Part shown: piece after piece, positions 1 through 64,000 of the stretch
How the letters are laid out: every line of letters starts with the position of its first letter
How positions within the stretch are numbered: position 1 is the stretch's first letter
Source of the DNA: Shigella phage CM8
Length of the DNA stretch: 64,000 nt
Sequence record: MK962750
Direction: 5' to 3' (one strand)
The notes under the pieces: model-generated
The model's input: only the letters and a program-made list of their open reading frames with translations
What the model was told of the DNA's origin: nothing
Database searches by the model: none
Made by a program: the position numbers and the translations under genes

Positions 1-351
1 GAAATCTTTACTGCTGGCAGATTCATTAAGACGTGTACCGTTAACGGTGATTTCGAAAACGTTTGGTTTTTGTCCTCTTTTGATATAGTACTTTTTCTCA
101 TCATATTCCATCCACAGTTCAACTAAAAGTTCTTTCTTATTTGTGCTGTTTATTAATTGACCTTTCTTTACATCACGAAATGGTTTGCCAAAAAGCCCAA
201 ATGTGATGGCTTCTAACATAGTAGACTTACCACCGCCATTTCGGCCAGTAATAAGAGTTTTTTGAACCTTATCTAATTGAATGTCAACTCCATTTTGACC
301 AACTGACATTATATTTTTATATTTTACTCTATTAAGTTTAAATGATTTCAT
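1..351 (-). CDS. 46: Recombination/repair nuclease subunit gp46 (Rad50/SbcC-like ATPase), N-terminal part; gene runs off the window edge
   Basis: Reverse complement from 351 reads MKSFKLNRVKYKNIMSVGQNG...GRNGGGKST (Walker A). Matches recalled T4 gp46 N-terminus; sits next to 47. Confidence 0.9.
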   Translation of the reverse strand, partial: MKSFKLNRVKYKNIMSVGQNGVDIQLDKVQKTLITGRNGGGKSTMLEAITFGLFGKPFRDVKKGQLINSTNKKELLVELWMEYDEKKYYIKRGQKPNVFEITVNGTRLNESASSKDF

Positions 352-366
352 TTTGTATCCAATTGT

Positions 367-1221
367 TCACAATGAAGAAAATTCTTTAACTAAAGCCTGT
401 AATGAAGCCTCTATTGGATATCCATTCTTAACTAACATTTTCCTAAACATTACATGTTTAGGACGATTATATGATATCCACAATTCATACAATTTATCTT
501 TATTATCCCAATGATAGCCTTTTCGTCGAGATGCTATATGAGCTTTTCTAATCTCCGGATTTTTCCAACTAGCAGCTACTGAATTTGATATAGCTATTTT
601 ATATTCAGGTTTTGATAAAGCAGCACGAACAGCCTTTTGGTGTTTAATTTTATTTTCTTCGTTATTAAACCATTCCCTTGAAGCCATTGAAATTTTTTGT
701 TTTGTTTTAAAATTATTTAATCTTTCTTTATTATCTTTCCTATTTTTTGCTACTGAAAAATATTTTAATGCCCTTTCTCTAGCAGCATTTCTATTTTGCG
801 GATTTGAATAATACTGTTGAAGCCTTTTTGATATTGTGTCACTTACATCTTGTTTTATAAAACTATATTCAGCAGCTATTAAATCAACTTCGGCTAAAGA
901 TAAATTTTTATATGTTTTTCCTGACATCATTCTATTTAAAGCATTTAGCATTTTTCCATTTTTACCTTTTGCTAATAAGAAGTGTGCTTTAAAATGATTA
1001 AAATGACTTAAATTAACTAAATTCCATGTAGATTTTAAATATTCAGGAAATATTGATTTAGGAAGCACGTGGTGTGCTTCCGTTTTACCTGGAGTTTTAA
1101 CAGTTGAATTCACAGAAATAAAATTAATGTAAGACTTGGCGTCTTCTTCACTCAACGCTAATTTTTCAACTAATTCCTTTATTAAAAATTCATCATTAAT
1201 GTCAAGTTTAAAATTCTTCAC
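367..1221 (-). CDS. Free-standing HNH homing endonuclease (Mob-family-like)
   Basis: 284-aa ORF with HNH-type motif (HHVLPKS...NLVNLSHFNHFKAHFLLAK) and basic repeat-rich tail. Apparent GTG start overlaps the stop of the upstream ORF. Architecture resembles the ORF at 21097-21876. Confidence 0.65.
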   Translation of the reverse strand: MKNFKLDINDEFLIKELVEKLALSEEDAKSYINFISVNSTVKTPGKTEAHHVLPKSIFPEYLKSTWNLVNLSHFNHFKAHFLLAKGKNGKMLNALNRMMSGKTYKNLSLAEVDLIAAEYSFIKQDVSDTISKRLQQYYSNPQNRNAARERALKYFSVAKNRKDNKERLNNFKTKQKISMASREWFNNEENKIKHQKAVRAALSKPEYKIAISNSVAASWKNPEIRKAHIASRRKGYHWDNKDKLYELWISYNRPKHVMFRKMLVKNGYPIEASLQALVKEFSSL

Positions 1222-1481
1222 AAAAGATTCCTTTTAATGTATCTTTTAGACCATTCTATCATATCATCATAATCTAAAAAGTATTCATCAAATTCAGCCA
1301 TGCAAACAACGCCTTGTGCTGCTTTTGATGTGATATAAATTATTCCAACATATCTAGAATCTTCTTCGGTGTAATCAATATTTGCTATGAATTCATCATT
1401 AATGTCAAATGTCGAAAACTTCACAGTATGCATCCTTAATACAAGATACAGCCATATCTCGTAATGATTTAGGTGTGTCAT
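1218..1481 (-). CDS. Hypothetical protein; start uncertain, overlaps 1405-1668 in another frame
   Basis: Six-frame ORF of 87 aa. Shares a 19-nt DNA stretch (aattcatcattaatgtcaa) with the 5' end of the HNH ORF. Confidence 0.3.
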   Translation of the reverse strand: MTHLNHYEIWLYLVLRMHTVKFSTFDINDEFIANIDYTEEDSRYVGIIYITSKAAQGVVCMAEFDEYFLDYDDMIEWSKRYIKRNLL

Positions 1482-1668
1482 TATCTAAAATGTTGAAGTT
1501 AAAAGATACAGCCCAGTCAGTGCAGACTGTAACCTTTTTAATACAATTATCTTCAACCTCTAGCGGTTCAAACCAATATTCAATAATTTCTTTATGACCA
1601 ATATCATCTTTTACTTCGCATTCAAAATGCTGACTCATCATAACATTTTTAAATTCATCAAAAGTCAT
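1405..1668 (-). CDS. Hypothetical small protein downstream of gene 47
   Basis: 87-aa ORF; its start overlaps the gp47 stop (coupled arrangement). Confidence 0.4.
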   Translation of the reverse strand: MTFDEFKNVMMSQHFECEVKDDIGHKEIIEYWFEPLEVEDNCIKKVTVCTDWAVSFNFNILDNDTPKSLRDMAVSCIKDAYCEVFDI

Positions 1669-2684
1669 TGTGTTGCCTCTACATATAGCTGATTCGCATA
1701 TTGAATAAGTGCTTCACGGTCAGAATCAGTGATGTCTGGAATTGCATTAATGTATTCTTCCATCAACGTCTGAAGAGATTGAACTTCAACTTCTTCACTT
1801 TCATCTGACTCGACAGAGTTATCAATTTTTGACACAACTCGTAATGAATGCACAACTTTTTCTAGTTCAGATTCGAACTTCGTCAGATTTTTGTCTACCT
1901 CAGTTACTATAACACGTACTGATAGATTTGTAAAATCTTTATAGTCAATTTTTCCTTTAAATGGATAATGAATTCTACGATGCCAGGTAGTATTGTTTGG
2001 AATAAATTCCATTCGTTCTGTTTCTGTATCAAACATCCAGAACCCACGAGGGTCATTCTCGTCACCTGCAGTTAGTGTCCATGGTGTCCCAATATATCTG
2101 ACGTTAGCAGCCTCAGAGATAGTATGGAAGTGACCAGACCACACCTCTTTATAAGTCTTAAGGAAATCAGGTTCAAGACCGTGAGATTTCATTCCTTTAT
2201 AAAAATAAAATCCATTCAGCTCCCAGTGACCAACACAAAAAGAAGCAGATGAAGTTTTGATGTGTTCAAGAATTTCACCAGTATTTTCTTCACACATCCA
2301 AGGAATTAAATCAATCAAACATCCGTCAAAATCTACTGTAGTAGGCTTATCATACACTTTAACATTAGGATATTTAGCCAAAAGCTCAGTAGAGGCATTT
2401 GGAGTTAAAGTATTTTTAAAGTGCATATCATGGTTTCCTACAACAGTATGTAGGGTAATACCAGCATCATCAAGCATTTGAACTATTTCACGAGCGAACT
2501 CCATAGTTTTATGTGTGATTGCTTTTCGCACATCAAAAATATCACCATATTGAATCCATACAGTAATTCCATTTTTCTTAGAATATTCTATCGCTTGCTT
2601 AATTCCATCAATTTGAATACCGCGAATCCACTCATCATCGGCTTTAACGCCTAAATGCCAATCACCTAAATTTAAAATTTTCAT
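1665..2684 (-). CDS. 47: Recombination endonuclease subunit gp47 (Mre11-like phosphoesterase)
   Basis: 339-aa ORF with ATG start; metallophosphoesterase motifs (GDWHLG, GDIFD, GNHD); same length as recalled T4 gp47. Confidence 0.93.
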   Translation of the reverse strand: MKILNLGDWHLGVKADDEWIRGIQIDGIKQAIEYSKKNGITVWIQYGDIFDVRKAITHKTMEFAREIVQMLDDAGITLHTVVGNHDMHFKNTLTPNASTELLAKYPNVKVYDKPTTVDFDGCLIDLIPWMCEENTGEILEHIKTSSASFCVGHWELNGFYFYKGMKSHGLEPDFLKTYKEVWSGHFHTISEAANVRYIGTPWTLTAGDENDPRGFWMFDTETERMEFIPNNTTWHRRIHYPFKGKIDYKDFTNLSVRVIVTEVDKNLTKFESELEKVVHSLRVVSKIDNSVESDESEEVEVQSLQTLMEEYINAIPDITDSDREALIQYANQLYVEATQ

Positions 2685-2845
2685 ATATCAAGAACCGTCA
2701 TTGAAATGCAAAATAAAATTATTGAAATAAACCCATCTGGTGTGCTAAAGAACCCAATCCAACATGCTCTAGTGAATAGATAAAATGCAAGAAAAAGTAT
2801 CACATATCCAAGAAATATCATTATATCAAACTCCGTATAAAGCTA

Positions 2846-2862
2846 AAGGGCCGAAGCCCTTT
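2846..2862 (-). terminator. GC-rich hairpin (aaagggc-cgaa-gcccttt) at the 3' end of a-gt
   Basis: Perfect inverted repeat seen in sequence; on the minus-strand RNA it gives a C(UUCG)G tetraloop hairpin followed by a U-containing tract. Confidence 0.4.
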
Positions 2863-4063
2863 ATTTTGTAATAATGTCAAACTGTTCTTTAAAGCAGAAG
2901 CTTGAATCTTGATGCTGATACAAAAATTCATATGCTTTTTCTCGCTCACGGTCATAAAGAGCTCGGTCAGATGACAGTTCTTTAATACGTTCAAATGTTG
3001 ATTCCATATCATTTTCATCAAACCAAATGATACCGCTATCATGCGAGGTCAAAGGAGTATTATCAACACGGAATTTTAAATTTTCGCCAGTAGATTTCCA
3101 AAATACCGGAATTGTTCCACATGCACCAAGCTCGAGATGAGTATATTCTAAAGAACGTTGTAGATATTTTTTATCCAACTTACTCAACTGATAACCAAAT
3201 CCGGATTTACTCATACGTTCAAGCATTTCGCTATTTACATAACGGTCAAGAATTTGCGTTGGCAAATTAGGAGCAATTTTAATTTGGTCTACTTGATGAA
3301 GACGATAATACTCGTATGGAATTCCTTTTTCTTTAATAGGAATGAACGCTGGAGAACGTTCCAGACCTTCCATAATAGTACTTAGTCCTGCAGGTTTAAG
3401 ATGTTTTTCGTGAAAATCAAACATCTGATAAAAACCTTTCCATGTAGTCGTACGACCAATCCAACGGTTGATATTCATGTTAATTTCAGAAACATCTTTC
3501 CAGTAGGTTGACCGAACCTTCGCAATATCCATAGGAGGCTGAAAGTTATATACTGTCGGTGCTTCTTCAATATCATCAAACAGAGAAACTGTTTCTGGAT
3601 ACCATTCTTTCATCAGAACTTTATTAAAATCGCCATTATCAGAATGACTAAAAATAACATCAGCTCGACGAACAGTTTCTTCTAATCCCAAATTTCGGCG
3701 CAAAGAAAGAGAAGAATGGTCATGTTGATAAACTACAACACGAACAGAAGGTTTAATGTTATCAATAATTTTTTTATAGTTATTAATAGTGTCTTCTTCA
3801 ACCGAAGTAGCAGGAACTGAATTGATAATTAGAATATCACAATCATTTACCAGCTTAAGTGTTTTATCATATTCTTTTGCCAATAAAACCGGAATTGAAA
3901 ATGATTTATAATCATGCGCGCAATTACGAGTAAATGATTTATCTTTAGCATAAACCAAAGTTACTTCATGACCATTTTTAATAAACCAATCACGTTGCTC
4001 AAGAGAAAATTTAGTTACACCACAACCTTCAAGACCTCGAGCCATAAAAATACATACTTTCAT
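2861..4063 (-). CDS. a-gt: DNA alpha-glucosyltransferase (hydroxymethylcytosine glucosylation)
   Basis: 400-aa ORF, MKVCIFMARGLEGCGVTKFSLEQRDWFIKNGHEVTLVYAKDK..., near-identical to recalled T4 alpha-gt (400 aa). Confidence 0.9.
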   Translation of the reverse strand: MKVCIFMARGLEGCGVTKFSLEQRDWFIKNGHEVTLVYAKDKSFTRNCAHDYKSFSIPVLLAKEYDKTLKLVNDCDILIINSVPATSVEEDTINNYKKIIDNIKPSVRVVVYQHDHSSLSLRRNLGLEETVRRADVIFSHSDNGDFNKVLMKEWYPETVSLFDDIEEAPTVYNFQPPMDIAKVRSTYWKDVSEINMNINRWIGRTTTWKGFYQMFDFHEKHLKPAGLSTIMEGLERSPAFIPIKEKGIPYEYYRLHQVDQIKIAPNLPTQILDRYVNSEMLERMSKSGFGYQLSKLDKKYLQRSLEYTHLELGACGTIPVFWKSTGENLKFRVDNTPLTSHDSGIIWFDENDMESTFERIKELSSDRALYDREREKAYEFLYQHQDSSFCFKEQFDIITK

Positions 4064-4306
4064 TTAATATCCTCTTTGTTTTGGTTTATTTTACCAAAAA
4101 TTTATAAAGCAATATAGGAGCCGAAGCTCCTATCCACATAATACGCCATACAGAGACTCGTTAGAACTTTTAAATTTTATGCGCTTATATGTTATAGTTC
4201 CTTCTGCTTTAGCTTTATCATGAGACTCTTTAAAGCGTCTCATCATTTCCTCTTTAGAGGAACGAATTTTATTATAATCTATTTCAGAAGTCTGGATGTT
4301 CATCTT

Positions 4307-4513
4307 TCACAGTTGCCACCATTTTTTGACTTGATAAGAATCAACCCACACTTTCATATTAGGGTCTGCTCTTACAATAGGAGGATTAACTTCTTTAATT
4401 GAACTATCATGGTATTCTTTTTCAGAAATTTTCACACAAAGATGACCATTCAAAGATTCAGTAAATCCTGCATTAATTTTAAGACGCTTGAATTTTACGT
4501 GTGTAAGCATCAA
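4307..4513 (-). CDS. Hypothetical small protein
   Basis: 68-aa ORF in the early transcription direction; no recognisable motif. Confidence 0.25.
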   Translation of the reverse strand: MMLTHVKFKRLKINAGFTESLNGHLCVKISEKEYHDSSIKEVNPPIVRADPNMKVWVDSYQVKKWWQL

Positions 4514-4796
4514 TCATATCCTCAATTTGCGATCTAGTAGTCTTCCAAAGAATACTGATGAGTTCATCGTTATATGGCTGTTTTAGAATATCCCGACTTT
4601 TCTTGATAGCATATTCGTATTGAGCAAAATTATTGTTTTCAGCTGCGATCTGAGCGTGCTTATAAAGACGATTCAGTTCGCGTTTGTTTTTAGACAATAA
4701 CTTATTTGCTTTTCTTTCTGCTTCAAGACGGTTCTTTTCTTCAATAGAAGAAATAAGCTTTTCCACTTCATCATTAATTTCGGGTTTATCAGTCAT
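4479..4796 (-). CDS. Hypothetical protein
   Basis: 105-aa ORF, coiled-coil-like and charged. Confidence 0.4.
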   Translation of the reverse strand: MTDKPEINDEVEKLISSIEEKNRLEAERKANKLLSKNKRELNRLYKHAQIAAENNNFAQYEYAIKKSRDILKQPYNDELISILWKTTRSQIEDMIDAYTRKIQAS

Positions 4797-4797
4797 A

Positions 4798-5016
4798 TTA
4801 TTTCTCTAATATAAAATAAAAATCATCATCTGTTAAATGATACCTGTAATTTAATTCTACACCATTAGATTTAAAAGCGGTATCATACGGATTTTCTGGA
4901 TCAATATCAATGTCAAGAGCTAAAACTTCCCTGAGATACATTTTAAGTAAATAGGGAATAGCTTCAACTTCAGGTATTTCTTCCAAGAATCCGGAGAGGT
5001 TAATCGTTAGCCTCAT
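4798..5016 (-). CDS. Hypothetical small protein
   Basis: 72-aa ORF immediately downstream of gene 55. Confidence 0.35.
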
Positions 5017-5557
5017 ATAAAAAATCCAAACTAGGAGAATCGTCTACAACACTTTTCTTTTCAGCCCCCGGTGTTCTATAGGTTGATTCTTCGTAATGCG
5101 TCATTTTATCGTAAATGTCTTGAATAAAAGTTTCATCTACTAACGCAACCATATCGTCGTCACGGCTGTCATAGACATTGTGAACGAAGTAACTATATTT
5201 CTTTGCAACTTCCTTACGTTCTTTTTTAATACGTTGGACGAATGCATTAAAACAAGCTTGAGTTATATACGCATGTGGGTTTTTATATTTCGTTTCATCA
5301 AAATTATGAAGCCCCTTAATAGAAGCTTCTATACCATCTGCAATCATTTCTTGTTTCCAAGACTGGGTGTATCCTGAAAAGTTGAAACGTTTAGATAAGC
5401 CTTCTGCAATAAGCATAATGGCTAATCCGATAGTATCATTCTGACGAACTACTTTATTTGGGTCTTTATTATTTGCTAATTCTGTTTTCCAATCAATAAT
5501 AGCTTGTAAAAGCTCTTTATTGTTTACGTAATTATATTTAGGCTTAGTTTCTGACAT
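5000..5557 (-). CDS. 55: Late-transcription sigma factor gp55
   Basis: ATG at 5555-5557 preceded by GAGGTG; product [23 protein letters not shown]... is 185 aa, matching recalled T4 gp55. Confidence 0.9.
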
Positions 5558-5635
5558 TTTCACCTCTTAGCTCAATTCATAGATCTATTATATCATAATA
5601 TTTGAAGATCTATCTTAAAGCATAGAGGATATCAG

Positions 5636-5905
5636 TTATCTAAGTAAACAGTATGCTTGGAACACTTTATCCATCATCTTTTTAAATTCATGAATATCTA
5701 TATAATGACTAGTTAGATCAGCATGATATAAAAAGTCTAAAAACTTTTCATGTGTACTAACATATTCACTTTCATTTAATTCAGAAACATGACTTTCCCA
5801 ATATCCAACACCAGTCTTATTTGGGAAAAATGAAATTTTCATGTATTGGTCAACATAGAAAATGCCATAATTTTCAATAGTAATAGAAATATTAATAAAT
5901 TTCAT
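5636..5905 (-). CDS. Hypothetical protein
   Basis: 89-aa ORF upstream of 55. Confidence 0.4.
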   Translation of the reverse strand: MKFINISITIENYGIFYVDQYMKISFFPNKTGVGYWESHVSELNESEYVSTHEKFLDFLYHADLTSHYIDIHEFKKMMDKVFQAYCLLR

Positions 5906-6123
5906 ACATTCATCAACTTAGCCGCTTCAAGAGCTGCATCTAGTGAATCAAATTGATCAACATATTCAATCAATTCGCCGTAATTGGCATATAACCACCA
6001 TTGGCTAAATTCATACTCAAGGATGAATCCGTTTCCTTCAATTTGAGTTAAACCAATGCCATTTGTATTTACTTCATATCCGGCAAGACGCAAATCGTTA
6101 ATAAGAGCTTCGTTCATATTCAT
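5902..6123 (-). CDS. Hypothetical protein
   Basis: 73-aa ORF whose start overlaps the stop of its upstream neighbour. Confidence 0.4.
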   Translation of the reverse strand: MNMNEALINDLRLAGYEVNTNGIGLTQIEGNGFILEYEFSQWWLYANYGELIEYVDQFDSLDAALEAAKLMNV

Positions 6124-6446
6124 ACCTTAGCAATTTTCAGGTCTGCAAATTTTTTCTTGCGTTGATTTTTCATGCGACGAATAGTTTTATCGGAAATTTC
6201 ATGCTTTTGATAAGCTTTAGATTCTACGCCAAAAGCTTTAACATCAAATTCCGACAAGATATATTGAACCAGCAATTCACGGACAGTATTACGTCCAATC
6301 TTCTGATCATTCTGTTTCATCGTCTGATGAAGCTCTTTTTCCCATTTATCCAAAATTTGAGGAGTTACAATATCGCCTTTTTCTAACAAAGAAACTACTT
6401 TATCATATGCGTAAGAATTGATGGCGTTTTTAATTTGAATAGTCAT
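6120..6446 (-). CDS. Hypothetical protein
   Basis: 108-aa ORF with basic C-terminus. Confidence 0.45.
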   Translation of the reverse strand: MTIQIKNAINSYAYDKVVSLLEKGDIVTPQILDKWEKELHQTMKQNDQKIGRNTVRELLVQYILSEFDVKAFGVESKAYQKHEISDKTIRRMKNQRKKKFADLKIAKV

Positions 6447-6483
6447 ACATTATCCTCAATTACGTTAAAATTTTATTATCCAA

Positions 6484-6500
6484 AAAGGGCCGAAGCCCTT
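6484..6500 (-). terminator. Intrinsic terminator-like hairpin (gggc-cgaa-gccc) with T-run on the minus strand
   Basis: Reverse complement reads aagggcttcggcccttttt, directly after the stop of ORF 6499-6699. Confidence 0.5.
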
Positions 6501-6699
6501 AGCTAAACTTTTTGGCACCCTTCCAGCCTTCATACATCATTGCGGCTGATATTAATATTGCTCCTGAGCAACTTGAATATTTGTGATTCCAAAACCAGTT
6601 TAGAAAAACTTCATCATCAATACCTTGGGCTATCATATTTTCAAAGAACTGACGACGAGATTCGGCAATTCGTTGTGATAATTTAGATTCAGGATTCAT
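6499..6699 (-). CDS. Hypothetical small protein
   Basis: 66-aa ORF. Confidence 0.4.
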   Translation of the reverse strand: MNPESKLSQRIAESRRQFFENMIAQGIDDEVFLNWFWNHKYSSCSGAILISAAMMYEGWKGAKKFS

Positions 6700-6831
6700 T
6701 TAAATTTTCCAGTTACCGTTTTCATCAATAAATTTAATCCAGTCATTTACTGACCACTTAGTTGTATCGCCTTTTGGAGTAGCATTTAAAGTATATAGTC
6801 CTTGCTTAAAAAGCATTCGTTTGATATTCAT
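6700..6831 (-). CDS. Hypothetical small protein (start trimmed to internal ATG)
   Basis: ORF track gives 6700-6915 overlapping the neighbour; internal Met gives 43 aa. Confidence 0.25.
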   Translation of the reverse strand: MNIKRMLFKQGLYTLNATPKGDTTKWSVNDWIKFIDENGNWKI

Positions 6832-6838
6832 ATTTTCC

Positions 6839-7132
6839 TCAGCTATAACGATAACACTCGTTTGATTTACGTTTAGCAACTCGTTGAGAAGTATTATAAT
6901 CAAAATCATCGTCAATGTAAACAGATTTTTTCAACTTTCTTACTTCGCCGCGTAATTGACGATTTAGCTCATCTTTAACTTCTGAATCAATACCTTTCAT
7001 TCTACGCCATTTATCTGAGCGAAAAATGTTTTCAACCATATCTTTATGACTTACACCATCAGGAGCTTTACGCTTTCCGAAATAGTCATAATCACGCACT
7101 TTTAAGTCTTTACGACGATACGTTTTACCCAT
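6839..7132 (-). CDS. Hypothetical basic protein
   Basis: ATG at 7130-7132 (MGKTYRRKDL...); lysine/arginine-rich. Confidence 0.4.
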   Translation of the reverse strand: MGKTYRRKDLKVRDYDYFGKRKAPDGVSHKDMVENIFRSDKWRRMKGIDSEVKDELNRQLRGEVRKLKKSVYIDDDFDYNTSQRVAKRKSNECYRYS

Positions 7133-7307
7133 GGAGTTTAATTTCCTTAGCAACTGAACTAAATACAGCACGATCACAAATCATACGTTTATGTAACTTG
7201 AGTATAATATAGCAAACTTCAAAACTATTTACATGAGTAACACGAACAGCATTACCATTAATGAGATAATACTGTCCCTTTTTAATTTCTTTATCAACCA
7301 CAACCAT
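7125..7307 (-). CDS. Hypothetical small protein
   Basis: 60-aa ORF. Confidence 0.3.
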   Translation of the reverse strand: MVVVDKEIKKGQYYLINGNAVRVTHVNSFEVCYIILKLHKRMICDRAVFSSVAKEIKLHG

Positions 7308-7448
7308 ATCAATTCCTCAAAGGTAATTCATATGTTAATAATACCACGGTTTGAACTTGTTGTAAACAACTTTGTGAAAATTATTTTAGGGAATGATAAG
7401 AAAGGAACGATAGCTTAGAATGGTAATATACAGAATGTGAGAAAGAAA

Positions 7449-7461
7449 GGCCCAGAGGGCC
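7449..7461 (-). terminator. Short GC hairpin followed by a T-rich tract downstream of nrdH
   Basis: ggccc-aga-gggcc inverted repeat; minus-strand RNA continues with uuucuuuc. Confidence 0.35.
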
Positions 7462-7465
7462 CGTC

Positions 7466-7774
7466 TTAATCTTCTATGATATCTCTATCATATCCAAGTG
7501 AAATGAGAGTTTCTTTGAAGTGTTTAATGTTCTTTTGTCTAGAATCATTAATGAAAATGACTGGATAACGAATGTTAAGAGATGTGAATCCAGCGCGTTT
7601 AGCAAGAGATACAATCAGTGGACGATCATACTCAATCTTACCGTTATTTGTAAGAACTTTATAGAAAGTAAAAGGAGCATTGAGCTCCTTTAGAAGTTTT
7701 GTAACTGATTGACATCCAGGACAACGACCTACTTCATCTGGAATTCCATAGACTTCAATCTTATTTTGTTTCAC
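7466..7774 (-). CDS. nrdH: Glutaredoxin/thioredoxin-fold redoxin (NrdH-like)
   Basis: 102-aa ORF with CPGC active-site motif; GTG start after AAGGA; lies beside nrdG/nrdD. Confidence 0.6.
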   Translation of the reverse strand: MKQNKIEVYGIPDEVGRCPGCQSVTKLLKELNAPFTFYKVLTNNGKIEYDRPLIVSLAKRAGFTSLNIRYPVIFINDSRQKNIKHFKETLISLGYDRDIIED

Positions 7775-7776
7775 AA

Positions 7777-7989
7777 CTATTCCTTACTAAGAGCAGCATT
7801 CAGCTTGTTAGTAATTTTATCCAGACGCTCATTGAACTCACTAGAAGATAAGCCTTTTTCTGGAGAAATTAAGCTAATCACGAAAAATACAACAATAAAA
7901 GGAATAAGGAAAATAGCTCCAACTGCCATAAACAGAAAGAATGTTACAGTTGTAAGAAAATCAGCTAAACCTTTACGAAATTTATACAT
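7777..7989 (-). CDS. Small membrane protein (one hydrophobic helix)
   Basis: 70-aa ORF with hydrophobic stretch FFLFMAVGAIFLIPFIVVFFVISLI. Confidence 0.4.
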   Translation of the reverse strand: MYKFRKGLADFLTTVTFFLFMAVGAIFLIPFIVVFFVISLISPEKGLSSSEFNERLDKITNKLNAALSKE

Positions 7990-8104
7990 ATTTTACCCTT
8001 AATTGATTAACCAAGCATTGATAAGCACTAAACTATACTGCGAATAAAATTCTGGACCAAAATGAAAAATCATATCATTTATAGTATCCATAATGTAATT
8101 CAAT

Positions 8105-8575
8105 TTAATCATGTTTCCACACCCCATCGGTATTTGACCAAAGCCGCTGATTATCTGATCCTCTCCACAGCTTTTTGGTCGGAAGATTTTTCTCATACTT
8201 CCCATCAATAATAACATCAACATATTTAAGCATTTCTAGTTGTTTAATATCTTCAAACTTATATCCTGTCCACAACCAAATGCTTTTATTTGGATAAAGA
8301 TTTTTTACTGTTTGAACAATGCAATGAATAACATCTCGATTATCAGGATAGAGAGGGTCTCCTCCAGTTATAGTTAATCCTTCTATATAATCATTATTCA
8401 AACATTCAATTAATTGTTCTAGTGTTTCACCAGTAAATGGAATACCATTTCTAGCATTCCATGTTGATTTATTATAACACCCTTCGCATTTATGCAAACA
8501 ACCTGTAACGAAAAGAACGGCCCTGCATCCAGGGCCGTTCACAAAATCGCAAGGATAAAATCTATCATAATTCAT
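8105..8575 (-). CDS. nrdG: Anaerobic ribonucleotide reductase activating protein (radical SAM)
   Basis: 156-aa ORF with cysteine motif CLHKCEGCYNK; same length as recalled T4 NrdG. Confidence 0.88.
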   Translation of the reverse strand: MNYDRFYPCDFVNGPGCRAVLFVTGCLHKCEGCYNKSTWNARNGIPFTGETLEQLIECLNNDYIEGLTITGGDPLYPDNRDVIHCIVQTVKNLYPNKSIWLWTGYKFEDIKQLEMLKYVDVIIDGKYEKNLPTKKLWRGSDNQRLWSNTDGVWKHD

Positions 8576-10389
8576 TGGTGTTTAACCCTATGCATGATTT
8601 CTTTATTTTTACCGAGATTAAATCCGCGTTCGTTCGGATTTCCCAAATAACCACATGTTCTTCTTATTGTGTTCATCTTTTTAGGATCAGTTTCTCCACA
8701 AATAGAACAAACAAATCCGTTTTCAGTAGGAGTCATTTCATGGGTACTTCCACATGTAAAACATTTATCTACTGGCATATTAACACCAAAATAATCTAAA
8801 TGTTGTGCAGCATAATCCCATACGGCCTCAAGACCCTTTAAGTTATTTTTCATATCAGGAAGTTCAACATAAGAAATGTGACCACCTGTCGCAATGAAAT
8901 GATATGGCGCTTCACGAGAAATCTTTTCAAACGGAGTAATATTTTCTTCTACTGAAACGTGGAAACTGTTAGTGTACCAGCCTTTATCGGTAACATCTTT
9001 TACACTTCCATATTTTTCTGTATCAAGTTTACAGAAGCGATAACAAAGGTTTTCAGCAGGAGTCGAATATAAACTAAAAGCAAATCCAGTTCTTTCAGTC
9101 CACTGTTTAAGATGAGCATTCATTTTAGTTAAAATTTCTTGTCCAATATCACGACCGACAAGAATATTCAATTCGTGAATACCAATGTATCCTAGGGACA
9201 CTGAACTTCTACCGTTTTTAAATAACTCAATTATGTCGTCATCAGGTTTAAGACGAACCCCGAATGCACCTTCTTGGTAAAGAATAGGAGCAACAGTAGC
9301 TTTAACTCCTTTTAAGGAACTAATTCTACACATCAATGCTTCAAAACATAAATCCATTCGTTCATTGAACAATTCAACAAATTTCTGTTCATTGAATTGT
9401 GTTCCAATATAAGAATCTAACGCGATGCGAGGAAGATTCAATGTTACAACACCAAGATTATTACGTCCATCAAGAATTTCATTGCCAGTCGAATCTTTCC
9501 ATACGCTCAAGAAACTACGGCATCCCATCGGAGAAACAGGAACAGATGAACCAGTGATAGCTTTATTGTTCTTAGCCGAAATGATGTCAGGATACATTCT
9601 TTTGCTTGCGCACTCTAAAGCAAGCTGCTTAATATCATAGTTCGGGTCGTCTTTATAAAGATTAACACCTTCTTCAACGAACATAACAAGCTTAGGGAAA
9701 ATAGGAGTTATCCCATCACGACCAAGACCTTTAATACGATTTTTCAGAATTGCTTTCTGAATCATTCGTTCAGTCCAGTCAGTTCCCGTACCAAATGTAA
9801 TTGTTACAAAAGGCGTTTGTCCGTTTGAACTAAAGAGAGTATTTACTTCATATTCATAAGCTTGGAATGCATCGTATACGTCTTTTTCTGTTTTAGATTG
9901 AGCATAATTTAACGCATCAGCGATTTGCCATTTTTCTGCATCCTCAATATGTTTTGCATAGGTGCGTTTAACATAAGGAGAAAGTACTTTATCTACATTA
10001 GCAAAAGTCGTTCCGCCGTATTGATGGGAAGCAACCTGTGCAGTAATTTGTGCCATAATTGCAGTAGCAACACCGATTGATTTAGGAGTTTCAATCTGTG
10101 CATTACCAAGCTTAAATCCATTCTCAAGCATTCCTTTTAAATCTACTAAACAACAATTAGTAAATGGAAGAGCAGGGGAATAATCAATATCGTGGAAATG
10201 AATAATTCCGCTTTCATGCGCTTTCATAATAAAAGACGGGACCATATTTTTGGCAATGTGTTTAGACACAATACCAGCCATAAGGTCCCGTTGAGTTGGA
10301 AAAACACGAGAATCTTTATTAGCATTCTCGTTTAAAAGGTCTTTATTAGTTTTATGAATCAATCCTTCAATTTCTTTTTCAATTGTCAT
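8572..10389 (-). CDS. nrdD: Anaerobic ribonucleoside-triphosphate reductase (glycyl-radical enzyme), uninterrupted
   Basis: 605-aa continuous ORF; C-terminal glycyl-radical motif RRTCGYLG and zinc-ribbon cysteines. Confidence 0.92.
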   Translation of the reverse strand: MTIEKEIEGLIHKTNKDLLNENANKDSRVFPTQRDLMAGIVSKHIAKNMVPSFIMKAHESGIIHFHDIDYSPALPFTNCCLVDLKGMLENGFKLGNAQIETPKSIGVATAIMAQITAQVASHQYGGTTFANVDKVLSPYVKRTYAKHIEDAEKWQIADALNYAQSKTEKDVYDAFQAYEYEVNTLFSSNGQTPFVTITFGTGTDWTERMIQKAILKNRIKGLGRDGITPIFPKLVMFVEEGVNLYKDDPNYDIKQLALECASKRMYPDIISAKNNKAITGSSVPVSPMGCRSFLSVWKDSTGNEILDGRNNLGVVTLNLPRIALDSYIGTQFNEQKFVELFNERMDLCFEALMCRISSLKGVKATVAPILYQEGAFGVRLKPDDDIIELFKNGRSSVSLGYIGIHELNILVGRDIGQEILTKMNAHLKQWTERTGFAFSLYSTPAENLCYRFCKLDTEKYGSVKDVTDKGWYTNSFHVSVEENITPFEKISREAPYHFIATGGHISYVELPDMKNNLKGLEAVWDYAAQHLDYFGVNMPVDKCFTCGSTHEMTPTENGFVCSICGETDPKKMNTIRRTCGYLGNPNERGFNLGKNKEIMHRVKHQ

Positions 10390-10859
10390 TTTAAACTCTT
10401 TCTAAGCTGCTTCTTAAATGAAGCTATTAATTGTGTTTTGGTGTCAGATTCATTATATTCAAATCCTCTTTGAAGCATCTCGGCCATCATTTCCTCTTTT
10501 CCTAAACGAGAAAATTCCTTTGTTTTATCTCCAACAAAGTTAGGGTGAATATTATTTTGGGTGTAATCGGATTTTAAATAAGTAAGTAAATTTTCTAACC
10601 ATTCAAGATAATCAACACCTTGTCCCTTTAAGCCAGAACGATTAAATTTGTGCTTCATTTGACCTTCTGCGGCATTACAGAGATTACAAAGCAATCCACG
10701 TACCTTTCCTGCTTTTGGTCCATTTAATTCATGGTCATGATCAAGATGATTAGCTTGAACATCAGGATTTAGTTCTCGTTGGCAAATTAAGCATTTACCG
10801 TTTTGTGCATCATAAAATTTCTGTTTTTCTTCTTTATATAATTTGCCAGTCAATAACAT
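10386..10859 (-). CDS. 49: Endonuclease VII (Holliday junction resolvase)
   Basis: 157-aa ORF MLLTGKLYKEEKQKFYDAQNGKCLICQRELNPD..., matching recalled T4 gp49 in length and sequence. Confidence 0.9.
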   Translation of the reverse strand: MLLTGKLYKEEKQKFYDAQNGKCLICQRELNPDVQANHLDHDHELNGPKAGKVRGLLCNLCNAAEGQMKHKFNRSGLKGQGVDYLEWLENLLTYLKSDYTQNNIHPNFVGDKTKEFSRLGKEEMMAEMLQRGFEYNESDTKTQLIASFKKQLRKSLK

Positions 10860-10900
10860 AATAAACCCTTACCTTAAATAGATAAGGGTATTTATTATTT

Positions 10901-11386
10901 TCAAGTATTGTAAAACATTTGATGCAATCGCTTATATTGCCGAATCTTTTGGTCAGAAAAAGAAATTTGGGTTTCAAGCCATTCAATATATTCTGCCGCA
11001 GCTTGCATCAAATTTCCTTCATAGCCATCGTTATTTTCTTGTGCAGCTAATTTAGCTAATGCGTATGAAATACGTTCACCCTGAAAATCGGCTTTAGGCT
11101 TCTGAACAACTTGATTAGTTCGCTCTACAACTTCTTCAATTTCGCCATTTTCGACTGATTCAGTATTCCACAAACACCAATACGTAATTGGCTTATCGTA
11201 GATGTTAATAATCTTTCCATCAGAAAGTTCAATTTCAATAATTCCAGTATCAGGTTCTATATCATCTTCACATTCTTTTGCAAGTTCACGAACCTTAAAG
11301 ACAGTACCTGCACTAAGTTCCGGCCAGTAATTACACAGCCCTGTATCAGCACGATTAATTCTAAACCACTTATCTACTGTAATCAT
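10901..11386 (-). CDS. pin: Pin-like protein (putative host Lon protease inhibitor), assigned by position and length
   Basis: ATG at 11384-11386 gives 161 aa directly downstream of gene 49, as recalled for T4 pin; no motif check possible. Confidence 0.45.
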   Translation of the reverse strand: MITVDKWFRINRADTGLCNYWPELSAGTVFKVRELAKECEDDIEPDTGIIEIELSDGKIINIYDKPITYWCLWNTESVENGEIEEVVERTNQVVQKPKADFQGERISYALAKLAAQENNDGYEGNLMQAAAEYIEWLETQISFSDQKIRQYKRLHQMFYNT

Positions 11387-11509
11387 GTCCCATCTCCATA
11401 TCAATTAAGTCATTTATCGTTGGTTCATTATATACTGTTTCTTCATCAGTGTAAACCGGTTCTTCCGGCTCTGGCTCTACAGTTTCCCATCTAGCCGCCC
11501 ACCAAGGTT

Positions 11510-11830
11510 TTATAGCGTAATCCATTCTCGTACTGTCTGAGTTACTACACGTTCATGGGGCTCGACTAGTTCAACAGTCGGAACTGCATAATACCAGTCA
11601 GAATGATAAGAACCTGACCGAGATTCATTTACCGCTACATGTACATTATGTTTTGGACTAAAGTAAACAAACTGACGATATTGGCATTTACCATCTTGCA
11701 CCCAGTCTTCTATTTCGATAGGTTTAAGATAGTCGGAAAAATCGAAATCATAGTTTTCCGAAAATGCATCATGGTCTTCAATGATTTCGCTCAGAACTGC
11801 ATCAACATCTAATTTATTTTCAATAGTCAT
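11510..11830 (-). CDS. Hypothetical protein
   Basis: 106-aa acidic ORF. Confidence 0.4.
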   Translation of the reverse strand: MTIENKLDVDAVLSEIIEDHDAFSENYDFDFSDYLKPIEIEDWVQDGKCQYRQFVYFSPKHNVHVAVNESRSGSYHSDWYYAVPTVELVEPHERVVTQTVREWITL

Positions 11831-11840
11831 TTTTCACCAA

Positions 11841-12050
11841 TTAATTTCGCAATTTATTAAGTTCTTCATAATCAATCCAGGATTCTAATCCTGATGGCAA
11901 ATCACATTCAATTTCCCAAAGAAGTTCTTCAATTTTATGAAGACGATCTAGTTCTTCAGCAGGAATAGTAACCATTGACGGAGCTCTTGCTACATTAATA
12001 TCGTAAATCATATTTACACCAGTTTGACCATACAATCGCCGTATTTCCAC
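11841..12050 (-). CDS. Hypothetical small protein
   Basis: 69-aa ORF. Confidence 0.35.
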   Translation of the reverse strand: MEIRRLYGQTGVNMIYDINVARAPSMVTIPAEELDRLHKIEELLWEIECDLPSGLESWIDYEELNKLRN

Positions 12051-12229
12051 TTAGAAATAGACTTTTCACCATTAGAATAATAAACTTCAAGTTTAGCACG
12101 ATTATTTTTAATTTGAATAACCTTTGCTGTCATCAAAGTTCCATACCCATAATAAACTGCAACTTCATCACCTACATATACAGCGCTTCCGCGGTAATCG
12201 TGAATATAGTCAGTTCCTTCGAGCATCAT
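12014..12229 (-). CDS. Hypothetical small protein
   Basis: 71-aa ORF whose end overlaps the start region of nrdC. Confidence 0.35.
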   Translation of the reverse strand: MMLEGTDYIHDYRGSAVYVGDEVAVYYGYGTLMTAKVIQIKNNRAKLEVYYSNGEKSISKWKYGDCMVKLV

Positions 12230-12489
12230 TTAAAATATTCTCGCAGTTGGTCAAATCCACCAATATGACTTCCATCAGGAGCAAATACCTGAGGCATTGT
12301 CAAGCCGATTTGAGTATCACGACCTAGTTTAGTCAGAAGCTCAGCGATTTTCTCATCATCAAAAACACCTTTTTCCGGCATAATGTTGATAAATTCAAAC
12401 GGCTGTTTCTTCACGGTCAAAAGACGTTTTGCATTATCGCAATACACACATTTATGAATGTTGCTATCATAACCATATACTTTAAACAT
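12226..12489 (-). CDS. nrdC: Phage thioredoxin/glutaredoxin
   Basis: 87-aa ORF MFKVYGYDSNIHKCVYCDNAKRLL... with CVYC active site; matches recalled T4 NrdC. Confidence 0.9.
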   Translation of the reverse strand: MFKVYGYDSNIHKCVYCDNAKRLLTVKKQPFEFINIMPEKGVFDDEKIAELLTKLGRDTQIGLTMPQVFAPDGSHIGGFDQLREYFK

Positions 12490-12490
12490 A

Positions 12491-12733
12491 TTATTCCTTA
12501 ATTCCTAGTACTTGTTTAAAAGTCTCGTCGTAATCAAGACTTTGGCCCGTTTGTTCTTTATGTTTGTATATAATATCACTTACTTCTGATAGCATATTTT
12601 TATATGAACGAGTTAAAGCAGATTTAAGCACGCTGTATCTATCAGGAAATTTACCATGTTCATTATAATAAGCTATTGCTAATTCATGGACTGCCTTTTC
12701 AGCAGCCTCCATATATTCTTTACGCTTGGTCAT
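12491..12733 (-). CDS. Hypothetical protein
   Basis: 80-aa ORF with ATG start. Confidence 0.45.
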
Positions 12734-12735
12734 TT

Positions 12736-13125
12736 TTAATCCAAAATATTATTAGGCATTGGTTGAACACTCACAAGTTCTTTAAAGAACTCAGTAGAGT
12801 CAGGCAATTTAACCATTTCCGGAGCATGCTTACTGAATTTATGTTTACATTGACGGCATTTATATTCAAGCTCTGGTTTACGCCAGTTAATCAATTGAAC
12901 TTGTTCAGTACCGCATTCAGGGCAATTAGGAACGTTTTTAGAAGCTCTTTCACGTCGTTCAACCATAGCCATAATAGCATCCCATGCTGGAGGTTTAAAA
13001 TCTAAATCGTCGCAGCCGTGAATCTTTCCACGCATTTCCATATCATCTTCCTCACCAGCCATAATAATTTTAATTAGACTAGAATTACTTGAAGCTGCAA
13101 TATCTTCTAATAAACGCTTTTTCAT
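12736..13125 (-). CDS. Hypothetical zinc-ribbon protein
   Basis: 129 aa; paired cysteines CPECG...CRQC. Confidence 0.45.
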
Positions 13126-14048
13126 TTCAGTACCTCAATAGCATCACGTAAACCATTTGCTTTGGCGGTTAAAGCCTTAAGAACTTTAGTATGCTCTTCA
13201 ATTTGTTTTTCAACTTCAATCAAACGAGCATTGAGATATTCGCGTTCTTCTTTCATAGTATCATTTCCATGATTAGATTTTGGTGTAGGTTTAAATTCAC
13301 TAGGGTCCTTTAATTTAATAACAAATTTAGTTTCAAACAGTGAAAGACCATAATTCGTATTATCATCAAAGGATTTGACTACATCCATATCAGATAATAA
13401 CACGCGCAAATTATAAGCCAAAGAACTAATAGTTTCATTGTGTTTATTAGCTTCGCGTGGTTTCATATACGGAAGATTTTTATATATCTCATGCGGAGCG
13501 CAAACGATAATTGACAATTCAAATTGTCCATTCTGGGACGATGGAATGAATTTAGCCGTAACCCAGTCTTTTACATTCACATTAATAGTACGGTTATCAC
13601 CATGACAAAACAGTCTACGAGAATGCTTAAAAAGCATATTCACGTTATTATTGAATTCGTGTGAAAATTCACTAGCAAATTTTTCTTTACTATCTTTAGA
13701 AAACCATTCTTCTAAATAAGTTCTTTTCACATCGTTAATAATATTAAATGTAACAACACTAGCATTTGATACATTAGTCTCAATGTAGCTTGGATACATA
13801 AATTTTTTAACATTATTAACAGCTATCACAGAAGATAGTAATCGGGAACGTTTGAACCACTCGAGCAAAGAACCAAGAGAATGTGAATACGCATTTTGTG
13901 TATCTTTACAAATATGGTTTTCCCATCCAATATAGTCTAAAAAATCACGAAGAATATTATTGATTACTGCTCTGTGTCCTATCTGATAATCACGATGTTT
14001 AGTAATAAGACTGTCAAAATAATCAATATAATGTTTACGAGTTTTCAT
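13122..14048 (-). CDS. Hypothetical protein with C-terminal coiled coil (first of four tandem genes)
   Basis: 308 aa; ATG start; C-terminal ~40 aa heptad-like ([42 protein letters not shown]). Confidence 0.5.
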   Translation of the reverse strand: MKTRKHYIDYFDSLITKHRDYQIGHRAVINNILRDFLDYIGWENHICKDTQNAYSHSLGSLLEWFKRSRLLSSVIAVNNVKKFMYPSYIETNVSNASVVTFNIINDVKRTYLEEWFSKDSKEKFASEFSHEFNNNVNMLFKHSRRLFCHGDNRTINVNVKDWVTAKFIPSSQNGQFELSIIVCAPHEIYKNLPYMKPREANKHNETISSLAYNLRVLLSDMDVVKSFDDNTNYGLSLFETKFVIKLKDPSEFKPTPKSNHGNDTMKEEREYLNARLIEVEKQIEEHTKVLKALTAKANGLRDAIEVLK

Positions 14049-14102
14049 GTTCTTCTCACTTGGTTAATGATTTATACTCCGAGCCATCCTTGGCTTTAAA
14101 TT

Positions 14103-15101
14103 TTACTTAATTAACTGTAAAGCTTGTTCAAGACGATCCAAGCGATTGACAGATTCTTCCCAAATCCTTTTAGCCTGCTCATATTCTTTCTGCGCTTTAT
14201 TAGAAATTTCTAGAACTTCTTTATAAGCTTTTTCTAATGCAATAACTTCTGGACGAATTTCTACCGGTTCAGGTGAATCATCAAGACATTCCATTAGTTC
14301 CTCAAGGGTAGTTTCTTCTTTAGGAGTATTCACAATTTCATCACATTTTTGTTGGTAAATTTCTTTACTAGTAGGTGAATAAGTACATTTCACTTCACGA
14401 AGACTAACTACAATTTTATATCCTTCCCAACCGCATATATTCTTAAAAGGATATGTATGAATATTTTCTACTGTTTCCATACAGCCCAAAACCGCCTTTA
14501 ATTGATAAGTTATAGTGCTAGCAATTGAGAAAAATTTATTAATATTCTTTTGGTTAGCGTTTGGTGTAAAAAATCCATAATTCACAAAAATAGCTACTTT
14601 ATTTTCATCAAGCTCATATTCTTTTACGATAATCATATCAGAAGCCAAAGGATGAATTTGACGATAATCGCCATAACATAATTTAGAAGCTGATTTTAGA
14701 ATTTGTCCTTTGAAAAGTCTGAAATTACTAATCCAACGACGAGTAAAAATATTCTCAGGGGCTTCTTTATTAAGATGATAAGAATTAACATCACCGAACC
14801 AATTATATCCTACTACATCTTTAGTTCGTTTAATTTCTTTCCCAAATTTACTAAGAATATCTCTGTTGACTAAGTATGAAAGAAGACGAGACCCTTTAAA
14901 GGTTTTCTTAATGTCATCTTTATCTACACGGCTAGAAATTTCACGAACTTCATGAATAAATTTGCCGGAAGAAACAATACTTGCATCAGTATTATTGAGC
15001 CATTGATTGATAATAGAAATCACACTATTCTTACTAGACATAGGTTTAACTTTATCATCAATAACGCTATTGAATGATTTGATATATTCGTTACGAGTCA
15101 T
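14103..15101 (-). CDS. Hypothetical protein with C-terminal coiled coil (second of four)
   Basis: Start reset to ATG at 15099-15101 after GAGGAG; 332 aa; C-terminal helix QKEYEQAKRIWEESVNRLDRLEQALQLIK. Confidence 0.5.
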   Translation of the reverse strand: MTRNEYIKSFNSVIDDKVKPMSSKNSVISIINQWLNNTDASIVSSGKFIHEVREISSRVDKDDIKKTFKGSRLLSYLVNRDILSKFGKEIKRTKDVVGYNWFGDVNSYHLNKEAPENIFTRRWISNFRLFKGQILKSASKLCYGDYRQIHPLASDMIIVKEYELDENKVAIFVNYGFFTPNANQKNINKFFSIASTITYQLKAVLGCMETVENIHTYPFKNICGWEGYKIVVSLREVKCTYSPTSKEIYQQKCDEIVNTPKEETTLEELMECLDDSPEPVEIRPEVIALEKAYKEVLEISNKAQKEYEQAKRIWEESVNRLDRLEQALQLIK

Positions 15102-15158
15102 AATAATCTCCTCAGTAGAAAGTAAGAACATTATACCACATCCTTGTGGCAAAGTAAA

Positions 15159-16178
15159 CTAGTTCAGTGCATTTAGTGCATTGTTCAGTTTAGAACGTTG
15201 CTTCGTGAGATTTTTGACTTTTTCTTGAGCTTTTTCTAGCATCTTTTCAGCTTCTAGCACTTCATTGGTCGCTTTAACGAGTTCATCATCTACTGCCTTG
15301 ATAGACTTCTCAATCGCATCCGCGTGCCATTTTTCAACAGGTTTAAGACTCGGATTTTCAATAGGAAGAAAATTCACTTTATTGAATTTCCATGCATCTT
15401 TATTACCTGAACTATACATCCAAAATTTAGGATCGTTTGATGAGTAATTAGATGAATTTAAGTTATCTTGCACTTCTTGCTTTTTCTCTTGCGGGACTTC
15501 GTCCTTTCTCAAAAAATCGTATTTAAATGAAACGATCATATCAAGTTCATATGTTGTTGTATGTTCCCAATTTCGCTCAAAACGAGGTAAAATCTTAGAA
15601 TGAACAGCGGCAACAACATCCATATACTTAAATGCTTCTGTCAACTGCGATTTAAGGCATTCGCAAATTGAAAGAGAATTTTTTGTATTAGGTTTAAAGC
15701 TAATTCGTGCAGTTCTATTATTTTCTTTTAATGGTCTTACTTCCATCTGAAGAGTATAACCATCAAATTTCAGGTTCTTTAAGTTAATATCAGAACCTTT
15801 TAATCGACTAGCCGTCGACAAAATTTGCTTTAATTGTTTACGGAATAGAGCAATAAATCTCCATTCAATACGATAATGATTTGGATTGAAAAATCCAGAT
15901 GATAAATCGACCTTACTCTGACCAACACCTTGAACAAACAGAGGATTTTTATAATCAATAGTTTTACAGAAATCGGTGAGCTGCTCACGAGCAGTCATTT
16001 GTGTAATATATCCCGCTTTACTAAAATGACGTAACCATTCACTGCTATTCATATACTTAAAGTGAATGGAACTATTAACTCTATCAGGGTCTAAATTATT
16101 TTGGCACAAAAATGTCATAACATCACGAGTATAGCTGGCATTACGAACCATATCTTCAATTTGAGAACGAGTTTTCAT
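15159..16178 (-). CDS. Hypothetical protein with C-terminal coiled coil (third of four)
   Basis: 339 aa; C-terminal helix VLEAEKMLEKAQEKVKNLTKQRSKLNNALNALN. Confidence 0.5.
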   Translation of the reverse strand: MKTRSQIEDMVRNASYTRDVMTFLCQNNLDPDRVNSSIHFKYMNSSEWLRHFSKAGYITQMTAREQLTDFCKTIDYKNPLFVQGVGQSKVDLSSGFFNPNHYRIEWRFIALFRKQLKQILSTASRLKGSDINLKNLKFDGYTLQMEVRPLKENNRTARISFKPNTKNSLSICECLKSQLTEAFKYMDVVAAVHSKILPRFERNWEHTTTYELDMIVSFKYDFLRKDEVPQEKKQEVQDNLNSSNYSSNDPKFWMYSSGNKDAWKFNKVNFLPIENPSLKPVEKWHADAIEKSIKAVDDELVKATNEVLEAEKMLEKAQEKVKNLTKQRSKLNNALNALN

Positions 16179-16186
16179 AGTGTTCC

Positions 16187-17074
16187 TTAAGATTTAAGTA
16201 AATCAACAATTTTAATTAATTTTTCACGCTCAGATTTAGCTTTACTACTCAATCCAGATAGTCTGAAAATTTCATCGTCATATTGTTGAATAGAAATATT
16301 CAGCTCTTCAATTTGCTTATTAAAATAATCAATTTGTTCAGAATGTTTTTCGTTACTACGAACTGGTACAGGTTTTGTAGGCAATTTAGTTGAACTGGAT
16401 TCATCCGGGCGATAAATTAAAATACAACTTGAACCAATAGGGCATTTAGCACCAGATGAATATTCTAACGTTCCAGCTTCTTTTAAAACTTCAAAAGCTA
16501 AACAGAGATGATGCCCCATATTAACATAATCTGTAGAGCGAGCTCTGATATAATAATCATCGCCGCGAATACTAAATTTAAAGCATTTAAGGTCTTCTGT
16601 ATTATTGGTCTTAAAAATCATTTGTTTATCTAGACCTTTAGCTAATCGAGCGCCTAATGCTAATAATCGTCGTTGATTTTCCCACAAATCCGCAATCATT
16701 TGATCGAATGATAATTTCGGCATTAGTCGACCATAAAGGTCATATCCTTTATTATAATTGCGAAGGATTTCACTCGCATTAATACGAGACAACGCTCCAA
16801 TTTTATTAAGGGCTTTCATAATGCGATTAGATAAACCCATTCCAGACCCGTTTGTTCGTTGTAAATGTTTATCTAATCCAAACCCAATATCAACTTTAAA
16901 TTTATCTAAAATTTCAGCATGAACATCTCTGTCAATAACATTCAAATCCAAAGTTGGGTTAAATCTATGAAAAAATTTATCTGGCTCTCCACGACGAAGT
17001 ACAGTCCATTCATTTAATTTTTTATTAACTAAAGATTTAATTACTGCATTGACATTATTAATTACTACTGACAT
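16187..17074 (-). CDS. Hypothetical protein with C-terminal coiled coil (fourth of four)
   Basis: Start reset to ATG at 17072-17074 (MSVVINNV...); C-terminal helix QIEELNISIQQYDDEIFRLSGLSSKAKSEREKLIKIVDLLKS. Confidence 0.5.
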   Translation of the reverse strand: MSVVINNVNAVIKSLVNKKLNEWTVLRRGEPDKFFHRFNPTLDLNVIDRDVHAEILDKFKVDIGFGLDKHLQRTNGSGMGLSNRIMKALNKIGALSRINASEILRNYNKGYDLYGRLMPKLSFDQMIADLWENQRRLLALGARLAKGLDKQMIFKTNNTEDLKCFKFSIRGDDYYIRARSTDYVNMGHHLCLAFEVLKEAGTLEYSSGAKCPIGSSCILIYRPDESSSTKLPTKPVPVRSNEKHSEQIDYFNKQIEELNISIQQYDDEIFRLSGLSSKAKSEREKLIKIVDLLKS

Positions 17075-17085
17075 ATTTTTCTCAC

Positions 17086-17490
17086 TCAATTTTCAATTTT
17101 ACTAAATACACAGAATATGATGGAAAAGACTATATAAGCACAACACACAGATTGAACTAATACCATTCCAAAGAACCAAACAATATTATCAAACAATGTC
17201 TGTTTTACGTCGAAAGGACGTAAACTTACAGTAATATTATCGCCTTTTTCTATTGATGAATACATCTCTGGTGAAATATATTCGCTAAATCTATAACCGT
17301 CATTGAGTTCATATACGGCAATAAACGATAAACTAGACCCCTTTCCTTGAGTTCCTGTAAGGGTATTAACTACAGTAACATCATAATCTTTATAATGCAT
17401 ATAATCATTAATTGCGTAATAACCATATGCAACTACTACACATAAACAACATATCAATAAATTCAATCTTTTAATTATCAACTGTTTCAT
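17086..17490 (-). CDS. Hypothetical membrane protein
   Basis: 134 aa with hydrophobic segments at both ends. Confidence 0.45.
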   Translation of the reverse strand: MKQLIIKRLNLLICCLCVVVAYGYYAINDYMHYKDYDVTVVNTLTGTQGKGSSLSFIAVYELNDGYRFSEYISPEMYSSIEKGDNITVSLRPFDVKQTLFDNIVWFFGMVLVQSVCCAYIVFSIIFCVFSKIEN

Positions 17491-17545
17491 AATAATCTCA
17501 ATTAAAAGGGCTTAGAACCATTATACCATCCTTGGTATAAAGCGG

Positions 17546-18073
17546 TTATGCGAGTACCGTCTTTAACCGTTCTTCAAACTTCCGAAGAGTATTCTGGCGT
17601 TCAGCTCTTTGCTTTTTGTAAGTTTCAATACGCTCTGAAATGAGAGTGTATCGTTCATTTACTGATTCTTTCATAAAATCAGGAATTTCACGAGAAGCTT
17701 TAATCTCATCAAATTTATCAATAACAGCTTGCTCTTCAGCAATTAAGTTATCATACATCAAAATATCTTTCTTGATGAACTCAATATCTTCTTGAGTTAC
17801 ACGAGATAACTTAGATGCTTTATCCTTTTTGTACTGTTCGTTAGTATCACGAGACCAGTGTAATGTACGATTTTTATTCGTATTCTTGTAAATTTCTACA
17901 ATACCAATCTCATCAATAATAACGATCCAATTCCAACGAGATTTGTAAATTTGTCCTCCGTCAACCGTGATTTCACCTCCGATTGAGATGTCATTAAAGA
18001 ACTTGCTTTGTGCTTCTGATTTAAATTTACCATCGTTGTAATTTACCAGGTTGAAAATATCTTTAGCGTTCAT
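17546..18073 (-). CDS. Hypothetical protein
   Basis: ORF-track N-terminus (MFTRPFLCGTIQLSTTEE) is translated promoter; true ATG at 18071-18073 after GGAGGA gives MNAKDIF... Confidence 0.5.
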   Translation of the reverse strand: MNAKDIFNLVNYNDGKFKSEAQSKFFNDISIGGEITVDGGQIYKSRWNWIVIIDEIGIVEIYKNTNKNRTLHWSRDTNEQYKKDKASKLSRVTQEDIEFIKKDILMYDNLIAEEQAVIDKFDEIKASREIPDFMKESVNERYTLISERIETYKKQRAERQNTLRKFEERLKTVLA

Positions 18074-18094
18074 TTTGTGTTCCTCCGTAGTTGA

Positions 18095-18135
18095 TAGTTG
18101 TATAGTACCACAGAGGAACGGTCTTGTAAACAACT
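18095..18135 (-). promoter_or_regulatory. Early-promoter-like module: GTTTAC (-35-like), ~18-nt spacer, TACTAT (-10-like), then GGAGGA
   Basis: Minus strand reads gttGTTTACaagaccgttcctctgtggTACTATAcaactatcaactacGGAGGA upstream of the 18073 start; same module recurs across the early region. Confidence 0.55.
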
Positions 18136-18448
18136 AAAAGAAACTTCTTTCACAATTTTTTCCACTGAACCACGCACTCACTGCTTTCTTAGTCTCAGGA
18201 GCAGTGTTATCCATAAACCATTCAAAGGCAGCCTTTTTATGATTCTGGAGGTCTTCTCGGGCTTTAATCTGCTCACGGTCTATTAACACTAACATATGAG
18301 CCTTTCTTGTCACCATGGGCTTCTTATGATTTTTTGAATACTCCCAGTCATTTGTCCATCGCATTGTCGTTGCGAATTGAAATACAGCTTCTTTAATTTT
18401 AGTTTCGTAAATTTCACGAGCCTTTGAGTATAACATCATTACCTCCAT
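18134..18448 (-). CDS. Hypothetical protein
   Basis: 104-aa ORF. Confidence 0.4.
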   Translation of the reverse strand: MEVMMLYSKAREIYETKIKEAVFQFATTMRWTNDWEYSKNHKKPMVTRKAHMLVLIDREQIKAREDLQNHKKAAFEWFMDNTAPETKKAVSAWFSGKNCERSFF

Positions 18449-18537
18449 TTACCAGTTTAATTCTAGTCATCTTTTTGATGGCAGTCCATATAATCTATTT
18501 CTGAACTGCCTTTTTATCTTAGAAGGCCTCTTATGAA

Positions 18538-19506
18538 TTATTTCAGAAGAGTAACCTCAGCGATTTCTTCCCAACCGTTTTTGTCGGTCATAATAAAGTC
18601 AGCAAGATAAAGAGCAGTACGCAGTGAAACATTGCGTAAACGATTAACATTGACTTTCATCCATGATAATGCTTTATAAGTTTCTTCATCAGAAAGACCG
18701 CGCTTTTGCATCATGTCAGTTGAAAGAATAACATCTTCAACCCTGACCATAATTTCTTCATTAGTGTGAACACCCAAATCTAAATAAACTGAGCGGGACA
18801 CTAATGCTTGTAAATGTGGAGCAAGTTTAGTACCACGGTCTAATTCGCGGTCAATATCAACGTTTGTGATAAAAACAATCGTTCCTTTAAATTCAAACTC
18901 ACGCTCAATGCCTTTTTCTTCTAAGTAAGAAGATGCAGTGCTCCAGCAGACTTTACGGGTCTCTCCGGTGTCCAGAGCAGCTTTCAGAAGATTAAGAATG
19001 TCCATATCAGAGAAAACATCCACATCATCAATCAAAAGGACAGAATTCTCTTCACGATTATTCCAAAGCTGTTCATAAAGACCGATACCAGAGATTTTAC
19101 CATTAATGCTTTTATACTCAATGTATCCAATATCATTTGCTTTATTTAAAGCTTTATCTAAAGAATACGTTTTACCAATACCTGCTGCTCCCGAGATAAT
19201 TAATGAACGAATGTTTCCGTTAATAATACCATTCGTCATCATTCCCATAACATTAAATCTTTTATTAATGCGGGTTTTCATATCTTCATACGATTCTTTA
19301 ACTTCTTCAACTTTTACACCATCATATGAAATGTCTGATTTGTAAACCCAAACACCGCGACGTTTACCGTCAATTTCAACAAAAACTTTACCATCTCCTT
19401 GTGCATCTACCGGAGCATTATCTGGGAACCATTCGCCTAAGAGCTCAAAAGTTCCAGAGATTTCTTTACCGAAGTAGATACCCTTATTGATAGTTACAGT
19501 TTTCAT
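18538..19506 (-). CDS. P-loop NTPase (AAA-like ATPase), function unknown
   Basis: Walker A GAAGIGKTYS and Walker B-like VLLIDDVD; ORF track starts at GTG, ATG at 19504-19506 after GGAGAA preferred. Confidence 0.6.
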   Translation of the reverse strand: MKTVTINKGIYFGKEISGTFELLGEWFPDNAPVDAQGDGKVFVEIDGKRRGVWVYKSDISYDGVKVEEVKESYEDMKTRINKRFNVMGMMTNGIINGNIRSLIISGAAGIGKTYSLDKALNKANDIGYIEYKSINGKISGIGLYEQLWNNREENSVLLIDDVDVFSDMDILNLLKAALDTGETRKVCWSTASSYLEEKGIEREFEFKGTIVFITNVDIDRELDRGTKLAPHLQALVSRSVYLDLGVHTNEEIMVRVEDVILSTDMMQKRGLSDEETYKALSWMKVNVNRLRNVSLRTALYLADFIMTDKNGWEEIAEVTLLK

Positions 19507-19534
19507 TTTGTTCTCCAATTTCACATTTGTTTTG

Positions 19535-19575
19535 ATAGGGTAATAATATCACACTACTACCCTGCTGTAAACAAT
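19535..19575 (-). promoter_or_regulatory. Early-promoter-like module upstream of the ATPase gene
   Basis: tgtaaac at 19566-19572 on plus (GTTTACA on minus) with gatagggtaataatatcac -10 region. Confidence 0.5.
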
Positions 19576-19839
19576 TTATTTTAATGTTTGCCAAATTTTT
19601 ACTGCTTCACGACGAGATACTTCTACAGCTCCAAGTTCTACAGCTTTTTGGCGTCGCCGAGCGTGTAAGTCATAATGTTTAATGCGTTTATCTTGAAACC
19701 AAGAACGTTTCATTCCTATTGCTTCTGCCATTTCATGAAGCTCTTCAATATCTCCATCAGTGAACATATGACAATTTTTAGTTGGATGACCGCGAAGTTT
19801 CCATCCATGATTCATTAAAACATCTACGTAAACTGTCAT
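19576..19839 (-). CDS. Hypothetical small protein
   Basis: 87-aa ORF with ATG start overlapping the upstream stop. Confidence 0.45.
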   Translation of the reverse strand: MTVYVDVLMNHGWKLRGHPTKNCHMFTDGDIEELHEMAEAIGMKRSWFQDKRIKHYDLHARRRQKAVELGAVEVSRREAVKIWQTLK

Positions 19840-19985
19840 TGATTCTTCTCCAAATAAGTTTCGATAATTTTCTGAGCGAGATAAACTGCATTATCTTCAG
19901 TTGCATCTTCTAAGAAACTTTCAAAACACTCTGAAATTTCTTCTGTGTCAATCAACTTTTTTACTTCAATTGGTGTAATTTTCAT
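19836..19985 (-). CDS. Hypothetical small protein
   Basis: ORF-track N-terminus is translated promoter; ATG at 19983-19985 gives MKITPIEVKKLIDTEE... (49 aa). Confidence 0.4.
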   Translation of the reverse strand: MKITPIEVKKLIDTEEISECFESFLEDATEDNAVYLAQKIIETYLEKNQ

Positions 19986-20014
19986 TTTGTTTTTCCGTTT
20001 AAGTGTTTGTTTTG

Positions 20015-20055
20015 ATAGTTGTATAGTACCATAAAGCTTTATGCTTGTAAACAAT
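20015..20055 (-). promoter_or_regulatory. Early-promoter-like module
   Basis: tgtaaac at 20046-20052 and gtatagtacc at 20021-20030 on plus. Confidence 0.5.
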
Positions 20056-20082
20056 TTTGTGAAAAATTTTTGAAATAAAAAA

Positions 20083-20100
20083 GGGAGCCCGAAGGCTCCC
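20083..20100 (-). terminator. Intrinsic terminator (gggagcc-cgaa-ggctccc plus T-run on the minus strand)
   Basis: Minus-strand RNA reads gggagccuucgggcuccc followed by uuuuuuauuuc, immediately after the stop of the 20103 gene. Confidence 0.6.
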
Positions 20101-20102
20101 TA

Positions 20103-21113
20103 TCATTTATAATAACTTCGGTGGTTTTCAAGATAAACCCTCTCAAGGAAGTCATCCCAAAAACCCATGTCTACTTTTTGCTGCATACCGTTCTTAGAAG
20201 CTTCAGTAGATGCTGCTTCTACTTGATCGACCACATCTTCCAAAAACTCTTGAACCGTTTTAAATGGATGTTTACCCAACTTCACGTCGAGAATAAATGG
20301 AGCATCTTGGAGTGGATAAACCAAGTCACCAGTTTTGTAAATTTCCAATAGTTGGAGTCCACCACGGCAAGCATGACTCATAGCTTTCCAGTCAATACCT
20401 TCATTGGCTTCGGCCTTACGAGCACGTTCACCGTATTCAGCATCTAATTTGTTCAGTGACTGCTTAAGCTCAATAAGAGAAAGCGTTGTCTGATATTTAC
20501 GACCCAACACTGTGTAAAACGTCTGTGGGCCTGTTTTCTCATGATTATGGAACACCCATTCACAGAATTCGTTTTCTGGAAGACGATGCTTAATATCTTC
20601 AACTTTAGTACGACGCTGCTTAATGGAACCGTCTTCTTGGTAATCAACCCATTGCTCAGGGATTTGATTAACTACTTTCAATACATCGCGTAATGCAGCC
20701 AAACGAGAACCCTTAACGCCGTATTTAGAAGCTTGCTTACGGACATATCCTAAATAGGATTTCATGTTAGTCGTATAAAAACGAGAACGGTTGTCTTGAA
20801 TAAACTTCCACACATCAGGCAAATCAGATTTAACCACTAACTCAGGTGGAGTGTGAAGCATATCTAACGCTACAGTTTCACCATCTGCTGCTAATTTAAA
20901 GAAATATTTAAGACTATACAATTCGTGGTCAATATCATCTTTAGTGTTTTTAGATGATGTGTTGTTAGTGTTTTTACTCATATGCTCTTTAACATTTCCG
21001 ATAAGAATATCGCGAGCAGGAGGAACAAAAATTTCTTTAAAATCTACATCAGATTCTGGAGTAGAAGTTCCATAAAGATGACTACCAAAATAAGACTTAA
21101 CTACAGTTTTCAT
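20103..21113 (-). CDS. Predicted nucleotidyltransferase-fold protein (pol-beta-like minimal NTase motif)
   Basis: N-terminal GSHLYGTSTPESDVDFKEIFV fits the GS-x(9-13)-DxD NTase signature. Start ambiguous (ATGs at 21137, 21128, 21113); overlaps the 3' end of the HNH gene. Confidence 0.5.
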   Translation of the reverse strand: MKTVVKSYFGSHLYGTSTPESDVDFKEIFVPPARDILIGNVKEHMSKNTNNTSSKNTKDDIDHELYSLKYFFKLAADGETVALDMLHTPPELVVKSDLPDVWKFIQDNRSRFYTTNMKSYLGYVRKQASKYGVKGSRLAALRDVLKVVNQIPEQWVDYQEDGSIKQRRTKVEDIKHRLPENEFCEWVFHNHEKTGPQTFYTVLGRKYQTTLSLIELKQSLNKLDAEYGERARKAEANEGIDWKAMSHACRGGLQLLEIYKTGDLVYPLQDAPFILDVKLGKHPFKTVQEFLEDVVDQVEAASTEASKNGMQQKVDMGFWDDFLERVYLENHRSYYK

Positions 21114-21876
21114 TATTAGACCTTTCATAATCTTCATTAAATTGTACAATCAATCGATGATAATTAGATTTTGGATATCCTAATTTACTTATATAAGTTC
21201 CGAATGACCCACGTTTAGGTCTATTTAATTTAATCCATAACTTATAAAGTAAGTCATAGTCTTGCCAATGTTTACCAGTTCTTTGTCTAATTTTAGATGA
21301 ATTTGATTGTTTCTTTTTAGTTTCAAAATTATTCAAAGATTTTTTGACTGCAGCAGAGTGTTTTTCTTTAACTCCCGGTCGTTTAAAAGCAGCTTTCACC
21401 CCTTTAGATATTTTTTCTTTAACTTCCGGTTTGTTTTGTGCTTCTAACTGGGATTCTGAAATTTTAGCCCTTATTTCAGGAAGACTTAATGTTATCGAAC
21501 GTTTTTCTCTGTATTCATTAGACTTCCACATTTCTTTCATTGTATTAGAATGTATTTTTGAAAATTTTTCTCTAACTAACTGATATCCTCTTGAAGTTAA
21601 TTTGAGATTTCTTCCTAAAGAATCTTCTCCAAAATTATAAAATGACCACCATGCATAAATTAATCCAGGCGAATTATAATGAATTTTAGCTAAAAGCCAA
21701 TGGGCTATAAAATGCTCTCTAGCTGTTAATAAAACTAGATTATCAGAATCATCATTACCACCAATACAAGATGGAATAATATGATGCTTTTCCGTATAAA
21801 AATTTAATTTAGATTTATCTAATTTTCTGAGTTTTCCTTTCTTAATTAAATTATTATATACTTTAGTATAATTCAT
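21097..21876 (-). CDS. mobD: HNH homing endonuclease, MobD-like by position
   Basis: 259 aa; ATG start; HNH motif EKHHIIPSCIGGNDDSDNLVLLTAREHFIAHWLLAK; repeated basic KEK-type motifs in the C-terminal half. Confidence 0.65.
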   Translation of the reverse strand: MNYTKVYNNLIKKGKLRKLDKSKLNFYTEKHHIIPSCIGGNDDSDNLVLLTAREHFIAHWLLAKIHYNSPGLIYAWWSFYNFGEDSLGRNLKLTSRGYQLVREKFSKIHSNTMKEMWKSNEYREKRSITLSLPEIRAKISESQLEAQNKPEVKEKISKGVKAAFKRPGVKEKHSAAVKKSLNNFETKKKQSNSSKIRQRTGKHWQDYDLLYKLWIKLNRPKRGSFGTYISKLGYPKSNYHRLIVQFNEDYERSNNENCS

Positions 21877-21950
21877 TGGTTTTTCGTCTCATTTAATTTT
21901 GCTTTGCATTTATAACACATGTCTGTTCCACTTGAAATAAACATATTTCC

Positions 21951-22508
21951 TCACTTTGAAATCATAGTTGGAATGACAGAATCAAGATAAGTCTTTAGTG
22001 CAATAGCTTCGTCTTTGGTAAATGTGACAATATGTGCTCGAAAATCATCAATTTGACGAATAGTTAAGACATCTCCATCTTCATAACATTTTGATACGTT
22101 TAAAACAGTTTCATCATTCTGATTGCAAGCGTTAGTAATAATAGCATTGCAATTTTTAAACCATTTTAAACTATGTTTTCTTTCATTAGAATAATAAAAA
22201 TATTTAATCTTATCTATAAAACTATCCCAATGGATAACTGATAAACACATTGACTCACTTTTAATATTAAATCCTGGGCATGAAGAATAAAAATGAATTT
22301 TGTGCTCATCATTGATGCTTACTATTTTATCAGTATAAGGATATTCAATTTGGGTTAAATGAATGATTTCACTAGGCGTAAAATATAGCATATCGTCTTC
22401 TTGTGTCAAACGATACATATTATTTACTTTTTCTATAGCTAATTCACCAAAAAGCGGACTAACTTCTAATACTAATCGTTTCATATTGATTCTCTTCGAC
22501 TCACTCAC
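21951..22508 (-). CDS. Hypothetical protein
   Basis: 185-aa ORF; GTG start 9 nt after AAGGAG (alternative ATG at 22484). Confidence 0.45.
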   Translation of the reverse strand: MSESKRINMKRLVLEVSPLFGELAIEKVNNMYRLTQEDDMLYFTPSEIIHLTQIEYPYTDKIVSINDEHKIHFYSSCPGFNIKSESMCLSVIHWDSFIDKIKYFYYSNERKHSLKWFKNCNAIITNACNQNDETVLNVSKCYEDGDVLTIRQIDDFRAHIVTFTKDEAIALKTYLDSVIPTMISK

Positions 22509-22838
22509 AATTACATACTCCTTTGAATAATATCAATAATGTTGTTCACCAGATTATAAGTAAACATTGGATAATTATATTGAATCATCACATACACAAC
22601 AAACAAAACTTTCATTCTCTTCTCCTTGGAAGTTGACAAGATTACTATACCATAACCTTGCCAACTTGTAAACCATTAAATGGCGTTTTCAATAAAATTC
22701 TGAAGCTTTGTGTGAGCATCAACCATGATTTTCATTTCTTCTTTGGCGAAAGCTGTACCTCTTTCCCGAGAAGAACATTCATAGTCAGAAACTGCATTAG
22801 CATATTCTTCAATTAGTTTCATTAAAAACATCTGCTTT

Positions 22839-23033
22839 TCAGTTTTCATTATTCCACCTAATCATTTCAAGATATTGAACTAACTTAGCTTTAGATTTAT
22901 CCAAATCCTTTTTAGCTGCTTCTATACCATCGTATGAATATCCTTCACAATGCTCAACTGCTAATTGATATGAATCTATTTCAATATCACGTGCTAATTT
23001 AATGATTTTTTCAAACTGTTCGCGTGTTAGCAT
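22839..23033 (-). CDS. Hypothetical small protein
   Basis: 64-aa ORF. Confidence 0.35.
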   Translation of the reverse strand: MLTREQFEKIIKLARDIEIDSYQLAVEHCEGYSYDGIEAAKKDLDKSKAKLVQYLEMIRWNNEN

Positions 23034-23035
23034 AC

Positions 23036-23239
23036 TTACACTCTCGTATTATGATCGATAATTTCATCAAGAAACATATCTAACGCTTCTATAGCATTAT
23101 CCACTTTAGTTTCAAAGTCTTTAATGCCTTTATTCGAAATACCCGATGAATACCAAGCAAAGTCAATCAGCTCTTCATCTGCTTTACGAATTGAAGCCAC
23201 TAATTCCTTGATTTTATCTGCTTGCTCTATACTAATCAT
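23036..23239 (-). CDS. Hypothetical small protein
   Basis: Start trimmed to internal ATG ([14 protein letters not shown]...). Confidence 0.35.
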   Translation of the reverse strand: MISIEQADKIKELVASIRKADEELIDFAWYSSGISNKGIKDFETKVDNAIEALDMFLDEIIDHNTRV

Positions 23240-23427
23240 TATTCCACCACATATGACAGAGAGAATATTGCACACGCCATGTGAGTTGCAACTTCATCAC
23301 ACATATCATAACGTTTCTTAAGAAGTTCTACAAGTTCTTCACTAGTGACTTCATCCATGTCGACGAAAAAATCACCATTAATGATGACATAGATATTTCC
23401 TTCTTGATTAAGTGCTTCAATTTTCAT
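23239..23427 (-). CDS. Hypothetical small protein
   Basis: ORF-track N-terminus is translated promoter; ATG at 23425-23427 gives [21 protein letters not shown]... Confidence 0.4.
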
Positions 23428-23449
23428 GATGTTCTCCTCTTTATCCGAT

Positions 23450-23490
23450 GGTTGTATAGTACCACAGCTCAAACGGAAAGTAAACCGGTA
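23450..23490 (-). promoter_or_regulatory. Early-promoter-like module
   Basis: gtaaacc at 23480-23486 and ttgtatagtacc at 23452-23463 on plus. Confidence 0.5.
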
Positions 23491-23501
23491 AAATGAAAAA
23501 A

Positions 23502-23517
23502 GTCTCCCGAAGGAGAC
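23502..23517 (-). terminator. Intrinsic terminator (gtctcc-cgaa-ggagac plus T-run on the minus strand)
   Basis: Minus-strand RNA reads gucuccuucgggagac followed by uuuuuuc, directly after the 23523 stop. Confidence 0.6.
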
Positions 23518-23522
23518 TAATG

Positions 23523-23909
23523 TTATTCGAGGGAAAGAAGATACTTACTCTGGTAAAACATTCCAGTAATATCATCTATCGTGCTTTGGATGGCTGGAGG
23601 CATTTCTTTATAAATGCTGTTAGATTGGTCTAGTATGTGATCAATCATTCTAATTGTGTCGGTAGGAAGTTTACTAGCATCTGGAATTGAAGGTGTGTAT
23701 TTTCTACCAGAATACCCCAAATATTGCTCACCAAATTTATCAATCAAATCTGGCAACTCGGAGAAAATAAAATCGTATGCTTTGTGTCTAGCATAACTTT
23801 TAGTTTCAAAATGTGCAGAATGAAAATAAGCTTGTGCAGCCATTAATAAACCTAAGTATTCATCTGCCTTTGAAGGTTTTCCACTTTGTGAAAAGTCGCT
23901 GAATTTCAT
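23523..23909 (-). CDS. Hypothetical protein upstream-adjacent to rI (rI.-1-like by position)
   Basis: 128 aa; sits immediately 3' of the rI-like gene. Confidence 0.45.
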
Positions 23910-24199
23910 TCAGTCTCCAATTTAATGTTCATAATTCTAGCGTATGATTGTGCCATCTCCGCGCCTCGCTCTATACATTCAAAATCGGAAGAGCACGGGT
24001 CATTTTTATAAGTCGTTCGCATAAAACTATAGAACTGTTCAGATGATTCTACGCTTTTGTTTTCAAAAAGCATATAAACGTGTCTAATACCAGATTCCAT
24101 AAATTTATCAAAATGAGGATCGACATTCGCTTCAATTGGTGGAGATAAAGCAAACGCTAATCCTAGCATGGCAAATAGTGCCGTTGCTTTTAAGGCCAT
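23906..24199 (-). CDS. rI: Lysis-inhibition regulator rI-like periplasmic protein
   Basis: 97 aa with N-terminal signal-anchor (MALKATALFAMLGLAFALS); length and position next to tk match recalled T4 rI. Confidence 0.7.
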   Translation of the reverse strand: MALKATALFAMLGLAFALSPPIEANVDPHFDKFMESGIRHVYMLFENKSVESSEQFYSFMRTTYKNDPCSSDFECIERGAEMAQSYARIMNIKLETE

Positions 24200-24211
24200 A
24201 AAGGCCTCCTA

Positions 24212-24424
24212 TCATTTTTGTCCTGTATTTACTTTATGCCGATGCACGGCCTTAACTTTATCAAGGTATTTTTCAAAATTTCGCAATCTAGTATAGTCTG
24301 CCGGAGATTGGTTGAGTGATACTTCTCGACGCAAAGCTGAAATGATATTTCCAACTTCCCTACGAATTTCATCTAATTGAAGAACAGTAAGATTGCGAAG
24401 TTGCTTTTCAGTTAATTGTAGCAT
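24212..24424 (-). CDS. Hypothetical small protein
   Basis: 70-aa ORF between tk and rI. Confidence 0.4.
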
Positions 24425-24466
24425 ATATACCCCTTTAGTTAGATAAACCTATTTATAACTTTTGCA

Positions 24467-25048
24467 CTAACCGAGCTTTTTAGTTAATTCATTCCAATGT
24501 TTTCTACACAAAGAAACATAAATTTCATCACCAATACAGATTTGATTACCTTCTTTAACTGGTGTTCCATCTTCCATTAATCGAGCTGTCATAATAGCTT
24601 TTTTACCACAATGACAAACTGCCTTTAGTTCAATAAGTTTATCTGCAATCGCCAAAAGTTCTTTAGAACCTTCAAATAATTTTCCAGCGAAATCAGTCCT
24701 TAGCCCATAAGCCATAACAGGAACATTATATGTATCAACAATTCGACTTAATTGATGCACCTGTTTAGTTTTTAAAAACTGAGCTTCATCTACAAATACA
24801 CAATGAATATCTTTTTGTGCTTCAGCCCATTTATAGAACTCAAAAATATCCATATCATCCGTAATAATATTCGCTTCCTGCTTAATTCCAATGCGAGAAA
24901 CGACTTCACAGACAGAATCACGAGTATCAATAGCAGGCTTAAGAACTAATACACCCATTCCGCGTTCTTTATAATTATGTGCAGCAGTCAAAAGAGAAGC
25001 AGATTTTCCAGCATTCATTGCTGCGTAAGTAAAAATTAAACTCGCCAT
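24467..25048 (-). CDS. tk: Thymidine kinase
   Basis: 193 aa; P-loop NAGKSASLL; zinc-ribbon cysteines CHCGKKA...C; matches recalled T4 Tk. Confidence 0.92.
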   Translation of the reverse strand: MASLIFTYAAMNAGKSASLLTAAHNYKERGMGVLVLKPAIDTRDSVCEVVSRIGIKQEANIITDDMDIFEFYKWAEAQKDIHCVFVDEAQFLKTKQVHQLSRIVDTYNVPVMAYGLRTDFAGKLFEGSKELLAIADKLIELKAVCHCGKKAIMTARLMEDGTPVKEGNQICIGDEIYVSLCRKHWNELTKKLG

Positions 25049-25057
25049 ATCACCTTC

Positions 25058-25243
25058 TTAAAGCGTATTCACATAAGCTATTAATTCGTTTTCTTTCTTA
25101 TCAAACCGATCAGCAAATTCTTCTTGCTGATCGGGAGATAGCGGGCCGTATTCATCATAAAAGGTGTTTGCTTCTGTATGCTCATCTAGAAGTTCATGGA
25201 TAAGCTCAAACAATTTATCTTTTTGTTCTTTACTCAGACTCAT
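25058..25243 (-). CDS. Hypothetical small acidic protein
   Basis: 61-aa ORF. Confidence 0.35.
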   Translation of the reverse strand: MSLSKEQKDKLFELIHELLDEHTEANTFYDEYGPLSPDQQEEFADRFDKKENELIAYVNTL

Positions 25244-25409
25244 ATATTAATTTCCAGGAGTTTTAAAATAATTCGCTTTTGCTTAAATATTTCCATAGTT
25301 AAATGACCAGTATCTTTTTGACCGATTCCAATGGCAAAACCTTTATTGACAGCGAGTTCAATTAAATTATCAAGCTCACGTAACACTTCATATTGTAACT
25401 CAAAACTAT

Positions 25410-25616
25410 TCATTTCGGTTTACCTTCTTTAACGAAATCAGGATAAGGATAAAATCCTGAATAAAATCCTTCACCTTTATGATTGATGCATCCTTTATTA
25501 GAACAATAGCACCAATAATCGAAATCACAAGCCATTTCATCATTACATAAAGCAAAAACAACTGGCCATTCACACTTTTCGCAGTGGGCATTTTTAAGAA
25601 TACTGGTTTGGCTCAT
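25410..25616 (-). CDS. Hypothetical cysteine-rich small protein
   Basis: ATG at 25614-25616 overlaps the upstream stop; many Cys/His (CEKCEWP...CDFDYWCYCSNKGCINH). Confidence 0.4.
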   Translation of the reverse strand: MSQTSILKNAHCEKCEWPVVFALCNDEMACDFDYWCYCSNKGCINHKGEGFYSGFYPYPDFVKEGKPK

Positions 25617-25825
25617 AACCATGTAACCTTTAAACAATATTCTTCTACATGTTGTTTACGACCTTTCCTATCAATAAAGGTATATTCAACGAATGTTCCA
25701 ATATAGTCTTTATCTACATCATGTGGACTATTAATTGGGCATTTAGTACGGCAAATGCGTTCCCATTGACGAATAATTTCCACTTTGTTTTTAGGATCAA
25801 ACGGATGCGGGTAATGTACTTTCAT
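25613..25825 (-). CDS. Hypothetical small protein
   Basis: 70-aa ORF. Confidence 0.4.
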   Translation of the reverse strand: MKVHYPHPFDPKNKVEIIRQWERICRTKCPINSPHDVDKDYIGTFVEYTFIDRKGRKQHVEEYCLKVTWL

Positions 25826-26276
25826 AATCCACCACTATTAAATCAATATCAGGAGTAAACATGTCGATTAATTTAGAAACCTTATCCCAATCGCCGCCAG
25901 CAATACCGCAACCTATGCGTGGAATGTAAATTACTGGTTTAAACAAAAGGGTTTCTGCCTGTAGATTTAATTCTATCATGCAGTTTACTAAAGCACCATA
26001 ATCAAGATTAGGACCCGGTTCGTATTGTGTATACAGGTTATAGCATATACCAAATCCCGTAGGACTATGTTTAAAAACAATAGACATATCGCCTAATTTA
26101 TCACGAGAACCGTACTCGGTAGTGGTTTTATCTATTTCTAAAATTTTGGGATAGGCTCTTGCTAATTGACCCGCTACGCCAGAGCCCATTGTGTGGAAGC
26201 AATTGCACCCGTGCGCAATAATATTACCTTGAAGAAATAGGGCGACAATATCGCCCTTGATATATTTTACAATCAT
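25797..26276 (-). CDS. Macro-domain-like protein (putative ADP-ribose binding/processing)
   Basis: 159 aa; KGDIV...NIIAHGCNC...MGSGVAGQLA and later IPRIGCGIAGGD parallel the macro-domain core (VNAAN...GGGVxGAI and ISTGVYG), as recalled. Confidence 0.5.
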   Translation of the reverse strand: MIVKYIKGDIVALFLQGNIIAHGCNCFHTMGSGVAGQLARAYPKILEIDKTTTEYGSRDKLGDMSIVFKHSPTGFGICYNLYTQYEPGPNLDYGALVNCMIELNLQAETLLFKPVIYIPRIGCGIAGGDWDKVSKLIDMFTPDIDLIVVDYESTLPASV

Positions 26277-26614
26277 CTAGTACTCAATCCTCGATTATAA
26301 GAATCTACTAAACGGTCAACCATTGAATGACAAGCGGCTTTATCTTTCTCCTCCGCAACTGAACATTCTAAAGTATTCCACTTTTTAGCATATCGTTTTA
26401 ACAATGTATCATTTTTATATCTGCTTGATTTATCTCTTTCTCCGTCTTTATATGCATATATTAATTTCTGCGCAAATTCAGCTTGGCATGCTTTATTTTT
26501 CCCACAATAATCCGCGGCAGTACGGTTTACATACTCTCTAATTTCAGTATATGATGTATCTGCTAACGCAGAAAATGAAATTAATCCTATACATAAAACC
26601 AAAATTTTAGTCAT
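26273..26614 (-). CDS. Hypothetical secreted protein (cleavable signal peptide predicted)
   Basis: 113 aa; N-terminus MTKILVLCIGLISFSALA; four cysteines. Confidence 0.45.
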   Translation of the reverse strand: MTKILVLCIGLISFSALADTSYTEIREYVNRTAADYCGKNKACQAEFAQKLIYAYKDGERDKSSRYKNDTLLKRYAKKWNTLECSVAEEKDKAACHSMVDRLVDSYNRGLSTR

Positions 26615-27152
26615 TTACTATTTCCAAAAGTTTATTATTTTTAAGGTAATTAGCCTTTTCTAGGACTTCAGAAGCATATTTAGAACCAGCTTTAACATTC
26701 CATCCCGAATTATAAGAGGATATTGCTTTTCTTATATCGCCCTTATGTATATTTAACCAATAAGAAAGTTCAATGTACGCCCAGGAAGCTGAATTGGATC
26801 GTTTATTCAACATTCTTTTTATTTCAGCATCGGTCATATTATAACCAAGTTCCTTAACTCTTGCTCGCATAGTAGGCAAATAATTTTGGAACATTCCATA
26901 AGCGTGATGCTTTGGTTTAGATTTTAAATTAACTCCGCCAGAGCTTTCTTGCCATAAAATAGCAGCCATTATATGACCTAATCCGCTCTTGTGGATATTT
27001 TTGTGTGTTTTATATTTTCCATCCTTAGAAAATTGTTCCCCGAATTGATACGCGTAACGCATGTTATCGAGTTGGACATTACTGAAAGTATGCTCGGAGC
27101 TATGTGCCATCATTGAAATGGCCAATAGACCAGCGAGTAGTGCTTTTCTCAT
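26607..27152 (-). CDS. Secreted lytic-transglycosylase-like protein (SLT domain)
   Basis: 181 aa; signal peptide; catalytic-region motifs ILWQESSGG and AYGMFQ typical of the lysozyme-like SLT fold. Confidence 0.6.
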   Translation of the reverse strand: MRKALLAGLLAISMMAHSSEHTFSNVQLDNMRYAYQFGEQFSKDGKYKTHKNIHKSGLGHIMAAILWQESSGGVNLKSKPKHHAYGMFQNYLPTMRARVKELGYNMTDAEIKRMLNKRSNSASWAYIELSYWLNIHKGDIRKAISSYNSGWNVKAGSKYASEVLEKANYLKNNKLLEIVND

Positions 27153-27159
27153 GCTTACC

Positions 27160-27621
27160 TCATTGAGTTTTAATTACTGCTTTAGAAGCCTTTCCTGGTA
27201 AACGACGACTGTTAATAATTGCCATCCTACATTGAAGTGACGGGTCTTTGAACTTCGCATTAGGTTTACAAACTGTAAATCCAAGCCAAAGATTTCCATC
27301 TGTGATTTCTAAACGTCCAGGACGGTATTCAACCCCATCAATAAAATCCTCGTCAATGTCAGGACGCGGAGGCATACTCAGGAATTCATTAACTTCTAAA
27401 ACATGGTCTTTTATTTTGTGGAATAATTCAAAAACATATGTCTCATCAATCTCCCGTTGAATTGCACGATCAAGAAGATGCTGAGAATATTTTAGATGAA
27501 ACGATGAGACCCCTGCTGCTTTTGATGCCTCACGAATCTCATTGTTAATTTGACGAAACTCCGACTCAAAGTGACGACGAAGCTTATTTCGACGGATAAA
27601 AACTTCTGTGTTGATAGTCAT
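27160..27621 (-). CDS. regB: Sequence-specific endoribonuclease RegB
   Basis: 153 aa, MTINTEVFIRRNKLRRHFESEF..., matching recalled T4 RegB in length and sequence. Confidence 0.85.
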   Translation of the reverse strand: MTINTEVFIRRNKLRRHFESEFRQINNEIREASKAAGVSSFHLKYSQHLLDRAIQREIDETYVFELFHKIKDHVLEVNEFLSMPPRPDIDEDFIDGVEYRPGRLEITDGNLWLGFTVCKPNAKFKDPSLQCRMAIINSRRLPGKASKAVIKTQ

Positions 27622-27639
27622 GTTATTCTCCTCTTAACT

Positions 27640-27680
27640 GATAGAAAAATTATACCACAGTCAAGAGGAAAAGTAAACAG
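27640..27680 (-). promoter_or_regulatory. Early-promoter-like module upstream of regB
   Basis: gtaaac at 27673-27678 with upstream tataccacag -10-like region. Confidence 0.45.
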
Positions 27681-27959
27681 TTATTCTTTAAATCTAATCA
27701 ATTTATTCATAGACTTTGAAACTTCTGCACGGACCTCATGAAGGTTTTTGAGCTGTTCAAGACGTTGCTCATAGTAAGCAATTTCATCTTCTTCAAGACA
27801 GTCCTGTGAATCTTCTTTAAGATAACGTGCATAGTCCTGAAAAGCTTTACGGACTACTTCCTGGAAGTCATCAAGACTTTGAATTTTCTTAGGAGCAGCA
27901 GACACACGACGAGGGGCAGTATAATACTCATAACCAAACCCTGCGCTTAATTGAGCCAT
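27681..27959 (-). CDS. Hypothetical protein
   Basis: Start trimmed to ATG at 27957-27959 ([13 protein letters not shown]...). Confidence 0.4.
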
Positions 27960-28261
27960 TAGTATTTTTCCTCTGGTTGGAACACAGCACGACAAGCCCA
28001 CATACTGGCTTCTTTGAGTTTCGTTTTAGCAATAGCTAAATGATCGAGGCTTTCAGCGTAATTCTTCGCGAGTTCAAAGTCTTCGCAATTATCTAGTGCT
28101 TCCCAGAATTCATCATATAAAGCATCAAAGATAAGTCCTAAACGAACTTCAGCGTCTTTAATAGCATTTACTTTACCGATTTTTTCGTCGGTATGTGGCT
28201 TATAACCTTTAATATCTTCAATCATATTTGACTTCCTCACCAGTACATAAATCGTATTCAA
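27959..28261 (-). CDS. Hypothetical protein
   Basis: 100-aa acidic ORF. Confidence 0.4.
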
Positions 28262-28439
28262 CTAAACGAATAGGTTCATGAATGCCATATCCTTGAACAG
28301 AAATTTCTGTCGTAGGATAAATTCCATTAATATCACCCATGTTCCATGCTTCGTTAAATTGCTGTTCGCCTGAATTACTAAACCACTCGGCGAAAGCATT
28401 TAGCACATCTTCAGAACCTTCAATAATTATCTTTGCCAT
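28218..28439 (-). CDS. Hypothetical small protein
   Basis: 73-aa ORF. Confidence 0.4.
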   Translation of the reverse strand: MAKIIIEGSEDVLNAFAEWFSNSGEQQFNEAWNMGDINGIYPTTEISVQGYGIHEPIRLVEYDLCTGEEVKYD

Positions 28440-28801
28440 TACAAACTCTCGGTGAAGGTACGAGCGATAACGTCGCGCTGCTGTTCCGGAGTCAGAGAGT
28501 TAAAGCGAACTGCATAACCGGATACACGGATGGTCAGCTGCGGATATTTTTCCGGATGCTTAACTGCATCTTCCAGAGTTTCACGACGCAGAACGTTAAC
28601 GTTCAGGTGTTGACCACCTTCAATTTTAACTGTAGGCTGTTGCTCAATTTCAATTTCACGGGCATGCAAACCATAGAAAATTTCTGGGTCTACAAAAGAG
28701 TCCTCTTTAAAGGTTTTAGAGACAATAATTCGTGCTTGAATACCATCTTCAAAATAAATAGTACCTTTATGTGTGCCTTCAAGAATTTGATATGCTTTCA
28801 T
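28439..28801 (-). CDS. Autonomous glycyl-radical cofactor-like protein (GrcA/YfiD-like)
   Basis: 120 aa; C-terminal [25 protein letters not shown] carries the glycyl-radical fingerprint (RVSGY) of pyruvate formate-lyase C-termini and GrcA. Confidence 0.65.
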
Positions 28802-28807
28802 ATAACC

Positions 28808-29188
28808 TCAATTAGAAAATAAATTTATCCAAGATTGTTCTTTAATTAAAAATGGCTCAGAATCATATGCCATTAAACTCTGTGTGATTAGTCCTTTAAA
28901 AGGCCCATCAATAAATTCCATGGTAAAATATGGAATTTTATTCATTAGCCGTGCATTAGGAGCCGTGCACAAAACTCTGCATCCTTTGAATACGCCTTTT
29001 TGTAATTTGTATTGCTTGGGATAAAATTCGCTCAAAATGTTATTTTTTGCCAAAATTTCAAAATGATTCACCAATTTATTTTTAATAGTTTTTGGCGAAA
29101 AATAAAGATATTCGAAAAGCTGAGTGTCTGTCATCATTGCATTCCGATTACGAAAAACTGTGGACGAGTAATACCACCAATGCAACAT
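28808..29188 (-). CDS. Hypothetical protein (start uncertain)
   Basis: 126-aa ORF overlapping the next ORF's 3' end. Confidence 0.3.
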   Translation of the reverse strand: MLHWWYYSSTVFRNRNAMMTDTQLFEYLYFSPKTIKNKLVNHFEILAKNNILSEFYPKQYKLQKGVFKGCRVLCTAPNARLMNKIPYFTMEFIDGPFKGLITQSLMAYDSEPFLIKEQSWINLFSN

Positions 29189-29673
29189 TTAATATTACAG
29201 CAGCAGTGTACAGTGTCAATATGGACACTATAAATCTTATCCATATCAGGAGATTTGACAGGCTCATCAATTATATACAAAATTCGCGAAAGCGATAAAC
29301 CTCTGAACTTGCTTCCTTTATTACCAATAAAACTGCGCACAGAATCAGTAAATAAACGAAAACGTATATCATCATTAGAATAACGCGAAAATTCCTTTTT
29401 AATATTATCTGCGGAAATTTTAGCGTAAGCTGAAGTATTAGAAAGAACAATAACTGTTCCACCGTCATACAACCAATTAGCGGCAAAATTAGTTACTGCA
29501 GTTGATTTACCAGATTGACGCCCACCATCTAGTCGAAGTGTACAATACTGTTTAAGTAAGTCTTCAAATGGCGGGATATATTCGTTTTTACAAATTTCTT
29601 CTACTCTAGCATCAGAATGGTGTGTAAAAGCATTCATCAGGGATAGATAAGGACCAGTTAAAAATGTTCTCAT
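29134..29673 (-). CDS. Hypothetical P-loop protein
   Basis: ATG at 29671-29673; Walker-A-like GGRQSGKSTAV. Confidence 0.4.
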   Translation of the reverse strand: MRTFLTGPYLSLMNAFTHHSDARVEEICKNEYIPPFEDLLKQYCTLRLDGGRQSGKSTAVTNFAANWLYDGGTVIVLSNTSAYAKISADNIKKEFSRYSNDDIRFRLFTDSVRSFIGNKGSKFRGLSLSRILYIIDEPVKSPDMDKIYSVHIDTVHCCCNIKCCIGGITRPQFFVIGMQ

Positions 29674-29818
29674 TTTGTTCTCTCTAGGTTTGGGCCATTC
29701 CATGGCGCATGAATTGTCCATTTCTGTATTTACCCATTACCGCACTTGGGCTCGACCTTATTACAGGTTGGCGGGAATCCCTCACAGAATCATGAGGTCC
29801 AGGTTATTCCCATGTTAT

Positions 29819-30235
29819 TTAAATGTAAATATTTTTGCCGTAATACTTATACCAGTGTGGCTTCATTAAAATTTTTTCATCGAGTCGTTGTTGACTCAAC
29901 TTAATAGCTGATTTGCATGGATTATAATCATTTTTCCATTCTACTGGAATATCGCTGATGTCAGGAACTTCAGTATCTTTTATACTGAACCCGCGTTTTA
30001 AGCATTCCGTTATAATGTCCGATTGACGCTTTCGCAAAAATTCTAACTTATCGTAAAAGAAAGTAACATGACCAGAACCTAAAATAAATTTAGAAGATAT
30101 TTTAAAATCTTTAACGCGCTTACCGTTTGCCACATGCTTACGAACTATACCAAAAACACGCGGCAATTCACGGTATTCTGCGATTAAATGTTGATCAGCA
30201 AGTTCAGATACTAAAGTCAAATTAATACGAGTCAT
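29819..30235 (-). CDS. denV: Endonuclease V (pyrimidine-dimer DNA glycosylase)
   Basis: 138 aa, [29 protein letters not shown]..., near-identical to recalled T4 EndoV. Confidence 0.93.
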
Positions 30236-30254
30236 TTTATCCCTCCAAGTAACT

Positions 30255-30292
30255 GTGAATATACTATCACAATTCTAGGAGAAAGTAAACAA
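30255..30292 (-). promoter_or_regulatory. Early-promoter-like module for denV, overlapping the 3' end of e
   Basis: gtaaac at 30285-30290; GGAGGG Shine-Dalgarno at 30241-30246 (reverse complement) before the denV ATG. Confidence 0.45.
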
Positions 30293-30294
30293 CT

Positions 30295-30825
<531 letters not shown>

Positions 30826-31281
30826 TTAAAAGAGGCTGTTCATTATTCGGTAAAGTGAAGGACCCATCACATATTGCCACTGAGTACGAGGAATAAGGGC
30901 AAAAGCATCCATCTCTGGAATCATAACACCATCTTTATTTTCAAAATAAGACTCGCAATGGCAATTTCTGAACATCTCATGCTCTACTGGAATCGTATAA
31001 TAAAATAACTGTAAGTCTTTATTACTAGAATATTTAAATACACCTAGGTCTTCTAGAAGGTCTGGATTATAATTGCTAAAACCGGTCTCTTCTAAGCATT
31101 CTCTTTTTGCAGCTTCCAGTGCATTCAAATCAGAACTTTCTACGCGGCCCTTTGGAATATCCCAGCGATGTGCCATCATTCCAGGCTTACGAGAACCAGT
31201 AACCCGACCCATAAATAAATCTTTATCTTCTGTCATAAAGATAATACCAGCTGATAGTGTTTTCATTTTAATTTCCTGCAT
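30826..31281 (-). CDS. nudE: Nudix hydrolase
   Basis: 151 aa with Nudix box GRVESSDLNALEAAKRECLEETG; adjacent to e as in T4 (e.1). Confidence 0.85.
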   Translation of the reverse strand: MQEIKMKTLSAGIIFMTEDKDLFMGRVTGSRKPGMMAHRWDIPKGRVESSDLNALEAAKRECLEETGFSNYNPDLLEDLGVFKYSSNKDLQLFYYTIPVEHEMFRNCHCESYFENKDGVMIPEMDAFALIPRTQWQYVMGPSLYRIMNSLF

Positions 31282-31454
31282 TCAGTGATAAAGTTATTTA
31301 AATTTTGAGTATATTTCTTTTCATCAAAAATCTTTTGTTGTCTGCGTAAACGCCATGGCATTTCAATGAACATACGCCATATTCCTGATAATACTGCTGC
31401 TGTAAAAATATTAACAAGTATAGTTAAAAGAACCCAATCTCCTATTCTGTCCAT
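31263..31454 (-). CDS. Hypothetical small membrane protein
   Basis: 63 aa with one hydrophobic helix. Confidence 0.35.
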   Translation of the reverse strand: MDRIGDWVLLTILVNIFTAAVLSGIWRMFIEMPWRLRRQQKIFDEKKYTQNLNNFITECRKLK

Positions 31455-31752
31455 TGGATTTTTTTATAAAAAAGTAAAATACGAACGATGATATAGGAAG
31501 ACTAATGATATACCACAGAAGAACCTTCTTATCTGTGAACCAATCAGCATTCGTTAACTTAGCGCGACCGTTTTGAATACATACGAACTTATCATCTGTT
31601 ACAGTAAATGGCTTAGCTGCTTGATATCCCATTCTAAACTCCCTAATCAACAAATTTTTCATATCTTCGGAACAACCATTCCAGTCAACTCTATCAACTG
31701 AAATGCCATCATCCCCATCATCTAAATCATACCAGCGAGTTTTTAAAATCAT
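31411..31752 (-). CDS. Hypothetical protein
   Basis: 113-aa ORF with C-terminal hydrophobic segment. Confidence 0.4.
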   Translation of the reverse strand: MILKTRWYDLDDGDDGISVDRVDWNGCSEDMKNLLIREFRMGYQAAKPFTVTDDKFVCIQNGRAKLTNADWFTDKKVLLWYIISLPISSFVFYFFIKKSNGQNRRLGSFNYTC

Positions 31753-32111
31753 TTAATTTTCCTACAATCACTCACAAACTCTTTCATTGACTCATTTTCA
31801 ATATAAGACATGTAGCTATTATATTCTTTTAATTGTATTTTGTAATCTTTTTTTCTTTGCCAATTTATTTTAAAATTATCATAATGAAAATATAAAATGA
31901 TACCAAAGAATGAAAACAATGAAATAATTTTAGTATAACAAAGCTCACTCCAAACTTCTGTTATATTTACTGTGCCGTCGATGTTTAAAATAAGACAGTC
32001 AATTAACAATCCAAAAAGACTACCTGCAAGAGCTGCAGCCAACGCCACAGCAAAAATTAAAAATGACTCAGAAAACGAATATTTGACTTTATTTAGTTTT
32101 GGCTTTTGCAT
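31749..32111 (-). CDS. Hypothetical membrane protein
   Basis: 120 aa with two hydrophobic helices. Confidence 0.4.
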   Translation of the reverse strand: MQKPKLNKVKYSFSESFLIFAVALAAALAGSLFGLLIDCLILNIDGTVNITEVWSELCYTKIISLFSFFGIILYFHYDNFKINWQRKKDYKIQLKEYNSYMSYIENESMKEFVSDCRKIK

Positions 32112-32506
32112 CGTGATTCCTTAACAAATTTCATAATTTCATCAAATTCATACGCAGCAAGTTTAAGCTGATGTTCCTTTTTAATCTTTTTACACTGTGC
32201 TTTCCAATCACGCACGCGTTTACGATAATGCCTTCCTTGATACCAGTATCCTACCCAATTTACGGGTACTAATAAAAGTGGAACTATTAATGGAAGAATT
32301 AGCATTAACACAAGTATTTCGCCAGAATCAATATCAGTCATAACATCTAAAACACCTCCAATAATCAATAGAATTACAAATGATATGAGTATAACAGGAC
32401 CTATTAACACATCAGTAGAAATTATCTGACGCTTTAATTCATACTTCAACGGTTTACTTGGAAGGTATAGTGATGGCTTTGACATATTCTCTACATTCCT
32501 TAACAA
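32093..32506 (-). CDS. Hypothetical membrane protein
   Basis: 137 aa with two hydrophobic helices. Confidence 0.4.
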   Translation of the reverse strand: MLRNVENMSKPSLYLPSKPLKYELKRQIISTDVLIGPVILISFVILLIIGGVLDVMTDIDSGEILVLMLILPLIVPLLLVPVNWVGYWYQGRHYRKRVRDWKAQCKKIKKEHQLKLAAYEFDEIMKFVKESRCKSQN

Positions 32507-33068
32507 ATTTTTCTAGTAATAAATCACTTTCAAAATTGGGATTTTCTACAAATTTATCAAAAAGATCATCAACAATAGTTAAGATATTCTTTTTACTAAG
32601 AATACGTTTATTTTCATGCTTCGTTTCAGAATCAACTATAAGAGTAAAGAAATATTTCTTGCCCTGAAATTTTACAGTAGTATCAATATAAAATAAATTT
32701 GACTTTTGTAAATTACGTTTAAACCATGCGTCACTTAAACTATAAACACCGAGATAATCAAAATCGTCGTTTAAATAACAAACCGTCCATTCAGGAGAAA
32801 TGAAATCAGTAAATTCAACATCAAAATCACACGTCAATGAATGAATTGATTCAATACTGTTAATGAGTATTCCAGGACGTATTAAAGACTTTTTACCTCT
32901 AGAAAATCTTCCGGAAAGGCTTTCATCAGTTTCATATGAAGACCCCCAATAGTAATTACGTCCTTCTGCCATGCGTTTAAGAGCATTTAGTAATTGGTCT
33001 GGAACATCAACCTGTCTTTGGAACTCTTCAAACATTGAATTGAAATCACTTTGCATTTTCATTTTCAT
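32454..33068 (-). CDS. Hypothetical protein
   Basis: 204-aa ORF with ATG start. Confidence 0.45.
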   Translation of the reverse strand: MKMKMQSDFNSMFEEFQRQVDVPDQLLNALKRMAEGRNYYWGSSYETDESLSGRFSRGKKSLIRPGILINSIESIHSLTCDFDVEFTDFISPEWTVCYLNDDFDYLGVYSLSDAWFKRNLQKSNLFYIDTTVKFQGKKYFFTLIVDSETKHENKRILSKKNILTIVDDLFDKFVENPNFESDLLLEKFVKECREYVKAITIPSK

Positions 33069-33109
33069 TCCTATTTACTCCAAGTATAAGGGGCCGAAGC
33101 CCCTTATCA

Positions 33110-33703
33110 TTATTTCAGAGAATTAATGTATTCCTGAACATCGGCAGAGGTAGTTTCAACCCCAGAAATATTACCGTTAAAGGTTTCAACTCGAGCAAGG
33201 GTATCTTCAATATCAACCTTAGTCAGTGCTGCAATTTCAACTACATCATCAGCAGTACTAATTCCAAGGGCATTTGCTGCACGAGTTTCACGGATATATT
33301 CCAATTTAACTGCAAGTTCTTGGCGAGCATCATCCAATTCAACTACTTTCTTGGCGATTTCAATTCGCATTTCAGCATAACCATCAGCTTTAGTAGTCAA
33401 CTGTTCAGCTGTTCGACGATATAGCAAGCCGAGTTTAGCATGCATTGTTACATCTTGACTTTCAGAAAGAAGCTTGCGAATTTCACGCTCTTTTGATTCG
33501 GCCTGTCGATTCTTTTCGACAATAAGTTCACGAATACGTTTTTCTTCATTAATAGATTTAACAGAAGCAGTTTTTAGATCTTTAATTTTATCAAGTAGTT
33601 TTGCTGCTGCAGCAGTATACTGTTCTTCGACAGATAGATTTTTAGCCATAGCAGAACCAAGTTTAGTGCGAATAAACTCAACAATTTTCTTCAGTGTGTT
33701 CAT
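33110..33703 (-). CDS. Hypothetical coiled-coil protein
   Basis: 197 aa, largely predicted helical with charged heptads. Confidence 0.45.
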
Positions 33704-33991
33704 AGTATTTCCTTAGGTTGATTAAGATTTAAAATCCGTGAGAGTATTATACTCCGGATAGTTTGTAAACTATTTCAACATCGCCTTTTGCTGCTTTATA
33801 ACCTTCAGCCCAAGATATAACCGAGTTTTTATCTGAAGATTCAAATTCTGGCATTGGGCTTTCGCCAATGTTCACGCAGTATGTTTCTTCATTTTCGTCG
33901 AACCAAATAATTAAAGTAGTCATTTATTTCTCCGTTTCTGTATTTGTTTTGATAAGTCTATAATAACACCGTCCTTGGTGTTTGTACACAA

Positions 33992-34255
33992 TTATTTCAT
34001 ATTATTGAAATATTCTTCTGCGATTTCGTCGTTATCATGGTAAACTTTAGAAGACAGTTTAACATAACCTTCAGCAGTGAACATGTTAATCACAACCTTT
34101 ACAGTATACCACTGACCATCTTCATTACCCATTACTGCGTAAGTTTCAAACATCGGATGGTCAGGACCGATAACTTTAATATCATTCACTGTACGACCGA
34201 AATCTTCTGAAACACATTTCATAAAGAAGTTGAACAGCTCACCGTAATTATCCAT
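33992..34255 (-). CDS. Hypothetical protein
   Basis: ORF-track start is TTG inside the promoter; ATG at 34253-34255 after GGAGAA gives MDNYGELFNFF... (87 aa). Confidence 0.45.
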   Translation of the reverse strand: MDNYGELFNFFMKCVSEDFGRTVNDIKVIGPDHPMFETYAVMGNEDGQWYTVKVVINMFTAEGYVKLSSKVYHDNDEIAEEYFNNMK

Positions 34256-34294
34256 TTCATTCTCCAAGTTGTTTTCTGTATCAGTAGTTGATAG

Positions 34295-34328
34295 TTGTAT
34301 AGTACCATGGAAGGACAAGGATGTAAAC
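34295..34328 (-). promoter_or_regulatory. Early-promoter-like module
   Basis: tgtaaacc at 34322-34328 and ttgtatagtacc just upstream on plus. Confidence 0.5.
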
Positions 34329-34465
34329 CGTTTTGTGAAAAAATTTTTAAAAAGTTTTGGGGAATTCTAGGGCAGGAAGGGGAAATCAAAGGATAGGATA
34401 ATATATTATAAAGGGTAGAAACTAAATGATGTCTAGAGAGGCCTGGAAAGGCCTAGATACCAAAA

Positions 34466-34489
34466 AGCCCCAACCTTTCGGTCGGGGCT
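34466..34489 (-). terminator. Intrinsic terminator (agccccaacc-tttcg-gtcggggct plus T5 on the minus strand)
   Basis: Inverted repeat seen in sequence; same element recurs at 35021-35044. Confidence 0.6.
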
Positions 34490-34496
34490 AAGAATG

Positions 34497-34970
34497 TTAT
34501 TTGATTTGTTTAGCAGACCAAATGCGATCTTTAATAATTTTTTGGATGTCTTCAACATACTCAAGAGAGTGAGCATGTGGATTATCTTTGAAACTATAAG
34601 CACGAGCTAGTTTTTGGCCTTCAGTTTTGATTACTAAAAGCTCTTTAAGGATAGCTTCATATTTGGAGATAATTCCTTTAACAATATTTTTTTCTTGTGC
34701 AGCTTTAGGATCTGCTTTAGGAGCAGGTTTACCCGAAGCCTTTGCAAAAGCAGCGCCAGTAGCAACTAAACTTTTCCAGGCCATACTAACTGCATTTCCC
34801 GTAAATCCTTCCGCTTTCATGTCGCGTGCGAACTGGAATCGCGATTCATCAGAAGCATCTTTATAAGAATATTTACCCGCTGCAATGGCTGCTTTTGCGA
34901 CAGCTTGAATTTCGGTGCTAGATGCTTCATTTAACACCGCTTCATTTAAAAATTGAGTATATGATTTCAT
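34497..34970 (-). CDS. Basic Ala/Lys-rich protein with capsid-targeting-like N-terminus; candidate internal (head-packaged) protein
   Basis: 157 aa; N-terminus MKSYTQFLNEAVLNE resembles the T4 internal-protein leader MKTYQEFIAEA; a late promoter lies upstream. Confidence 0.5.
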   Translation of the reverse strand: MKSYTQFLNEAVLNEASSTEIQAVAKAAIAAGKYSYKDASDESRFQFARDMKAEGFTGNAVSMAWKSLVATGAAFAKASGKPAPKADPKAAQEKNIVKGIISKYEAILKELLVIKTEGQKLARAYSFKDNPHAHSLEYVEDIQKIIKDRIWSAKQIK

Positions 34971-35006
34971 CTTATTTCCTGTTTTAATTCGTGGTTTTAA
35001 TATACT

Positions 35007-35014
35007 TATTTATA
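35007..35014 (-). promoter_or_regulatory. Late promoter (TATAAATA) upstream of the 34970 start
   Basis: Plus-strand tatttata at 35007-35014, about 37 nt upstream of the ATG. Confidence 0.55.
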
Positions 35015-35020
35015 CTAAAA

Positions 35021-35044
35021 AGCCCCAACCTTTCGGTCGGGGCT
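35021..35044 (-). terminator. Intrinsic terminator, second copy of the agccccaacc/gtcggggct hairpin
   Basis: Same sequence as 34466-34489, followed by a T-run on the minus strand; closes the stable-RNA region. Confidence 0.55.
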
Positions 35045-35054
35045 AAGCCTTGCG

Positions 35055-35350
35055 GCAACCTTGTCGGGGTTCCACCTGCTAAGGCAAGTGTTTGTACGAA
35101 ACGCCGGGATTCGAACCCGGTTATTAAGCAGTTGACGCTACTCAATATTTTTAAAAGGCCATATCTCGACCATATCCGAACGTTCCGTCAAAAACGCTAC
35201 TCGGCTTACGGCAAAGATATTTCCTCGAATCGATAATTCGGTGCGCCGTTTCTGCTGTGATGTAAGAGGGCATCAATAAACGCAAAGATTATTAACGCAA
35301 TTCCTTACTCAGGGAACATCAGTCCGACGACTTACCGGTAGCGACCCGGT
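35055..35350 (-). ncRNA. Putative stable small RNA region, tRNA-like in part
   Basis: ~300 nt without an ORF between a terminator and a protein gene; canonical T-arm ccgggTTCGAATcccgg (reverse complement of 35103-35120) and a 7-bp acceptor-like pairing (cggaacg/cgtttcg), but the D-to-T distance is too long for a standard tRNA. Confidence 0.3.
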
Positions 35351-35353
35351 TTC

Positions 35354-35704
35354 TTAATATTCTTTTAAAGCATCAATCTGTTTACGGCGTTCACGCCATA
35401 AATCAATTGCTTCATACGCGGATTCAACATTTCGAATTGGACGGCATTTATATAAAGATTTGTGATTTTGATATTGCGTAGATAACGGAATTTTATCTAA
35501 AAGGTCTTTACGTTCAAAGTATTCGTAACCATCTAAGCCAAATGAACGATTTTTGAGAAATTGCCAATGACCAAATTCGTTTTGAATATAAATATAATCC
35601 GCATGTTGATAAAGTAAATTAATTTCACGAAATGAGATATGTTTTTCATATTCATTGAAGTAAAATGTTAAATCATGAACTACTAAATAAACATTACCTT
35701 TCAT
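35354..35704 (-). CDS. Hypothetical protein inside the RNA-gene region
   Basis: 116 aa, ATG start, aromatic-rich. Confidence 0.45.
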   Translation of the reverse strand: MKGNVYLVVHDLTFYFNEYEKHISFREINLLYQHADYIYIQNEFGHWQFLKNRSFGLDGYEYFERKDLLDKIPLSTQYQNHKSLYKCRPIRNVESAYEAIDLWRERRKQIDALKEY

Positions 35705-35722
35705 ATTTTCCTCACTTATAAT

Positions 35723-35798
35723 TGGTCGAGGCAGTAGGGATCGAACCTACGACCTAGGACTTAGAAGGTCCTTGCTCTTCCTTCTGAGCTATGCCCCG
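35723..35798 (-). tRNA. tRNA-Arg (anticodon UCU)
   Basis: 76-nt cloverleaf by hand: acceptor cggggca/tgcctcg, anticodon stem aggac/gtcct with loop cttctaa, T-arm gtagg-ttcgatc-cctac, encoded CCA. Confidence 0.8.
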
Positions 35799-35802
35799 TA
35801 AT

Positions 35803-35890
35803 TGGGGTGACCGATGGGAGTCGAACCACCCGAGTCGCAATGACAATGGATTTACAGTCCACACCGCTACCTCTACGGGATAACTCCCCT
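35803..35890 (-). tRNA. Degenerate tRNA-like element (possible remnant or atypical tRNA; anticodon-like GUA)
   Basis: Has a TTCGACT T-loop-like motif, terminal CCA and a 5-bp stem with loop ctgtaaa, but no consistent acceptor or T stem could be paired by hand. Confidence 0.25.
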
Positions 35891-35902
35891 TAATTCTTAA
35901 TT

Positions 35903-35977
35903 TGGTGGCCCTGGGTGGAATTGAACCACCATCTGGCGATTATGAGTCGCTTGCTTGAACCTTCCAGCTACAGGGCC
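35903..35977 (-). tRNA. tRNA with CAU anticodon (Ile2-type or Met)
   Basis: Acceptor ggccctg/cagggcc, anticodon loop ctcataa, T-arm ggtgg-ttcaatt-ccacc, encoded CCA. Confidence 0.7.
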
Positions 35978-35978
35978 T

Positions 35979-36054
35979 TGGTGCTGATTGACGGAATCGA
36001 ACCGCCGACCTTCTCATTACAAGTGAGTTGCTCTACCTACTGAGCTAAATCAGC
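35979..36054 (-). tRNA. tRNA-Thr (anticodon UGU)
   Basis: Acceptor gctgatt/aatcagc, anticodon loop cttgtaa, T-loop ttcgatt, encoded CCA. Confidence 0.8.
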
Positions 36055-36059
36055 AAAAC

Positions 36060-36149
36060 TGGCGGAGGCGATAGGATTTGAACCTATGAGTCGCCGGAGC
36101 GACTGCCGGTTTTCAAGACCGGTGCATTAAACCACTCTGCCACGCCTCC
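36060..36149 (-). tRNA. tRNA-Ser (anticodon UGA), class II with long variable arm
   Basis: Acceptor ggaggcg/cgcctcc, anticodon stem-loop ccggt-cttgaaa-accgg, long variable arm, T-loop ttcaaat, CCA. Confidence 0.85.
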
Positions 36150-36155
36150 AAATAT

Positions 36156-36806
36156 TTATATATTGTTAATTTGATTTAGAATTCTTTTTGCTTGAGTATG
36201 ACTTACGCCAATATGCTTAGCATATTTAGACAATTCGCCACGTTTAGAAAAATCATATAATTTAGAAATTTCTATTCTTCTTTTTCTTTCATCCGCAGAA
36301 ACTTTTGCTTCGTTTGCTTTTGCTATTTTACGTTTAGCTTCTTGAGAATGAGTTTTACCAGCAAAGCCATTCTTCATTAATCCATTTGAAGACCATCCTT
36401 TTAATTTTCCGTTAGAATGTGCCTTTTTAACACCCAATGAAATTAATTCGCGTTGCTGATCTGTCATAGGATAATTATTTATATGATCCCATCCACCTTC
36501 ACCTCCAAGTTTTAAATTATACACATCTGGTCTATTTAAAAACTCTTCTGTGACAATATTTTTCTCGGCTTCAAGCATAGATTCTTTATCGTCAAAATAC
36601 TCTAATATTTCTTTAGAAAAATTTTCTATACCATATTTATCTTGGGCTCTTTTTAATAATTTACCAGAACCCATATATCCATCATCTAAATTTTCGGTAG
36701 AATGCACACCAATATAAATTTTATTATTAATTTTATTTGTTATTTTATAAAGATAAAAATGCATATCAGTCCCTAATAAAGAACTGAGCGTCTCACGACG
36801 AGTCAT
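36156..36806 (-). CDS. segB: GIY-YIG homing endonuclease, SegB-like
   Basis: 216 aa; GIY-YIG motif YLYKITNKINNKIYIGVH...GYMGSG; inserted in the tRNA cluster; alternative start at 36764. Confidence 0.7.
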   Translation of the reverse strand: MTRRETLSSLLGTDMHFYLYKITNKINNKIYIGVHSTENLDDGYMGSGKLLKRAQDKYGIENFSKEILEYFDDKESMLEAEKNIVTEEFLNRPDVYNLKLGGEGGWDHINNYPMTDQQRELISLGVKKAHSNGKLKGWSSNGLMKNGFAGKTHSQEAKRKIAKANEAKVSADERKRRIEISKLYDFSKRGELSKYAKHIGVSHTQAKRILNQINNI

Positions 36807-36810
36807 AAAT

Positions 36811-36884
<74 letters not shown>

Positions 36885-36889
36885 AAATT

Positions 36890-36976
36890 TGGTGCGAGAA
36901 GTGGGACTCGAACCCACAAGGAAATCATTCCGCAGCATTTTAAGTGCTGTGCCTTTACCAATTTGACCATTCTCGC
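36890..36976 (-). tRNA. tRNA-Leu (anticodon UAA), class II
   Basis: Acceptor gcgagaa/ttctcgc, anticodon stem-loop cagca-cttaaaa-tgctg, long variable arm, T-arm tgggttcgagtccca, CCA. Confidence 0.8.
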
Positions 36977-36982
36977 GCTATA

Positions 36983-37591
36983 TTATTTATTACGTGAAAA
37001 AGACTGTTCTATCAATTCTGGACACTTTCGTTCTATCCATTTTCTAGCTTTTTGTGGGCTTATACCTATTATTTTAGCAGCTTTACTAACCCATCCAAAT
37101 TTAGAATAATCGATTTTAACTAATTCTTCGTAAATTTCATCAGTTAAAATCTTTTCATTAATATTTACCAGTAAATGATATAATTTATTATCATTAGCAA
37201 TTTTAATGAATCTTTTATAGTTTCCGCCTTTACTTAAACCTAATGAAGTAATTGCAGATGATATAGTAGCCGAATTTAATAGTGCGTTTAAAATTTCTTC
37301 ATCACTAACATTATAACGCTTTTTATTATTTTTAATATTTTTACCAGCAAAAGTATCAGTTTGCGAATGGCAGTTTGGACATAATAATCTTAAATTTGAT
37401 TTAAGATGATTTTTGTTATTTCCATCAATATGGTCTAATTGCAGAACAATATGCTTATTTTGCCATTTTGAAATTTTACAAATTGCACACTCATATGGAA
37501 AAATATTTTCTTTTATTATTTTGTCTTTCAGCTTTCCTGTACTAAAATTTGGATGTTTTCCTTCAAAAATTTCAGCTAATTTAGTATCCAT
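36983..37591 (-). CDS. Free-standing HNH homing endonuclease
   Basis: HNH/zinc motif CAICK...HIVLQLDHIDGNNKNHLKSNLRLLCPNCH; ATG at 37589-37591 chosen over the ORF-track TTG; C-terminal helix-turn-helix-like region. Confidence 0.7.
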   Translation of the reverse strand: MDTKLAEIFEGKHPNFSTGKLKDKIIKENIFPYECAICKISKWQNKHIVLQLDHIDGNNKNHLKSNLRLLCPNCHSQTDTFAGKNIKNNKKRYNVSDEEILNALLNSATISSAITSLGLSKGGNYKRFIKIANDNKLYHLLVNINEKILTDEIYEELVKIDYSKFGWVSKAAKIIGISPQKARKWIERKCPELIEQSFSRNK

Positions 37592-37690
37592 AATATGATT
37601 CCCAATTATTAACAAAGGCTCTCTAACAAGAACCCTTGATGATAGAGGGTATTAATCAGTGCGGTATGAGTTAATAATAACAAATAATTC

Positions 37691-38206
37691 TTAAAGCAAA
37701 TTAAACATTTTAACGGTCGGCAAAACAATTTCTTTTTCTATATAAGAGTATTTAACACTCTCAACTACACGCAAAAAATCATAATCATAATACTCAGAAG
37801 CATTACCTAAAATATTAATAAGTCCTTCAAGCACTTTATTACCATTCACAAAGAATAAGTCAAATACGCGTTCTTCGTCTTCTTCGGATTTATTACCAAG
37901 GTCAACTTCTATATCAAAGACCTTTTTAATGAATTCTGGATAAAGTTGTTCTGAGAACAGTCCTTCAACCAAGTATTCATAAATAAAAAGCGATTGCTCG
38001 CTGAACAAGCCATTACCACAATAACGTTCAGCTTTAGTACTAGAATGTCTACTTTTAAACTTCTTTAAAAGATATTGAAATTGTAAGATTTCATGCTCTT
38101 CTACGCCAAACAGTGTTTTAGTTTTATAGTTGTCACCATCATTTTCCCAGGTAGTGACATCAATTACGTAACCCTGTGGAATTGTAGTACCTAAACAAAT
38201 ATTCAT
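37691..38206 (-). CDS. Hypothetical protein
   Basis: 171-aa ORF with ATG start. Confidence 0.45.
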   Translation of the reverse strand: MNICLGTTIPQGYVIDVTTWENDGDNYKTKTLFGVEEHEILQFQYLLKKFKSRHSSTKAERYCGNGLFSEQSLFIYEYLVEGLFSEQLYPEFIKKVFDIEVDLGNKSEEDEERVFDLFFVNGNKVLEGLINILGNASEYYDYDFLRVVESVKYSYIEKEIVLPTVKMFNLL

Positions 38207-38496
38207 TTGCTCACCATATTAATGTAAGTATATTCAATACATTCAAGACCCAAAGGATTCTTGAAAATATCATATTCAAGAGGACCTTTTTCTGTTTCAA
38301 TAAAGAAATCAAAATTTACTGTATTAAATTTACGGTCTTCCTTCACTAATTTAACCTGAGAAGATGAACGGTCAATGTAAACCTTTTCAACTTCAAAACA
38401 TGTTAAAACGCCATAATCATCAATCAAGGCTTTAGCCGCGTCTTGATCATATTTATATCCATTTTCAATTGACGATACTTTAGCATAAAGAATCAT
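38203..38496 (-). CDS. Hypothetical protein
   Basis: 97-aa ORF. Confidence 0.45.
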   Translation of the reverse strand: MILYAKVSSIENGYKYDQDAAKALIDDYGVLTCFEVEKVYIDRSSSQVKLVKEDRKFNTVNFDFFIETEKGPLEYDIFKNPLGLECIEYTYINMVSK

Positions 38497-38498
38497 TA

Positions 38499-38879
38499 TC
38501 AGCCTTCATCAACAATAGTATGAGTGTGGGCATTTACAATTTGCCACCAATCAAAGCGATTAGAACCACACATCGGTTTGTTTTCATTTTCTTTGATAAT
38601 ATCACGAAGTTCATCTTCGGTAGCGGCTTTCGCGATTAAATCAGCATATCCACCGCGAGGATAATAATTATCACCTGCAAAAAGTAAAAAGTTCGGTTTA
38701 ATATTATTGAACTCTTCAAGAGTAATAACTTTTCCTGTCGGTTGAACAATCTCTACATATTTATATCCTAATTTTTGAGCAGCATCTACTGCTTCAAGCA
38801 AAGTATCATGAGCCCATCCAATTTGACAACCTGGCTTTTCAGATGGATTAGCCTGATAATCCGCGTACACTTTATACAT
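38499..38879 (-). CDS. Hypothetical protein
   Basis: Start reset to ATG at 38877-38879 (MYKVYADYQANPSEKPG...). Confidence 0.45.
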   Translation of the reverse strand: MYKVYADYQANPSEKPGCQIGWAHDTLLEAVDAAQKLGYKYVEIVQPTGKVITLEEFNNIKPNFLLFAGDNYYPRGGYADLIAKAATEDELRDIIKENENKPMCGSNRFDWWQIVNAHTHTIVDEG

Positions 38880-38880
38880 T

Positions 38881-39066
38881 CTATTCACCTTTAGAAATTT
38901 TATCCATAACGATAGCAATTAAACCAATTAAAAATGCTACTACAAGTGAAAAAACATTTTCTGCTGTAGTTAATAATCCGCATATAAATCCAACAAACAT
39001 TGAAAAACTAAAAGCAGAAGCAGAAATTGCAATAGCAACATTTCGAATTAATTCACAACGTTTCAT
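38881..39066 (-). CDS. Hypothetical small membrane protein
   Basis: ORF-track N-terminus is translated promoter; ATG at 39064-39066 gives a 61-aa protein with a hydrophobic core. Confidence 0.4.
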   Translation of the reverse strand: MKRCELIRNVAIAISASAFSFSMFVGFICGLLTTAENVFSLVVAFLIGLIAIVMDKISKGE

Positions 39067-39127
39067 TTTATTCTCCTCAGTAGCTGATAGGGTAATAGTA
39101 TCACTACTAAAACCCAATGTAAACAAT

Positions 39128-39352
39128 TTATTCAACGCCAGCGGCTTTCAAAAGTTTCTTAAGATTGGCAACACCTTGAGCAGAAAATGTGACCTTGCCA
39201 CCTTTTTCACTGATAGAACCAACCAATTTAGCAAGTTTATCATTAGGAATTTTTTTAAAATCAGCCAATGTTCCATCAAAGGTTTTTGAAACAAAAGGCA
39301 GTTCGTCTTCGCGTCTTTTAGCTTCTACAATAAATTCTTGATATGTTTTCAT
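39128..39352 (-). CDS. Internal (capsid-targeted) protein A with T4-type leader MKTYQEFIVEA
   Basis: ATG at 39350-39352 gives MKTYQEFIVEAKRREDELPF... (74 aa); leader matches the T4 internal-protein capsid-targeting sequence as recalled. Confidence 0.65.
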   Translation of the reverse strand: MKTYQEFIVEAKRREDELPFVSKTFDGTLADFKKIPNDKLAKLVGSISEKGGKVTFSAQGVANLKKLLKAAGVE

Positions 39353-39385
39353 TTTAGTTTCCATTTGAGTGTTTGTTTTGATAGG

Positions 39386-39418
39386 GTAATAGTATCACTA
39401 CTAAAACCCAATGTAAAC
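39386..39418 (-). promoter_or_regulatory. Early-promoter-like module (repeated before each gene of the internal-protein locus)
   Basis: tgtaaac at 39412-39418 and gtaatagtatcac at 39386-39398; near-identical copies near 39090-39125, 39745-39790, 40070-40120, 40360-40392, 40720-40765 and 41045-41095. Confidence 0.5.
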
Positions 39419-39436
39419 AACTTTGTGAAAAATTTA

Positions 39437-39724
39437 TTACAAAAGATTTTTAGCAATAATCTTGAGATGTGCCGCAGAAATGTGTTTAGCTTTAAACAAC
39501 GCAGTTTCTTCAGCAGGAGAGATAACGATTGTAGCACCATCCTTTTTAGCAGACCACCCATCGCCTAGGTAAACAGTACCTTTGATTTCTTCGCCATCAA
39601 CCAGACTAATCATTGGTTTACCTTCTCGTCCTTTATTTGCTTTAATAACTTCAGAAGTAAGAGTAGCTTCGGTAATAGTAGAAACCGGGGTAGTTGTAGA
39701 AGTAAATTCTTTGAAAGTTTTCAT
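39437..39724 (-). CDS. Internal (capsid-targeted) protein B, copy 1 (leader MKTFKEF)
   Basis: 95 aa, MKTFKEFTSTTTPVSTITEATLTSE...; ITE motifs fit prohead-protease sites; differs from copy 2 only in the last ~9 residues. Confidence 0.6.
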   Translation of the reverse strand: MKTFKEFTSTTTPVSTITEATLTSEVIKANKGREGKPMISLVDGEEIKGTVYLGDGWSAKKDGATIVISPAEETALFKAKHISAAHLKIIAKNLL

Positions 39725-39796
39725 TTTATTTTCCTAATTAATTTTGATAGGGTAATAGTATCACAACTAAAACCCTATGTAAACAACTTTGTGAAA

Positions 39797-40054
39797 TTAT
39801 TTTAAATCTTCTAATCGTTTCTTCATCTTAGAACCGTTCTTAGCGATTTCGCCTGCATCAGAGCATAATGCTAAAAGCGCTTTAACTTTAGTTTGGTCTC
39901 CTTTAAAAGATGAAGGATCAACAGCAGCAGCAAGTTCTTTAATACGAGAGAAAAGACGCTCAGCTTCAGCTAAAGCCATTCCAAGCTTTACTTCCATACC
40001 GCGGGAAGATTCAGTAATAGTAGTTTTTGTAGCAAACTCTTTGAAAGTTTTCAT
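39797..40054 (-). CDS. Internal (capsid-targeted) protein C, copy 1 (leader MKTFKEF)
   Basis: 85 aa, MKTFKEFATKTTITESSRGME...; identical to 40771-41028. Confidence 0.6.
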   Translation of the reverse strand: MKTFKEFATKTTITESSRGMEVKLGMALAEAERLFSRIKELAAAVDPSSFKGDQTKVKALLALCSDAGEIAKNGSKMKKRLEDLK

Positions 40055-40126
40055 TTTATTTTCCTAATTAATTTTGATGAGGTAATAGTATCACTACCTC
40101 ATCAGTATGTAAACAACTTTGTGAAA

Positions 40127-40698
<572 letters not shown>

Positions 40699-40770
40699 TT
40701 TATTTTCCTAATTAATTTTGATAGGGTAATAGTATCACAACTAAAACCCTATGTAAACAACTTTGTGAAA

Positions 40771-41028
40771 TTATTTTAAATCTTCTAATCGTTTCTTCAT
40801 CTTAGAACCGTTCTTAGCGATTTCGCCTGCATCAGAGCATAATGCTAAAAGCGCTTTAACTTTAGTTTGGTCTCCTTTAAAAGATGAAGGATCAACAGCA
40901 GCAGCAAGTTCTTTAATACGAGAGAAAAGACGCTCAGCTTCAGCTAAAGCCATTCCAAGCTTTACTTCCATACCGCGGGAAGATTCAGTAATAGTAGTTT
41001 TTGTAGCAAACTCTTTGAAAGTTTTCAT
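40771..41028 (-). CDS. Internal (capsid-targeted) protein C, copy 2
   Basis: 85 aa, identical to 39797-40054. Confidence 0.6.
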   Translation of the reverse strand: MKTFKEFATKTTITESSRGMEVKLGMALAEAERLFSRIKELAAAVDPSSFKGDQTKVKALLALCSDAGEIAKNGSKMKKRLEDLK

Positions 41029-41100
41029 TTTATTTTCCTAATTAATTTTGATGAGGTAATAGTATCACTACCTCATCAGTATGTAAACAACTTTGTGAAA

Positions 41101-41785
<685 letters not shown>

Positions 41786-41786
<1 letters not shown>

Positions 41787-42511
41787 TATAGTACCTTTAG
41801 TGTATTTTTAATTTTAGAAAAAAGTTCTTCAAGAGAACCATCGTTTGTAATTACTAAATCGCCATCACGAATTGGCAATCCAGCTTCTGTAATATGTGTA
41901 TCATTGGATTTTTGACCAGGACGAACTACATGAATTACTGTAGCACCCATCGCCCTAGCCGCATCCATTTCATGATCTTGACGGGTATCAGGAACGATAT
42001 AATAATCATAACCTGAGTTAAATTTATCAAGATAATCTAAAGCAAATAATTTTACCCAGTACATGCGGTCGAAGTTATTAACAATCAAATCCGTACCTAG
42101 GGCTTGCATCAGACGACGGACTGACCATTGATCTTCAATATTATTTATAACGTCAATAATCTTGTTAAATGCTACGGAATTAACTGATTCTTGTCCTTCG
42201 TCATCAAAAACAAACACACCCTTAATTGGGCTTTTACCGTTAAGATAGCAAAATGCTTGTTCCATAATCGTGATTACTTCTGATTTAGTCAGATTTAAAT
42301 TAGTCTCACGATCATAGTCAATTCCTTCAAACTCTTTACGAGTTAAGCAAGGATAGTCAGTGTTTGCTGCAAATACTCCCCATGCATAAGCCAATGCATC
42401 CTTAATAGGACCAGCAAGTTGGTATTTAACTGCAGAATAATTGCTCATGATAAAATCAGCAGTAGTATCTTTTCCACTACGCTTTACACCGCTTAAAAAG
42501 ATTAGTTTCAT
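41786..42511 (-). CDS. 1: Deoxynucleoside monophosphate kinase
   Basis: ATG at 42509-42511 after GAGGAG gives MKLIFLSGVKRSGKDTTADF... (241 aa) with P-loop; matches recalled T4 gp1. Confidence 0.88.
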
Positions 42512-42560
42512 GTGTTTCTCCTCAAATTTAATTAAGATTATAACACACAAAACTGAAGCA

Positions 42561-43091
42561 TTAAACTTCTGCTATAATTTTACCATCTTTTTCTACTTGA
42601 AAATACGTATAAGGAATCGTAGCTGTACATACTAAAGCCGGGTCTGAATCTTCTGTGTAGCTAAATTCTACTTCAGATAGGTCAGAAACCCAAGGCTTAT
42701 AAAAATTTATTGACATCACGATTTCAGTTTTGCTATTATCTAAGATGTAAAGCGTAATGTACTCAGGACCTGTTTTTTGGGCAGTATTTTCACCTGTAAG
42801 ATAGTTGCTAGTTCCTAGCATCCATTCATACATTCCTATCCACGACTTAAGTTCTTCATCAACTATAAATCTCACAATGAGTGGATCATACTCAAATGTA
42901 ACACCTGGACGTTGTGCTCTACCCAGTCCAAACGGCCCAGTCACGGTATCAGTAACAGGTATTCTAATTCCTGGAATAGGAACTGACTGAGCATTTAAAG
43001 TAAAAGCAGATGTAGTATTACTATGTGGTATTGATACTACAAAGTTAGTTGTATTTGCTTGGTTAAAAATTTGTTGCAGAGCTTGCGACAT
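42561..43091 (-). CDS. 3: Tail tube terminator / sheath stabiliser gp3
   Basis: ATG at 43089-43091 after GAGGA gives MSQALQQIFNQANTTNF... (176 aa), matching recalled T4 gp3 length. Confidence 0.85.
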   Translation of the reverse strand: MSQALQQIFNQANTTNFVVSIPHSNTTSAFTLNAQSVPIPGIRIPVTDTVTGPFGLGRAQRPGVTFEYDPLIVRFIVDEELKSWIGMYEWMLGTSNYLTGENTAQKTGPEYITLYILDNSKTEIVMSINFYKPWVSDLSEVEFSYTEDSDPALVCTATIPYTYFQVEKDGKIIAEV

Positions 43092-43197
43092 ATATTCCTC
43101 ATAATGCTTTATAACTGTTGGTGGTATAATGGGTCTAAGTCCCTTCCATTCAATTCCATTTAGAACAAACAACAGAAAAGAATGGAAGATAATAGAA

Positions 43198-44022
43198 TTA
43201 GATATTTGACCAGACTTTGTTTGCAGAGAAACGTTTTCCTTTTGAAACGAACTGCTGAAGTGGCATCAACACAACGTTCGCCCAGTCTTTCGGGGCGATT
43301 TCAACAAGGCTACCCATAATATTACCAGGTATATATGCCTTAATCATTTGGTCTGCACCCCTAAATCCTTTCACTTGACTCCAATCAATTTTTAATTTCG
43401 TTTTATTAGTAATAGTAGGTGTATTTGCATATTGCTTTAAAAGCTCTTCTAGGAATTGCTGACGAGCTTTAGGTGGAATATAGTGCAAGTTTAATCCGTA
43501 CATTAAATTATGCTTACCTAAACCAAGGTAAATTATCAAAGGAAATTTATCCCAGTAAGGAAGAGTTTCCTTGTGTTTAGCATCATAAGCAAAAGCATAT
43601 ATTCGTCCCGGCTGCGGGCGAACAACTTTATGTCCTTTTACTTGCTTAATAGTTTCAGCAAACCATTTTCTGGTTTTATTATTAATTGCTGCACCTTCAT
43701 TACGAATTTTATCACGCAATGTTTGTCTGAATGAATTTATCATAAGCAGTTGTCTTTCTTGCTTATTGAGCTTATTCATTGGTTTTGATTCAAGCTTTTG
43801 AATCTTTTCAGCCGTTTTAATTCCTGAAGCATATTTTGACATTGCCGAAGTAAACGTAGAGTATTTGATTCCTCTTTCTTCAGCAAATTGCTTTCCTGTC
43901 ATTCCTTTTGCTTTGGCCTTTTTATATTCAAGACCTATCTGAATCCATTTCTTTTCGTTTAATGATTGCTTAACCTTTGGAACTTGGGGAGTGCTTTCAT
44001 TAATTATTTGAAAAATAGCCAT
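43198..44022 (-). CDS. 2: DNA end-protector protein gp2
   Basis: 274-aa ORF; length and neighbours (3, 4) as in T4. Confidence 0.85.
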
Positions 44023-44474
44023 TATGCCCCCTTAAAGCCAAGAGCTCGTAATCCATCTTCTGTTAAAATTCTAAATTTTATTCCACGCTTTTCAGCTAAA
44101 GATTGTGCTGCTTTCCATTTGTCGGTGTTAACAGACCAGGTATAAATTTCATTCATAAATCTTTTCTTCGCTGCGGTTGTTAGATGCGCCGGTTTAACTG
44201 GTGGTTGTGTTTCTTTTTTAGGTTTTATTTCAATAAAAAATTCTTGTCCAGAAGAATCTTTCATCCAAATATCCATGAAGTATCTACGTTTTTTCCCTTC
44301 TGCATTACAAAAATAAGGAATTACTGCTGTTTCACTACCCCATGCAATAATTTCTGGATTTTTATCTAACCATTCAAAAAAGAATTTTTCCCAATTTGAT
44401 CTATACGTAATTTTTTTAGGGTCACCTCTATACTTTGATATATTTTTAGGAACCCATTTTCCAGAATATGCCAT
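44022..44474 (-). CDS. 4: Head completion protein gp4
   Basis: 150-aa ORF; start overlaps the gp2 stop; position between 2 and 53. Confidence 0.85.
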
Positions 44475-44485
44475 TGGATTCTCCT

Positions 44486-44493
44486 TATAAATA
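44486..44493 (+). promoter_or_regulatory. Late promoter (TATAAATA) for gene 53
   Basis: Exact TATAAATA on plus, 28 nt upstream of the gene 53 ATG. Confidence 0.65.
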
Positions 44494-44500
44494 GATAATA

Positions 44501-44508
44501 TATTTATA
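44501..44508 (-). promoter_or_regulatory. Late promoter (TATAAATA) for gene 4 on the minus strand
   Basis: Plus-strand tatttata is TATAAATA on the minus strand, 27 nt upstream of the gene 4 ATG; divergent with the gene 53 promoter. Confidence 0.6.
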
Positions 44509-44521
44509 AACAGGAGGGCCC

Positions 44522-45112
44522 ATGCTCTTTACATTTTTTGATCCGATTGAATATGCGGCCAAAACGGTGAATAAAAACGCGCCGACTATTCCTATGACAG
44601 ATATTTTTAGAAACTATAAAGACTATTTTAAACGCGCTCTTGCGGGATACCGCTTACGTACTTATTATATCAAAGGTTCACCACGCCCGGAAGAATTAGC
44701 AAATACTATATATGGAAATCCACAGTTGTATTGGGTTTTATTGATGTGTAATGATAATTATGACCCGTATTATGGATGGATTACTTCACAAGAAGCAGCT
44801 TATCAAGCATCTATACAAAAATACAAAAATGTAGGTGGAGACCAAATAGTATATCATGTGAATGAGAACGGTGAAAAATTTTATAATTTAATATCATACG
44901 ATGATAATCCATATGTTTGGTATGATAAAGGCGATAAAGCTAGAAAATATCCTCAATATGAAGGAGCACTTGCTGCGGTCGATACGTATGAAGCTGCTGT
45001 TCTTGAAAATGAAAAACTTCGTCAAATAAAAATAATAGCAAAATCAGACATCAATTCATTTATGAACGACCTTATACGTATAATGGAGAAATCTTATGGA
45101 AATGATAAGTAA
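44522..45112 (+). CDS. 53: Baseplate wedge protein gp53
   Basis: 196-aa ORF, same length as recalled T4 gp53, directly before gene 5. Confidence 0.88.
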   Translation: MLFTFFDPIEYAAKTVNKNAPTIPMTDIFRNYKDYFKRALAGYRLRTYYIKGSPRPEELANTIYGNPQLYWVLLMCNDNYDPYYGWITSQEAAYQASIQKYKNVGGDQIVYHVNENGEKFYNLISYDDNPYVWYDKGDKARKYPQYEGALAAVDTYEAAVLENEKLRQIKIIAKSDINSFMNDLIRIMEKSYGNDK

Positions 45113-46823
45113 TAACCTTAATTGGTTTGTTGGTGTTGTTGAAGATAGAATGGACCCATTAAAATTAGGTCGTGTTCGTGTTCGTGTGGTTGGTCTGCAT
45201 CCACCTCAAAGAGCACAAGGCGATGTAATGGGTATTCCAACTGAAAAATTACCATGGATGTCAGTTATTCAACCTATAACTTCTGCAGCAATGTCTGGAA
45301 TTGGAGGTTCTGTTACTGGTCCGGTAGAAGGAACTAGAGTCTATGGTCATTTTTTAGACAAATGGAAAACTAACGGAATTGTCCTTGGCACGTATGGTGG
45401 AATAGTTCGCGAAAAACCTAATAGACTTGAAGGATTTTCTGATCCGACTGGACAGTATCCTAGACGTCTAGGAAATGATACTAACGTATTAAACCAAGGC
45501 GGAGAAGTAGGATATGATTCGTCTTCTAATATTATCCAAGATAGCAATCTAGACACTGCGATAAATCCTGATGATAGACCACTATCAGAGATTCCAACTG
45601 ATGATAATCCAAATATGTCAATGGCTGAAATGCTTCGCCGCGATGAAGGATTAAGACTAAAAGTTTATTGGGATACTGAAGGATATCCGACAATTGGTAT
45701 TGGTCATCTTATCATGAAGCAGCCAGTTCGTGATATGACTCAAATTAATAAAGTTTTATCAAAACAGGTTGGTCGTGAAATTACCGGAAATCCAGGTTCT
45801 ATTACAATGGAAGAAGCGGTAACTTTATTTGAACGTGATTTGGCTGATATGCAAAGGGATATTAAATCACATTCTAAAGTAGGACCAGTCTGGCAAGCTG
45901 TCAACCGTTCTCGTCAAATGGCATTAGAAAATATGGCGTTTCAGATGGGTGTTGGCGGTGTAGCTAAATTTAACACAATGTTAACTGCTATGTTAGCCGG
46001 AGATTGGGAAAAAGCATATAAAGCCGGTCGTGATTCATTGTGGTATCAACAAACAAAAGGCCGTGCATCCCGTGTTACCATGATTATTCTTACGGGGAAT
46101 TTGGAATCATATGGTGTTGAAGTGAAAACCCCAGCTAGGTCTCTATCAGCAATGGCTGCTACTGTAGCTAAATCTTCTGACCCGGCTGACCCTCCTATTC
46201 CAAATGACTCGAGAATTTTATTCAAAGAACCAGTTTCTTCATATAAAGGTGAATATCCTTATGTGCATACAATGGAAACTGAAAGCGGACATATTCAGGA
46301 ATTTGATGATACTCCTGGGCAAGAACGATACAGATTAGTTCATCCGACTGGAACTTATGAAGAAGTATCACCGTCAGGAAGAAGAACAAGAAAAACTGTC
46401 GATAATTTGTATGATATAACCAACGCTGATGGTAATTTTTTGATAGCCGGTGATAAAAAGACTAACGTCGGTGGATCAGAAATTTATTACAACATGGATA
46501 ATCGTCTTCACCAAATAGATGGAAGCAATACAATATTTGTACGTGGCGATGAAACTAAGACGGTTGAAGGTAATGGAACTATCCTAGTTAAAGGTAATGT
46601 TACTATTGTAGTTGAAGGTAATGCTGACATCACAGTTAAAGGAGATGCTACCACTTTAGTTGAAGGTAATCAAACTAATACAGTAAATGGAAATCTTTCT
46701 TGGAAAGTTGCTGGGACAGTTGATTGGGACGTTGGTGGTGATTGGACAGAAAAAATGGCATCTATGAGTTCTATTTCATCCGGTCAATACACAATTGATG
46801 GATCGAGGATTGACATTGGCTAA
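45096..46823 (+). CDS. 5: Baseplate central spike / tail lysozyme gp5
   Basis: 575 aa; OB-fold N-terminus, internal lysozyme domain (MAEMLRRDEGLRLKVYWDTEGYPTIGIGHL, paralogous to e), C-terminal VEGN beta-helix repeats. Confidence 0.95.
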   Translation: MEMISNNLNWFVGVVEDRMDPLKLGRVRVRVVGLHPPQRAQGDVMGIPTEKLPWMSVIQPITSAAMSGIGGSVTGPVEGTRVYGHFLDKWKTNGIVLGTYGGIVREKPNRLEGFSDPTGQYPRRLGNDTNVLNQGGEVGYDSSSNIIQDSNLDTAINPDDRPLSEIPTDDNPNMSMAEMLRRDEGLRLKVYWDTEGYPTIGIGHLIMKQPVRDMTQINKVLSKQVGREITGNPGSITMEEAVTLFERDLADMQRDIKSHSKVGPVWQAVNRSRQMALENMAFQMGVGGVAKFNTMLTAMLAGDWEKAYKAGRDSLWYQQTKGRASRVTMIILTGNLESYGVEVKTPARSLSAMAATVAKSSDPADPPIPNDSRILFKEPVSSYKGEYPYVHTMETESGHIQEFDDTPGQERYRLVHPTGTYEEVSPSGRRTRKTVDNLYDITNADGNFLIAGDKKTNVGGSEIYYNMDNRLHQIDGSNTIFVRGDETKTVEGNGTILVKGNVTIVVEGNADITVKGDATTLVEGNQTNTVNGNLSWKVAGTVDWDVGGDWTEKMASMSSISSGQYTIDGSRIDIG

Positions 46824-47352
46824 TATACTTCCAATGAGCGCTGATTTAGGAGAATCCATGGAAGGTTCTTCTATCGACGTCACCTTTACCGCTCAATTAG
46901 AAACAGGTGAAACGTTAGTATCTATAAATATAACTAGTTACGAAGAAACTCCTGGGGTTTTAGTAGAAGAAAATCGCTTATATGGAACATATGAATCTGT
47001 GTTTGGATTTGGAAATGACGCGTTGAAATATCGTTTAGGCGATGAATTTAAAACTGCTGCTTCATGGGAAGAACTTCCTACTGATTCTGATACTCAGTTG
47101 TATTTGTGGAAAGCTCCTCAAAATCTCCAGAAGACATTCACTTACGAAGTAACATTAATATATGACTACCAAGAACAAAGTGAATCTGGAGGTTCTGGCA
47201 GTAATTCTAGGTCATCTTCTGATACTACTGAACCGACGGATCCTCCTGCTCCAGTAAGAAAAACTCTCGTTAAAAATTATACTAAAACTATAGTTGGAAA
47301 TTGGAGTCGTTGGGCTAATAAATTAAGAAGCTATGTGTATGAGAGGTCATAG
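46798..47352 (+). CDS. Hypothetical protein between gene 5 and the PAAR-like protein (5.1-like by position)
   Basis: First ATG at 46798 overlaps the gene 5 end; alternative ATG at 46834. Confidence 0.5.
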
Positions 47353-47646
47353 ATGTCAGGATTAAGTTATGATAAATGTGTTACTGCTGGTCATGAAGCA
47401 TGGCCTCCAACAGTTGTGAATGCTACACAAAGTAAAGTATTCACTGGAGGAATTGCTGTTCTCGTAGCAGGTGATCCAATTACAGAACATACAGAAATTA
47501 AAAAGCCATATGAAACACATGGCGGAGTGACACAACCCAGAACTTCTAAGGTATATGTCACTGGAAAGAAAGCTGTTCAAATGGCTGATCCAATATCATG
47601 CGGTGATACTGTGGCTCAGGCATCATCTAAAGTATTCATTAAATAG
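47353..47646 (+). CDS. 5.4: PAAR-repeat spike-tip protein gp5.4
   Basis: 97-aa ORF directly upstream of gene 6; length matches recalled T4 gp5.4. Confidence 0.75.
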
Positions 47647-47654
47647 GATTTAAA

Positions 47655-49637
47655 ATGGCAAATACCCCTGTAAATTATCAATTAACAAGAACAGCAAATG
47701 CTATTCCCGAGATATTCGTCGGGGGTACGTTTGCTGAAATAAAACAAAATCTCATTGAATGGCTTAATGGCCAAAATGAATTTTTGGATTATGATTTTGA
47801 AGGCTCAAGATTAAACGTTCTGTGTGACCTTTTAGCTTATAATACATTGTACATTCAACAGTTTGGTAATGCTGCTGTGTATGAAAGCTTTATGCGTACT
47901 GCTAACTTACGAAGTTCAGTTGTTCAAGCTGCACAAGATAACGGATATTTACCTACTTCAAAATCCGCTGCGCAGACCGAAATTATGTTAACATGCACCG
48001 ACGCATTGAATAGGAATTACATTACTATTCCTCGCGGAACTCGCTTTTTAGCATATGCAAAAGATACTTCTGTTAATCCATATAACTTCGTTTCTACCGA
48101 AGACGTTATTGCTATTCGTGATAAAAATAACCAATATTTTCCGCGTTTAAAATTGGCCCAGGGACGTATAGTAAGAACTGAAATCATTTATGATAAATTA
48201 ACACCTATTATCATTTATGATAAAAATATTGATAGAAACCAGGTTAAATTATACGTTGATGGAGCAGAATGGATTAACTGGACAAGAAAGTCAATGGTTC
48301 ATGCTGGTTCTACATCGACAATTTACTACATGCGTGAAACTATTGATGGAAATACTGAATTCTATTTTGGTGAAGGTGAAATTTCTGTTAATGCTTCTGA
48401 AGGAGCTTTGACCGCTAATTATATCGGAGGTCTTAAACCTACTCAGAACTCTACGATTGTTATTGAGTACATCAGTACTAATGGTGCTGACGCGAACGGA
48501 GCAGTCGGATTTTCATACGCAGATACATTAACAAATATAACTGTCATCAATATTAATGAAAATCCAAACGATGACCCAGATTTTGTTGGGGCAGATGGCG
48601 GCGGTGATCCAGAAGATATTGAGCGTATCCGCGAATTGGGTACTATTAAACGCGAAACCCAGCAACGCTGCGTAACTGCGACTGACTATGATACATTCGT
48701 TTCAGAGAGATTTGGTTCTATTATTCAAGCAGTTCAGACTTTCACTGATTCTACTAAACCTGGTTATGCATTTATTGCTGCTAAACCTAAATCAGGTCTG
48801 TATTTAACTACCGTACAGCGTGAAGATATTAAAAATTATCTCAAAGACTATAATTTAGCTCCTATTACGCCATCAATTATTTCTCCTAATTATCTTTTTA
48901 TTAAGACTAATTTAAAAGTCACATATGCTTTAAATAAACTGCAAGAATCCGAGCAGTGGCTTGAAGGTCAAATAATTGATAAAATTGATCGCTATTATAC
49001 CGAAGATGTAGAAATTTTTAACTCGTCTTTCGCTAAATCTAAGATGTTGACATATGTAGATGATGCAGATCATTCTGTCATTGGTTCATCAGCGACTATT
49101 CAAATGGTTCGTGAAGTACAAAACTTCTATAAAACGCCTGAAGCGGGTATTAAATATAATAATCAAATAAAAGATCGTTCTATGGAATCTAATACGTTTT
49201 CATTTAATTCTGGACGAAAGGTTGTAAATCCTGATACTGGTTTAGAAGAAGATGTATTATATGATGTTCGTATAGTATCAACAGACCGAGATTCTAAAGG
49301 AATTGGTAAAGTTATTATTGGTCCATTTGCTTCTGGCGATGTTACAGAAAATGAAAACATTCAGCCGTATACAGGCAATGATTTTAATAAATTAGCAAAT
49401 TCTGATGGACGTGACAAATATTATGTTATCGGTGAAATAAATTATCCAGCTGACATGATTTATTGGAATATCGCTAAAATTAATTTAACATCTGAAAAAT
49501 TTGAAGTTCAGACTATTGAATTATATTCTGACCCAACCGATGATGTTATCTTTACTCGCGATGGTTCACTGATTGTATTTGAAAATGATTTACGTCCGCA
49601 ATACTTAACTATCGATTTGGAGCCTATATCACAATGA
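47655..49637 (+). CDS. 6: Baseplate wedge protein gp6
   Basis: 660 aa, same length as recalled T4 gp6; gene order 6-7-8. Confidence 0.92.
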   Translation: MANTPVNYQLTRTANAIPEIFVGGTFAEIKQNLIEWLNGQNEFLDYDFEGSRLNVLCDLLAYNTLYIQQFGNAAVYESFMRTANLRSSVVQAAQDNGYLPTSKSAAQTEIMLTCTDALNRNYITIPRGTRFLAYAKDTSVNPYNFVSTEDVIAIRDKNNQYFPRLKLAQGRIVRTEIIYDKLTPIIIYDKNIDRNQVKLYVDGAEWINWTRKSMVHAGSTSTIYYMRETIDGNTEFYFGEGEISVNASEGALTANYIGGLKPTQNSTIVIEYISTNGADANGAVGFSYADTLTNITVININENPNDDPDFVGADGGGDPEDIERIRELGTIKRETQQRCVTATDYDTFVSERFGSIIQAVQTFTDSTKPGYAFIAAKPKSGLYLTTVQREDIKNYLKDYNLAPITPSIISPNYLFIKTNLKVTYALNKLQESEQWLEGQIIDKIDRYYTEDVEIFNSSFAKSKMLTYVDDADHSVIGSSATIQMVREVQNFYKTPEAGIKYNNQIKDRSMESNTFSFNSGRKVVNPDTGLEEDVLYDVRIVSTDRDSKGIGKVIIGPFASGDVTENENIQPYTGNDFNKLANSDGRDKYYVIGEINYPADMIYWNIAKINLTSEKFEVQTIELYSDPTDDVIFTRDGSLIVFENDLRPQYLTIDLEPISQ

Positions 49638-52600
49638 CAGTAAAAGCACCTTCAGTCACTAGTCTCAGAATTTCCAAGTTATCCGCAAATCAGGTGCAAG
49701 TACGCTGGGATGACGTTGGTGCTAATTTCTACTATTTTGTAGAAATCGCTGAGACAAAAACAGACTCGGGGGAAAATCTCCCGAGTGATCAATATCGTTG
49801 GATTAATTTAGGATATACAGCAAACAATAGTTTCTTTTTTGATGATGCTGATCCACTAACATCATACATCATTAGAGTAGCTACAGCTGCACAAGATTTT
49901 GAGCAATCTGATTGGGTTTATACGGAAGAGTTTGAAACTTTTGCTACGAATGCTTACACATTTCAAAACATGATTGAAATGCAATTAGCCAATAAATTCA
50001 TTCAGGAAAAGTTTACTCTTAACAATTCTAATTATGTCAATTTTAATAATGACACTATAATGGCTGCATTGATGAATGAATCGTTCCAATTCAGCCCATC
50101 ATATGTTGATGTTTCATCAATCAGTAATTTTATTATTGGTGAAAATGAGTATCATGAAATACAAGGTTCCATTCAGCAAGTATGTAAGGATATTAACCGA
50201 GTTTATTTAATGGAATCAGAAGGGATTCTATATCTTTTTGAGCGTTATCAACCCGTGGTTAAAGTATCTAATGATAAAGGACAAACCTGGAAAGCTGTAA
50301 AGCTCTTCAATGACCGTGTAGGATATCCTTTATCTAAGACAGTATATTACCAATCTGCGAACACTACATACGTTCTAGGATACGACAAGATTTTCTATGG
50401 CCGCAAATCTACTGATGTTAGATGGTCAGCCGATGATGTCAGATTTAGTTCACAGGATATAACATTCGCTAAACTTGGCGACCAATTACATCTAGGATTT
50501 GATGTAGAAATTTTTGCCACTTACGCGACTTTACCAGCGAATGTATATCGTATAGCTGAAGCCATTACTTGTACGGATGATTATATCTATGTTGTCGCCA
50601 GAGACAAAGTTAGATACATAAAAACGAGTAATGCACCTATAGATTCTGATCCATTATCTCCAACATATTCGGAAAGACTTTTTGAACCTGATACCATGAC
50701 TATAACCGGAAATCCTAAAGCAGTATGCTATAAAATGGATTCTATTGGTGATAAAGTTTTTGCTCTTATTATCGGTGAAGTTGAAACATTAAATGCTAAT
50801 CCTAGAACGTCAAAAATAATTGATTCTACTGATAAAGGAATATATGTTTTAAATCATGACACAAAAACGTGGAAAAGAGTTTTTGGCAACACTGAAGAAG
50901 AAAGAAGACGTATTCAACCTGGGTATGCGAATATGTCAACTGATGGTAAATTAGTTTCTCTATCTTCGAGTAATTTTAAATTTTTAAATGATAACGTTGT
51001 TAATGACCCTGAAACTGTAGCAAAATATCAGTTAATCGGTGCCGTTAAATATGAATTTCCTCGTGAATGGTTAGCTGATAAGCATTATCATATGATGGCA
51101 TTTATAGCAGATGAAAAGTCTGATTGGGAAACTTTTACGCCTCAGCCAATGAAATACTACGCAGAACCGTTCTTTAATTGGTCTAAAAAATCTAACACAC
51201 GCTGTTGGATAAACAACTCTAATAGAGCTGTAGTAGTTTATGCTGATTTAAAATACACTAAAGTTATAGAAAATATTCCGGAAACATCACCAGATAGATT
51301 AGTTCATGAATACTGGGATGATGGTGATTGTACGATAGTAATGCCAAATGTTAAATTCACGGGATTTAAAAAATATGCGTCTGGGATGCTTTTTTATAAA
51401 TCTTCTGGTGAAATAATTTCTTATTATGATTTTAACTATCGTGTGAGAGATACAGTAGAAATTATTTGGAAGCCGACTGGAGTATTTTTAAAAGCATTTT
51501 TACAAAACCAAGAGCATGAGACTCCTTGGTCGCCAGAAGAAGAGCATGGATTAGCTGACCCTGATTTAAGACCATTAATTGGCACAATGATGCCTGATTC
51601 TTATTTGTTGCAGGATTCGAATTTTGAGGCATTTTGTGAAGCATATATTCAATATCTTTCTGACGGATACGGAACTCAGTATAATAATTTACGAAATTTA
51701 ATTCGTAATCAGTATCCACGAGAAGAGCATGCGTGGGAATATTTGTGGTCAGAGATATATAAAAGAAACATTTATTTAAATGCTGACAAACGTGATGCTG
51801 TTGCAAGATTTTTTGAATCACGTAGTTATGATTTTTATTCTACTAAAGGAATTGAAGCATCATACAAATTTCTTTTTAAAGTTCTTTATAATGAAGAAGT
51901 TGAAATTGAAATTGAATCTGGAGCTGGTACTGAATATGATATAATCGTTCAATCTGATTCTTTGACTGAGGATTTAGTAGGACAAACGATTTATACAGCT
52001 ACAGGAAGATGTAATGTTACTTATATAGAAAGAAGTTATTCTAACGGTAAATTGCAATGGACCGTGACTATACATAATCTTTTGGGGCGTTTAATAGCAG
52101 GGCAAGAAGTTAAAGCAGAAAGACTTCCTAGTTTTGAAGGCGAAATTATTCGTGGGGTTAAAGGAAAGGATTTGCTTCAAAATAATATAGACTATATTAA
52201 TAGAAGTCGATCATATTATGTAATGAAAATTAAATCCAATTTACCTTCTTCTCGTTGGAAATCTGACGTTATTCGTTTTGTTCATCCAGTAGGATTTGGA
52301 TTTATAGCAATCACGCTTTTAACTATGTTTATTAATGTCGGTTTAACTCTTAAACACACAGAGACAATAATTAATAAATATAAAAACTACAAATGGGATT
52401 CTGGATTGCCTACTGAATATGCTGATAGAGTAGCTAAATTAACTCCAACTGGCGAAATTGAACATGATTCAGTAACAGGAGAAGCAATTTATGAACCTGG
52501 CCCAATGGCTGGTGTAAAATATCCTCTTCCTGATGACTATAATGCTGAAAATAATAATTCAATATTTCAAGGTCAATTGCCTTCTGAACGACGCAAGTTA

Positions 52601-52732
52601 ATGAGTCCTCTATTTGACGCATCTGGAACAACATTTGCACAATTTAGGGATTTAGTTAATAAACGTCTAAAAGATAATATAGGAAATCCAAGAGACCCTG
52701 AAAATCCAACACAGGTTAAAATAGATGAATGA
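49634..52732 (+). CDS. 7: Baseplate wedge protein gp7
   Basis: 1032 aa, same length as recalled T4 gp7. Confidence 0.92.
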   Translation: MTVKAPSVTSLRISKLSANQVQVRWDDVGANFYYFVEIAETKTDSGENLPSDQYRWINLGYTANNSFFFDDADPLTSYIIRVATAAQDFEQSDWVYTEEFETFATNAYTFQNMIEMQLANKFIQEKFTLNNSNYVNFNNDTIMAALMNESFQFSPSYVDVSSISNFIIGENEYHEIQGSIQQVCKDINRVYLMESEGILYLFERYQPVVKVSNDKGQTWKAVKLFNDRVGYPLSKTVYYQSANTTYVLGYDKIFYGRKSTDVRWSADDVRFSSQDITFAKLGDQLHLGFDVEIFATYATLPANVYRIAEAITCTDDYIYVVARDKVRYIKTSNAPIDSDPLSPTYSERLFEPDTMTITGNPKAVCYKMDSIGDKVFALIIGEVETLNANPRTSKIIDSTDKGIYVLNHDTKTWKRVFGNTEEERRRIQPGYANMSTDGKLVSLSSSNFKFLNDNVVNDPETVAKYQLIGAVKYEFPREWLADKHYHMMAFIADEKSDWETFTPQPMKYYAEPFFNWSKKSNTRCWINNSNRAVVVYADLKYTKVIENIPETSPDRLVHEYWDDGDCTIVMPNVKFTGFKKYASGMLFYKSSGEIISYYDFNYRVRDTVEIIWKPTGVFLKAFLQNQEHETPWSPEEEHGLADPDLRPLIGTMMPDSYLLQDSNFEAFCEAYIQYLSDGYGTQYNNLRNLIRNQYPREEHAWEYLWSEIYKRNIYLNADKRDAVARFFESRSYDFYSTKGIEASYKFLFKVLYNEEVEIEIESGAGTEYDIIVQSDSLTEDLVGQTIYTATGRCNVTYIERSYSNGKLQWTVTIHNLLGRLIAGQEVKAERLPSFEGEIIRGVKGKDLLQNNIDYINRSRSYYVMKIKSNLPSSRWKSDVIRFVHPVGFGFIAITLLTMFINVGLTLKHTETIINKYKNYKWDSGLPTEYADRVAKLTPTGEIEHDSVTGEAIYEPGPMAGVKYPLPDDYNAENNNSIFQGQLPSERRKLMSPLFDASGTTFAQFRDLVNKRLKDNIGNPRDPENPTQVKIDE

Positions 52733-53729
52733 TTCAAGTGTTATCTATCGTGCGATAGTTACTTCAAAATTTAGAACAGAAAAAATGTTGAATTTTTATA
52801 ATTCAATTGGGAGTGGTCCGGATAAAAACACTATCTTTATCACATTTGGAAGATCAGAACCGTGGTCATCAAATGAAAATGAGGTGGGCTTTGCCCCACC
52901 TTATCCAACCGATTCTGTATTAGGCGTAACTGACATGTGGACGCATATGATGGGAACAGTAAAAGTTCTTCCATCAATGCTTGACGCTGTTATTCCTCGC
53001 AGAGATTGGGGAGATACTAGATATCCGGATCCATACACATTTAGAATTAACGATATTGTAGTGTGTAACTCAGCTCCTTACAACGCTACTGAATCAGGCG
53101 CAGGCTGGTTAGTATATCGTTGTTTAGATGTTCCTGATACCGGAATGTGTTCAATAGCATCTTTAACTAATAAGGATGAATGCCTCAAATTAGGCGGAAA
53201 ATGGACTCCTTCTGTTAGGTCAATGACTCCTCCTGAAGGTCGAGGAGATGCGGAAGGAACAATCGAACCTGGAGACGGATATGTTTGGGAATATCTTTTT
53301 GAGATTCCGCCCGATGTATCTATAAATAGATGCACAAATGAATATATCGTAGTTCCTTGGCCTGAGGAATTAAAAGAAGATCCAACTAGATGGGGGTATG
53401 AAGATAATCTCACTTGGCAACAAGATGATTTTGGATTAATTTACCGGGTTAAGGCAAATACTATCCGTTTTAAAGCATATTTAGATTCAGTTTACTTTCC
53501 TGATGCTGCATTGCCAGGAAATAAAGGATTTAGACAAATATCAATAATCACAAATCCTCTTGAAGCTAAAGCTCATCCAAATGACCCAAATGTTAAAGCT
53601 GAAAAGGATTATTATGATCCAGAAGATTTAATGAGGCATTCGGGCGAAATGATTTATATGGAAAATAGGCCACCTATTATCATGGCAATGGATCAGACAG
53701 AAGAAATCAATATTCTGTTTACATTTTAA
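52725..53729 (+). CDS. 8: Baseplate wedge protein gp8
   Basis: 334 aa, same length as recalled T4 gp8. Confidence 0.92.
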   Translation: MNDSSVIYRAIVTSKFRTEKMLNFYNSIGSGPDKNTIFITFGRSEPWSSNENEVGFAPPYPTDSVLGVTDMWTHMMGTVKVLPSMLDAVIPRRDWGDTRYPDPYTFRINDIVVCNSAPYNATESGAGWLVYRCLDVPDTGMCSIASLTNKDECLKLGGKWTPSVRSMTPPEGRGDAEGTIEPGDGYVWEYLFEIPPDVSINRCTNEYIVVPWPEELKEDPTRWGYEDNLTWQQDDFGLIYRVKANTIRFKAYLDSVYFPDAALPGNKGFRQISIITNPLEAKAHPNDPNVKAEKDYYDPEDLMRHSGEMIYMENRPPIIMAMDQTEEINILFTF

Positions 53730-53735
53730 ATTAAG

Positions 53736-53758
53736 GGAGCCCATGGGCTCCCTTTTTC
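53736..53758 (+). terminator. Intrinsic terminator after gene 8 (gggagccc-atgggctccc plus T5)
   Basis: Perfect inverted repeat followed by ttttt on plus. Confidence 0.6.
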
Positions 53759-53760
53759 TT

Positions 53761-53768
53761 TATAAATA
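53761..53768 (+). promoter_or_regulatory. Late promoter (TATAAATA) for gene 9
   Basis: Exact TATAAATA 25 nt upstream of the gene 9 ATG. Confidence 0.7.
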
Positions 53769-53792
53769 CTATAAACTCATAAGGAAACCGCT

Positions 53793-54659
53793 ATGTTCAT
53801 TCAAGAACCAAAGAAATTGATTGATACCGGCGAAATTGGTAACGCTTCTACTGGTGATATCTTATTCGACGGTGGTAATAAAATTAATAGTGATTTTAAC
53901 GCAATTTATAATGCGTTTGGCGATCAGCGTAAAATGGCAGTAGCAAATGGCACTGGAGCAGATGGTCAAATTATCCATGCTACTGGATATTATCAAAAAC
54001 ACTCTATTGCTGAGTATGCAACTCCAGTAAAAGTTGGCACTAGACATGATATTGATACCTCTACTGTAGGTGTTAAAGTTATCATTGAAAGAGGAGAACT
54101 TGGCGATTGTGTTGAATTCATTAATTCTAATGGATCAATATCAGTTACTAATCCTTTAACGATTCAGGCTATTGATTCAATTAAAGGTGTTTCAGGTAAT
54201 TTGGTAGTAACTACTCCATATAGTAAAGTTACTTTACGCTGTATTTCATCTGATAATTCTACGTCGATTTGGAATTATTCTATTGAAAGCATGTTTGGTC
54301 AAAAGGAATCACCAGTTGAAGGTACGTGGAATATTTCTACATCTGGATTAGTTGACATTCCATTGTTTCATCGCACTGAATATAACATGGCTAAATTGTT
54401 AGTTACATGCCAGTCAGCAGATGGAAGAAAAATTAAAACAGCAGAAATAAATATTCTTGTGGATATTGTTAATTCAGAGGTCATTTCTTCTGAATATGCT
54501 GTCATGCGAGTTGGGAATGAAACCGAAGAAGACGAAATCGCTAATATTGCATTTAGTATTAAAGAAAATTATGTAACGGCGACTATAAGTTCTTCAACTG
54601 TCGGTATGAGAGCAGCAGTTAAAGTTATCGCTACGCAGAAAATCGGGGTGGCTCAATAA
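53793..54659 (+). CDS. 9: Baseplate protein gp9 (long tail fibre attachment)
   Basis: 288 aa, same length as recalled T4 gp9. Confidence 0.92.
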   Translation: MFIQEPKKLIDTGEIGNASTGDILFDGGNKINSDFNAIYNAFGDQRKMAVANGTGADGQIIHATGYYQKHSIAEYATPVKVGTRHDIDTSTVGVKVIIERGELGDCVEFINSNGSISVTNPLTIQAIDSIKGVSGNLVVTTPYSKVTLRCISSDNSTSIWNYSIESMFGQKESPVEGTWNISTSGLVDIPLFHRTEYNMAKLLVTCQSADGRKIKTAEINILVDIVNSEVISSEYAVMRVGNETEEDEIANIAFSIKENYVTATISSSTVGMRAAVKVIATQKIGVAQ

Positions 54660-56464
54660 TGAAACAAAATATTAATATCGGTAATGTTGTAGATGATGGT
54701 ACCGGTGACTACCTGCGTAAAGGTGGTATAAAAATAAATGAAAACTTTGATGAGCTTTATTACGAGCTTGGTGACGGTGATGTTCCATATTCAGCTGGTG
54801 CCTGGAAAACTTATAATGCTTCATCAGGACAAACATTAACAGCAGAATGGGGAAAATCATATGCCATTAACACTTCATCTGGAAGAGTAACTCTACAACT
54901 TCCTAAAGGAACCGTTAATGATTATAATAAAGTAATTAAAGCTAGGGATGTATTTGCAACATGGAATGTTAATCCAGTTACTCTAGTAGCCGCTTCTGGT
55001 GATACTATTAAAGGATCATCGTCATCAGTTGAAATTAATGTTCAATTTAGCGATTTAGAATTAGTTTATTGTGCTCCAGGACGTTGGGAATATGTCAAAA
55101 ACAAACAAATTGACAAAATTATTAGTTCAGATATTAGTAATGTAGCACGTAAAGAATTTTTAGTCGAAGTTCAAGGACAAACAGACTTTTTAGATGTTTT
55201 CCGTGGAACTAGCTATAATGTTAATAACATCCGAGTAAAACACCGCGGTAATGAATTATATTATGGCGATGTATTTAGTGAAAACAGTGACTTTGGCTCT
55301 CCTGGGGAAAATGAAGGAGAATTGATTCCTCTTGATGGATTTAATATTAGGTTAAGACAGCCTTGTAATATTGGTGACACTGTTCAAATTGAAACATTTA
55401 TGGATGGTGTATCACAATGGAGAAGTTCATATACAAGACGCCAAATAAAAGTACTGGATTCAAAACTAACATCAAAGACTTCTTTAGAAGGAAGCATTTA
55501 TGTTACTGATTTATCAGCGATGAAATCAATTCCATTTTCTGCATTTGGATTAATTCCTGGTGAACCCATTAATCCTAACTCTCTTGAGGTTCGTTTTAAT
55601 GGAATTTTACAACAACAAGCTGGAACAGCCGGATATCCTCTGTTTTTGTGTGAAGGTGCTAATTCAGATACGCAAGAAGGATGTATATCTCTTGGTGGTG
55701 AATGGAAGGAATCGAATACAGATTATTCTATAGAATATGAAGATGGAAAACCTGTCAGTCTTTTATTTGATAGAAAATTTGAATCCGGTGATATAATCGT
55801 TATAACATGGTTCAATAATGATTTAGGAACTCTTTTAGAAAAAGATGACATTATTGAATTAACTGATGACCGTTATGTTAGTAAAGGATCATCTACTGAA
55901 GTTACTGGTGATGTAGCCTTAACAGATTTTGATAAAATCGGTTGGCCAAATGTTGAAAAAGTTGATTCTTATACTAGAACGTATAATTCAATATCATCTA
56001 TTTTCGACAGCATTTATCCTGTTGGTTCAATTTATGAAAATGCTATAAATCCAAATAATCCAGTGACTTATATGGGATTTGGTTCATGGAAATTATTTGG
56101 TAAAGGGCAGGTTTTAGTAGGATGGAATGATGATGTTACAGATCCAAACTTTGCATTAAACAATAATGATTTAGATTCTAGCGGAAATCCTTCACATACC
56201 GCCGGTGGAACAGTTGGTACAACATCAGTAACGCTTGAAAACGCAAATCTTCCTGCGACTAAAACTGATGAAAGAGTTTTAATTGAAGACGAAAATGGAT
56301 CAGTTATTATTGGAGGATGTCAATATGACCCAGACGAAACTGGTCCTATATATACAAAATATCGTGAAGACTACGCAACAACAAACTCTTCACATACTCC
56401 TCCTACTAATATTAGTAATATTCAACCGTCTATTACTGTATACCGTTGGATAAGGATTGCATAA
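54659..56464 (+). CDS. 10: Baseplate wedge protein gp10
   Basis: 601 aa (T4 about 602); stop overlaps the gene 11 start. Confidence 0.92.
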
Positions 56465-57123
56465 TGAGTTTACTTAATAATAAAGCGGGAGTTATTTCCC
56501 GCTTAGCAGATTTTCTTGGTTTTAGAACTAAGAAAAATGATATTTCGGTTATGAATAATCAGCCGGTAGGCGCTGTAACAATTTCACAAATAGCAAAAGG
56601 TTTTTATGACCCAAATGTAGAATCTGCTATCAATGATGTTAGAAATATGGCAGAGCAACAGGTTGGAGCTGTATTAATTAATATAAGCGGCGTATCTCCT
56701 ACTGGAGTGCAACAAACAGACTATTGGTCATTTGAAGGAACTGTTACTGATACTTCAGCCAAACCAGGTGACCCAGTTATTGTTAACATGTTTGGTATTC
56801 CAGTTAAAGCTACTAACGGAATGACTTCAATTGAATTTACCAGTGCCGTTAGAATAGCTCTACAGGAAATGGTTGCAAAATTTATTGCAATTGATTCATT
56901 TGAAGACCATCCTACCATAGGAAATAAAATACAAGTTAAGTATTTAGATAACCAAGAACATATCTTAGAGCAATACTCTGATAAAGGAATTACTTTCAAG
57001 CAAGAAATAATTTCTCCTTCTAAACCTGGATATGGAACTTGGCAATTATTAGGTGCGCAAACTGTCACGTTAGATAGTCACACACAACCTACAGTATTTT
57101 ATTATTTTGAGAGAATAGCATGA
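56464..57123 (+). CDS. 11: Baseplate wedge protein gp11 (short tail fibre attachment)
   Basis: ATG at 56464 gives [19 protein letters not shown]... (219 aa); ORF-track start is upstream in gene 10. Confidence 0.92.
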
Positions 57124-58670
57124 GTAATAATACATATCAGCACGTATCAAATGAATCAAAATATGTTAAATTCGATCCCATTGGATCGAATTTTCCTGAC
57201 ACTGTTACGACGGTTCAGTCTGCATTATCAAAAATAAGTAATATCGGCGTAAATGGTATTCCTGATGCAACTATGGAAGTTAAAGGAATAGCAATGATTG
57301 CATCAGAGCAAGAGGTTTTAGATGGAACAAATAATTCTAAAATCGTTACACCAGCTACATTAGCAACAAGATTATTGTATCCAAATGCTACTGAAACTAA
57401 ATATGGTTTAACGCGTTATTCAACAAATGAAGAAACATTAGAAGGCTCAGATAATAATTCATCAATAACACCGCAAAAACTGAAATACCATACTGATGAT
57501 GTGTTCCAAAATAGATATTCGTCTGAGTCATCAAACGGGGTTATTAAAATATCATCTACGCCTGCAGCTTTGGCTGGTGTCGATGATACTACGGCGATGA
57601 CTCCGCTGAAAACCCAAAAACTTGCAATAAAATTAATTTCACAAATAGCTCCTTCAGAAGACACTGCAACAGAATCTGTGAGAGGAGTAGTTCAATTATC
57701 TACTGTTGCACAAACTCGTCAAGGAACTCTCCGCGAAGGATATGCAATTTCCCCGTATACCTTTATGAATTCTGTTGCAACACAAGAATATAAGGGTGTT
57801 ATACGTCTAGGAACACAAGCAGAAATTAATAATAATTTGGGGGATGTTGCAGTAACAGGTGAAACACTAAATGGTCGAGGAGCTACCGGTTCTATGCGTG
57901 GGGTAGTAAAATTAACGACGCAAGCTGGTATTGCTCCTGAAGGTGATAGCTCTGGGGCATTAGCCTGGAACGCAGATGTAATTAATACTCGTGGTGGACA
58001 AACTATTAATGGTTCTTTAAATTTAGATCATCTCACAGCAAATGGAATTTGGTCGCGCGGCGGAATGTGGAAAAATGGCGATCAACCTGTTGCCACTGAA
58101 AGATATGCGTCCGAAAGGGTTCCGGTTGGAACTATTATGATGTTTGCGGGTGATTCAGCACCTCCAGGTTGGATTATGTGTCATGGTGGAACTGTGTCAG
58201 GAGACCAATATCCTGATTATAGAAACACTGTTGGAACAAGATTTGGTGGGGATTGGAATAATCCAGGGATTCCTGATATGCGAGGTCTTTTTGTTAGAGG
58301 AGCGGGCACCGGTGGTCATATTTTAAATCAACGAGGACAAGATGGTTATGGGAAGGATAGACTGGGCGTAGGATGTGACGGAATGCATGTTGGTGGTGTT
58401 CAGGCACAACAAATGTCATACCATAAACATGCTGGTGGTTGGGGTGAATATAACAGAAGTGAAGGCCCATTTGGCGCGTCAGTTTATCAAGGATATCTTG
58501 GAACTAGAAAATATTCCGACTGGGATAATGCTTCATACTTCACTAATGATGGATTTGAATTAGGTGGACCGAGAGATGCTCATGGTACACTTAATCGTGA
58601 AGGATTAATTGGTTATGAAACTAGACCATGGAATATATCATTAAACTATATTATTAAAGTTCATTACTAA
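57120..58670 (+). CDS. 12: Short tail fibre protein gp12
   Basis: 516 aa (T4 about 527) in the expected position; C-terminal receptor-binding region. Confidence 0.9.
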
Positions 58671-58679
58671 GGATTACAA

Positions 58680-60137
58680 ATGATTGAATTAAAAGAGTTA
58701 CCTTTTGTTGATAGCGTTCCTGACGAAGGTCAGGAACGTATTTCATGGATTAAAAATGGTGAAGAAATATTAGGAGCTAGTACTAAGTATGGAAATGATG
58801 GATCAATGAATAGACCAATTGTTTCCGTGTTTAAAAACGTCGAAGTTCTTGATGAAAATGTGGGAATTCTTAAAACTGCCATTGAAACATCACAGAAAGA
58901 TATTAAAACAATTCAAGGAGTTTTAGATGTATCAGGAGATATAGAAGCACTATCGCAGATCAGTGTTAATAAAAATGACATATCGAATTTAAAGACACTT
59001 ACCAGTGAACACACTGATATATTAACTGGAACTAATAATACAGTTGACAAAATTATTGCTGATATAGGTCCATTTAATGATGAAGAAAACTCTGTTTATA
59101 GAACAATTAGAAATGATTTATTGTGGATTAAACAGGAATTAGGACAATATTCTGGCCAAGACATTAACGGTCTTCCTGTTGTTGGTAATGCTAGCACAGG
59201 AATGAAACACAGAATAATAACAAATAGTACATTATTATCTTCACAGGGCATTCGTTTAAGCGAATTAGAAAATAAATTTACTGAATCTGACGTAGGATCA
59301 TTAACTGTTGAAGTTGGTAAATTACGTGATGAACTTGGTAATAAACCAGTAGATTTTGGGCCAAATATTTATAATAGATTAAACACCATAGATGATAAAC
59401 AAACTTTAATAATTTCTGATATAGCAGAAATTAAATCTTCTATTGGATACCCAGAAAATGTTTCTATAATAACAGAAATTAATAATAACAAAAGTAGCAT
59501 TGAAGCTATTAATAATGAATTAAATCAGAGTGAAGGTGTTAAACAGCGCTTAACGGCTATTGAAACTTCTATAGGTTCAGATGATATTCCTTCTAGTATT
59601 AAAGGAAAAATTAAAAATCACACAACTTCTATTGAGTCTTTAAACGGAATTGTTGGTGAAAACACTTCGTCTGGTTTAAGAGCGAATGTTTCGTGGTTAA
59701 ATCAAATTGTTGGAACTGACTCCAGCGGAGGACAACCGTCTCCTTCTGGATCTCTATTAAATAAAGTTTCAGTGCTTGAAGGAGAAGTTTCAGTTTTAAA
59801 CAATAATGTTCAAAATATACAAGTTGAAATAGGAAATAATAGAACAGGAATTAAAGGTCAAGTTATTGAACTTACTTCACTTATAAATGGAAATAATCCT
59901 GACGGATCAACTGTTGAAGAACGAGGATTAACTAATTCTATAAAAACGAATGAAACCAACATTGCGGCAGTCACACATGAAGTAAATACAGCTAAAGACA
60001 ATATATCCTCTTTACAGAGCAGCGTTCAAGCTCTACAAGAAGCAGGTTATATTCCTGAAGCTCCAAAAGATGGCCAAGCTTACGTTCGTAAAGACGGCGA
60101 ATGGGTACTACTTTCTACCTTTTTATCACCAGCATAA
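58680..60137 (+). CDS. wac: Fibritin (whisker antigen control)
   Basis: 485 aa, long coiled-coil segments, C-terminal foldon-like [27 protein letters not shown]. Confidence 0.93.
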
Positions 60138-60140
60138 CAT

Positions 60141-60156
60141 GGGGCCGCAAGGCCCC
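60141..60156 (+). terminator. GC hairpin with GCAA (GNRA) tetraloop after wac
   Basis: ggggcc-gcaa-ggcccc inverted repeat; weak T tract follows. Confidence 0.4.
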
Positions 60157-60168
60157 AAAGGATTTTAA

Positions 60169-61871
<1,703 letters not shown>

Positions 61872-61912
61872 TAAATATTATAAACTAATTAAAGCCCAGA
61901 TTAGGAGAAATC

Positions 61913-64000
<2,088 letters not shown>

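Follow-up and report, generated by a model that had tools for sequence, protein, structure and literature searches.

How can a selfish nuclease gene lodge inside an essential phage gene, with neither promoter nor start codon of its own, and not be lethal? This question is raised by a 284-aa open reading frame (ORF) in a 64,000-nt stretch of DNA of Shigella phage CM8 (MK962750), the whole of which is called the window below. The answer proposed here, to which we give a probability of roughly 0.8, is that the ORF is a homing endonuclease gene (HEG) of the T4 Mob (HNH) family, carried by an 870-nt cassette that lies in frame after codon 6 of gene 46, with the homing and the history set out in the following paragraphs. 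The element is of an ordinary kind, a new member of a known HEG type. What distinguishes it is that the anatomy of its insertion is unusually legible, including the route by which it may have survived. The window begins inside gene 46, and the genes concerned are the following.

1..351, minus strand: 5' part of gene 46, Rad50/SbcC-like ATPase subunit, with AAA_23 and SMC_N Pfam matches from residue 6-8 on.
367..1221, minus strand: predicted free-standing Mob-type HNH homing endonuclease gene, 284 aa, intact, assigned by PHROG, tblastn and cluster P0001.
1218..1424, minus strand: gene 46.1, DUF5487 (Pfam PF17589), 68 aa, a 207-nt gene in the T4 and T6 annotations.
1405..1668, minus strand: gene 46.2, T4_Y03C family (Pfam PF25721, 2.6e-43; T4 annotation).
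1665..2684, minus strand: gene 47, Mre11/SbcD-like nuclease subunit and first gene of the operon, a 339-aa ORF with a Metallophos Pfam match.

The call of gene 47 agrees with the annotations of T4, T6 and RB68. The endonuclease gene had originally been placed between the two subunits of the recombination nuclease; since the ORF upstream of it is T4 gene 46.1, its position can be refined to the interval between 46.1 and 46, within a 47-46.2-46.1-46 operon. That upstream ORF had been read from an ATG at 1481, which proved wrong. The accepted start of 46.1 is the GTG at 1424, giving the N-terminus (M)KFSTFDINDEF; in the longer, 87-aa reading the PF17589 profile does not set in until residue 20, and RefSeq T4 and T6 agree with the GTG. 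The endonuclease itself opens with a GTG at 1221..1219, the sole usable start of the 284-aa ORF, the next in-frame ATG being codon 91, past the catalytic motif. This GTG overlaps the TGA stop of 46.1 (1220..1218) as GTGA, and an AAAGGAA Shine-Dalgarno sequence stands 8 nt 5' of it, so that the original prediction was right about both the length of the ORF and its GTG start overlapping the upstream stop. The signal belongs to the following region.

1222..1240, minus strand: translation-initiation region, that of gene 46 in T4 and here that of the endonuclease, with the AAAGGAA Shine-Dalgarno sequence inside the 3' end of 46.1.

Over the 45 nt 5' of the GTG, no difference separates the window from T4, fPS-65 and RB3. 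RNA folding found no unusual structure in this initiation region (z = +0.65) or in the new one of gene 46 (z = +0.63), and translational masking by a hairpin is therefore unsupported. Additionally, a sigma-70 promoter scan stayed at chance level (18 sites against 14.7 expected), with no promoter assignable within the cassette. The GTG starts of the endonuclease gene and 46.1 are easily missed in annotation. The start of gene 46 is likewise annotated inconsistently across several records, an internal ATG having been chosen, for instance, in RB3, Sf24 and Pinarejo.

Homology identifies the 284-aa ORF as a probable free-standing HEG of the Mob family. It matches PHROG 655 'homing endonuclease' (7.8e-45) and PHROG 12434 'HNH endonuclease' (4.2e-15). 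With tblastn, its residues 47-281 (83% of the query) align with T4 mobD at 30% identity (E = 2e-11), and it aligns with mobC of Yersinia phage PST and MobC-like genes at 36% identity (E 4e-22 to about 1e-21). The 85-member cluster P0001 matches it at 100% (rounded), with one substitution, K196R. Relatives numbered 6 by word-indexed protein search and 57 by profile search. No match to an HNH family or to NUMOD was obtained in Pfam-A (E <= 0.1) or NCBIfam (E <= 1), a single-sequence search against PDB sequences returned noise only, and an IMG/VR scan found no relatives of the protein. The HNH assignment, for which failure in a profile search had been named as a refuting outcome, failed in Pfam-A and NCBIfam but is supported by the two PHROG matches, the Mob homology and the invariant residues of the core given next.

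970..1083, minus strand: predicted beta-beta-alpha-metal (HNH) core, residues 47-84, AHHVLPKSIFPEY...WNLVNLSHFNHFKAH.

H50, H51, P54, H76 and H80 never vary across 50 relatives, and N67 hardly does (at least 90% conserved); the endonuclease shows in this alignment the His-Me finger pattern HH...N...H...H, and T4 MobA-E have been placed in the HNH group of His-Me finger nucleases (PMC5714182). The AlphaFold model (mean pLDDT 83.6) has strands at 47-51 and 68-72 and a helix at 73-84, with pLDDT above 90 there, and the profile aligns E-x-HHV-P...N-V-L...H...H weakly (E = 0.17) to the HNH motif of McrA (6ghc). Many of the relatives carry PF07460 (NUMOD3), the window protein itself being without a NUMOD match; the family profile also matches the DNA-binding domain of I-TevI (E = 0.0034). 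Three degenerate W/Y-x-x-N-P/E-E/Q-x-R/K repeats can be recognized by eye in the endonuclease and are helical in the model. The enzyme would be built from an N-terminal HNH catalytic core, helical repeats where its relatives have NUMOD3, and a C-terminal helical domain.

The way in which the gene entered can be read by alignment with T4, which lacks it. Relative to T4, the window has 870 extra nt, in frame, between codons 6 and 7 of gene 46. The T4 46.1/46 junction reads ...AAAGGAATCTTTTGTGAAGAATTTTAAACTTAATAGAG; the window is the same up to AAACTT, continues with the endonuclease gene and then reads ATGAAATCATTTAAACTT|AATAGAG. The parts of this junction are listed below.

1204..1221, minus strand: captured gene-46 start, GTG AAG AAT TTT AAA CTT, codons 1-6 of T4 gp46 and now codons 1-6 of the endonuclease.
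352..366, minus strand: 15-nt spacer from the endonuclease stop to the new gene-46 start, ACAATTGGATACAAA.
334..351, minus strand: replacement gene-46 start from the insert (ATGAAATCATTTAAACTT), ATG AAA TCA TTT AAA CTT (MKSFKL).
334..342, no strand assigned: downstream copy of the 9-nt direct repeat TTTAAACTT, which bounds the 870-nt insert; the upstream copy lies at 1204-1212.

The GTG of the endonuclease is, by this alignment, gene 46's own start codon, taken over. For T4 g46, a 'gtg start codon' is noted in GenBank M10160. Other genera begin there with ATG and a conserved MK(N/S/T)FKLN, and a start at the GTG also fits the AAA_23 and SMC_N profiles, which start at residues 6-8. Sequence comparison shows that the cassette brings no start signals and is translated from what in T4 is the initiation region of gene 46, which couples the endonuclease to 46.1 on the 47-46.2-46.1 message. 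Its 3' end supplies a stop codon, the 15-nt spacer and a fresh ATG plus six codons (MKSFKL), so that the essential gp46 is still made with a near-native N-terminus. Within the spacer is a GGA element like a Shine-Dalgarno sequence, and the spacer is similar to GAATACAT, the 3' end of 46.1 in Mosigvirus. The replacement start matches the captured one at 13/18 nt and that of Mosigvirus gene 46 exactly over the first 15 nt. The insertion is survived in that the cassette takes the ribosome-binding site, start codon and opening codons of its host gene and delivers a replacement set.

The gap in the T4 alignment slides across the 9 nt of TTTAAACTT, and this 9-mer, rather than a 19-mer to which the insertion had been linked, is the insertion repeat proper. 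It lies within the 18-nt imperfect (13/18) duplication of the gene-46 start. Since its downstream copy matches the Mosigvirus gene-46 start, it was brought in with the cassette and not generated on insertion. A transposon-like target-site duplication was considered and rejected, because TTTAAACTT is part of that imperfect duplication.

The question of what the 19-mer itself records is a separate one. Its two copies are as follows.

1390..1408, no strand assigned: source copy of the 19-nt repeat, 46.1 codons 6-12, TTGACATTAATGATGAATT on the coding strand.
1187..1205, no strand assigned: derived copy of the 19-nt repeat, endonuclease codons 6-12, DINDEF.

The sequence AATTCATCATTAATGTCAA is exact at both places and occurs only these two times in the 64-kb window; none of 100 shuffles gave even one such match. 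DINDEF forms residues 7-12 of both the endonuclease and 46.1, and the repeat as first described is confirmed in position and coding content. A longer match of 45 nt around it has 78% identity (1178-1222 against 1381-1425) and takes in the start codons of both ORFs, and the TGA stop of gene 46.2 (1407..1405) falls within the 46.1 copy. A D/H-E-F motif is kept in 46.1 of Mosigvirus, Tegunavirus and Gaprivervirus, while DINDEF is absent from the relatives of the endonuclease, among which the N-terminal residues of the derived copy are not conserved. The structure model has low confidence at this N-terminus, residues 1-10 being poorly predicted. The 19-mer is best interpreted as a recombination scar distinct from the insertion, by which codons 7-12 of 46.1 were grafted onto the endonuclease N-terminus. 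That N-terminus is a three-part chimera of six gene 46 codons, six codons equal to 46.1 codons 7-12, and the conserved body.

The original prediction had taken the repeat as a footprint of insertion or of short-homology recombination. A role as insertion footprint, whether target-site duplication or integration homology, is highly improbable. The repeat is exact, direct and beyond chance, with one copy at the 5' edge of the inserted DNA, but the other lies 203 nt upstream in 46.1, away from the insert's other end, and T4 has this 46.1 copy unchanged without any insert. Moreover, the T4 alignment bounds the insert by TTTAAACTT and the duplicated gene-46 start, and SYGD1 and T2 have substitutions in one or both 19-mer copies (1398; 1201, 1194), so identity of the repeat is not maintained. 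The short-homology alternative was right in spirit, since the 19-mer would be a graft from 46.1, but for an event other than the insertion. The graft could also have run in the reverse direction, with DINDEF native to the endonuclease and acquired by Tequatrovirus 46.1 through gene conversion or as the relic of an excised HEG. Two distant Mob paralogues do start with (M/V)DIN, in tblastn alignments that begin at query residues 4-6. As proof of a native DINDEF, however, these N-termini had to be rejected, for their DIN residues are out of register with the following conserved helix in the family alignment. Furthermore, 46.1 keeps H-E/D-F at the same place in genera without this HEG (NLDDEF in TH55), and the closest relative of the HEG, that of AV112, has a different N-terminus, copied from its host's own 46.1; we consider the reverse direction improbable. 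Lastly, the shared 19-45 nt might act as a functional cis element, either a translational operator or a common mRNA structure, given that both copies lie at +16 to +34 from GTG starts coupled to upstream stops and that similarity runs over 45 nt. This is scarcely credible: the endonuclease initiation region has no stable structure by the folding given above, the copies drift independently in SYGD1 and T2, and T4 gene 46, with the same initiation region, does without the 19-mer.

The distribution of the insert bears on whether the gene is mobile. It occurs in about 70 of roughly 570-630 matching Tequatrovirus records (about one in eight), T6 and PP01 included, and the empty sites are of T4 type (about 68) or RB3 type (about 413-428). 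Most carriers have the gene intact; 54 records carry it at 99% DNA identity or more, and intact copies are 98-100% identical. Frameshifted copies are found in T2/SV76, RB51/RB68 and G2133, with at least 3 distinct inactivating indels among the aligned copies (-1 at 698, -2 at 612-613, +7 at 954); the frameshift of T2 is a -2, that of RB51 a -1. Presence and absence of the HEG are polymorphic at one locus among close relatives, decayed copies included. The view that the gene is of a mobile type gains from its patchy presence (about 70 of 628 matching records) and from frameshifts in several lineages. Comparison of the 46-47 interval across T-even genomes, which had been suggested as a check, supports the patchiness and places the bounds of the insert at TTTAAACTT instead of at a 19-mer footprint. 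No description of a HEG at 46.1/46 was found in the literature, in which Petrov et al. 2010 only counts HEGs per genome.

The ORF might instead be an immobile relic or a domesticated gene, such as a competition nuclease or a spacer that sets gp46 dosage, with ordinary T-even recombination behind its patchiness. Viable phages do carry at least three distinct frameshifted forms, the 98-100% identity of intact copies would allow spread by descent plus recombination, and the insertion switches gene 46 from a 46.1-coupled GTG to a free ATG, by which the level of gp46 could change. We nevertheless hold this to be unlikely, as the ORF is intact in most carriers (the 85-member cluster; 54 records at 99% or more) and retains every residue of the catalytic motif. 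In addition, a related HEG with different junctions occupies the same interval in another genus, which argues for repeated targeting of the locus, and HEG-linked variation goes no further than about 45 nt from the insert, the pattern that a narrow co-conversion tract would leave. For a homing element, the region of interest is the following.

280..333, minus strand: gene 46 codons 7-24, 'GQN' allele patch, HEG-linked; candidate target or immunity region.

The Walker A motif of the Rad50-like ATPase follows shortly after this 5' end of gene 46. All carriers examined, six Tequatrovirus genomes and AV112, have the variant GQN patch in codons 12-24, and 6/6 aligned carrier genomes have the dinucleotide at 288-289 (GGAGTT against GGGATT in T4). 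Most HEG-less genomes have a GGNP patch (413 records at 99% identity or more). HEG-less genomes with GQN exist as well, namely T4, fPS-65 and WFK, and the patch may therefore be a susceptible allele, an immune allele or merely a linked polymorphism. HEG-linked variation reaches 288 but not 244 downstream and is gone by 1311 upstream. Candidate determinants of targeting or resistance include the change of the start region from GTGAAGAAT to ATGAAATCA, the dinucleotide at 288-289, and GQN versus GGNP. Within or beside the first ~25 gene 46 codons, the enzyme may nick or cut the genome of a co-infecting phage that lacks the HEG, whereupon recombinational repair would copy the cassette along with the linked gene-46 5' variant. 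After such spread, the HEG would decay by frameshift in some lineages (T2, RB51/RB68, G2133). As T2 (frameshifted copy), T4 (empty site) and T6 (intact gene) are standard laboratory phages, homing, the cleavage site and any effect on gp46 dosage or on inter-phage exclusion are directly testable.

The closest distinct relative is a HEG between genes 47 and 46 of Mosigvirus (AV112/SQ17/G2469 type, P0007), with 44-45% aa identity over 91% of the protein, present in 10/155 matching Mosigvirus records. Like the window HEG, it occupies the same interval in the same orientation, starts with codons of a resident gene and is GQN-linked. Unlike the window HEG, it is joined to codons 1-7 of 46.1, the remainder of which is gone: in AV112 it begins with MTKTDYE, the first 7 codons of Mosigvirus 46.1 (AV117, WFK), and the rest of 46.1 is replaced. 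Its stop overlaps a GTG start of gene 46, whereas the window insert duplicates the gene-46 start. This fusion to 46.1 codons suggests an ancestral position nested in 46.1. The ancestor of the cassette could have lain inside 46.1, as the 44%-identical Mosigvirus relative still does, and an illegitimate or homeologous crossover between the two GTGAAG starts (12/18 nt identical) might have moved it to gene 46, restoring an intact 46.1 and leaving the 19-nt scar. The actual joint has a microhomology of only 2 nt, which counts against this crossover. None of 50,697 phage records contains the predicted Tequatrovirus intermediate, in which 46.1 codons 1-12 would be joined to the HEG; in this search the junction query was covered to at least 80% by 70 records, and the listed copies at 98% or more all align end to end.

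A wider reading is offered tentatively, at rather less than even odds. The 5' end of gene 46 might be a battleground across genera, GQN an immunity allele, and the classes GGNP empty, GQN empty and GQN with HEG the stages of a homing cycle; the T4 5' end might be a scar of HEG loss via TTTAAACTT, and start-stealing with a spare start might be general in the lineage. The three allele classes occur in both genera, and each of the two diverged HEG lineages, in Tequatrovirus and Mosigvirus, has a foreign-looking 46.1/46 junction together with the GQN patch.

Among known systems, T4 MobC, MobD and MobE resemble the window HEG in sequence and share the cysteine-less E-x-HH-x-LP...N-L...H-x-x-x-H motif. 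T4 Mob genes are likewise promoter-less cassettes in the orientation of their neighbours, in operons beside genes of DNA metabolism, and the start coupled to the upstream gene's stop has its counterpart in mobE/nrdA (PMC2988022). The window HEG differs from them in its 46.1/46 locus, which holds no such gene in T4, and in lying within its neighbour's coding sequence, sharing its start and six codons, and carrying a replacement start; MobE has been shown to be active, and the window HEG is a predicted endonuclease. HEGs that split genes reportedly include T4 mobA in topoisomerase gene 39/60 and Aeh1 mobE in nrdA, work that is ascribed to Bonocora et al. 2011 and Friedrich et al. 2007. These too are free-standing HNH HEGs in the frame of an essential gene, with translational signals supplied by the cassette. 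In the window, however, the break falls after six codons only, and the N-terminal stub is fused to the endonuclease and is not a separate subunit; the six gene 46 codons being duplicated, gp46 stays a single polypeptide, unlike the products of the mobA and mobE splits. For the T4 GIY-YIG proteins SegF (gene 56) and SegG (gene 32), cleavage sites have been mapped and marker exclusion measured, whereas the window HEG is a predicted HNH enzyme. Their intronless homing nevertheless follows the same mechanism as is proposed for the window HEG, in which a neighbouring conserved gene of the HEG-less phage is cut, the carrier serves for repair, nearby polymorphisms are co-converted, and the carrier allele differs near the cut site.

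The window belongs to a T-even (Tequatrovirus) genome with 98% identity to C2-3, RB51/RB68, PP01 and T6 across 1-2700, and the minus strand is the coding strand of every gene at this end. The genes concerned are as follows.

1665..2684, minus strand, gene 47
1405..1668, minus strand, gene 46.2
1218..1424, minus strand, gene 46.1 (DUF5487)
367..1221, minus strand, intact 284-aa open reading frame (ORF), a putative homing endonuclease gene (HEG)
351, minus strand, ATG of gene 46, which continues past the window edge

As the original prediction had it, the ORF is intact and its GTG start overlaps the upstream stop. The sole plausible start is the GTG at 1221..1219, which shares GTGA with the TGA of 46.1 and has AAAGGAA 8 nt upstream. 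The upstream ORF, previously read from an ATG at 1481, is corrected to gene 46.1 with its accepted start at GTG 1424, since the DUF5487 profile covers the long reading only from residue 20 onward and RefSeq uses this start in both T4 and T6. Genes 46.2 and 46.1 share 20 nt (1405-1424), and the first seven 46.1 codons are therefore under double constraint; the 46.2 stop (TGA, 1407..1405) falls inside the 46.1 copy of an exact 19-nt direct repeat. Further upstream, a GC-rich stem-loop (TAAAGGGCCGAAGCCCTTTA, 2844-2863) lies between a-gt and 47.1, with a T-run on the plus strand only, antisense to the local genes. A terminator is annotated at the equivalent place in fPS-65.

The ORF is missing from T4, where the 46.1 stop overlaps the gene 46 start itself (...AAAAGGAATCTTTTGTGAAGAATTTTAAACTTAATAGAGTAAAATAT...). 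This GTG is taken as the accepted gene 46 start because it is annotated as 'gtg start codon' in GenBank M10160, because other genera have an ATG at the equivalent position followed by the conserved MK(N/S/T)FKLN, and because the AAA_23 and SMC_N profiles align from residues 6-8. The window matches T4 as far as GTGAAGAATTTTAAACTT and then runs into endonuclease sequence (GACATTAAT...); identity picks up again at TTTAAACTTAATAGAG, preceded by ...TCATTGTGAACAATTGGATACAAAATGAAATCA. The insert of 870 nt is bounded by a 9-nt direct repeat, TTTAAACTT (1204-1212 and 334-342), and lies in frame after gene 46 codon 6. Judged from this alignment, the endonuclease is translated from the original Shine-Dalgarno sequence, GTG and first six codons of gene 46, coupled to 46.1. 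The GTG coupling is thus a captured host signal and not an evolved feature of the element itself. The cassette lies in the 47-46.2-46.1-46 gene string and lacks start signals of its own, and no promoter could be assigned inside it, as the promoter scan did not rise above chance. It supplies a stop codon, then 15 nt of spacer, then a new ATG AAA TCA TTT AAA CTT, and therefore gp46 reads MKSFKLNR... instead of (M)KNFKLNR.... In RB3, Sf24 and Pinarejo, which lack the HEG, gene 46 is annotated from an internal ATG (codon 14; locus position 2004 vs 2046), losing the conserved N-terminal (M)KNFKLNRVRYQNI begun at the GTG overlapping the 46.1 stop; the GTG start has probably been missed systematically in annotation.

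The assignment of the ORF to the HNH endonucleases received a divided answer. Pfam-A and NCBIfam searches gave no HNH match, an outcome which, for these libraries, the original prediction had counted against itself, but PHROG, tblastn and a conserved motif support the assignment. The ORF matches PHROG 655 ('homing endonuclease', 7.8e-45) and 12434 ('HNH endonuclease', 4.2e-15). By tblastn, it is related to T4 MobD (30% identical across residues 47-281, E = 2e-11), to MobC-type genes located between nrdD and nrdG (36%, ~1e-21) and to numerous 'Mob-like' genes; within the His-Me finger superfamily, T4 MobA-E belong to the HNH group (PMC5714182). Across 50 aligned relatives, Y31, H50, H51, P54, H76 and H80 are invariant and E48, L53, K55, N67 and L71 nearly so, and the resulting motif, which has no cysteine, is E-x-HHVLPKSIFP...WN-x-V-x-L...H-x-x-x-H. 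A profile of the family places this motif weakly on the McrA HNH motif (6ghc, E = 0.17) and matches a segment further downstream with the DNA-binding domain of I-TevI (1i3j, E = 0.0034); many relatives contain NUMOD3 domains. The AlphaFold model (mean pLDDT 83.6) has a beta hairpin (47-51, 68-72), a helix (73-84) and then a series of helices, with residues 1-10 as the lowest-confidence part of the N-terminal half. A search of the PDB with the whole model gave no informative match. The ORF is therefore treated as a Mob-family HNH endonuclease of predicted fold, with a probability of roughly 0.8-0.9 jointly with the core insertion anatomy; the odds that intact copies are active at the present day are put at about even. 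Over the catalytic-motif codons E-A-H-H-V-L, the minus-strand mRNA contains a perfect 8-bp GC-rich hairpin (1061-1081; -13.6 kcal/mol, z = -5.2), which is also found in the MobC-like paralogue of vB_Eco_F25 and is missing from the paralogues of AV112 and Acinetobacter and from the one adjacent to gene 56. Codon choice may have produced this palindrome by accident, or the hairpin may be a site of regulation or processing.

The 19-nt repeat occurs exactly at 1187-1205 and 1390-1408, as had been noted, and 0 of 100 shuffles matched it; at 78% identity, the similarity reaches over 45 nt and takes in both GTG starts. Its proposed role as an insertion footprint does not hold, as the 46.1 copy is unchanged in T4, which has no insert. 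Each copy forms codons 6-12 of its gene, one in 46.1 and the other in the endonuclease, whose N-terminus is therefore chimeric: KNFKL from gene 46, DINDEF from 46.1, and a family-conserved body. Most likely, the repeat was copied from 46.1 into the endonuclease and not the reverse. This direction is supported by conservation of 46.1 across genera, with H-E/D-F kept at the equivalent position in Mosigvirus, Tegunavirus and one unclassified relative and NLDDEF in Gaprivervirus TH55, and by the absence of the DINDEF-region residues as a common feature of endonuclease relatives. Substitutions inside the repeat in SYGD1 and T2 show that its sequence is not kept strictly, and this speaks against a function in cis.

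The closest distinct relative (44-45% identity) lies in the Mosigvirus 47-46 interval in ~10 of 155 records. Its N-terminus, MTKTDYE, equals the first seven 46.1 codons of Mosigvirus (AV117, WFK), and the rest of 46.1 is replaced; borrowing the start of a resident gene is thus a habit of this HEG lineage. In Mosigvirus, nesting within 46.1 is seen directly. The Tequatrovirus cassette would formerly have been nested in a T4-type 46.1, after codon 12, and would have reached gene 46 when the two starts underwent illegitimate or homeologous exchange, an event that makes 46.1 intact again. GTGAAGTTTTCGACATTT and GTGAAGAATTTTAAACTT match in register at 12 of 18 positions; the microhomology at the joint is TT only, and the predicted intermediate was absent from the phage collection searched. 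This nested history is slightly favoured.

Comparison of the 46-47 interval across T-even phages, as had been proposed, revealed a polymorphic insert: T4 is empty, and ~70 records are carriers (54 at >=99% DNA identity, 15 at 95-99%). Among the copies aligned to the window, several are frameshifted, with a -1 deletion at 698 in RB68 and Ac3, a -2 deletion at 612-613 in T2 and a +7 duplication at 954 in G2133. RB51 presumably shares the deletion at 698, given a match one base shorter and no ORF annotated there. SV76 also matches in two pieces with a total length equal to that of T2, and a match shorter by one base suggests a further frameshift in MLP2. Such copies represent the decay phase expected of a homing endonuclease gene and show that the protein is dispensable.

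Two forms exist of gene 46 codons 7-24, the stretch that directly precedes the Walker A motif. Type B (NRVRYQNIMSVGGNPID) occurs in RB3, Sf24, Pinarejo and ~413-428 records, and the protein sequence common in Mosigvirus (AV117) is of this type too. Type A (NRVKYKNIMSVGQNG[I/V]D) occurs in T4, fPS-65, ~68 HEG-less records and all carriers aligned. The Mosigvirus carrier AV112 differs from AV117 by ~13 substitutions, all within codons 12-24 (KNIMSVGQNFID), with both flanks identical. Although WFK lacks a HEG and its 46.1 is intact, its gene 46 has the 'GQNF' patch of AV112 (WFK locus 1481-1590), and its upstream flank shows 98.3% identity to AV112, vs 93% for AV117; it is thus the Mosigvirus counterpart of the empty type A site of T4. 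Moreover, the ends of both cassettes look foreign to their present hosts. The Tequatrovirus cassette ends in a Mosigvirus-type start (ATGAAATCATTTAAA, 15/15 nt, preceded by GGATACA vs GAATACA), and the Mosigvirus one in a GTG start after AGGAAAAAT, reminiscent of a T4-type 46.1 3' end. Linked alleles and foreign-looking ends together point to a candidate target probably at the 46.1/46 junction or within the first ~25 gene 46 codons. The GQN patch may be an immune allele, a susceptible allele or merely a linked polymorphism, and the T4 junction would fit deletion of the cassette via TTTAAACTT and a never-invaded type A genome equally. Among 11 aligned genomes, only the start region and dinucleotide 288-289 (context GGAGTT in 6/6 carriers, GGGATT in T4 and fPS-65) are perfectly linked to the insert, and linkage has broken down by 244 on the downstream side and by 1311 on the upstream side, so that a co-conversion tract, if there is one, is short.

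Other HEGs occur nearby. RB68 (31961-32674) and Ac3 have a second annotated one, missing from T6, on the opposite strand between 45.2 and the gene 46 3' end, and gene 46 there is therefore flanked by HEGs on both sides. Pinarejo (1-563) has another HNH ORF directly upstream of gene 47, at the 47.1 position, where the window has an ordinary 46-aa 47.1 ORF (2681..2821), and PhiZZ23 has an extra annotated 'HNH endonuclease' within this 2.7-kb region; HEGs thus appear to land repeatedly in the 47/46 region. Ac3 (OK040907.1) and RB68 (NC_027979.1) are nearly identical over the first 50 kb compared, bar four blocks (~8.5-9.4, 18-19, 31.9-35.2 and ~46 kb), the third of which spans the second HEG, gene 46 and the 46.1/46 HEG (window 1-1221 and beyond). 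In the one block inspected (46.1/46 HEG and gene 46), the Ac3 changes are mostly synonymous and move codons toward E. coli usage: the HEG has 45% GC vs 28%, Leu is CTG, the GTG start is GTT, and the RB68 frameshift is retained. The Ac3 record has the look of an engineered sequence, or of an assembly artefact caused by synthetic DNA, rather than of natural variation.

The ORF is already labelled 'homing endonuclease' in RefSeq for T6, PP01, RB68 and others, and an 'other HNH' HEG was counted in T2, T6 and RB51 by Petrov et al. 2010 (PMC2993671); the review of Edgell et al. 2010 (PMC2988022) lists no 46/47 element. Literature searches found no description of the HEG junctions, the captured start, the 46.1-derived segment or the linked gene 46 alleles. 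The ORF is a new uncharacterised example of a well-known element type, with an instructive insertion anatomy. By analogy with SegF, SegG and MobE, the enzyme would nick or cut HEG-less gene 46 DNA during mixed infection, and T4-type recombination-dependent repair, which ironically itself requires gp46/47, would copy the cassette together with adjacent variant sequence.

Follow-up and report, generated by a model that had tools for sequence, protein, structure and literature searches.

Genes and signals at the tk.4 locus

The window analyzed here, a 64,000-nucleotide stretch of Shigella phage CM8 (record MK962750), is a segment of a Tequatrovirus (T4-like) genome. Its ORF listing includes an ATG-started frame encoding 159 aa on the minus strand, at 25797..26276, which an earlier note had described as a macro-domain-like protein in the accessory block from tk to regB. 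The motifs quoted in support of that description are all found in the 159-aa translation: KGDIV at residues 7-11, NIIAHGCNC at 18-26, MGSGVAGQLA at 30-39 and IPRIGCGIAGGD at 118-129. The location was also correct, with tk downstream and regB upstream on the same strand. In transcription order, the tightly packed string reads regB, vs.1, vs, the tk.4 ortholog, tk.3, three small ORFs and tk (Table 1).

The start codon of the tk.4 ortholog overlaps the stop codon of vs in an ATGA sequence, suggesting that the two genes may be translationally coupled, and a Shine-Dalgarno-like site precedes it. The last 29 nt of the gene overlap tk.3. A strong sigma-70-type promoter-like site lies just upstream of regB and is likely to be the early promoter for the regB-vs.1-vs-tk.4-tk.3 string. 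We infer that tk.4 is transcribed from this site because the ORFs on this strand are so tightly packed.

Table 1. Features of the tk.4 region of phage CM8, in window coordinates. Residue numbers refer to the 159-aa protein.
Feature	Coordinates	Strand	Evidence or remark
Promoter-like site, sigma-70 type, TTTACT-17-TATAAT with extended -10 TG	27649..27677	-	Consensus scan, 10/12 matches
regB	27160-27621	-	153 aa; upstream of tk.4 ortholog; 99% identical to T4 RegB
vs.1	26607-27152	-	100% identical to T4 counterpart
vs	26273-26614	-	97% identical to T4 counterpart
Shine-Dalgarno-like site GAGGA of tk.4 ortholog	26287-26291	-	Sequence
ATGA overlap of tk.4 start codon and vs stop codon	26273..26276	-	ORF coordinates and sequence
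tk.4 (= adfM) ortholog CDS	25797..26276	-	ORF; Pfam Macro; PHROG 335 E 1e-71; AF2 pLDDT 93.7
Codons H22-G23-C24-N25-C26 (HGCNC)	26199..26213	-	N25 is the conserved macro-domain Asn
Codons M30-G36 (MGSGVAG), first Gly-rich ADP-ribose/phosphate-binding loop (predicted)	26169..26189	-	Conservation and alignment
Codons N80-L-Y82-T83-Q84	26025..26039	-	Q84 at the catalytic-Lys position
Codons P119-W130 (PRIGCGIAGGDW), second Gly-rich phosphate-binding loop (predicted)	25887..25922	-	Conservation and alignment
tk.3	25613-25825	-	91% identical to T4 counterpart
Cys-rich ORF, Pfam Phage_zn_bind	25410-25616	-	No T4 counterpart in region (BLASTP)
ORF phrog_3452	25240-25413	-	No T4 counterpart in region (BLASTP)
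61-aa ORF, DUF7438	25058-25243	-	T4 Tk.2 match only 54%
tk	24467-25048	-	193 aa; downstream of tk.4 ortholog; 98% identical to T4 Tk

The two genes that precede tk.4 have features of their own. Vs, annotated as a "valyl-tRNA synthetase modifier", has a signal-peptide-like hydrophobic N-terminus (MTKILVLCIGLISFSALA), which is odd for a supposed modifier of a cytoplasmic synthetase. Vs.1 likewise begins with a signal-peptide-like hydrophobic stretch (MRKALLAGLLAISMMAHS) and contains an SLT transglycosylase domain (Pfam E 1.4e-5). In minimal medium, vs was the most depleted gene of the HIDEN-SEQ study (preprint 10.1101/2025.11.20.689424).

Orthology with T4 tk.4 and annotation history

The 159-aa protein is 58% identical to T4 Tk.4 (NP_049723) over 155 aa without gaps (E 1e-70). 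T4 Tk.4 is its unique reciprocal best match, and the gene order from regB to tk is the same in both phages. Sequence and position thus mark ORF 25797-26276 as orthologous and syntenic to T4 tk.4. The two proteins share the locus between vs and tk.3, the length class (155 versus 159 aa), a single-domain architecture, the Gly loops, and the invariant residues H22, N25 and Q84. They differ in the second Gly loop, which reads CGIAGGDW in the CM8 allele and AGIGKGNW in T4, and in a 4-residue C-terminal extension of the CM8 allele, which overlaps tk.3.

The earlier note had treated the gene as unexplored, but it is already known: its A1pp/macro annotation dates from 2006 or earlier, and a function was assigned in 2025. 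A table published in 2006 gives the A1pp (macro) match for tk.4 orthologs, and this match is all that the paper records (PMC1524935). The T4 RefSeq entry lists tk.4 between vs and tk.3 as a 155-aa "phosphatase; contains A1pp phosphatase motif", and GenBank records with the identical sequence label the product "macro domain protein", "phosphatase" or "Poa1p-like family protein".

Fold and class of the macro domain

Profile searches and structure prediction upheld the proposal of a macro domain, with a similarity that far exceeds chance. Pfam PF01661 (Macro) matched the protein with 32 bits (gathering cutoff 22 bits; E 1.3e-7) over profile positions 2-117 of 118, and PHROG 335 matched at E 1e-71. 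The product consists of this one macro domain and has no second domain. When PDB sequences were searched with phmmer, only macro domains were returned at significant E-values (4e-10 to 4.9e-5): Bacteroides BT1257 at 4e-10, yeast Poa1p at 1.6e-9, Streptomyces coelicolor SCO6735 at 8.5e-8 and the Mycobacterium tuberculosis (Mtb) DarG macro domain at 4.9e-5. The match to TARG1 was marginal in this search (E 0.01). A profile built from 72 homologs gave BT1257 at 3e-19, TARG1 at 6e-17, SCO6735 at 1e-15, Poa1p at 1.5e-14 and Mtb DarG at 1.4e-11.

The AlphaFold2 model computed on the 72-homolog alignment (pLDDT 93.7, pTM 0.88) has the three-layer alpha/beta/alpha macro fold, with disorder limited to the last three residues. 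The top Foldseek matches of the model were TARG1, BT1257, Poa1p, DarG and SCO6735. Its closest structural neighbors are ALC1-like members, and it stands well apart from the MacroD, viral and PARG classes. On this model, the protein belongs to the ALC1/TARG1-like class, as a macro domain that stands alone.

Predicted active site

The ADP-ribose-binding features predicted from the sequence are the conserved asparagine N25 and two Gly-rich loops. In alignments, the first loop falls on the MGAG/MGKG loop found in TARG1 and DarG, and the second on PRIGCGLDRLQW of TARG1 and PRIGCGLAGG of SCO6735 and BT1257. The aligned counterparts of H22 and N25 in SCO6735 are His24 and Asn27, and H22 also aligns with His23 of Poa1p. 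Q84 falls at the position of TARG1 Lys84, DarG Lys80 and the lysine of the PTK motif in PhiKZ gp104, and it matches Gln85 of SCO6735 and the corresponding glutamine of BT1257 and ALC1. The placement of Q84, N25 and H22 in the putative active site rests on three concordant sequence alignments, which for Q84 are the TARG1 profile, pairwise comparison with BT1257 and SCO6735, and a MAFFT alignment with nine references, among them DarG, SCO6735, BT1257 and PhiKZ gp104.

Twelve of these and nearby positions (H22, G23, N25, C26, G33, A35, D49, N80, Y82, Q84, P119 and W130) are identical in all 118 family members. M30 is conserved in 115 of the 118, and G122 and G124 in 117, where the single exception is an alignment gap. 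With profile, predicted fold and conserved residues in agreement, the structural assignment to macro domains with a predicted ADP-ribose-binding core is fully supported.

The Lys84/Asp125 catalytic dyad of human TARG1/OARD1 (4J5R/4J5S) is absent from the 159-aa protein, which has Q84 and, in the profile alignment, A126 at the corresponding positions. Because an invariant Gln takes the place of the catalytic Lys and an Ala that of Asp125, the chemistry of Tk.4 is probably not Lys-based like that of DarG and TARG1.

Comparison with characterized macro domains

A precedent for a glutamine-type active site is S. coelicolor SCO6735 (5E3B), which with Bacteroides BT1257 (2AFC/2FG1) forms a Gln-type group of ALC1-like proteins that are 26-28% identical to the CM8 protein. 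SCO6735 lacks both the Lys and the Asp, yet it efficiently cleaves thymidine-linked ADP-ribose on DNA and rescues cells from DarT (PMC9411070). Q85A/E abolishes the activity of the enzyme, changes to Asn27 and Gly128 weaken it, and a water-mediated mechanism has been proposed (PMC9411070). The residues of this subclass are present in the CM8 protein: Q85, H24, N27 and CGLAGG of SCO6735 correspond to Q84, H22, N25 and CGIAGG. There are also clear differences. SCO6735 and BT1257 have an extended mobile loop after the Gln, where the CM8 protein has a 6-residue gap; K34 and K89, which position DNA on an electropositive surface in SCO6735, are replaced by S32 and G88; the calculated pI is 5.0 for the CM8 protein compared to 9.7 for SCO6735 and 8.7 for BT1257; and SCO6735 is a cellular genome-protection enzyme rather than a phage counter-defence protein. 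The Tk.4 family is therefore best described, from these sequence comparisons, as a separate Gln-type lineage of the SCO6735/BT1257 class.

We considered whether the gene could be a captured darG and ruled this out. The protein scored 27.7 bits against the NCBIfam DarG equivalog NF048014 (cutoff 250), and the match covered model positions 2-142 of 338, which is limited to the macro half, so the C-terminal DarT-binding domain is absent. With the PADLOC DarG model, the CM8 protein scored 27.5 bits and T4 Tk.4 36, compared to 132.9 for PhiKZ gp104. The DarG macro domains of Mtb (5M3I), Thermus aquaticus (Taq; 5M31/5M3E) and Thermosipho (7OMU) are about 20-22% identical to the CM8 protein, in which Gln replaces Lys80; the local motif is YTQ in the CM8 protein and PTK in Mtb DarG, Taq DarG and PhiKZ gp104. 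The genes next to the tk.4 ortholog are vs and tk.3, and there is no darT toxin gene nearby.

PhiKZ gp104, from a chimallivirus, is likewise a stand-alone phage macro domain that acts against DarTG2 (PMC13309987), and it is similar to the CM8 protein in size and acidic pI. It removes DarT2-made ADP-ribose from DNA in vitro (Cell Rep 2026, PMC13309987). However, gp104 is a DarG-like protein of the Lys type, with the PTK motif and an E-value of 9e-25 to Mtb DarG, and it is imported into the phage nucleus, a structure that T-even phages do not have. A single family for gp104 and Tk.4 was ruled out, given about 21% identity, only two short BLASTP segments and a different catalytic residue. By these comparisons, T4-type AdfM arose independently of PhiKZ AdfM. 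The name AdfM has thus been given independently to two non-orthologous proteins, the Gln-type Tk.4 of T4 and the Lys-type gp104 of PhiKZ, a clash of names that deserves notice; according to the PhiKZ paper, an Adf of the macrodomain type had not been reported before (PMC13309987).

Two allele classes of tk.4

The 480 bases of the gene (25797-26276) are identical in Shigella phage Sf21, Escherichia phage vB_EcoM_OE5505, the BASEL phages Paracelsus and WilhelmHis, and others. Two common, deeply diverged allele classes of tk.4 occur among T-even phages: 311 records have the CM8 type (at least 90% identity) and 224 have the T4 type. These types are 58% identical, whereas the flanking genes tk, tk.3, vs, vs.1 and regB are 91-100% identical. 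At the nucleotide level, identity with T4 is 100% over the last 24 nt of vs that were compared and the first 62 nt of tk.4, and then collapses. Both alleles look functional, because each retains the predicted active-site residues.

A perfect 8-bp GC-rich hairpin (AGGGCGATATTGTCGCCCT, 26239-26257, both strands) spans codons 7-13 of tk.4, is identical in T4, and is placed exactly where CM8/T4 nucleotide identity falls from 100%. This hairpin may mark a recombination boundary, or it may form in the mRNA and affect translation. The hairpin had been flagged as terminator-like, but a terminator is unlikely at this position within a conserved coding region. The tk.1/tk.2 segment (25058-25637, minus strand) also differs from T4 and forms a second mosaic patch adjoining the divergent tk.4 allele.

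The divergence between the alleles could reflect an arms-race switch in specificity, directed at DarT2 variants, at inhibition through interaction with the toxin, or at another nucleic-acid substrate such as U-ADPr RNA, and coupled to a Lys-independent Gln/water chemistry that is undescribed for phage counter-defence enzymes. We regard this elaboration as speculative and, on balance, unlikely.

A predicted role in DarTG2 counter-defence

The functional assignment of tk.4 comes from T4 genetics. When a T4 transposon library was grown on a DarTG2-expressing host, tk.4 was the sole significant hit, and a clean tk.4 knockout became DarTG2-sensitive (HIDEN-SEQ preprint, 10.1101/2025.11.20.689424). 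The authors of that study renamed the gene adfM, for anti-DarT factor macrodomain, and proposed that AdfM removes ADP-ribose from DNA, citing its structural similarity to Mtb DarG. The knockout phenotype fits an earlier observation: T4 without adfA and without the NADAR gene adfN still resists DarTG2, a result that pointed to an additional factor (PMC11825919). Our literature search found the preprint as the only link between tk.4 and ADP-ribose biology, and no biochemical assay of T4 Tk.4 or the CM8 allele. The anti-DarTG2 evidence is genetic, from a preprint, and was obtained with the T4 allele, to which the CM8 allele is only 58% identical.

The general idea in the earlier note, that the protein reverses ADP-ribose chemistry in phage-host conflict, stands. 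The evidence does not favor the contexts it named, namely reversal of marks made by Alt, ModA and ModB, ADP-ribose-derived signals and NAD depletion; the genetics of the T4 ortholog point instead to DarTG2, a toxin-antitoxin system that ADP-ribosylates thymidine in DNA. We prefer the DarTG2 context on the basis of those genetics and because the closest studied relatives, SCO6735, DarG and TARG1, are hydrolases of thymidine-ADPr DNA.

We therefore propose, with a probability of roughly 0.7, that Tk.4 of CM8 is an orphan, enzyme-only, antitoxin-like hydrolase that removes DarT2-made ADP-ribose from thymidines of phage DNA through a Gln-type active site. The protein would probably be expressed early, as part of the regB-vs.1-vs-tk.4 string. 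Infection would release the host DarT2 toxin, which would ADP-ribosylate thymidines of single-stranded phage DNA and thereby block replication. With its two Gly-rich loops and N25, Tk.4 would then bind the ADP-ribose and hydrolyze the N-glycosidic bond between ribose and thymine, freeing ADP-ribose and restoring the base. Its glutamine would be arranged as in SCO6735, which requires this Gln and for which the proposed mechanism is mediated by water. Counterpoints to a DNA hydrolase of this kind are the missing K34, K89 and extended loop of SCO6735 and the acidity of the CM8 protein (pI 5.0), given that SCO6735 is strongly basic, but PhiKZ AdfM, which is equally acidic, is active on DNA (PMC13309987).

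Alternative substrates and activities

DNA may not be the only target of Tk.4, because enzymes of the SCO6735 type accept U-ADPr RNA and proteins as well. SCO6735, TARG1 and DarG hydrolyze U-ADPr on single-stranded RNA (PMC13036486), and SCO6735 and TARG1 act on protein substrates as well (PMC9411070). By analogy with these enzymes, an RNA- or protein-directed side activity is plausible. That ADP-ribosylated RNA or protein is instead the main substrate, whether U-ADPr RNA, Glu/Asp-linked protein ADPr, the Alt/ModA/ModB marks or the product of another host ADP-ribosyltransferase defence, seems to us quite unlikely. T-even phages do meet an RNA-ADP-ribosylating defence, CmdTAC, but this defence remains robust even when the T-even phage has tk.4, and the adenine modification made by CmdT is described as irreversible (PMC13036486). 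The CmdTAC paper does not connect the system with tk.4 or with macro domains of phages, and DarTG2 sensitivity is the only genetic phenotype found for the gene (10.1101/2025.11.20.689424).

Reversal of the phage's own Alt, ModA and ModB marks is unlikely on chemical grounds as well as genetic ones. These enzymes make Arg-linked ADP-ribose, and no ALC1-like macro domain is known to cleave that linkage. The database labels "phosphatase" and "Poa1p-like family protein" in RefSeq imply another activity, that of a small-molecule enzyme acting on NAD-derived metabolites as an ADP-ribose-1''-phosphate phosphatase and/or O-acetyl-ADP-ribose deacetylase. No Appr-1''-p source is known in T4-infected E. 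coli. The "phosphatase" label was taken from what the SMART A1pp domain is called and not from an assay, and yeast Poa1p (6LFQ-6LFU), a small-molecule Appr-1''-p phosphatase, lacks the Gln and has Ser at the position aligned with Q84. Since the sole known phenotype of the T4 ortholog is also DarTG2-specific (10.1101/2025.11.20.689424), we consider a Poa1p-like function very unlikely. Least credible is a role apart from hydrolysis of a DarT2 product, in which the protein would act as a non-catalytic binder or sponge, degrade ADP-ribose-derived signals such as the cyclic ADPR isomers of Thoeris, or block DarT2 by binding it. The residues linked to catalysis in its relatives (N25, Q84 and H22) are invariant in the 118 members, a pattern typical of an enzyme; the nearest neighbors are hydrolases and not readers; and the protein has no DarT-binding domain. 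Removal of DarT2-made ADP-ribose from DNA remains our preferred reading.

Distribution and implications

A megablast search matched the tk.4 ortholog to 556 phage records, and by tblastn 2788 of 50,697 phage records contained relatives, including phages of Escherichia, Klebsiella, Salmonella, Pseudomonas, Vibrio, Acinetobacter and others. A bacterial family member from Pelagimonas is stand-alone and has no DarT neighbor. No tk.4 family member was found in T5, which is DarTG2-sensitive (HIDEN-SEQ preprint, 10.1101/2025.11.20.689424); this single data point is consistent with an anti-DarTG2 role. A metagenomic contig of an unrelated phage (Logan ERR3585466, positions 541-888 and 5001-5447) carries a 43%-identical macro-family member. 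An Acb5 (anti-CBASS) family gene and a gene for a polyA-polymerase-like nucleotidyltransferase lie some 4 kb away from it, with dUTPase and RNR genes also near. This neighborhood hints at a group of anti-defence genes.

Naming the CM8 gene correctly keeps a tk.4 ortholog from being reported as new and replaces the misleading label "phosphatase". Our analysis adds to the preprint that the protein is not a DarG, having Gln in place of Lys, that PhiKZ AdfM is a separate lineage, and that the CM8 allele is only 58% identical to that of T4 inside conserved flanks. The two very different tk.4 alleles are open to experimental comparison. Defence against phages through DarT-mediated ADP-ribosylation of DNA is widespread, and T-even phages appear to stack counter-measures to it, namely AdfA, the NADAR enzyme AdfN directed against DarTG1, and the macro domain directed against DarTG2.

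Follow-up and report, generated by a model that had tools for sequence, protein, structure and literature searches.

Vs.6 of a Tequatrovirus is a predicted GrcA-type glycyl-radical spare part whose gene carries a tract identical in DNA to host grcA

Two spare-part proteins of about 14 kDa, E. coli YfiD (GrcA) and phage T4 Y06I, were described by Wagner et al. 2001 (PMID 11444864), as cited in PMC8683613. As that work is summarised there, the pyruvate formate-lyase (PFL) activase PFL-AE installs a radical on both proteins in vitro, and the activated proteins form complexes with oxygen-cleaved PFL, restoring its activity. No other spare-part protein has so far been validated (PMC8683613). The peptide RVSGYAV is the minimal substrate of the PFL activase and has been crystallised with PFL-AE (PDB 3CB8; PMC10665898). 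The T4 gene, vs.6, is non-essential (PMC1524935), and no in vivo phenotype of vs.6 was found reported in the searchable literature.

The window analysed here is a stretch of 64,000 nucleotides from Shigella phage CM8 (MK962750). Between positions 27000 and 30800 its identity to Escherichia phage Elenatom is 99.9%, and hundreds of Tequatrovirus genomes match it at 95-99%; we assign the window to Tequatrovirus. The gene order regB, vs.3, vs.4, vs.5, vs.6, vs.7, vs.8, denV, e is common to the window, T4 and phage DalCa. The vs.6 locus comprises the following features.

28439..28801, minus strand: vs.6 (Y06I) coding sequence, 120 aa with an ATG start, a predicted T4-type phage autonomous glycyl-radical cofactor (from the ORF list, the Gly_radical and GrcA profiles, T4 NP_049730 and phrog_1209).
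28508..28528, minus strand: codons of residues 92-98, RVSGYAV, which form the glycyl-radical fingerprint and the peptide recognised by the PFL activase (from the translation).
28806..28809, minus strand: Shine-Dalgarno GAGG of vs.6, which overlaps the TGA that ends the vs.7-like ORF upstream; minus-strand sequence ...TAATTGAGGTTATATGAAA.

The GAGG, 4 nt 5' of the vs.6 ATG, overlaps the stop codon with which the upstream ORF ends (TGAGGTTATATG); vs.6 in turn has a stop that overlaps the start of the next ORF (TAATG). With these two overlaps vs.6 is closely packed into a cluster of minus-strand genes, and its translation signals fit a real gene. A consensus scan of positions 27000-30400 gave no promoter or terminator of its own for vs.6 above chance, with 10 promoter-like sites against 11.2 expected and 2 terminator-like sites against 2.1 expected. 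The gene appears to be read within the minus-strand polycistronic cluster.

The glycyl-radical match of Vs.6 is far above chance. Residues 60-101 match Pfam PF01228 (Gly_radical) with 67 bits against a cutoff of 22.2 (E 2.5e-18), and residues 20-120 match NCBIfam TIGR04365 (autonomous glycyl radical cofactor GrcA) with an E value of 1.2e-45. Among solved structures the top match is E. coli GrcA (6owr, E 9e-42), followed by E. coli PFL (E 5e-26). The first-pass annotation had read 28439-28801 as a stand-alone GrcA/YfiD-like glycyl-radical protein and had proposed a profile search against glycyl-radical families as the check; both profiles and the structural match bear this reading out. The C-terminal string that it had quoted is present, although not as the final residues of the protein, since TESL comes after it. 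The radical glycine is Gly95 (codon GGT, 28517-28519), and the translation contains no cysteine.

The TIGR04365 score of Vs.6 is 154.9 bits, which is under the curated equivalog cutoff of 170, an annotation threshold that was tuned on bacterial GrcA and stands for no biological property. The score falls under the cutoff because the N-terminal half has diverged, and we therefore file the protein in a phage Vs.6/Y06I branch and not as a strict bacterial GrcA equivalog. Vs.6 is small and stands alone, being essentially a C-terminal Gly_radical domain without the catalytic barrel. Hence, as judged from its sequence, it is a GrcA-type spare part in the structural sense.

Vs.6 is identical to T4 Vs.6 (NP_049730) at 118 of 120 residues (98%), and we assign the ORF as the orthologue of T4 vs.6 / Y06I. 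The two have in common their length, their place in the regB-denV cluster, where vs.5 and vs.7 flank the gene, and a host-identical 3' half. They differ at residues 54 and 73, which are P54 and H73 in T4 but Q54 and R73 in the window phage, and E. coli GrcA has the same R as the window phage at the latter position. The last five codons also differ synonymously between the two alleles. Vs.6 is a full-length member of phrog_1209 (E 5.7e-63, residues 1-120 on profile positions 1-121).

Comparison with E. coli GrcA (YfiD, 6owr, TIGR04365) shows the same architecture, namely a small stand-alone protein with a C-terminal glycyl-radical domain. Over its last 63 residues (58-120) Vs.6 matches GrcA 65-127 with 100% identity, and its N-terminal half shows distant homology (HMM alignment over residues 20-120). 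In contrast, the 57 N-terminal residues of Vs.6 are strongly diverged and phage-specific, the protein is 7 residues shorter than GrcA, and a lytic phage encodes it and expresses it from its own transcripts. The same C-terminal residues align with the radical domain of E. coli PflB (PDB 1h16 and others) at PflB 697-759, including Gly734. Here the identity is about 84% and, unlike the PflB domain, Vs.6 is not joined to a catalytic barrel.

Vs.6 is therefore very probably an autonomous glycyl-radical cofactor of the GrcA/YfiD kind that repairs the oxygen-cleaved PFL of the host. The same function had been suggested from the window alone, and it agrees with the in vitro repair by the 98% identical T4 orthologue (PMC8683613). 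Since the biochemistry of T4 Y06I is published, that interpretation is correct and was already known; identifying the gene adds nothing new to what has been known of Y06I since 2001. For the window phage, we infer activation by PflA and rescue of cleaved PFL from the 98% identity to the T4 protein.

The mechanism, each step of which has been demonstrated in vitro with T4 Y06I, would run as follows in the window phage. The host radical-SAM activase PflA (PFL-AE) would recognise the RVSGYAV loop and, by abstracting a hydrogen, convert Gly95 into a stable glycyl radical. Traces of O2 would cleave active host PFL at its radical glycine, Gly734, so that the C-terminal radical domain is lost. The radical-bearing C-terminal domain of Vs.6 would then dock on the truncated PFL core and restore catalysis.

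The window also encodes a second glycyl-radical system, as had been claimed from the letters alone and as the following matches confirm.

8572..10389, minus strand: nrdD, class III (anaerobic) ribonucleotide reductase, a glycyl-radical enzyme that depends on formate (PF13597 E 1.7e-171, Gly_radical E 1.2e-25; annotation of the near-identical phage DalCa).
8105..8575, minus strand: nrdG, radical-SAM activase of NrdD (Fer4_12 E 4e-48, Radical_SAM E 2e-7; annotation).

Formate serves as the reductant for class III ribonucleotide reductases of the T4/E. coli type (PMC4493059). It is also the product of PFL, which makes an indirect link between Vs.6 and NrdD, through PFL-made formate, plausible. 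The spare part could thus benefit the phage in two ways, by maintaining acetyl-CoA and ATP production in microaerobic infection and by maintaining the formate supply for the phage class III NrdD. T4 shuts off host gene expression. With the shutoff, neither a replacement for PFL nor more GrcA would be made, and only a spare part made by the phage could keep PFL working once O2 had damaged it. This rationale, like the ATP and formate benefit, is our proposal; the formate link to NrdD provides a testable rationale for an in vivo benefit of vs.6.

Homologues of Vs.6 were found in 1587 phage records from Straboviridae and Demerecviridae. They occur in T4-like phages of Escherichia, Shigella, Yersinia, Klebsiella, Enterobacter and Aeromonas and, at about 52% identity, in T5-like Demerecviridae of Salmonella and E. 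coli. All of them combine a phage-type N-terminal half with the conserved C-terminal domain. As both T5-like phages and Aeromonas T4-like phages carry a homologue, the spare-part gene spans two phage families. In one member of each group a 122-aa homologue lies just downstream of a tRNA-Met gene, namely in Salmonella phage vB_STy-RN29 (Epseptimavirus; locus L089, 401-769) and in Aeromonas phage Riv-10 (locus L090, 392-760).

Between the window and a Slopekvirus-type allele, the C-terminal half differs by 28 synonymous codon changes and 1 non-synonymous change. Since nearly all changes in this half are synonymous, vs.6 is under purifying selection, which is strong on the C-terminal half, and appears not to be a passenger. 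No frequent frameshifts or deletions in vs.6 were evident among the records, 1537 of the 1587 covering at least 80% of the protein.

At the DNA level the gene is a mosaic of two parts.

28455..28623, minus strand: host-identical tract of vs.6, 169 nt (gene nt 179-347, codons 60-116), base for base the same as grcA on the E. coli chromosome; rich in GC, with codon usage like that of the host, and taken as host-derived.
28624..28801, minus strand: phage-type 5' half of vs.6, codons 1-59; AT-rich and a distant homologue of the N-terminal region of GrcA, without a DNA match in the host.

When vs.6 was compared by blastn with 5426 complete E. coli genomes, the 3' half alone matched (nt 179-363, 97.3%), and the match was always to grcA. 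The switch at codon 59/60 is sharp. On its 5' side the sequence is unrelated to grcA, with 20-60% DNA identity in 30-nt windows, whereas its 3' side is the exact match of 169 nt. The composition of the two parts differs likewise, with a GC content of 0.48 and a GC3 of 0.46 in the tract against 0.34 and 0.20 in codons 1-59 and a GC content of 0.347 in the whole window. The 5' half is conserved among T4-like and T5-like phages. Across the 169-nt stretch, the grcA genes of other genera differ from that of E. coli at 14 positions (Citrobacter), 23 (Enterobacter), 24-25 (Klebsiella), 28 (Yersinia) and 29 (Salmonella).

Slopekvirus-type alleles (loci L103-L105) encode the same 60 C-terminal residues, yet at the DNA level they reach only 83% identity to E. 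coli grcA, so that selection acting on the protein does not account for the DNA match to the host. A DNA identity of 95-99% to E. coli grcA is found only in the Tequatrovirus and Mosigvirus-type alleles (the window, T4, SA35RD and loci L092-L097). The alleles of Karamvirus, Krischvirus, Slopekvirus, T5-like and Aeromonas phages are 70-84% identical to any of 81 bacterial grcA genes, a set made up of 80 species and one E. coli strain. On this set, the idea that every phage lineage matches the grcA DNA of its own host was rejected, as only the Tequatrovirus and Mosigvirus alleles match E. coli.

The Jiaodavirus allele of Klebsiella phage LilPanda (locus L085, 401-763) has a GC content of 0.56 in its 3' half and 0.36 in its 5' half. 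This allele and locus L117 have their best matches, of 87-88%, in grcA of the Enterobacter/Pseudocitrobacter type, the set of genes compared being without K. pneumoniae and K. aerogenes. In a 19-kb IMG/VR sequence (IMGVR_UViG_2706794630_000006; locus L120, 301-594) the C-terminal half of a vs.6/grcA-like gene has 91% DNA identity to Yersinia artesiana grcA and 81% to that of E. coli, and this locus may be another host-matched case, or else bacterial DNA binned as viral.

The tract in vs.6 suggests a recent, possibly repeated, host-to-phage gene conversion. Between the window and the Mosigvirus alleles, 13 of the 52 codons with identical amino acids differ in the 5' half and 6 of 61 in the 3' half (Fisher p 0.04), and the last five codons of vs.6 are a patchwork of host-type and phage-type bases that varies between alleles. 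The contrast between the two halves, together with this patchwork, hints at more than one exchange. An alternative is a single capture of grcA followed by recombination between phages. We regard repeated host-to-phage conversion at vs.6 as plausible, although it falls short of being probable. The wider proposal, that such repeated conversion keeps the radical-domain half identical to grcA in the T-even phages that infect E. coli, while the spare part keeps PFL formate flowing to the phage NrdD, is put forward only tentatively. If it is true, a strictly lytic phage with modified DNA would be engaged in continuing homologous exchange with the chromosome that it degrades. The base-perfect tract is itself a clean, datable example of sequence flow from host to phage within a conserved phage gene, and no earlier description of the vs.6 mosaic was found in the searchable literature.

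Three other accounts of Vs.6 have to be set against repair of host PFL. One is that Vs.6 serves as a spare part for the phage NrdD, being activated by NrdG and replacing the oxygen-cleaved C-terminus of NrdD, and both repair of NrdD and activation by NrdG had been raised in the first-pass annotation. In its favour, the window does hold nrdD and nrdG, the common Pfam domain led Nolan et al. 2006 to speculate that the protein takes part in nucleotide metabolism, and spare parts for other glycyl-radical enzymes have been speculated upon (PMC8683613). The C-terminus of T4-type NrdD resembles Vs.6 in its Pfam Gly_radical match and in a radical glycine that is followed by Tyr. However, BLASTP gave no significant similarity between Vs.6 and the NrdD of the window (E 3.9), and on this result we rejected an NrdD repair part as the main reading. 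The radical loop of NrdD is RRTCGYL, against RVSGYAV in Vs.6, and it follows a CFTC...CSIC (CxxC...CxxC) zinc site, whereas Vs.6 has no zinc ribbon; the activase of NrdD, moreover, is NrdG. Neither suggestion thus finds support in the sequences. The Vs.6 domain is instead 100% of the GrcA type, with its match to PFL at E 5e-26, vs.6 and nrdD/nrdG lie about 18 kb apart and are not co-operonic, and the published biochemistry gives PFL and PFL-AE as the partners (PMC8683613). We therefore consider direct repair of NrdD highly improbable.

Vs.6 might otherwise act on the host enzymes as a decoy or modulator, soaking up host PflA or binding intact PFL and so redirecting host fermentation. It carries the exact PflA recognition loop, and a 2022 paper in J. 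Bacteriol. states in its title that GrcA can act on inactive full-length PFL in vivo, so the interaction is not restricted to the cleaved enzyme. The T4 protein, however, restores PFL activity in vitro and does not inhibit it (PMC8683613), and the exact conservation of the host GrcA domain is what functional replacement requires; a decoy is very unlikely, if slightly less so than direct NrdD repair. The least likely account is that vs.6 is a recently captured host fragment carried as a passenger without a selected phage function. The 169-nt identity to host grcA and the host-like composition of the 3' half would suit such a passenger, but the full-length gene with its phage-specific N-terminal half has been kept from Aeromonas T4-like phages to T5-like phages, its reading frame is intact with coupled translation signals, and across genera the changes in the C-terminal half are almost all synonymous. 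Repair of host PFL is the reading that we retain.

Databases are not consistent in how they annotate vs.6, a gene that has been characterised biochemically. In RefSeq, the orthologues of T4 and DalCa are called 'autonomous glycyl radical cofactor GrcA'. The records of near-identical phages carry the names 'hypothetical protein', 'pyruvate formate-lyase', '2-ketobutyrate formate-lyase' and 'acetyltransferase-related protein', and phrog_1209 is listed in PHROGs as 'unknown function'.

Several observations concern the neighbouring genes. The vs.8-like ORF (29134-29721, minus strand) encodes 195 aa against 219 aa in T4, and has a weak match to AAA_14 that is below the cutoff (E 0.0024, 18.3 bits against 27). 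The vs.1 orthologue (26607-27152, minus strand, 181 aa) has a hydrophobic N-terminus that resembles a signal peptide, and a marginal match of vs.1 to the SLT lytic-transglycosylase family has been noted in the literature. In T4, ipII and ipIII lie between denV and e, whereas in the window phage and DalCa e comes directly after denV; in the window, a gap of 59 nt (30236-30294) separates the denV-like ORF (29819-30235) from the lysozyme e ORF (30295-30789).

Follow-up and report, generated by a model that had tools for sequence, protein, structure and literature searches.

Internal proteins (Ips) are the first phage proteins in the host cytoplasm, and their leaders are known as recombination modules. 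IPI, one of these proteins, carries a 19-residue propeptide and has a mixed alpha/beta fold. The class is defined by a common capsid targeting sequence (CTS) on otherwise unrelated bodies (PMC3012670). According to a review of Black's work, the first 10 residues of IPIII suffice for packaging and the prohead protease gp21 cuts after L/I-X-E (PMC9026906), and the CTS mutagenesis described in its section 2.6 attributed targeting mainly to residues 4 and 7 and processing to residues 8 and 10. Ip1-3 were reported in 2025 to be all specific inhibitors of GmrSD-type restriction, in a paper that mentioned only two Ip loci (PMC12373910). In T4-type phages, the repeats of PeSL (promoter-early/stem-loop) mobile regulatory cassettes flank single accessory genes (PMC2839356, PMC4122927).

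Here we analyzed a gene on the minus strand of a 64,000-nucleotide stretch of Shigella phage CM8 (MK962750), referred to below as the window. From its sequence, the gene probably represents an internal-protein family not described before, situated at a third locus, the terminator of the small stable RNA gene rnaC.

A 555-bp cassette at the rnaC terminator

The gene and its flanking elements are arranged as follows, in the direction of transcription.

35048..35352, minus strand: rnaD and rnaC small stable RNA genes, placed by base-for-base alignment with T4 (NC_000866)
35012..35047, minus strand: upstream 36-nt direct repeat with the rnaC intrinsic-terminator hairpin (35044-35021 plus T-run)
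35014..35007, minus strand: late promoter motif of the T4 type, TATAAATA, its end 36 nt upstream of the ATG
34977..34980, minus strand: Shine-Dalgarno-like AGGA, 6 nt before the ATG, read from the sequence
34497..34970, minus strand: candidate internal protein CDS, 157 aa, ATG start, 17.2 kDa, pI 9.46
34457..34492, minus strand: downstream 36-nt direct repeat with the identical terminator hairpin (34489-34466 plus T-run)

The ORF at 34497-34970 is the same gene as RB32ORF133c and g140 of phage fD1 and belongs to PHROG 2280, a family without functional annotation, the HMM of which covered residues 1-157 with E = 2.2e-60. In comparison with RB32, 22 of the 27 base changes were located at third codon positions, and the 26 differing codons were divided into 22 synonymous and 4 non-synonymous ones. 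A tblastn search with the protein found it in 510 phage records, and the sampled annotations were all "hypothetical". Given the synonymous excess, the number of records and the end-to-end match to PHROG 2280, the ORF is a real gene, and purifying selection on it is clear. The rnaC/rnaD anchor was present in 799 records, 510 of which contained the ORF while about a third lacked it. The 1-kb stretch around the gene showed 98-99% identity to the phages teqhal, slur02/04, wV7 and AR1 (Tequatrovirus, T4-like coliphage), and the protein of vB_EcoM_NBG2 was 100% identical to the ORF protein.

The three-way alignment of the window, T4 and RB32 showed a precise 555-bp insertion/deletion polymorphism at the rnaC terminator. 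T4 and T2 have a single hairpin copy at the locus and lack the ORF, and the window and RB32 share the order hairpin, TATAAATA, RBS, ORF, hairpin. The cassette thus defined consists of the promoter motif, the RBS, the ORF and one hairpin, and is situated between direct repeats that agree at 35 of 36 positions with a spacing of 555 bp, the downstream one starting 4 nt past the stop codon of the ORF. The earlier note on this DNA had described the gene as bracketed by two copies of the same terminator hairpin, and this was confirmed, as the two 24-nt G+C-rich stem-loops AGCCCCGACCGAAAGGTTGGGGCT are identical and each is followed by a T-run. The flanking hairpin is retained in JS98 and in Mosigvirus a20. 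In a20 the cassette is present with the promoter variant AATAAATA and is flanked on each side by that phage's own form of the hairpin. Directly upstream, outside the gene, rnaD and rnaC close the tRNA/sRNA operon; Rfam detected tRNAs only in this region and has no model for rnaC or rnaD.

The motif of the late promoter claimed in the earlier note was found, at a distance of 36 nt rather than 37 nt from the start codon, and the "tatttata at 35007-35014" taken there for an additional site is the same TATAAATA motif seen on the plus strand, so that there is one promoter motif. The motif begins with TAT, the three bases with which the upstream repeat ends. The octamer is not rare in the AT-rich window (16 observed against 11.7 expected), and by our own arithmetic the chance of a correctly oriented copy in the spacer of ~70 nt is ~0.006. 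What gives the motif weight as evidence is where it lies in the spacer and the fact that RB32, JS98 and fHe-Yen9-01 conserve it.

The known internal-protein genes are controlled differently. T4 ipI, ipII and ipIII have sigma-70-type early promoters (GTTTAC...TA(c/g)TAT) with stem-loop units and no TATAAATA, and the same was found for Ip4/5/7/9 of RB32 and for the window's own ip genes. Unlike every ip gene examined, the ORF has a late-promoter motif only, and this motif lies behind a terminator. As all canonical ip genes examined have early promoters, the late motif, although compatible with a head component, is a departure from the Ip habit and not a shared trait. In the window, seven 45-nt units (GTTTACA...stem-loop...GATACTAT) with an early promoter and a stem-loop, resembling PeSL, were found between the ip genes at 39085-41093. 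Like a PeSL element, the cassette at the rnaC terminator has short conserved repeats around a single accessory gene, which can mediate insertion, deletion or exchange by recombination; unlike PeSL, its bracketing repeat is a terminator hairpin and its promoter is of the late type, with only TAT inside the repeat.

The minus-strand gene order is that of T4, namely 57B, the ip cluster, the tRNAs, rnaD/rnaC, and e.8 through e to denV. The gene had been placed outside the internal-protein locus near 57B, and it indeed lies ~4.2 kb from the ip cluster adjoining 57B and 3.7 kb from e. The cluster occupies 39128-41028 and 57B 41101-41559, with tRNA genes and two homing-endonuclease genes between the cluster and the ORF. 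The window phage has no ip gene between denV and e, a context that was counted in favor of the Ip reading.

Several other features were observed in these neighborhoods. A 974-bp tandem duplication affects the ip cluster at 39366-41346 (repeat units 39366-39665 and 40340-40639), so that IPI is present at 39437-39724 and 40411-40698, the second copy with an altered C-terminus, and an Ip5-like 85-aa gene at 39797-40054 and 40771-41028. In addition to the full-length 57B there is a truncated one (40127-40372). The duplication may reflect either a real amplification of these genes or an artifact of the assembly. At the e-proximal locus, which holds ipII and ipIII in T4 and Ip4 in RB32 and T2, denV (29819-30235) adjoins e (30295-30789), with no ipII, ipIII or Ip4. 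In the T2 record (AP018813), the Ip4 gene at 7430-7903, which encodes 157 aa beginning with MKTYQEFITEA, bears the name "valyl tRNA synthetase modifier". Several neighboring small ORFs in the e region have evidently also received wrong names by transfer, among them "tail sheath monomer" and "major capsid protein". The tRNA cluster of the window contained 6 detected tRNAs (no Pro, no Gln) compared with 8 in T4; a GIY-YIG segB-like ORF (36156-36806) lies between tRNA-Ser and tRNA-Gly, and an HNH-motif, homing-endonuclease-like ORF (36983-37615) lies upstream of tRNA-Leu. A 116-aa ORF (35354-35704, minus strand), which had no match in Pfam or NCBIfam, is inserted between tRNA-Arg and rnaD, which abut directly in T4. 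In T2, EcT2_00138 occupies the equivalent position with the same length of 351 bp and is annotated as similar to an RB51 protein; judged by position and length, it is probably homologous to the 116-aa ORF.

Leader, protein body and family

The protein, which begins with MKSYTQFLNEAVLNEA..., can be divided into the following parts.

34941..34970, minus strand: predicted CTS, residues 1-10 (MKSYTQFLNE), with predicted gp21 cleavage after E10 (L8-N9-E10/A11, the slash marking the cut)
34926..34940, minus strand: second L-X-E/A motif, residues 11-15 (AVLNE), a possible redundant cleavage site
34758..34919, minus strand: predicted three-helix N-terminal domain, residues 18-71, from AF2 and the family alignment
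34710..34748, minus strand: Pro/Ala/Lys-rich linker, residues 75-87, predicted by AF2 to be disordered
34509..34709, minus strand: long helical hairpin, residues 88-154, predicted by AF2

The ORF had been noted to open with a T4-like CTS leader, and our analysis bore this out. All four CTS determinants (Y4, F7, L8 and E10) are present and are followed by Ala. When the first 11 residues of every frame in the window that starts with ATG and is 40 aa or longer (578 in all) were scored against known CTSs, the ORF leader ranked second with a score of 38 (mean 0.4, sd 8), next to Ip74 with 55, the Ip5-like gene with 37 and the authentic IPI with 36, and the best unrelated frame reached 22. The likeness of the leader to a CTS is beyond chance. 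At the sequence level, two L/I-X-E prohead-protease motifs are present near the N-terminus, L8-N9-E10/A11 and L13-N14-E15/A16, and the same L-X-E/A duplication is found in JS98 orf135. The predicted N-termini of the cleavage products are A11 (AVLNEASSTEIQAVAK) or A16 (ASSTEIQAVAK), and the corresponding uncleaved tryptic peptide is SYTQFLNEAVLNEASSTEIQAVAK.

Like T4 IPII and IPIII (MKTYQEFIAE/A), Ip4, Ip7 and Ip9, the protein has a leader of 10 residues in which positions 4 and 7 are aromatic and positions 8-10 read L/I-X-E, and the next residue is small. Unlike these proteins, it has a duplicated LNE/A and the residues S3, T5, Q6 and L8, which are the four positions (3, 5, 6 and 8) that differ from the canonical MKT(Y/F)(Q/K)EFI. 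Q6 replaces the usual E, which occurs in other family members.

In addition to the leader, the composition of the protein resembles that of the class. It is small (the class ranges over 10-22 kDa), basic and Ala/Lys-rich, as in IPII, IPIII, Ip4, Ip7 and Ip9; this property had been pointed out before and was verified, since the content of 17.2% Ala and 13.4% Lys and the pI of 9.46 are close to those of IPII and IPIII (for T4 IPIII, 14.0% Ala, 13.5% Lys and pI 9.54). The gene also shares with those of this group its non-essential nature, its presence/absence polymorphism and its position in the variable region from 57B to e, while its site at the rnaC terminator lies outside both the 57B-proximal and the e-proximal ip clusters.

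The AF2 model of the protein (pLDDT 76.6) is all-helical with two domains. Residues 1-17 were predicted with low confidence to have no stable structure except for a short helix at residues 4-8 (mean pLDDT 55 at residues 1-10). The best-conserved core of the family, GKYSYKD-SDESRFQFARDMKAEGF, lies inside residues 18-71 in the alignment, and the linker, with a mean pLDDT of 53 at residues 81-90, varies in length within the family. One internal L-K-E motif was found at residues 108-110, within a confidently predicted helix. The proposed life cycle is like that of T4 IPI (PF11634), in which a propeptide directs packaging, gp21 cuts behind E and the protein is injected along with the DNA. Unlike the mixed alpha/beta fold of IPI, the predicted fold is all-helical, and no sequence relationship between the two proteins was found; the window itself encodes IPI at 39437-39724, together with its duplicate copy.

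The earlier note had suggested a comparison with IPIII-type proteins, and the protein is not of this type. Comparison by BLASTP with T4 IPIII, T4 IPII and RB32 Ip4 gave no similarity, including in the mature part, so that the protein represents a new family. The Pfam scan gave nothing at E ≤ 1 except a chance match at 0.12, and none of the families IPI_T4 (PF11634), Phage_T4_IpII (PF26874) and DUF7412 (= Ip4) was matched, while the controls were recovered (window IPI, 7e-54; Ip4, 6e-96). The NCBIfam search returned chance-level matches only, the PDB profile search none below E = 2, and the structural-neighbor search none that was informative.

The family is small and includes several genera; an exhaustive HMMER search of 1.8 billion proteins yielded 10 representatives at 50% identity. 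Two large HMMER matches, P0017 and P0018, were dropped, as they were due to low-complexity Ala/Lys stretches and their Pfam matches were sub-threshold or single-repeat. In an 11-sequence alignment extending down to 26% identity, 7 columns were invariant and 7 nearly invariant; among these 14 columns, M1 and L8 were invariant and F7 nearly so. The relatives with 26-50% identity begin with MKTYNEFLNES, MKSYAEFLTEQ, MLKFNEFLAEG, MLEYSEFLKEL, MKFKEFLAEA and MITFNDVLVEG, and all family leaders fit aromatic-x-x-(F/V)-L-x-E. In the distant relatives from other T4-like genera, the leader is better kept than the remaining protein. Two tandem paralogs of fHe-Yen9-01 have 11 of 16 leader residues in common, with no other significant alignment in BLASTP. 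These adjacent genes had been considered as unrelated bodies with a common leader, a reading that was dropped when they were connected as distant paralogs via JS98 orf135 and P0016. Because the bodies are distantly homologous, the conservation of the leader in the family could partly reflect common descent.

The closest described counterparts at the same site are the unnamed hypothetical proteins JS98 orf135 (Dhakavirus; 29% identity, E = 1e-9) and the 189-aa protein of fHe-Yen9-01. Both genes lie, as the ORF does, after the tRNA/sRNA genes and ahead of e.8, with the hairpin and TATAAATA, and both proteins have the nearly identical double leader MKTYNEFLNESVLNEA. Their layout of leader, N-domain, PAK-linker and helical hairpin is that of the ORF protein, with a different N-terminal domain and a longer linker. 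The C-terminal "DTPDLY" of the two proteins is lost or changed to "DNPHAH" in the ORF.

Packaging, function and alternative readings

Given the loading tag at the N-terminus of a small, basic and putatively late gene, membership of the internal-protein class is therefore probable. We consider it likely that the ORF encodes an unnamed member of the T-even Ip class, that is, a late, CTS-tagged, gp21-processed and injected protein, carried by the 555-bp cassette at a third locus. The earlier note had proposed a CTS-bearing internal head protein, and each sequence-level test run agrees with that proposal, which is thereby supported.

For this protein we infer a course that leads from late transcription through CTS-dependent packaging, cleavage and injection to an anti-defense function. 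Transcription would be late only, from the gene's own TATAAATA, because the rnaC terminator is proposed to insulate the gene from upstream transcription. The leader MKSYTQFLNE would function as the CTS and bind the gp22 scaffolding core during prohead assembly, and gp21 would then cut after E10, possibly also after E15, within L-N-E/A. The released protein of ~15.5-16 kDa, basic, Ala/Lys-rich and all-helical, would stay associated with the DNA inside the mature head and enter the next host by ejection. By analogy with Ip1, Ip2 and Ip3, it would there most likely neutralize a host defense at DNA entry; sequence, profile and structure searches gave no similarity in support of an anti-defense role. 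The self-contained cassette would make the rnaC-terminator site a third Ip locus besides those at 57B and e, and its flanking 36-nt direct repeats would allow gain and loss of the cassette by recombination.

A nearly identical protein has been detected in a virion preparation. Gp140 of Yersinia phage fD1 (HE956711), which is identical to the ORF protein at 156 of 157 residues, was classified as particle-associated (PPAP) at the strict threshold (two or more peptides, mean spectral count 2 or higher) by LC-MS/MS of ultracentrifuge-purified virions (PMC8309999, Table S3). The specificity of this proteome was low, since 113-137 of the 277 phage proteins (41-49%) and 672 host proteins were present in it, with thymidine kinase, DenV, lysozyme and NudE among the "PPAPs" (PMC8309999). 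The fD1 data prove the expression and co-purification of Gp140 and support its packaging weakly. Together with the sequence determinants, they underlie the proposed steps from late transcription to retention with the DNA. The fPS-90 paper contains no proteome.

If the protein is packaged, it could still serve as a DNA-associated head protein that neutralizes charge or condenses DNA instead of acting as an anti-defense effector. A content of 13% Lys, the basic nature and the Pro/Ala/Lys linker would suit such a role, as would the contacts of internal-protein lysines with DNA phosphates in T4 heads (PMC3012670). We regard it as unlikely, since all three T4 Ips have specific anti-restriction targets (PMC12373910) and the presence/absence polymorphism and rapid divergence of the gene resemble those of an arms-race gene; moreover, condensation of DNA and an anti-defense role are compatible with each other.

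The same mass-spectrometric signal would be carry-over if the ORF encoded a late cytoplasmic protein that is never packaged, with a CTS-like N-terminus that is a relic of recombination or is kept for another reason, for example translation initiation. The many non-virion proteins in the fD1 preparation, a promoter type unlike that of canonical ip genes and the behavior of Ip leaders as recombination modules would be in keeping with this explanation. It is nevertheless quite unlikely, as the residues kept at 26-50% identity are exactly those for targeting and cleavage while adjacent leader positions vary freely, the leader DNA is no recent copy of the ip leaders of the window (the amino acids differ at 4 of 10 positions), and a strictly late, terminator-insulated cassette suits a virion component.

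Very unlikely is a prohead-core accessory protein like gp67/gp68, which would enter the scaffolding core, play a role in assembly and be degraded or expelled at maturation: the CTS-like leader, the additional internal L-K-E at residues 108-110, putative late expression alongside the head genes and the coiled-coil-like helical C-terminal hairpin of the AF2 model would fit it, but the gene is dispensable in nature, being missing from T4, T2 and about a third of the rnaC/rnaD anchor records, the ortholog was found in mature virion preparations, and the single internal motif is part of a confidently predicted helix.

A probable third Ip locus and its significance

The reading of the ORF as an internal protein can be extended to the whole site. 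The third locus may hold an old, diversifying superfamily of two-domain, late, CTS-tagged, injected proteins that counter a defense unlike the targets of Ip1-3, spanning Tequatrovirus, Mosigvirus and Dhakavirus as well as T4-like phages of Yersinia, Klebsiella and Enterobacter, with the cassette as the unit of gain, loss and swap. We put this joint reading forward tentatively, as a possibility that is on balance doubtful.

CTS-like leaders were also observed elsewhere in relatives. Among the tRNA genes of two T4-like Yersinia phages, fHe-Yen9-01 (4700-4858) and phiR1-RT (3309-3467), lies an ORF of 52 aa whose start, MKTYIEFINEI..., looks like a canonical CTS. Situated outside the classical loci, it possibly encodes another mini internal protein that has escaped annotation. 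In fHe-Yen9-01, a 78-aa ORF at 210-446, starting MKTYVEFLSEA, lies between a dNMP kinase gene and a 57A-like gene, which suggests from its leader that the distribution of CTS-tagged genes may extend well beyond the two named loci.

The annotators of RB32 named Ip4, Ip5, Ip7 and Ip9 in that genome, and RB32ORF133c was not among them. In the literature covered, which did not include some key older papers, no paper was found that names the gene as an Ip; the locus tag RB32ORF133c had no match, and the CTS strings matched a vaccine-engineering paper only.

The ORF would add to the class a widespread unannotated Ip candidate, which some 510 of roughly 800 related genome records contain. Its variant leader would broaden the known sequence tolerance of the CTS, a sequence employed in engineering T4 for protein delivery and vaccines. 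The candidate would be a ready test case for a new pair of defense and counter-defense, with relevance to the prediction of host range for therapeutic T4-like phages.

Follow-up and report, generated by a model that had tools for sequence, protein, structure and literature searches.

A hybrid tRNA-Tyr/tRNA-His gene remnant very probably left by a single 269-bp deletion in a Tequatrovirus tRNA cluster

Introduction

Deletions in the tRNA gene cluster of phage T4 that create hybrid tRNA genes were reportedly described by McClain and Foss in 1984 (Cell 38:225-231). In these mutants, which are said to have been psu deletions selected in the laboratory, the 5' part of one tRNA gene is reportedly joined to the 3' part of a downstream gene at a short sequence common to both, with loss of the intervening genes. 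Further points of comparison are provided by the T4 rII deletions between short direct repeats, by tRNA pseudogenes and remnants, and by species 1 and 2 (rnaC and rnaD), the non-tRNA RNAs that are co-transcribed with the T-even tRNA cluster. A keyword search of the literature on natural hybrid or pseudo-tRNAs in T4-like phages returned nothing relevant. A current view is that phage tRNAs compensate for host defences that target tRNAs, and anticodon nucleases of the colicin E5 type cleave the tRNAs for Tyr, Asn and His as well as that for Asp.

In the present work, we have analysed an element in the tRNA cluster of a 64-kb stretch of DNA (hereafter the window) from a natural phage isolate. Like the T4 hybrid genes, it consists of a 5' part from one gene (tRNA-Tyr) and a 3' part from a downstream gene (tRNA-His) that meet within a sequence common to both, and the intervening genes are absent from the 64-kb window. 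It differs from them in its natural origin, in its partners, Tyr and His genes being absent from T4, and in that its halves are mismatched and permit no cloverleaf. As in the T4 rII deletions, the endpoints lie in an exact direct repeat (here of 11 nt) of which one copy has been kept, but in this case the repeat is a functional T-psi-C arm motif that coincides with the recognition core of the homing endonuclease SegB. The element resembles tRNA pseudogenes and remnants in being tRNA-derived, located in a tRNA cluster, below threshold in score and probably functionless, although, unlike typical examples, it is a hybrid free of point-mutation decay. Its position suggests that, like species 1 and 2, it is co-transcribed with the cluster as a non-tRNA RNA, but it has no sequence similarity to either of them. 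We conclude that this element is very probably a hybrid, non-functional tRNA gene that was left by a single 269-bp deletion in a Tequatrovirus tRNA cluster.

Materials and Methods

The tRNA genes of the window were called with ARAGORN and with the Rfam tRNA model (RF00005; gathering score 29 bits). Breakpoints were located by base-by-base alignment with six intact relatives, and the identity figures were obtained from five of these (viz. FelixPlatter, phage 107, fPS-65, AR1, and PBM-1). The junction was sought with a 40-nt query centred on it, at a threshold above what either half alone reaches. The positive control for the exact-junction scan was the 3' end of the intact Tyr gene, comprising its T arm and acceptor strand, and this was recovered in 77 IMG/VR contigs.

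Results and Discussion

The tRNA cluster of the window and of its intact relatives

The source phage of the window is T4-like (Tequatrovirus). A 1.7-kb query around the element matched 850 phage records, mostly from Escherichia and Shigella Tequatrovirus, with identities of at most 99.7%, and no near-identical record was obtained with a 20-kb query, for which the best match had ~96-97% identity over 87-89% of the query. The tRNA cluster is carried on the minus strand, where ARAGORN calls six working tRNAs with Rfam scores of 59-73 bits. The features of the cluster are as follows:

36983-37615, minus strand: 210-aa ORF with an HNH-like CPNCH motif and no Pfam match
36976-36890, minus strand: tRNA-Leu (ARAGORN)
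36884-36811, minus strand: tRNA-Gly (ARAGORN)
36156..36806, minus strand: GIY-YIG homing-endonuclease gene (Pfam GIY-YIG, E 6.3e-6)
36149-36060, minus strand: tRNA-Ser (ARAGORN)
36054-35979, minus strand: tRNA-Thr (ARAGORN)
35977-35903, minus strand: tRNA(CAT), upstream neighbour of the hybrid (Met according to ARAGORN)
35803..35889, minus strand: hybrid tRNA-Tyr/tRNA-His pseudogene, 87 nt (breakpoint alignment with six intact relatives)
35798-35723, minus strand: tRNA-Arg(TCT), downstream neighbour of the hybrid (ARAGORN and Rfam)
about 35357-35240, minus strand: rnaD homologue, 99.1% identical to T4 over 116 aligned nt, with the BLAST match at 35354-35240
35233-35095, minus strand: rnaC homologue, 98.6% identical to T4

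The tRNA set of the window lacks Gln, Pro, Tyr, Asn, and His, and endonuclease genes stand in place of the first two. The 210-aa ORF ends 7 nt ahead of tRNA-Leu, where KIT03, IME339, and T4 have tRNA-Gln, and PBM-1 has a similar ORF at the same position. The GIY-YIG gene sits between tRNA-Gly and tRNA-Ser, where tRNA-Pro is located in IME339, FelixPlatter, and T4. The identity of the tRNA(CAT) varies between Met and Ile in the annotation of relatives; its position after tRNA-Thr is that of T4 tRNA-Ile, yet its sequence is substantially different, and an elongator Met tRNA and a lysidine-dependent Ile tRNA are both candidates. The rnaD and rnaC homologues lie downstream of a 116-aa ORF that comes after tRNA-Arg, the stop codon of which rnaD abuts or overlaps, and the rnaC homologue contains a T-arm-like GGTTCGAATCC at 35117-35107.

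In hundreds of intact relatives the order of genes is tRNA(CAU), tRNA-Tyr(GUA), tRNA-Asn(GUU), a 114-nt spacer, tRNA-His(GUG), and tRNA-Arg, and the Tyr-Asn-spacer-His series is seen in KIT03, PBM-1, FelixPlatter, AR1, fPS-65, and phage 107. The interval from Met to Arg, measured from 5' end to 5' end, is 449 bp in the intact arrangement and 180 bp with the deletion.

Anatomy and parentage of the element

The initial annotation of this region had proposed a degenerate tRNA-like element between tRNA-CAU and tRNA-Arg on the basis of a T-loop-like motif, a terminal CCA and a stem-loop exposing GUA. Such an element is indeed present: it occupies 87 nt on the minus strand, starts 13 nt past tRNA(CAT) and ends 4 nt ahead of tRNA-Arg(TCT), and each of these hallmarks is found within it. 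Its parts are the following, all on the minus strand:

35889-35803: full element, GGGGAGTTATCCCGTAGAGGTAGCGGTGTGGACTGTAAATCCATTGTCATTGCGACTCGGGTGGTTCGACTCCCATCGGTCACCCCA
35828..35889: Tyr-only part, comprising the acceptor 5' strand, D arm, anticodon arm, long variable arm and T-stem nt 1-3
35846..35862: intact tRNA-Tyr anticodon stem-loop, GTGGA / CTGTAAA / TCCAT, with stem GTGGA at 35862-35858, loop CTGTAAA at 35857-35851 and stem TCCAT at 35850-35846
35855-35853: anticodon GTA
35817..35827: deletion junction, the 11-nt repeat GGTTCGACTCC common to the Tyr and His T arms
35825-35819: T-loop motif TTCGACT
35803..35816: His-only part, comprising the T-stem 3' strand, acceptor 3' strand, discriminator C and CCA
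35805-35803: terminal CCA

The hallmarks are not due to chance, as both parts of the element match known tRNA genes exactly. Nucleotides 1-73 of the hybrid are those of tRNA-Tyr(GUA), with 73 of 73 positions identical in FelixPlatter, phage 107, fPS-65, AR1, and PBM-1 (local BLAST: 73 nt, E 4e-34), and the last 30 nt, which include the 4-nt ATTA spacer, are those of the tRNA-His 3' end, with 30/30 identity in the same five genomes (local BLAST recovered 25 nt, E 4e-8). The two stretches of identity overlap by the 11 nt of GGTTCGACTCC at 35827-35817, and the sequence that spans the Tyr/His junction is GGGTGGTTCGACTCCCATCGG. The three-way alignment of the window with KIT03 and PBM-1 is collinear as far as the GGTTCGACTCC of Tyr and becomes so again from the GGTTCGACTCC of His, after which the His-derived end and the ATTA spacer are followed by an intact tRNA-Arg. 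The breakpoint analysis places the number of missing bases at 268-269 bp, and the multiple alignment has 269 common gap columns. No second copy of Asn, the His 5' body, the Tyr 3' end or the Asn-His spacer was found by BLAST within the 64-kb window.

In these alignments, the endpoints of the deletion are the direct repeats GGTTCGACTCC, one in the Tyr and one in the His T arm. The pieces removed are the Tyr 3' end, the entire Asn gene, the spacer and the 5' body of His, so that what remains is nt 1-73 of Tyr fused in register to the His 3' end. Tyr, Asn, and His are thus all inactivated by the 269-bp deletion, the whole set being removable by one deletion because the three genes are clustered. 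Recombination between the repeats, replication slippage or single-strand annealing probably gave rise to the deletion. Among all pairs of tRNA genes in the cluster, as determined in PBM-1, it is Tyr and His that share the longest exact repeat, this 11-mer, which explains why it was they that recombined. The direction of the event is unambiguous, since the halves belong to two functional genes and the hybrid folds as neither of them. Each half is identical to a functional gene of the relatives, and hence the event is recent and took place in one step.

The initial annotation had also suggested a decaying tRNA, possibly for Tyr or Pro. The element is tRNA-derived and is not a working canonical tRNA, and to this extent the suggestion holds, as does the assignment to Tyr, which is supported by the GUA anticodon. 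Pro is wrong, and mutational decay is absent: the halves are 100% identical to the genes of intact relatives, and hence the defect comes entirely from the deletion and not from substitutions. Gradual decay was rejected in view of the zero substitutions relative to the parental genes.

The 114-nt Asn-His spacer, which is absent from the window, opens in FelixPlatter (480-593 of sequence L005, minus strand) with the perfect hairpin GTGACAACTGTCAC, and neither the T4 tRNA region nor the window contains a significant match to this spacer. A promoter scan of the FelixPlatter spacer revealed no consensus promoter on the transcribed strand, and thus the scan provides no evidence that the deletion took away a promoter for tRNA-Arg.

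Folding and predicted loss of function

The stems that could not be paired by hand at the time of the initial annotation also do not pair when the Tyr cloverleaf is imposed on the hybrid, which has the same length as intact Tyr (87 nt). The acceptor stem then has 3 of 7 standard pairs (GC, GA, GC, GU, AG, GG, UC) and the T stem, which retains the loop motif TTCGACT, has 3 of 5 (GU, GA, UC, GC, GC), compared with 7/7 and 5/5, respectively, in the intact Tyr cloverleaf; the energy of the imposed cloverleaf is +6.2 kcal/mol for the hybrid vs. -20.9 kcal/mol for intact Tyr. Neither the acceptor nor the T helix forms, and therefore there is no cloverleaf: one strand of each comes from Tyr and its partner from His. 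The anticodon arm has a proper stem and 7-nt loop (GUGGA / CUGUAAA / UCCAU, anticodon GUA). The unconstrained minimum free energy fold has no terminal helix and places the 5' end inside a local hairpin, and its stability is not above that of shuffled sequence (z-score -0.67). The discriminator is C, in the His register, where intact Tyr has A.

The checks that had been proposed for the element, a tRNA finder and a covariance-model search, gave concordant results. ARAGORN returns no canonical tRNA at the hybrid, though it calls the intact Tyr of relatives, and the Rfam tRNA score of 22.7 bits is under the gathering score of 29 bits; the underlying alignment drops the T arm and pairs the 5' end with ACTCC of the T loop, in a shifted acceptor register. 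The Rfam gap between intact tRNA-Tyr and the hybrid is only ~7.5 bits, and for this reason the structural argument leans mainly on the explicit pair counts. The intact T-even tRNA-Tyr itself scores 30.2 bits in PBM-1 (1070-1156 of sequence L002) and is sub-threshold in KIT03 (1073-1159 of sequence L001), ARAGORN calling both; by hand pairing it has a C-C mismatch in the D stem, and some database records label it 'tRNA-OTHER'.

RNase P and aminoacyl-tRNA synthetases recognise determinants that depend on the acceptor/T-arm stack, and those requiring this stack are predicted to be absent from the hybrid, which is almost certainly a dead gene remnant. Since 13 nt separate it from the preceding tRNA(CAU) and 4 nt from the following tRNA-Arg, all on one strand, it should be part of the same precursor transcript and is probably still co-transcribed with both. 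The 3' end of the hybrid would be set when RNase P cuts at the start of tRNA-Arg, whereas the 5' end of the hybrid itself, which would not be an RNase P substrate, is unlikely to be matured. The resulting RNA would be neither aminoacylated nor used for translation and would probably be degraded. The upstream tRNA would now bear a structured trailer of ~100 nt, which may slow its 3' maturation.

Distribution and apparent recurrence of the junction

Both halves of the hybrid are present ~333 bp apart, which is the intact arrangement, in ~600 phage records, and with the 40-nt query the junction was found only in phage vB_EcoM_IME339 (two records of one genome). No exact junction was detected in IMG/VR, GTDB genomes or JGI metagenomes. 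The IME339 hybrid is located at 1453-1541 of sequence L004 (MH051915.1, about 98953-99041) within the cluster Gln-Leu-Gly-Pro-Ser-Thr-Met-[hybrid]-Arg, where it is unannotated and receives no ARAGORN call. Its 3' end reads GGTCCCCCCCA in place of GGTCACCCCA, so that the former His acceptor strand differs from that of the window by an A-to-C change and one extra C, changes that could be due either to a relaxation of constraint or to a sequencing error in a homopolymer.

Of the 731 positions aligned outside the deletion, only 4-5 separate the window from intact KIT03 and phage 107, and 36 separate it from IME339, which is nearest to intact PBM-1 and AR1 (18-20 differences). The nearest informative sites on either side of the junction, viz. 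a C/T polymorphism located in the anticodon stem of Tyr and the stretch immediately beyond tRNA-Arg, also differ between the hybrids of the window and IME339. The deletion probably recurs, since IME339 has the same junction on a different flanking haplotype, and on these sequence comparisons two independent deletions at the same microhomology is the simpler reading; a single deletion followed by recombination within ~130 bp is a possible alternative. The presence of the same junction in IME339 indicates that the hybrid is a real, recurring biological product.

Alternative explanations

The initial annotation had left room for an atypical tRNA, and a functional tRNA-Tyr with alternative acceptor or T-arm pairing could account for several properties of the element: it shares its D arm, GUA anticodon arm and long variable arm with the intact phage Tyr, its 87 nt equal the length of that gene, it gives a sub-threshold Rfam match (22.7 bits), and its sequence would allow the 5' GGGG to pair with CCCC near the 3' end. 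This reading is extremely improbable, as the element has only 3/7 acceptor and 3/5 T-stem pairs with an imposed cloverleaf at +6.2 kcal/mol, attains its Rfam score only by deletion of the T arm and movement of the acceptor onto T-loop sequence, goes uncalled by ARAGORN where the intact Tyr of relatives is called, hides its 5' end in a local hairpin at minimum free energy, and carries the discriminator C of the His register rather than the A of intact Tyr. We give equally little credence to an artefact of assembly or sequencing, in which a repeat was collapsed or a minority deletion variant was taken as the consensus. The junction does lie inside a repeated motif, and the IME339 record has a suspicious C homopolymer beside it, but a repeat of 11 nt is far too short for a normal assembly to collapse, the flanks on both sides are perfect apart from it, and the same junction occurs in an independently sequenced phage. 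Deletions that form hybrids in the T4 tRNA cluster are also said to have been documented, in the 1984 work of McClain and Foss.

The other structured RNA that the initial annotation had envisaged as processed with the cluster finds no support. Another alternative is that the element is a selected non-coding RNA, e.g. a decoy in which the Tyr anticodon arm engages host anticodon nucleases or modification enzymes, or a stable RNA similar to species 1/2. The Tyr anticodon stem-loop has been kept intact, the same hybrid is found in two phages of different backgrounds, and the T4 cluster contains stable non-tRNA RNAs, of which rnaC has a T-arm-like motif; the decoy role of the retained arm is a further possibility. 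Against selection, the hybrid occurs in 1 of ~600 related phage records and in 0 IMG/VR contigs, vs. 77 contigs with the intact Tyr 3' end; its fold gains no stability over shuffled sequence (z = -0.67); it does not resemble rnaC or rnaD, both of which are present separately in the window as genuine homologues ~450 bp downstream; the copy in the window is free of substitutions with respect to the parental genes and so gives no sign of selection on a new structure; the 3'-end changes of the IME339 copy are consistent with relaxed constraint; and microhomology alone accounts for the recurrence. We therefore consider a selected RNA to be very improbable. Two related candidates were also rejected: an Rfam E-value scan of both strands for another known RNA family yielded only chance-level matches to DdR13 and saliva-tongue-1, and the BLAST matches of T4 rnaC and rnaD lie elsewhere in the window, with none at the element.

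A SegB-type homing endonuclease as a possible trigger

The site of the T4 homing endonuclease SegB has a conserved core, GGTTCRANTCC, which is the T-psi-C motif, and the enzyme cuts near CCAR at the 3' ends of tRNA genes, T2L tRNA-Asn being cleaved most efficiently and Tyr being one of the others (Brok-Volchanskaya et al., 2008; PMC2330249). In a motif scan of the window, the junction GGTTCGACTCC at 35827-35817 fits this core and CCAA at 35805-35802 fits the downstream CCAR, forming a predicted site. The window contains six motifs of the GGTTCRANTCC type, and the core is also found in other tRNA genes of the cluster (4/6 in the window and 7/9 in PBM-1). The protein encoded by the GIY-YIG gene of the window has 83% identity to T4 SegB over ~117 N-terminal aa, beginning from the SegB-equivalent start; its catalytic domain is SegB-like, and its C-terminal half has no similarity to T4 SegB beyond 117 aa. 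The product looks like a domain-swapped Seg enzyme, and the label of the gene in relatives varies between segB and segD.

Speculatively, cleavage by a SegB-type endonuclease could have set off the deletion: a cut at the Tyr or Asn 3' end would fall between the repeats, and single-strand annealing would then yield exactly the hybrid. Three observations count against this trigger, viz. that the enzyme of the window has no more than the catalytic half in common with T4 SegB, that KIT03 has the same endonuclease gene yet an intact Tyr-Asn-His block, and that IME339 has the deletion yet a cluster free of endonuclease genes. The deletion is equally well explained by replication slippage or by ordinary recombination between short repeats. 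A broader proposal, that the T-loop repeat of Tyr and His is a recurrent T-even deletion hot spot at which breaks by SegB-family enzymes trigger repeated one-step loss of Tyr, Asn, and His, is in our view unlikely. If it were true, tRNA content would be a fast-switching trait, relevant to defences that cleave the tRNAs for Tyr, Asn, and His.

Significance of the hybrid

The proper annotation of 35803-35889 is a Tyr/His hybrid pseudo-tRNA. The hybrid opens no new RNA class or mechanism; it is a clean natural case of the shrinkage of a phage tRNA repertoire in one step via a conserved T-loop sequence, apparently on two occasions. Its interest is modest and is related to its apparent recurrence at the core motif of a homing endonuclease and to the joint loss of the G34 tRNAs for Tyr, Asn, and His. 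Loss of the Tyr-Asn-His set could alter host range. The tRNAs that are lost together (Tyr GTA, Asn GTT, and His GTG) all have G34 anticodons of the queuosine family.
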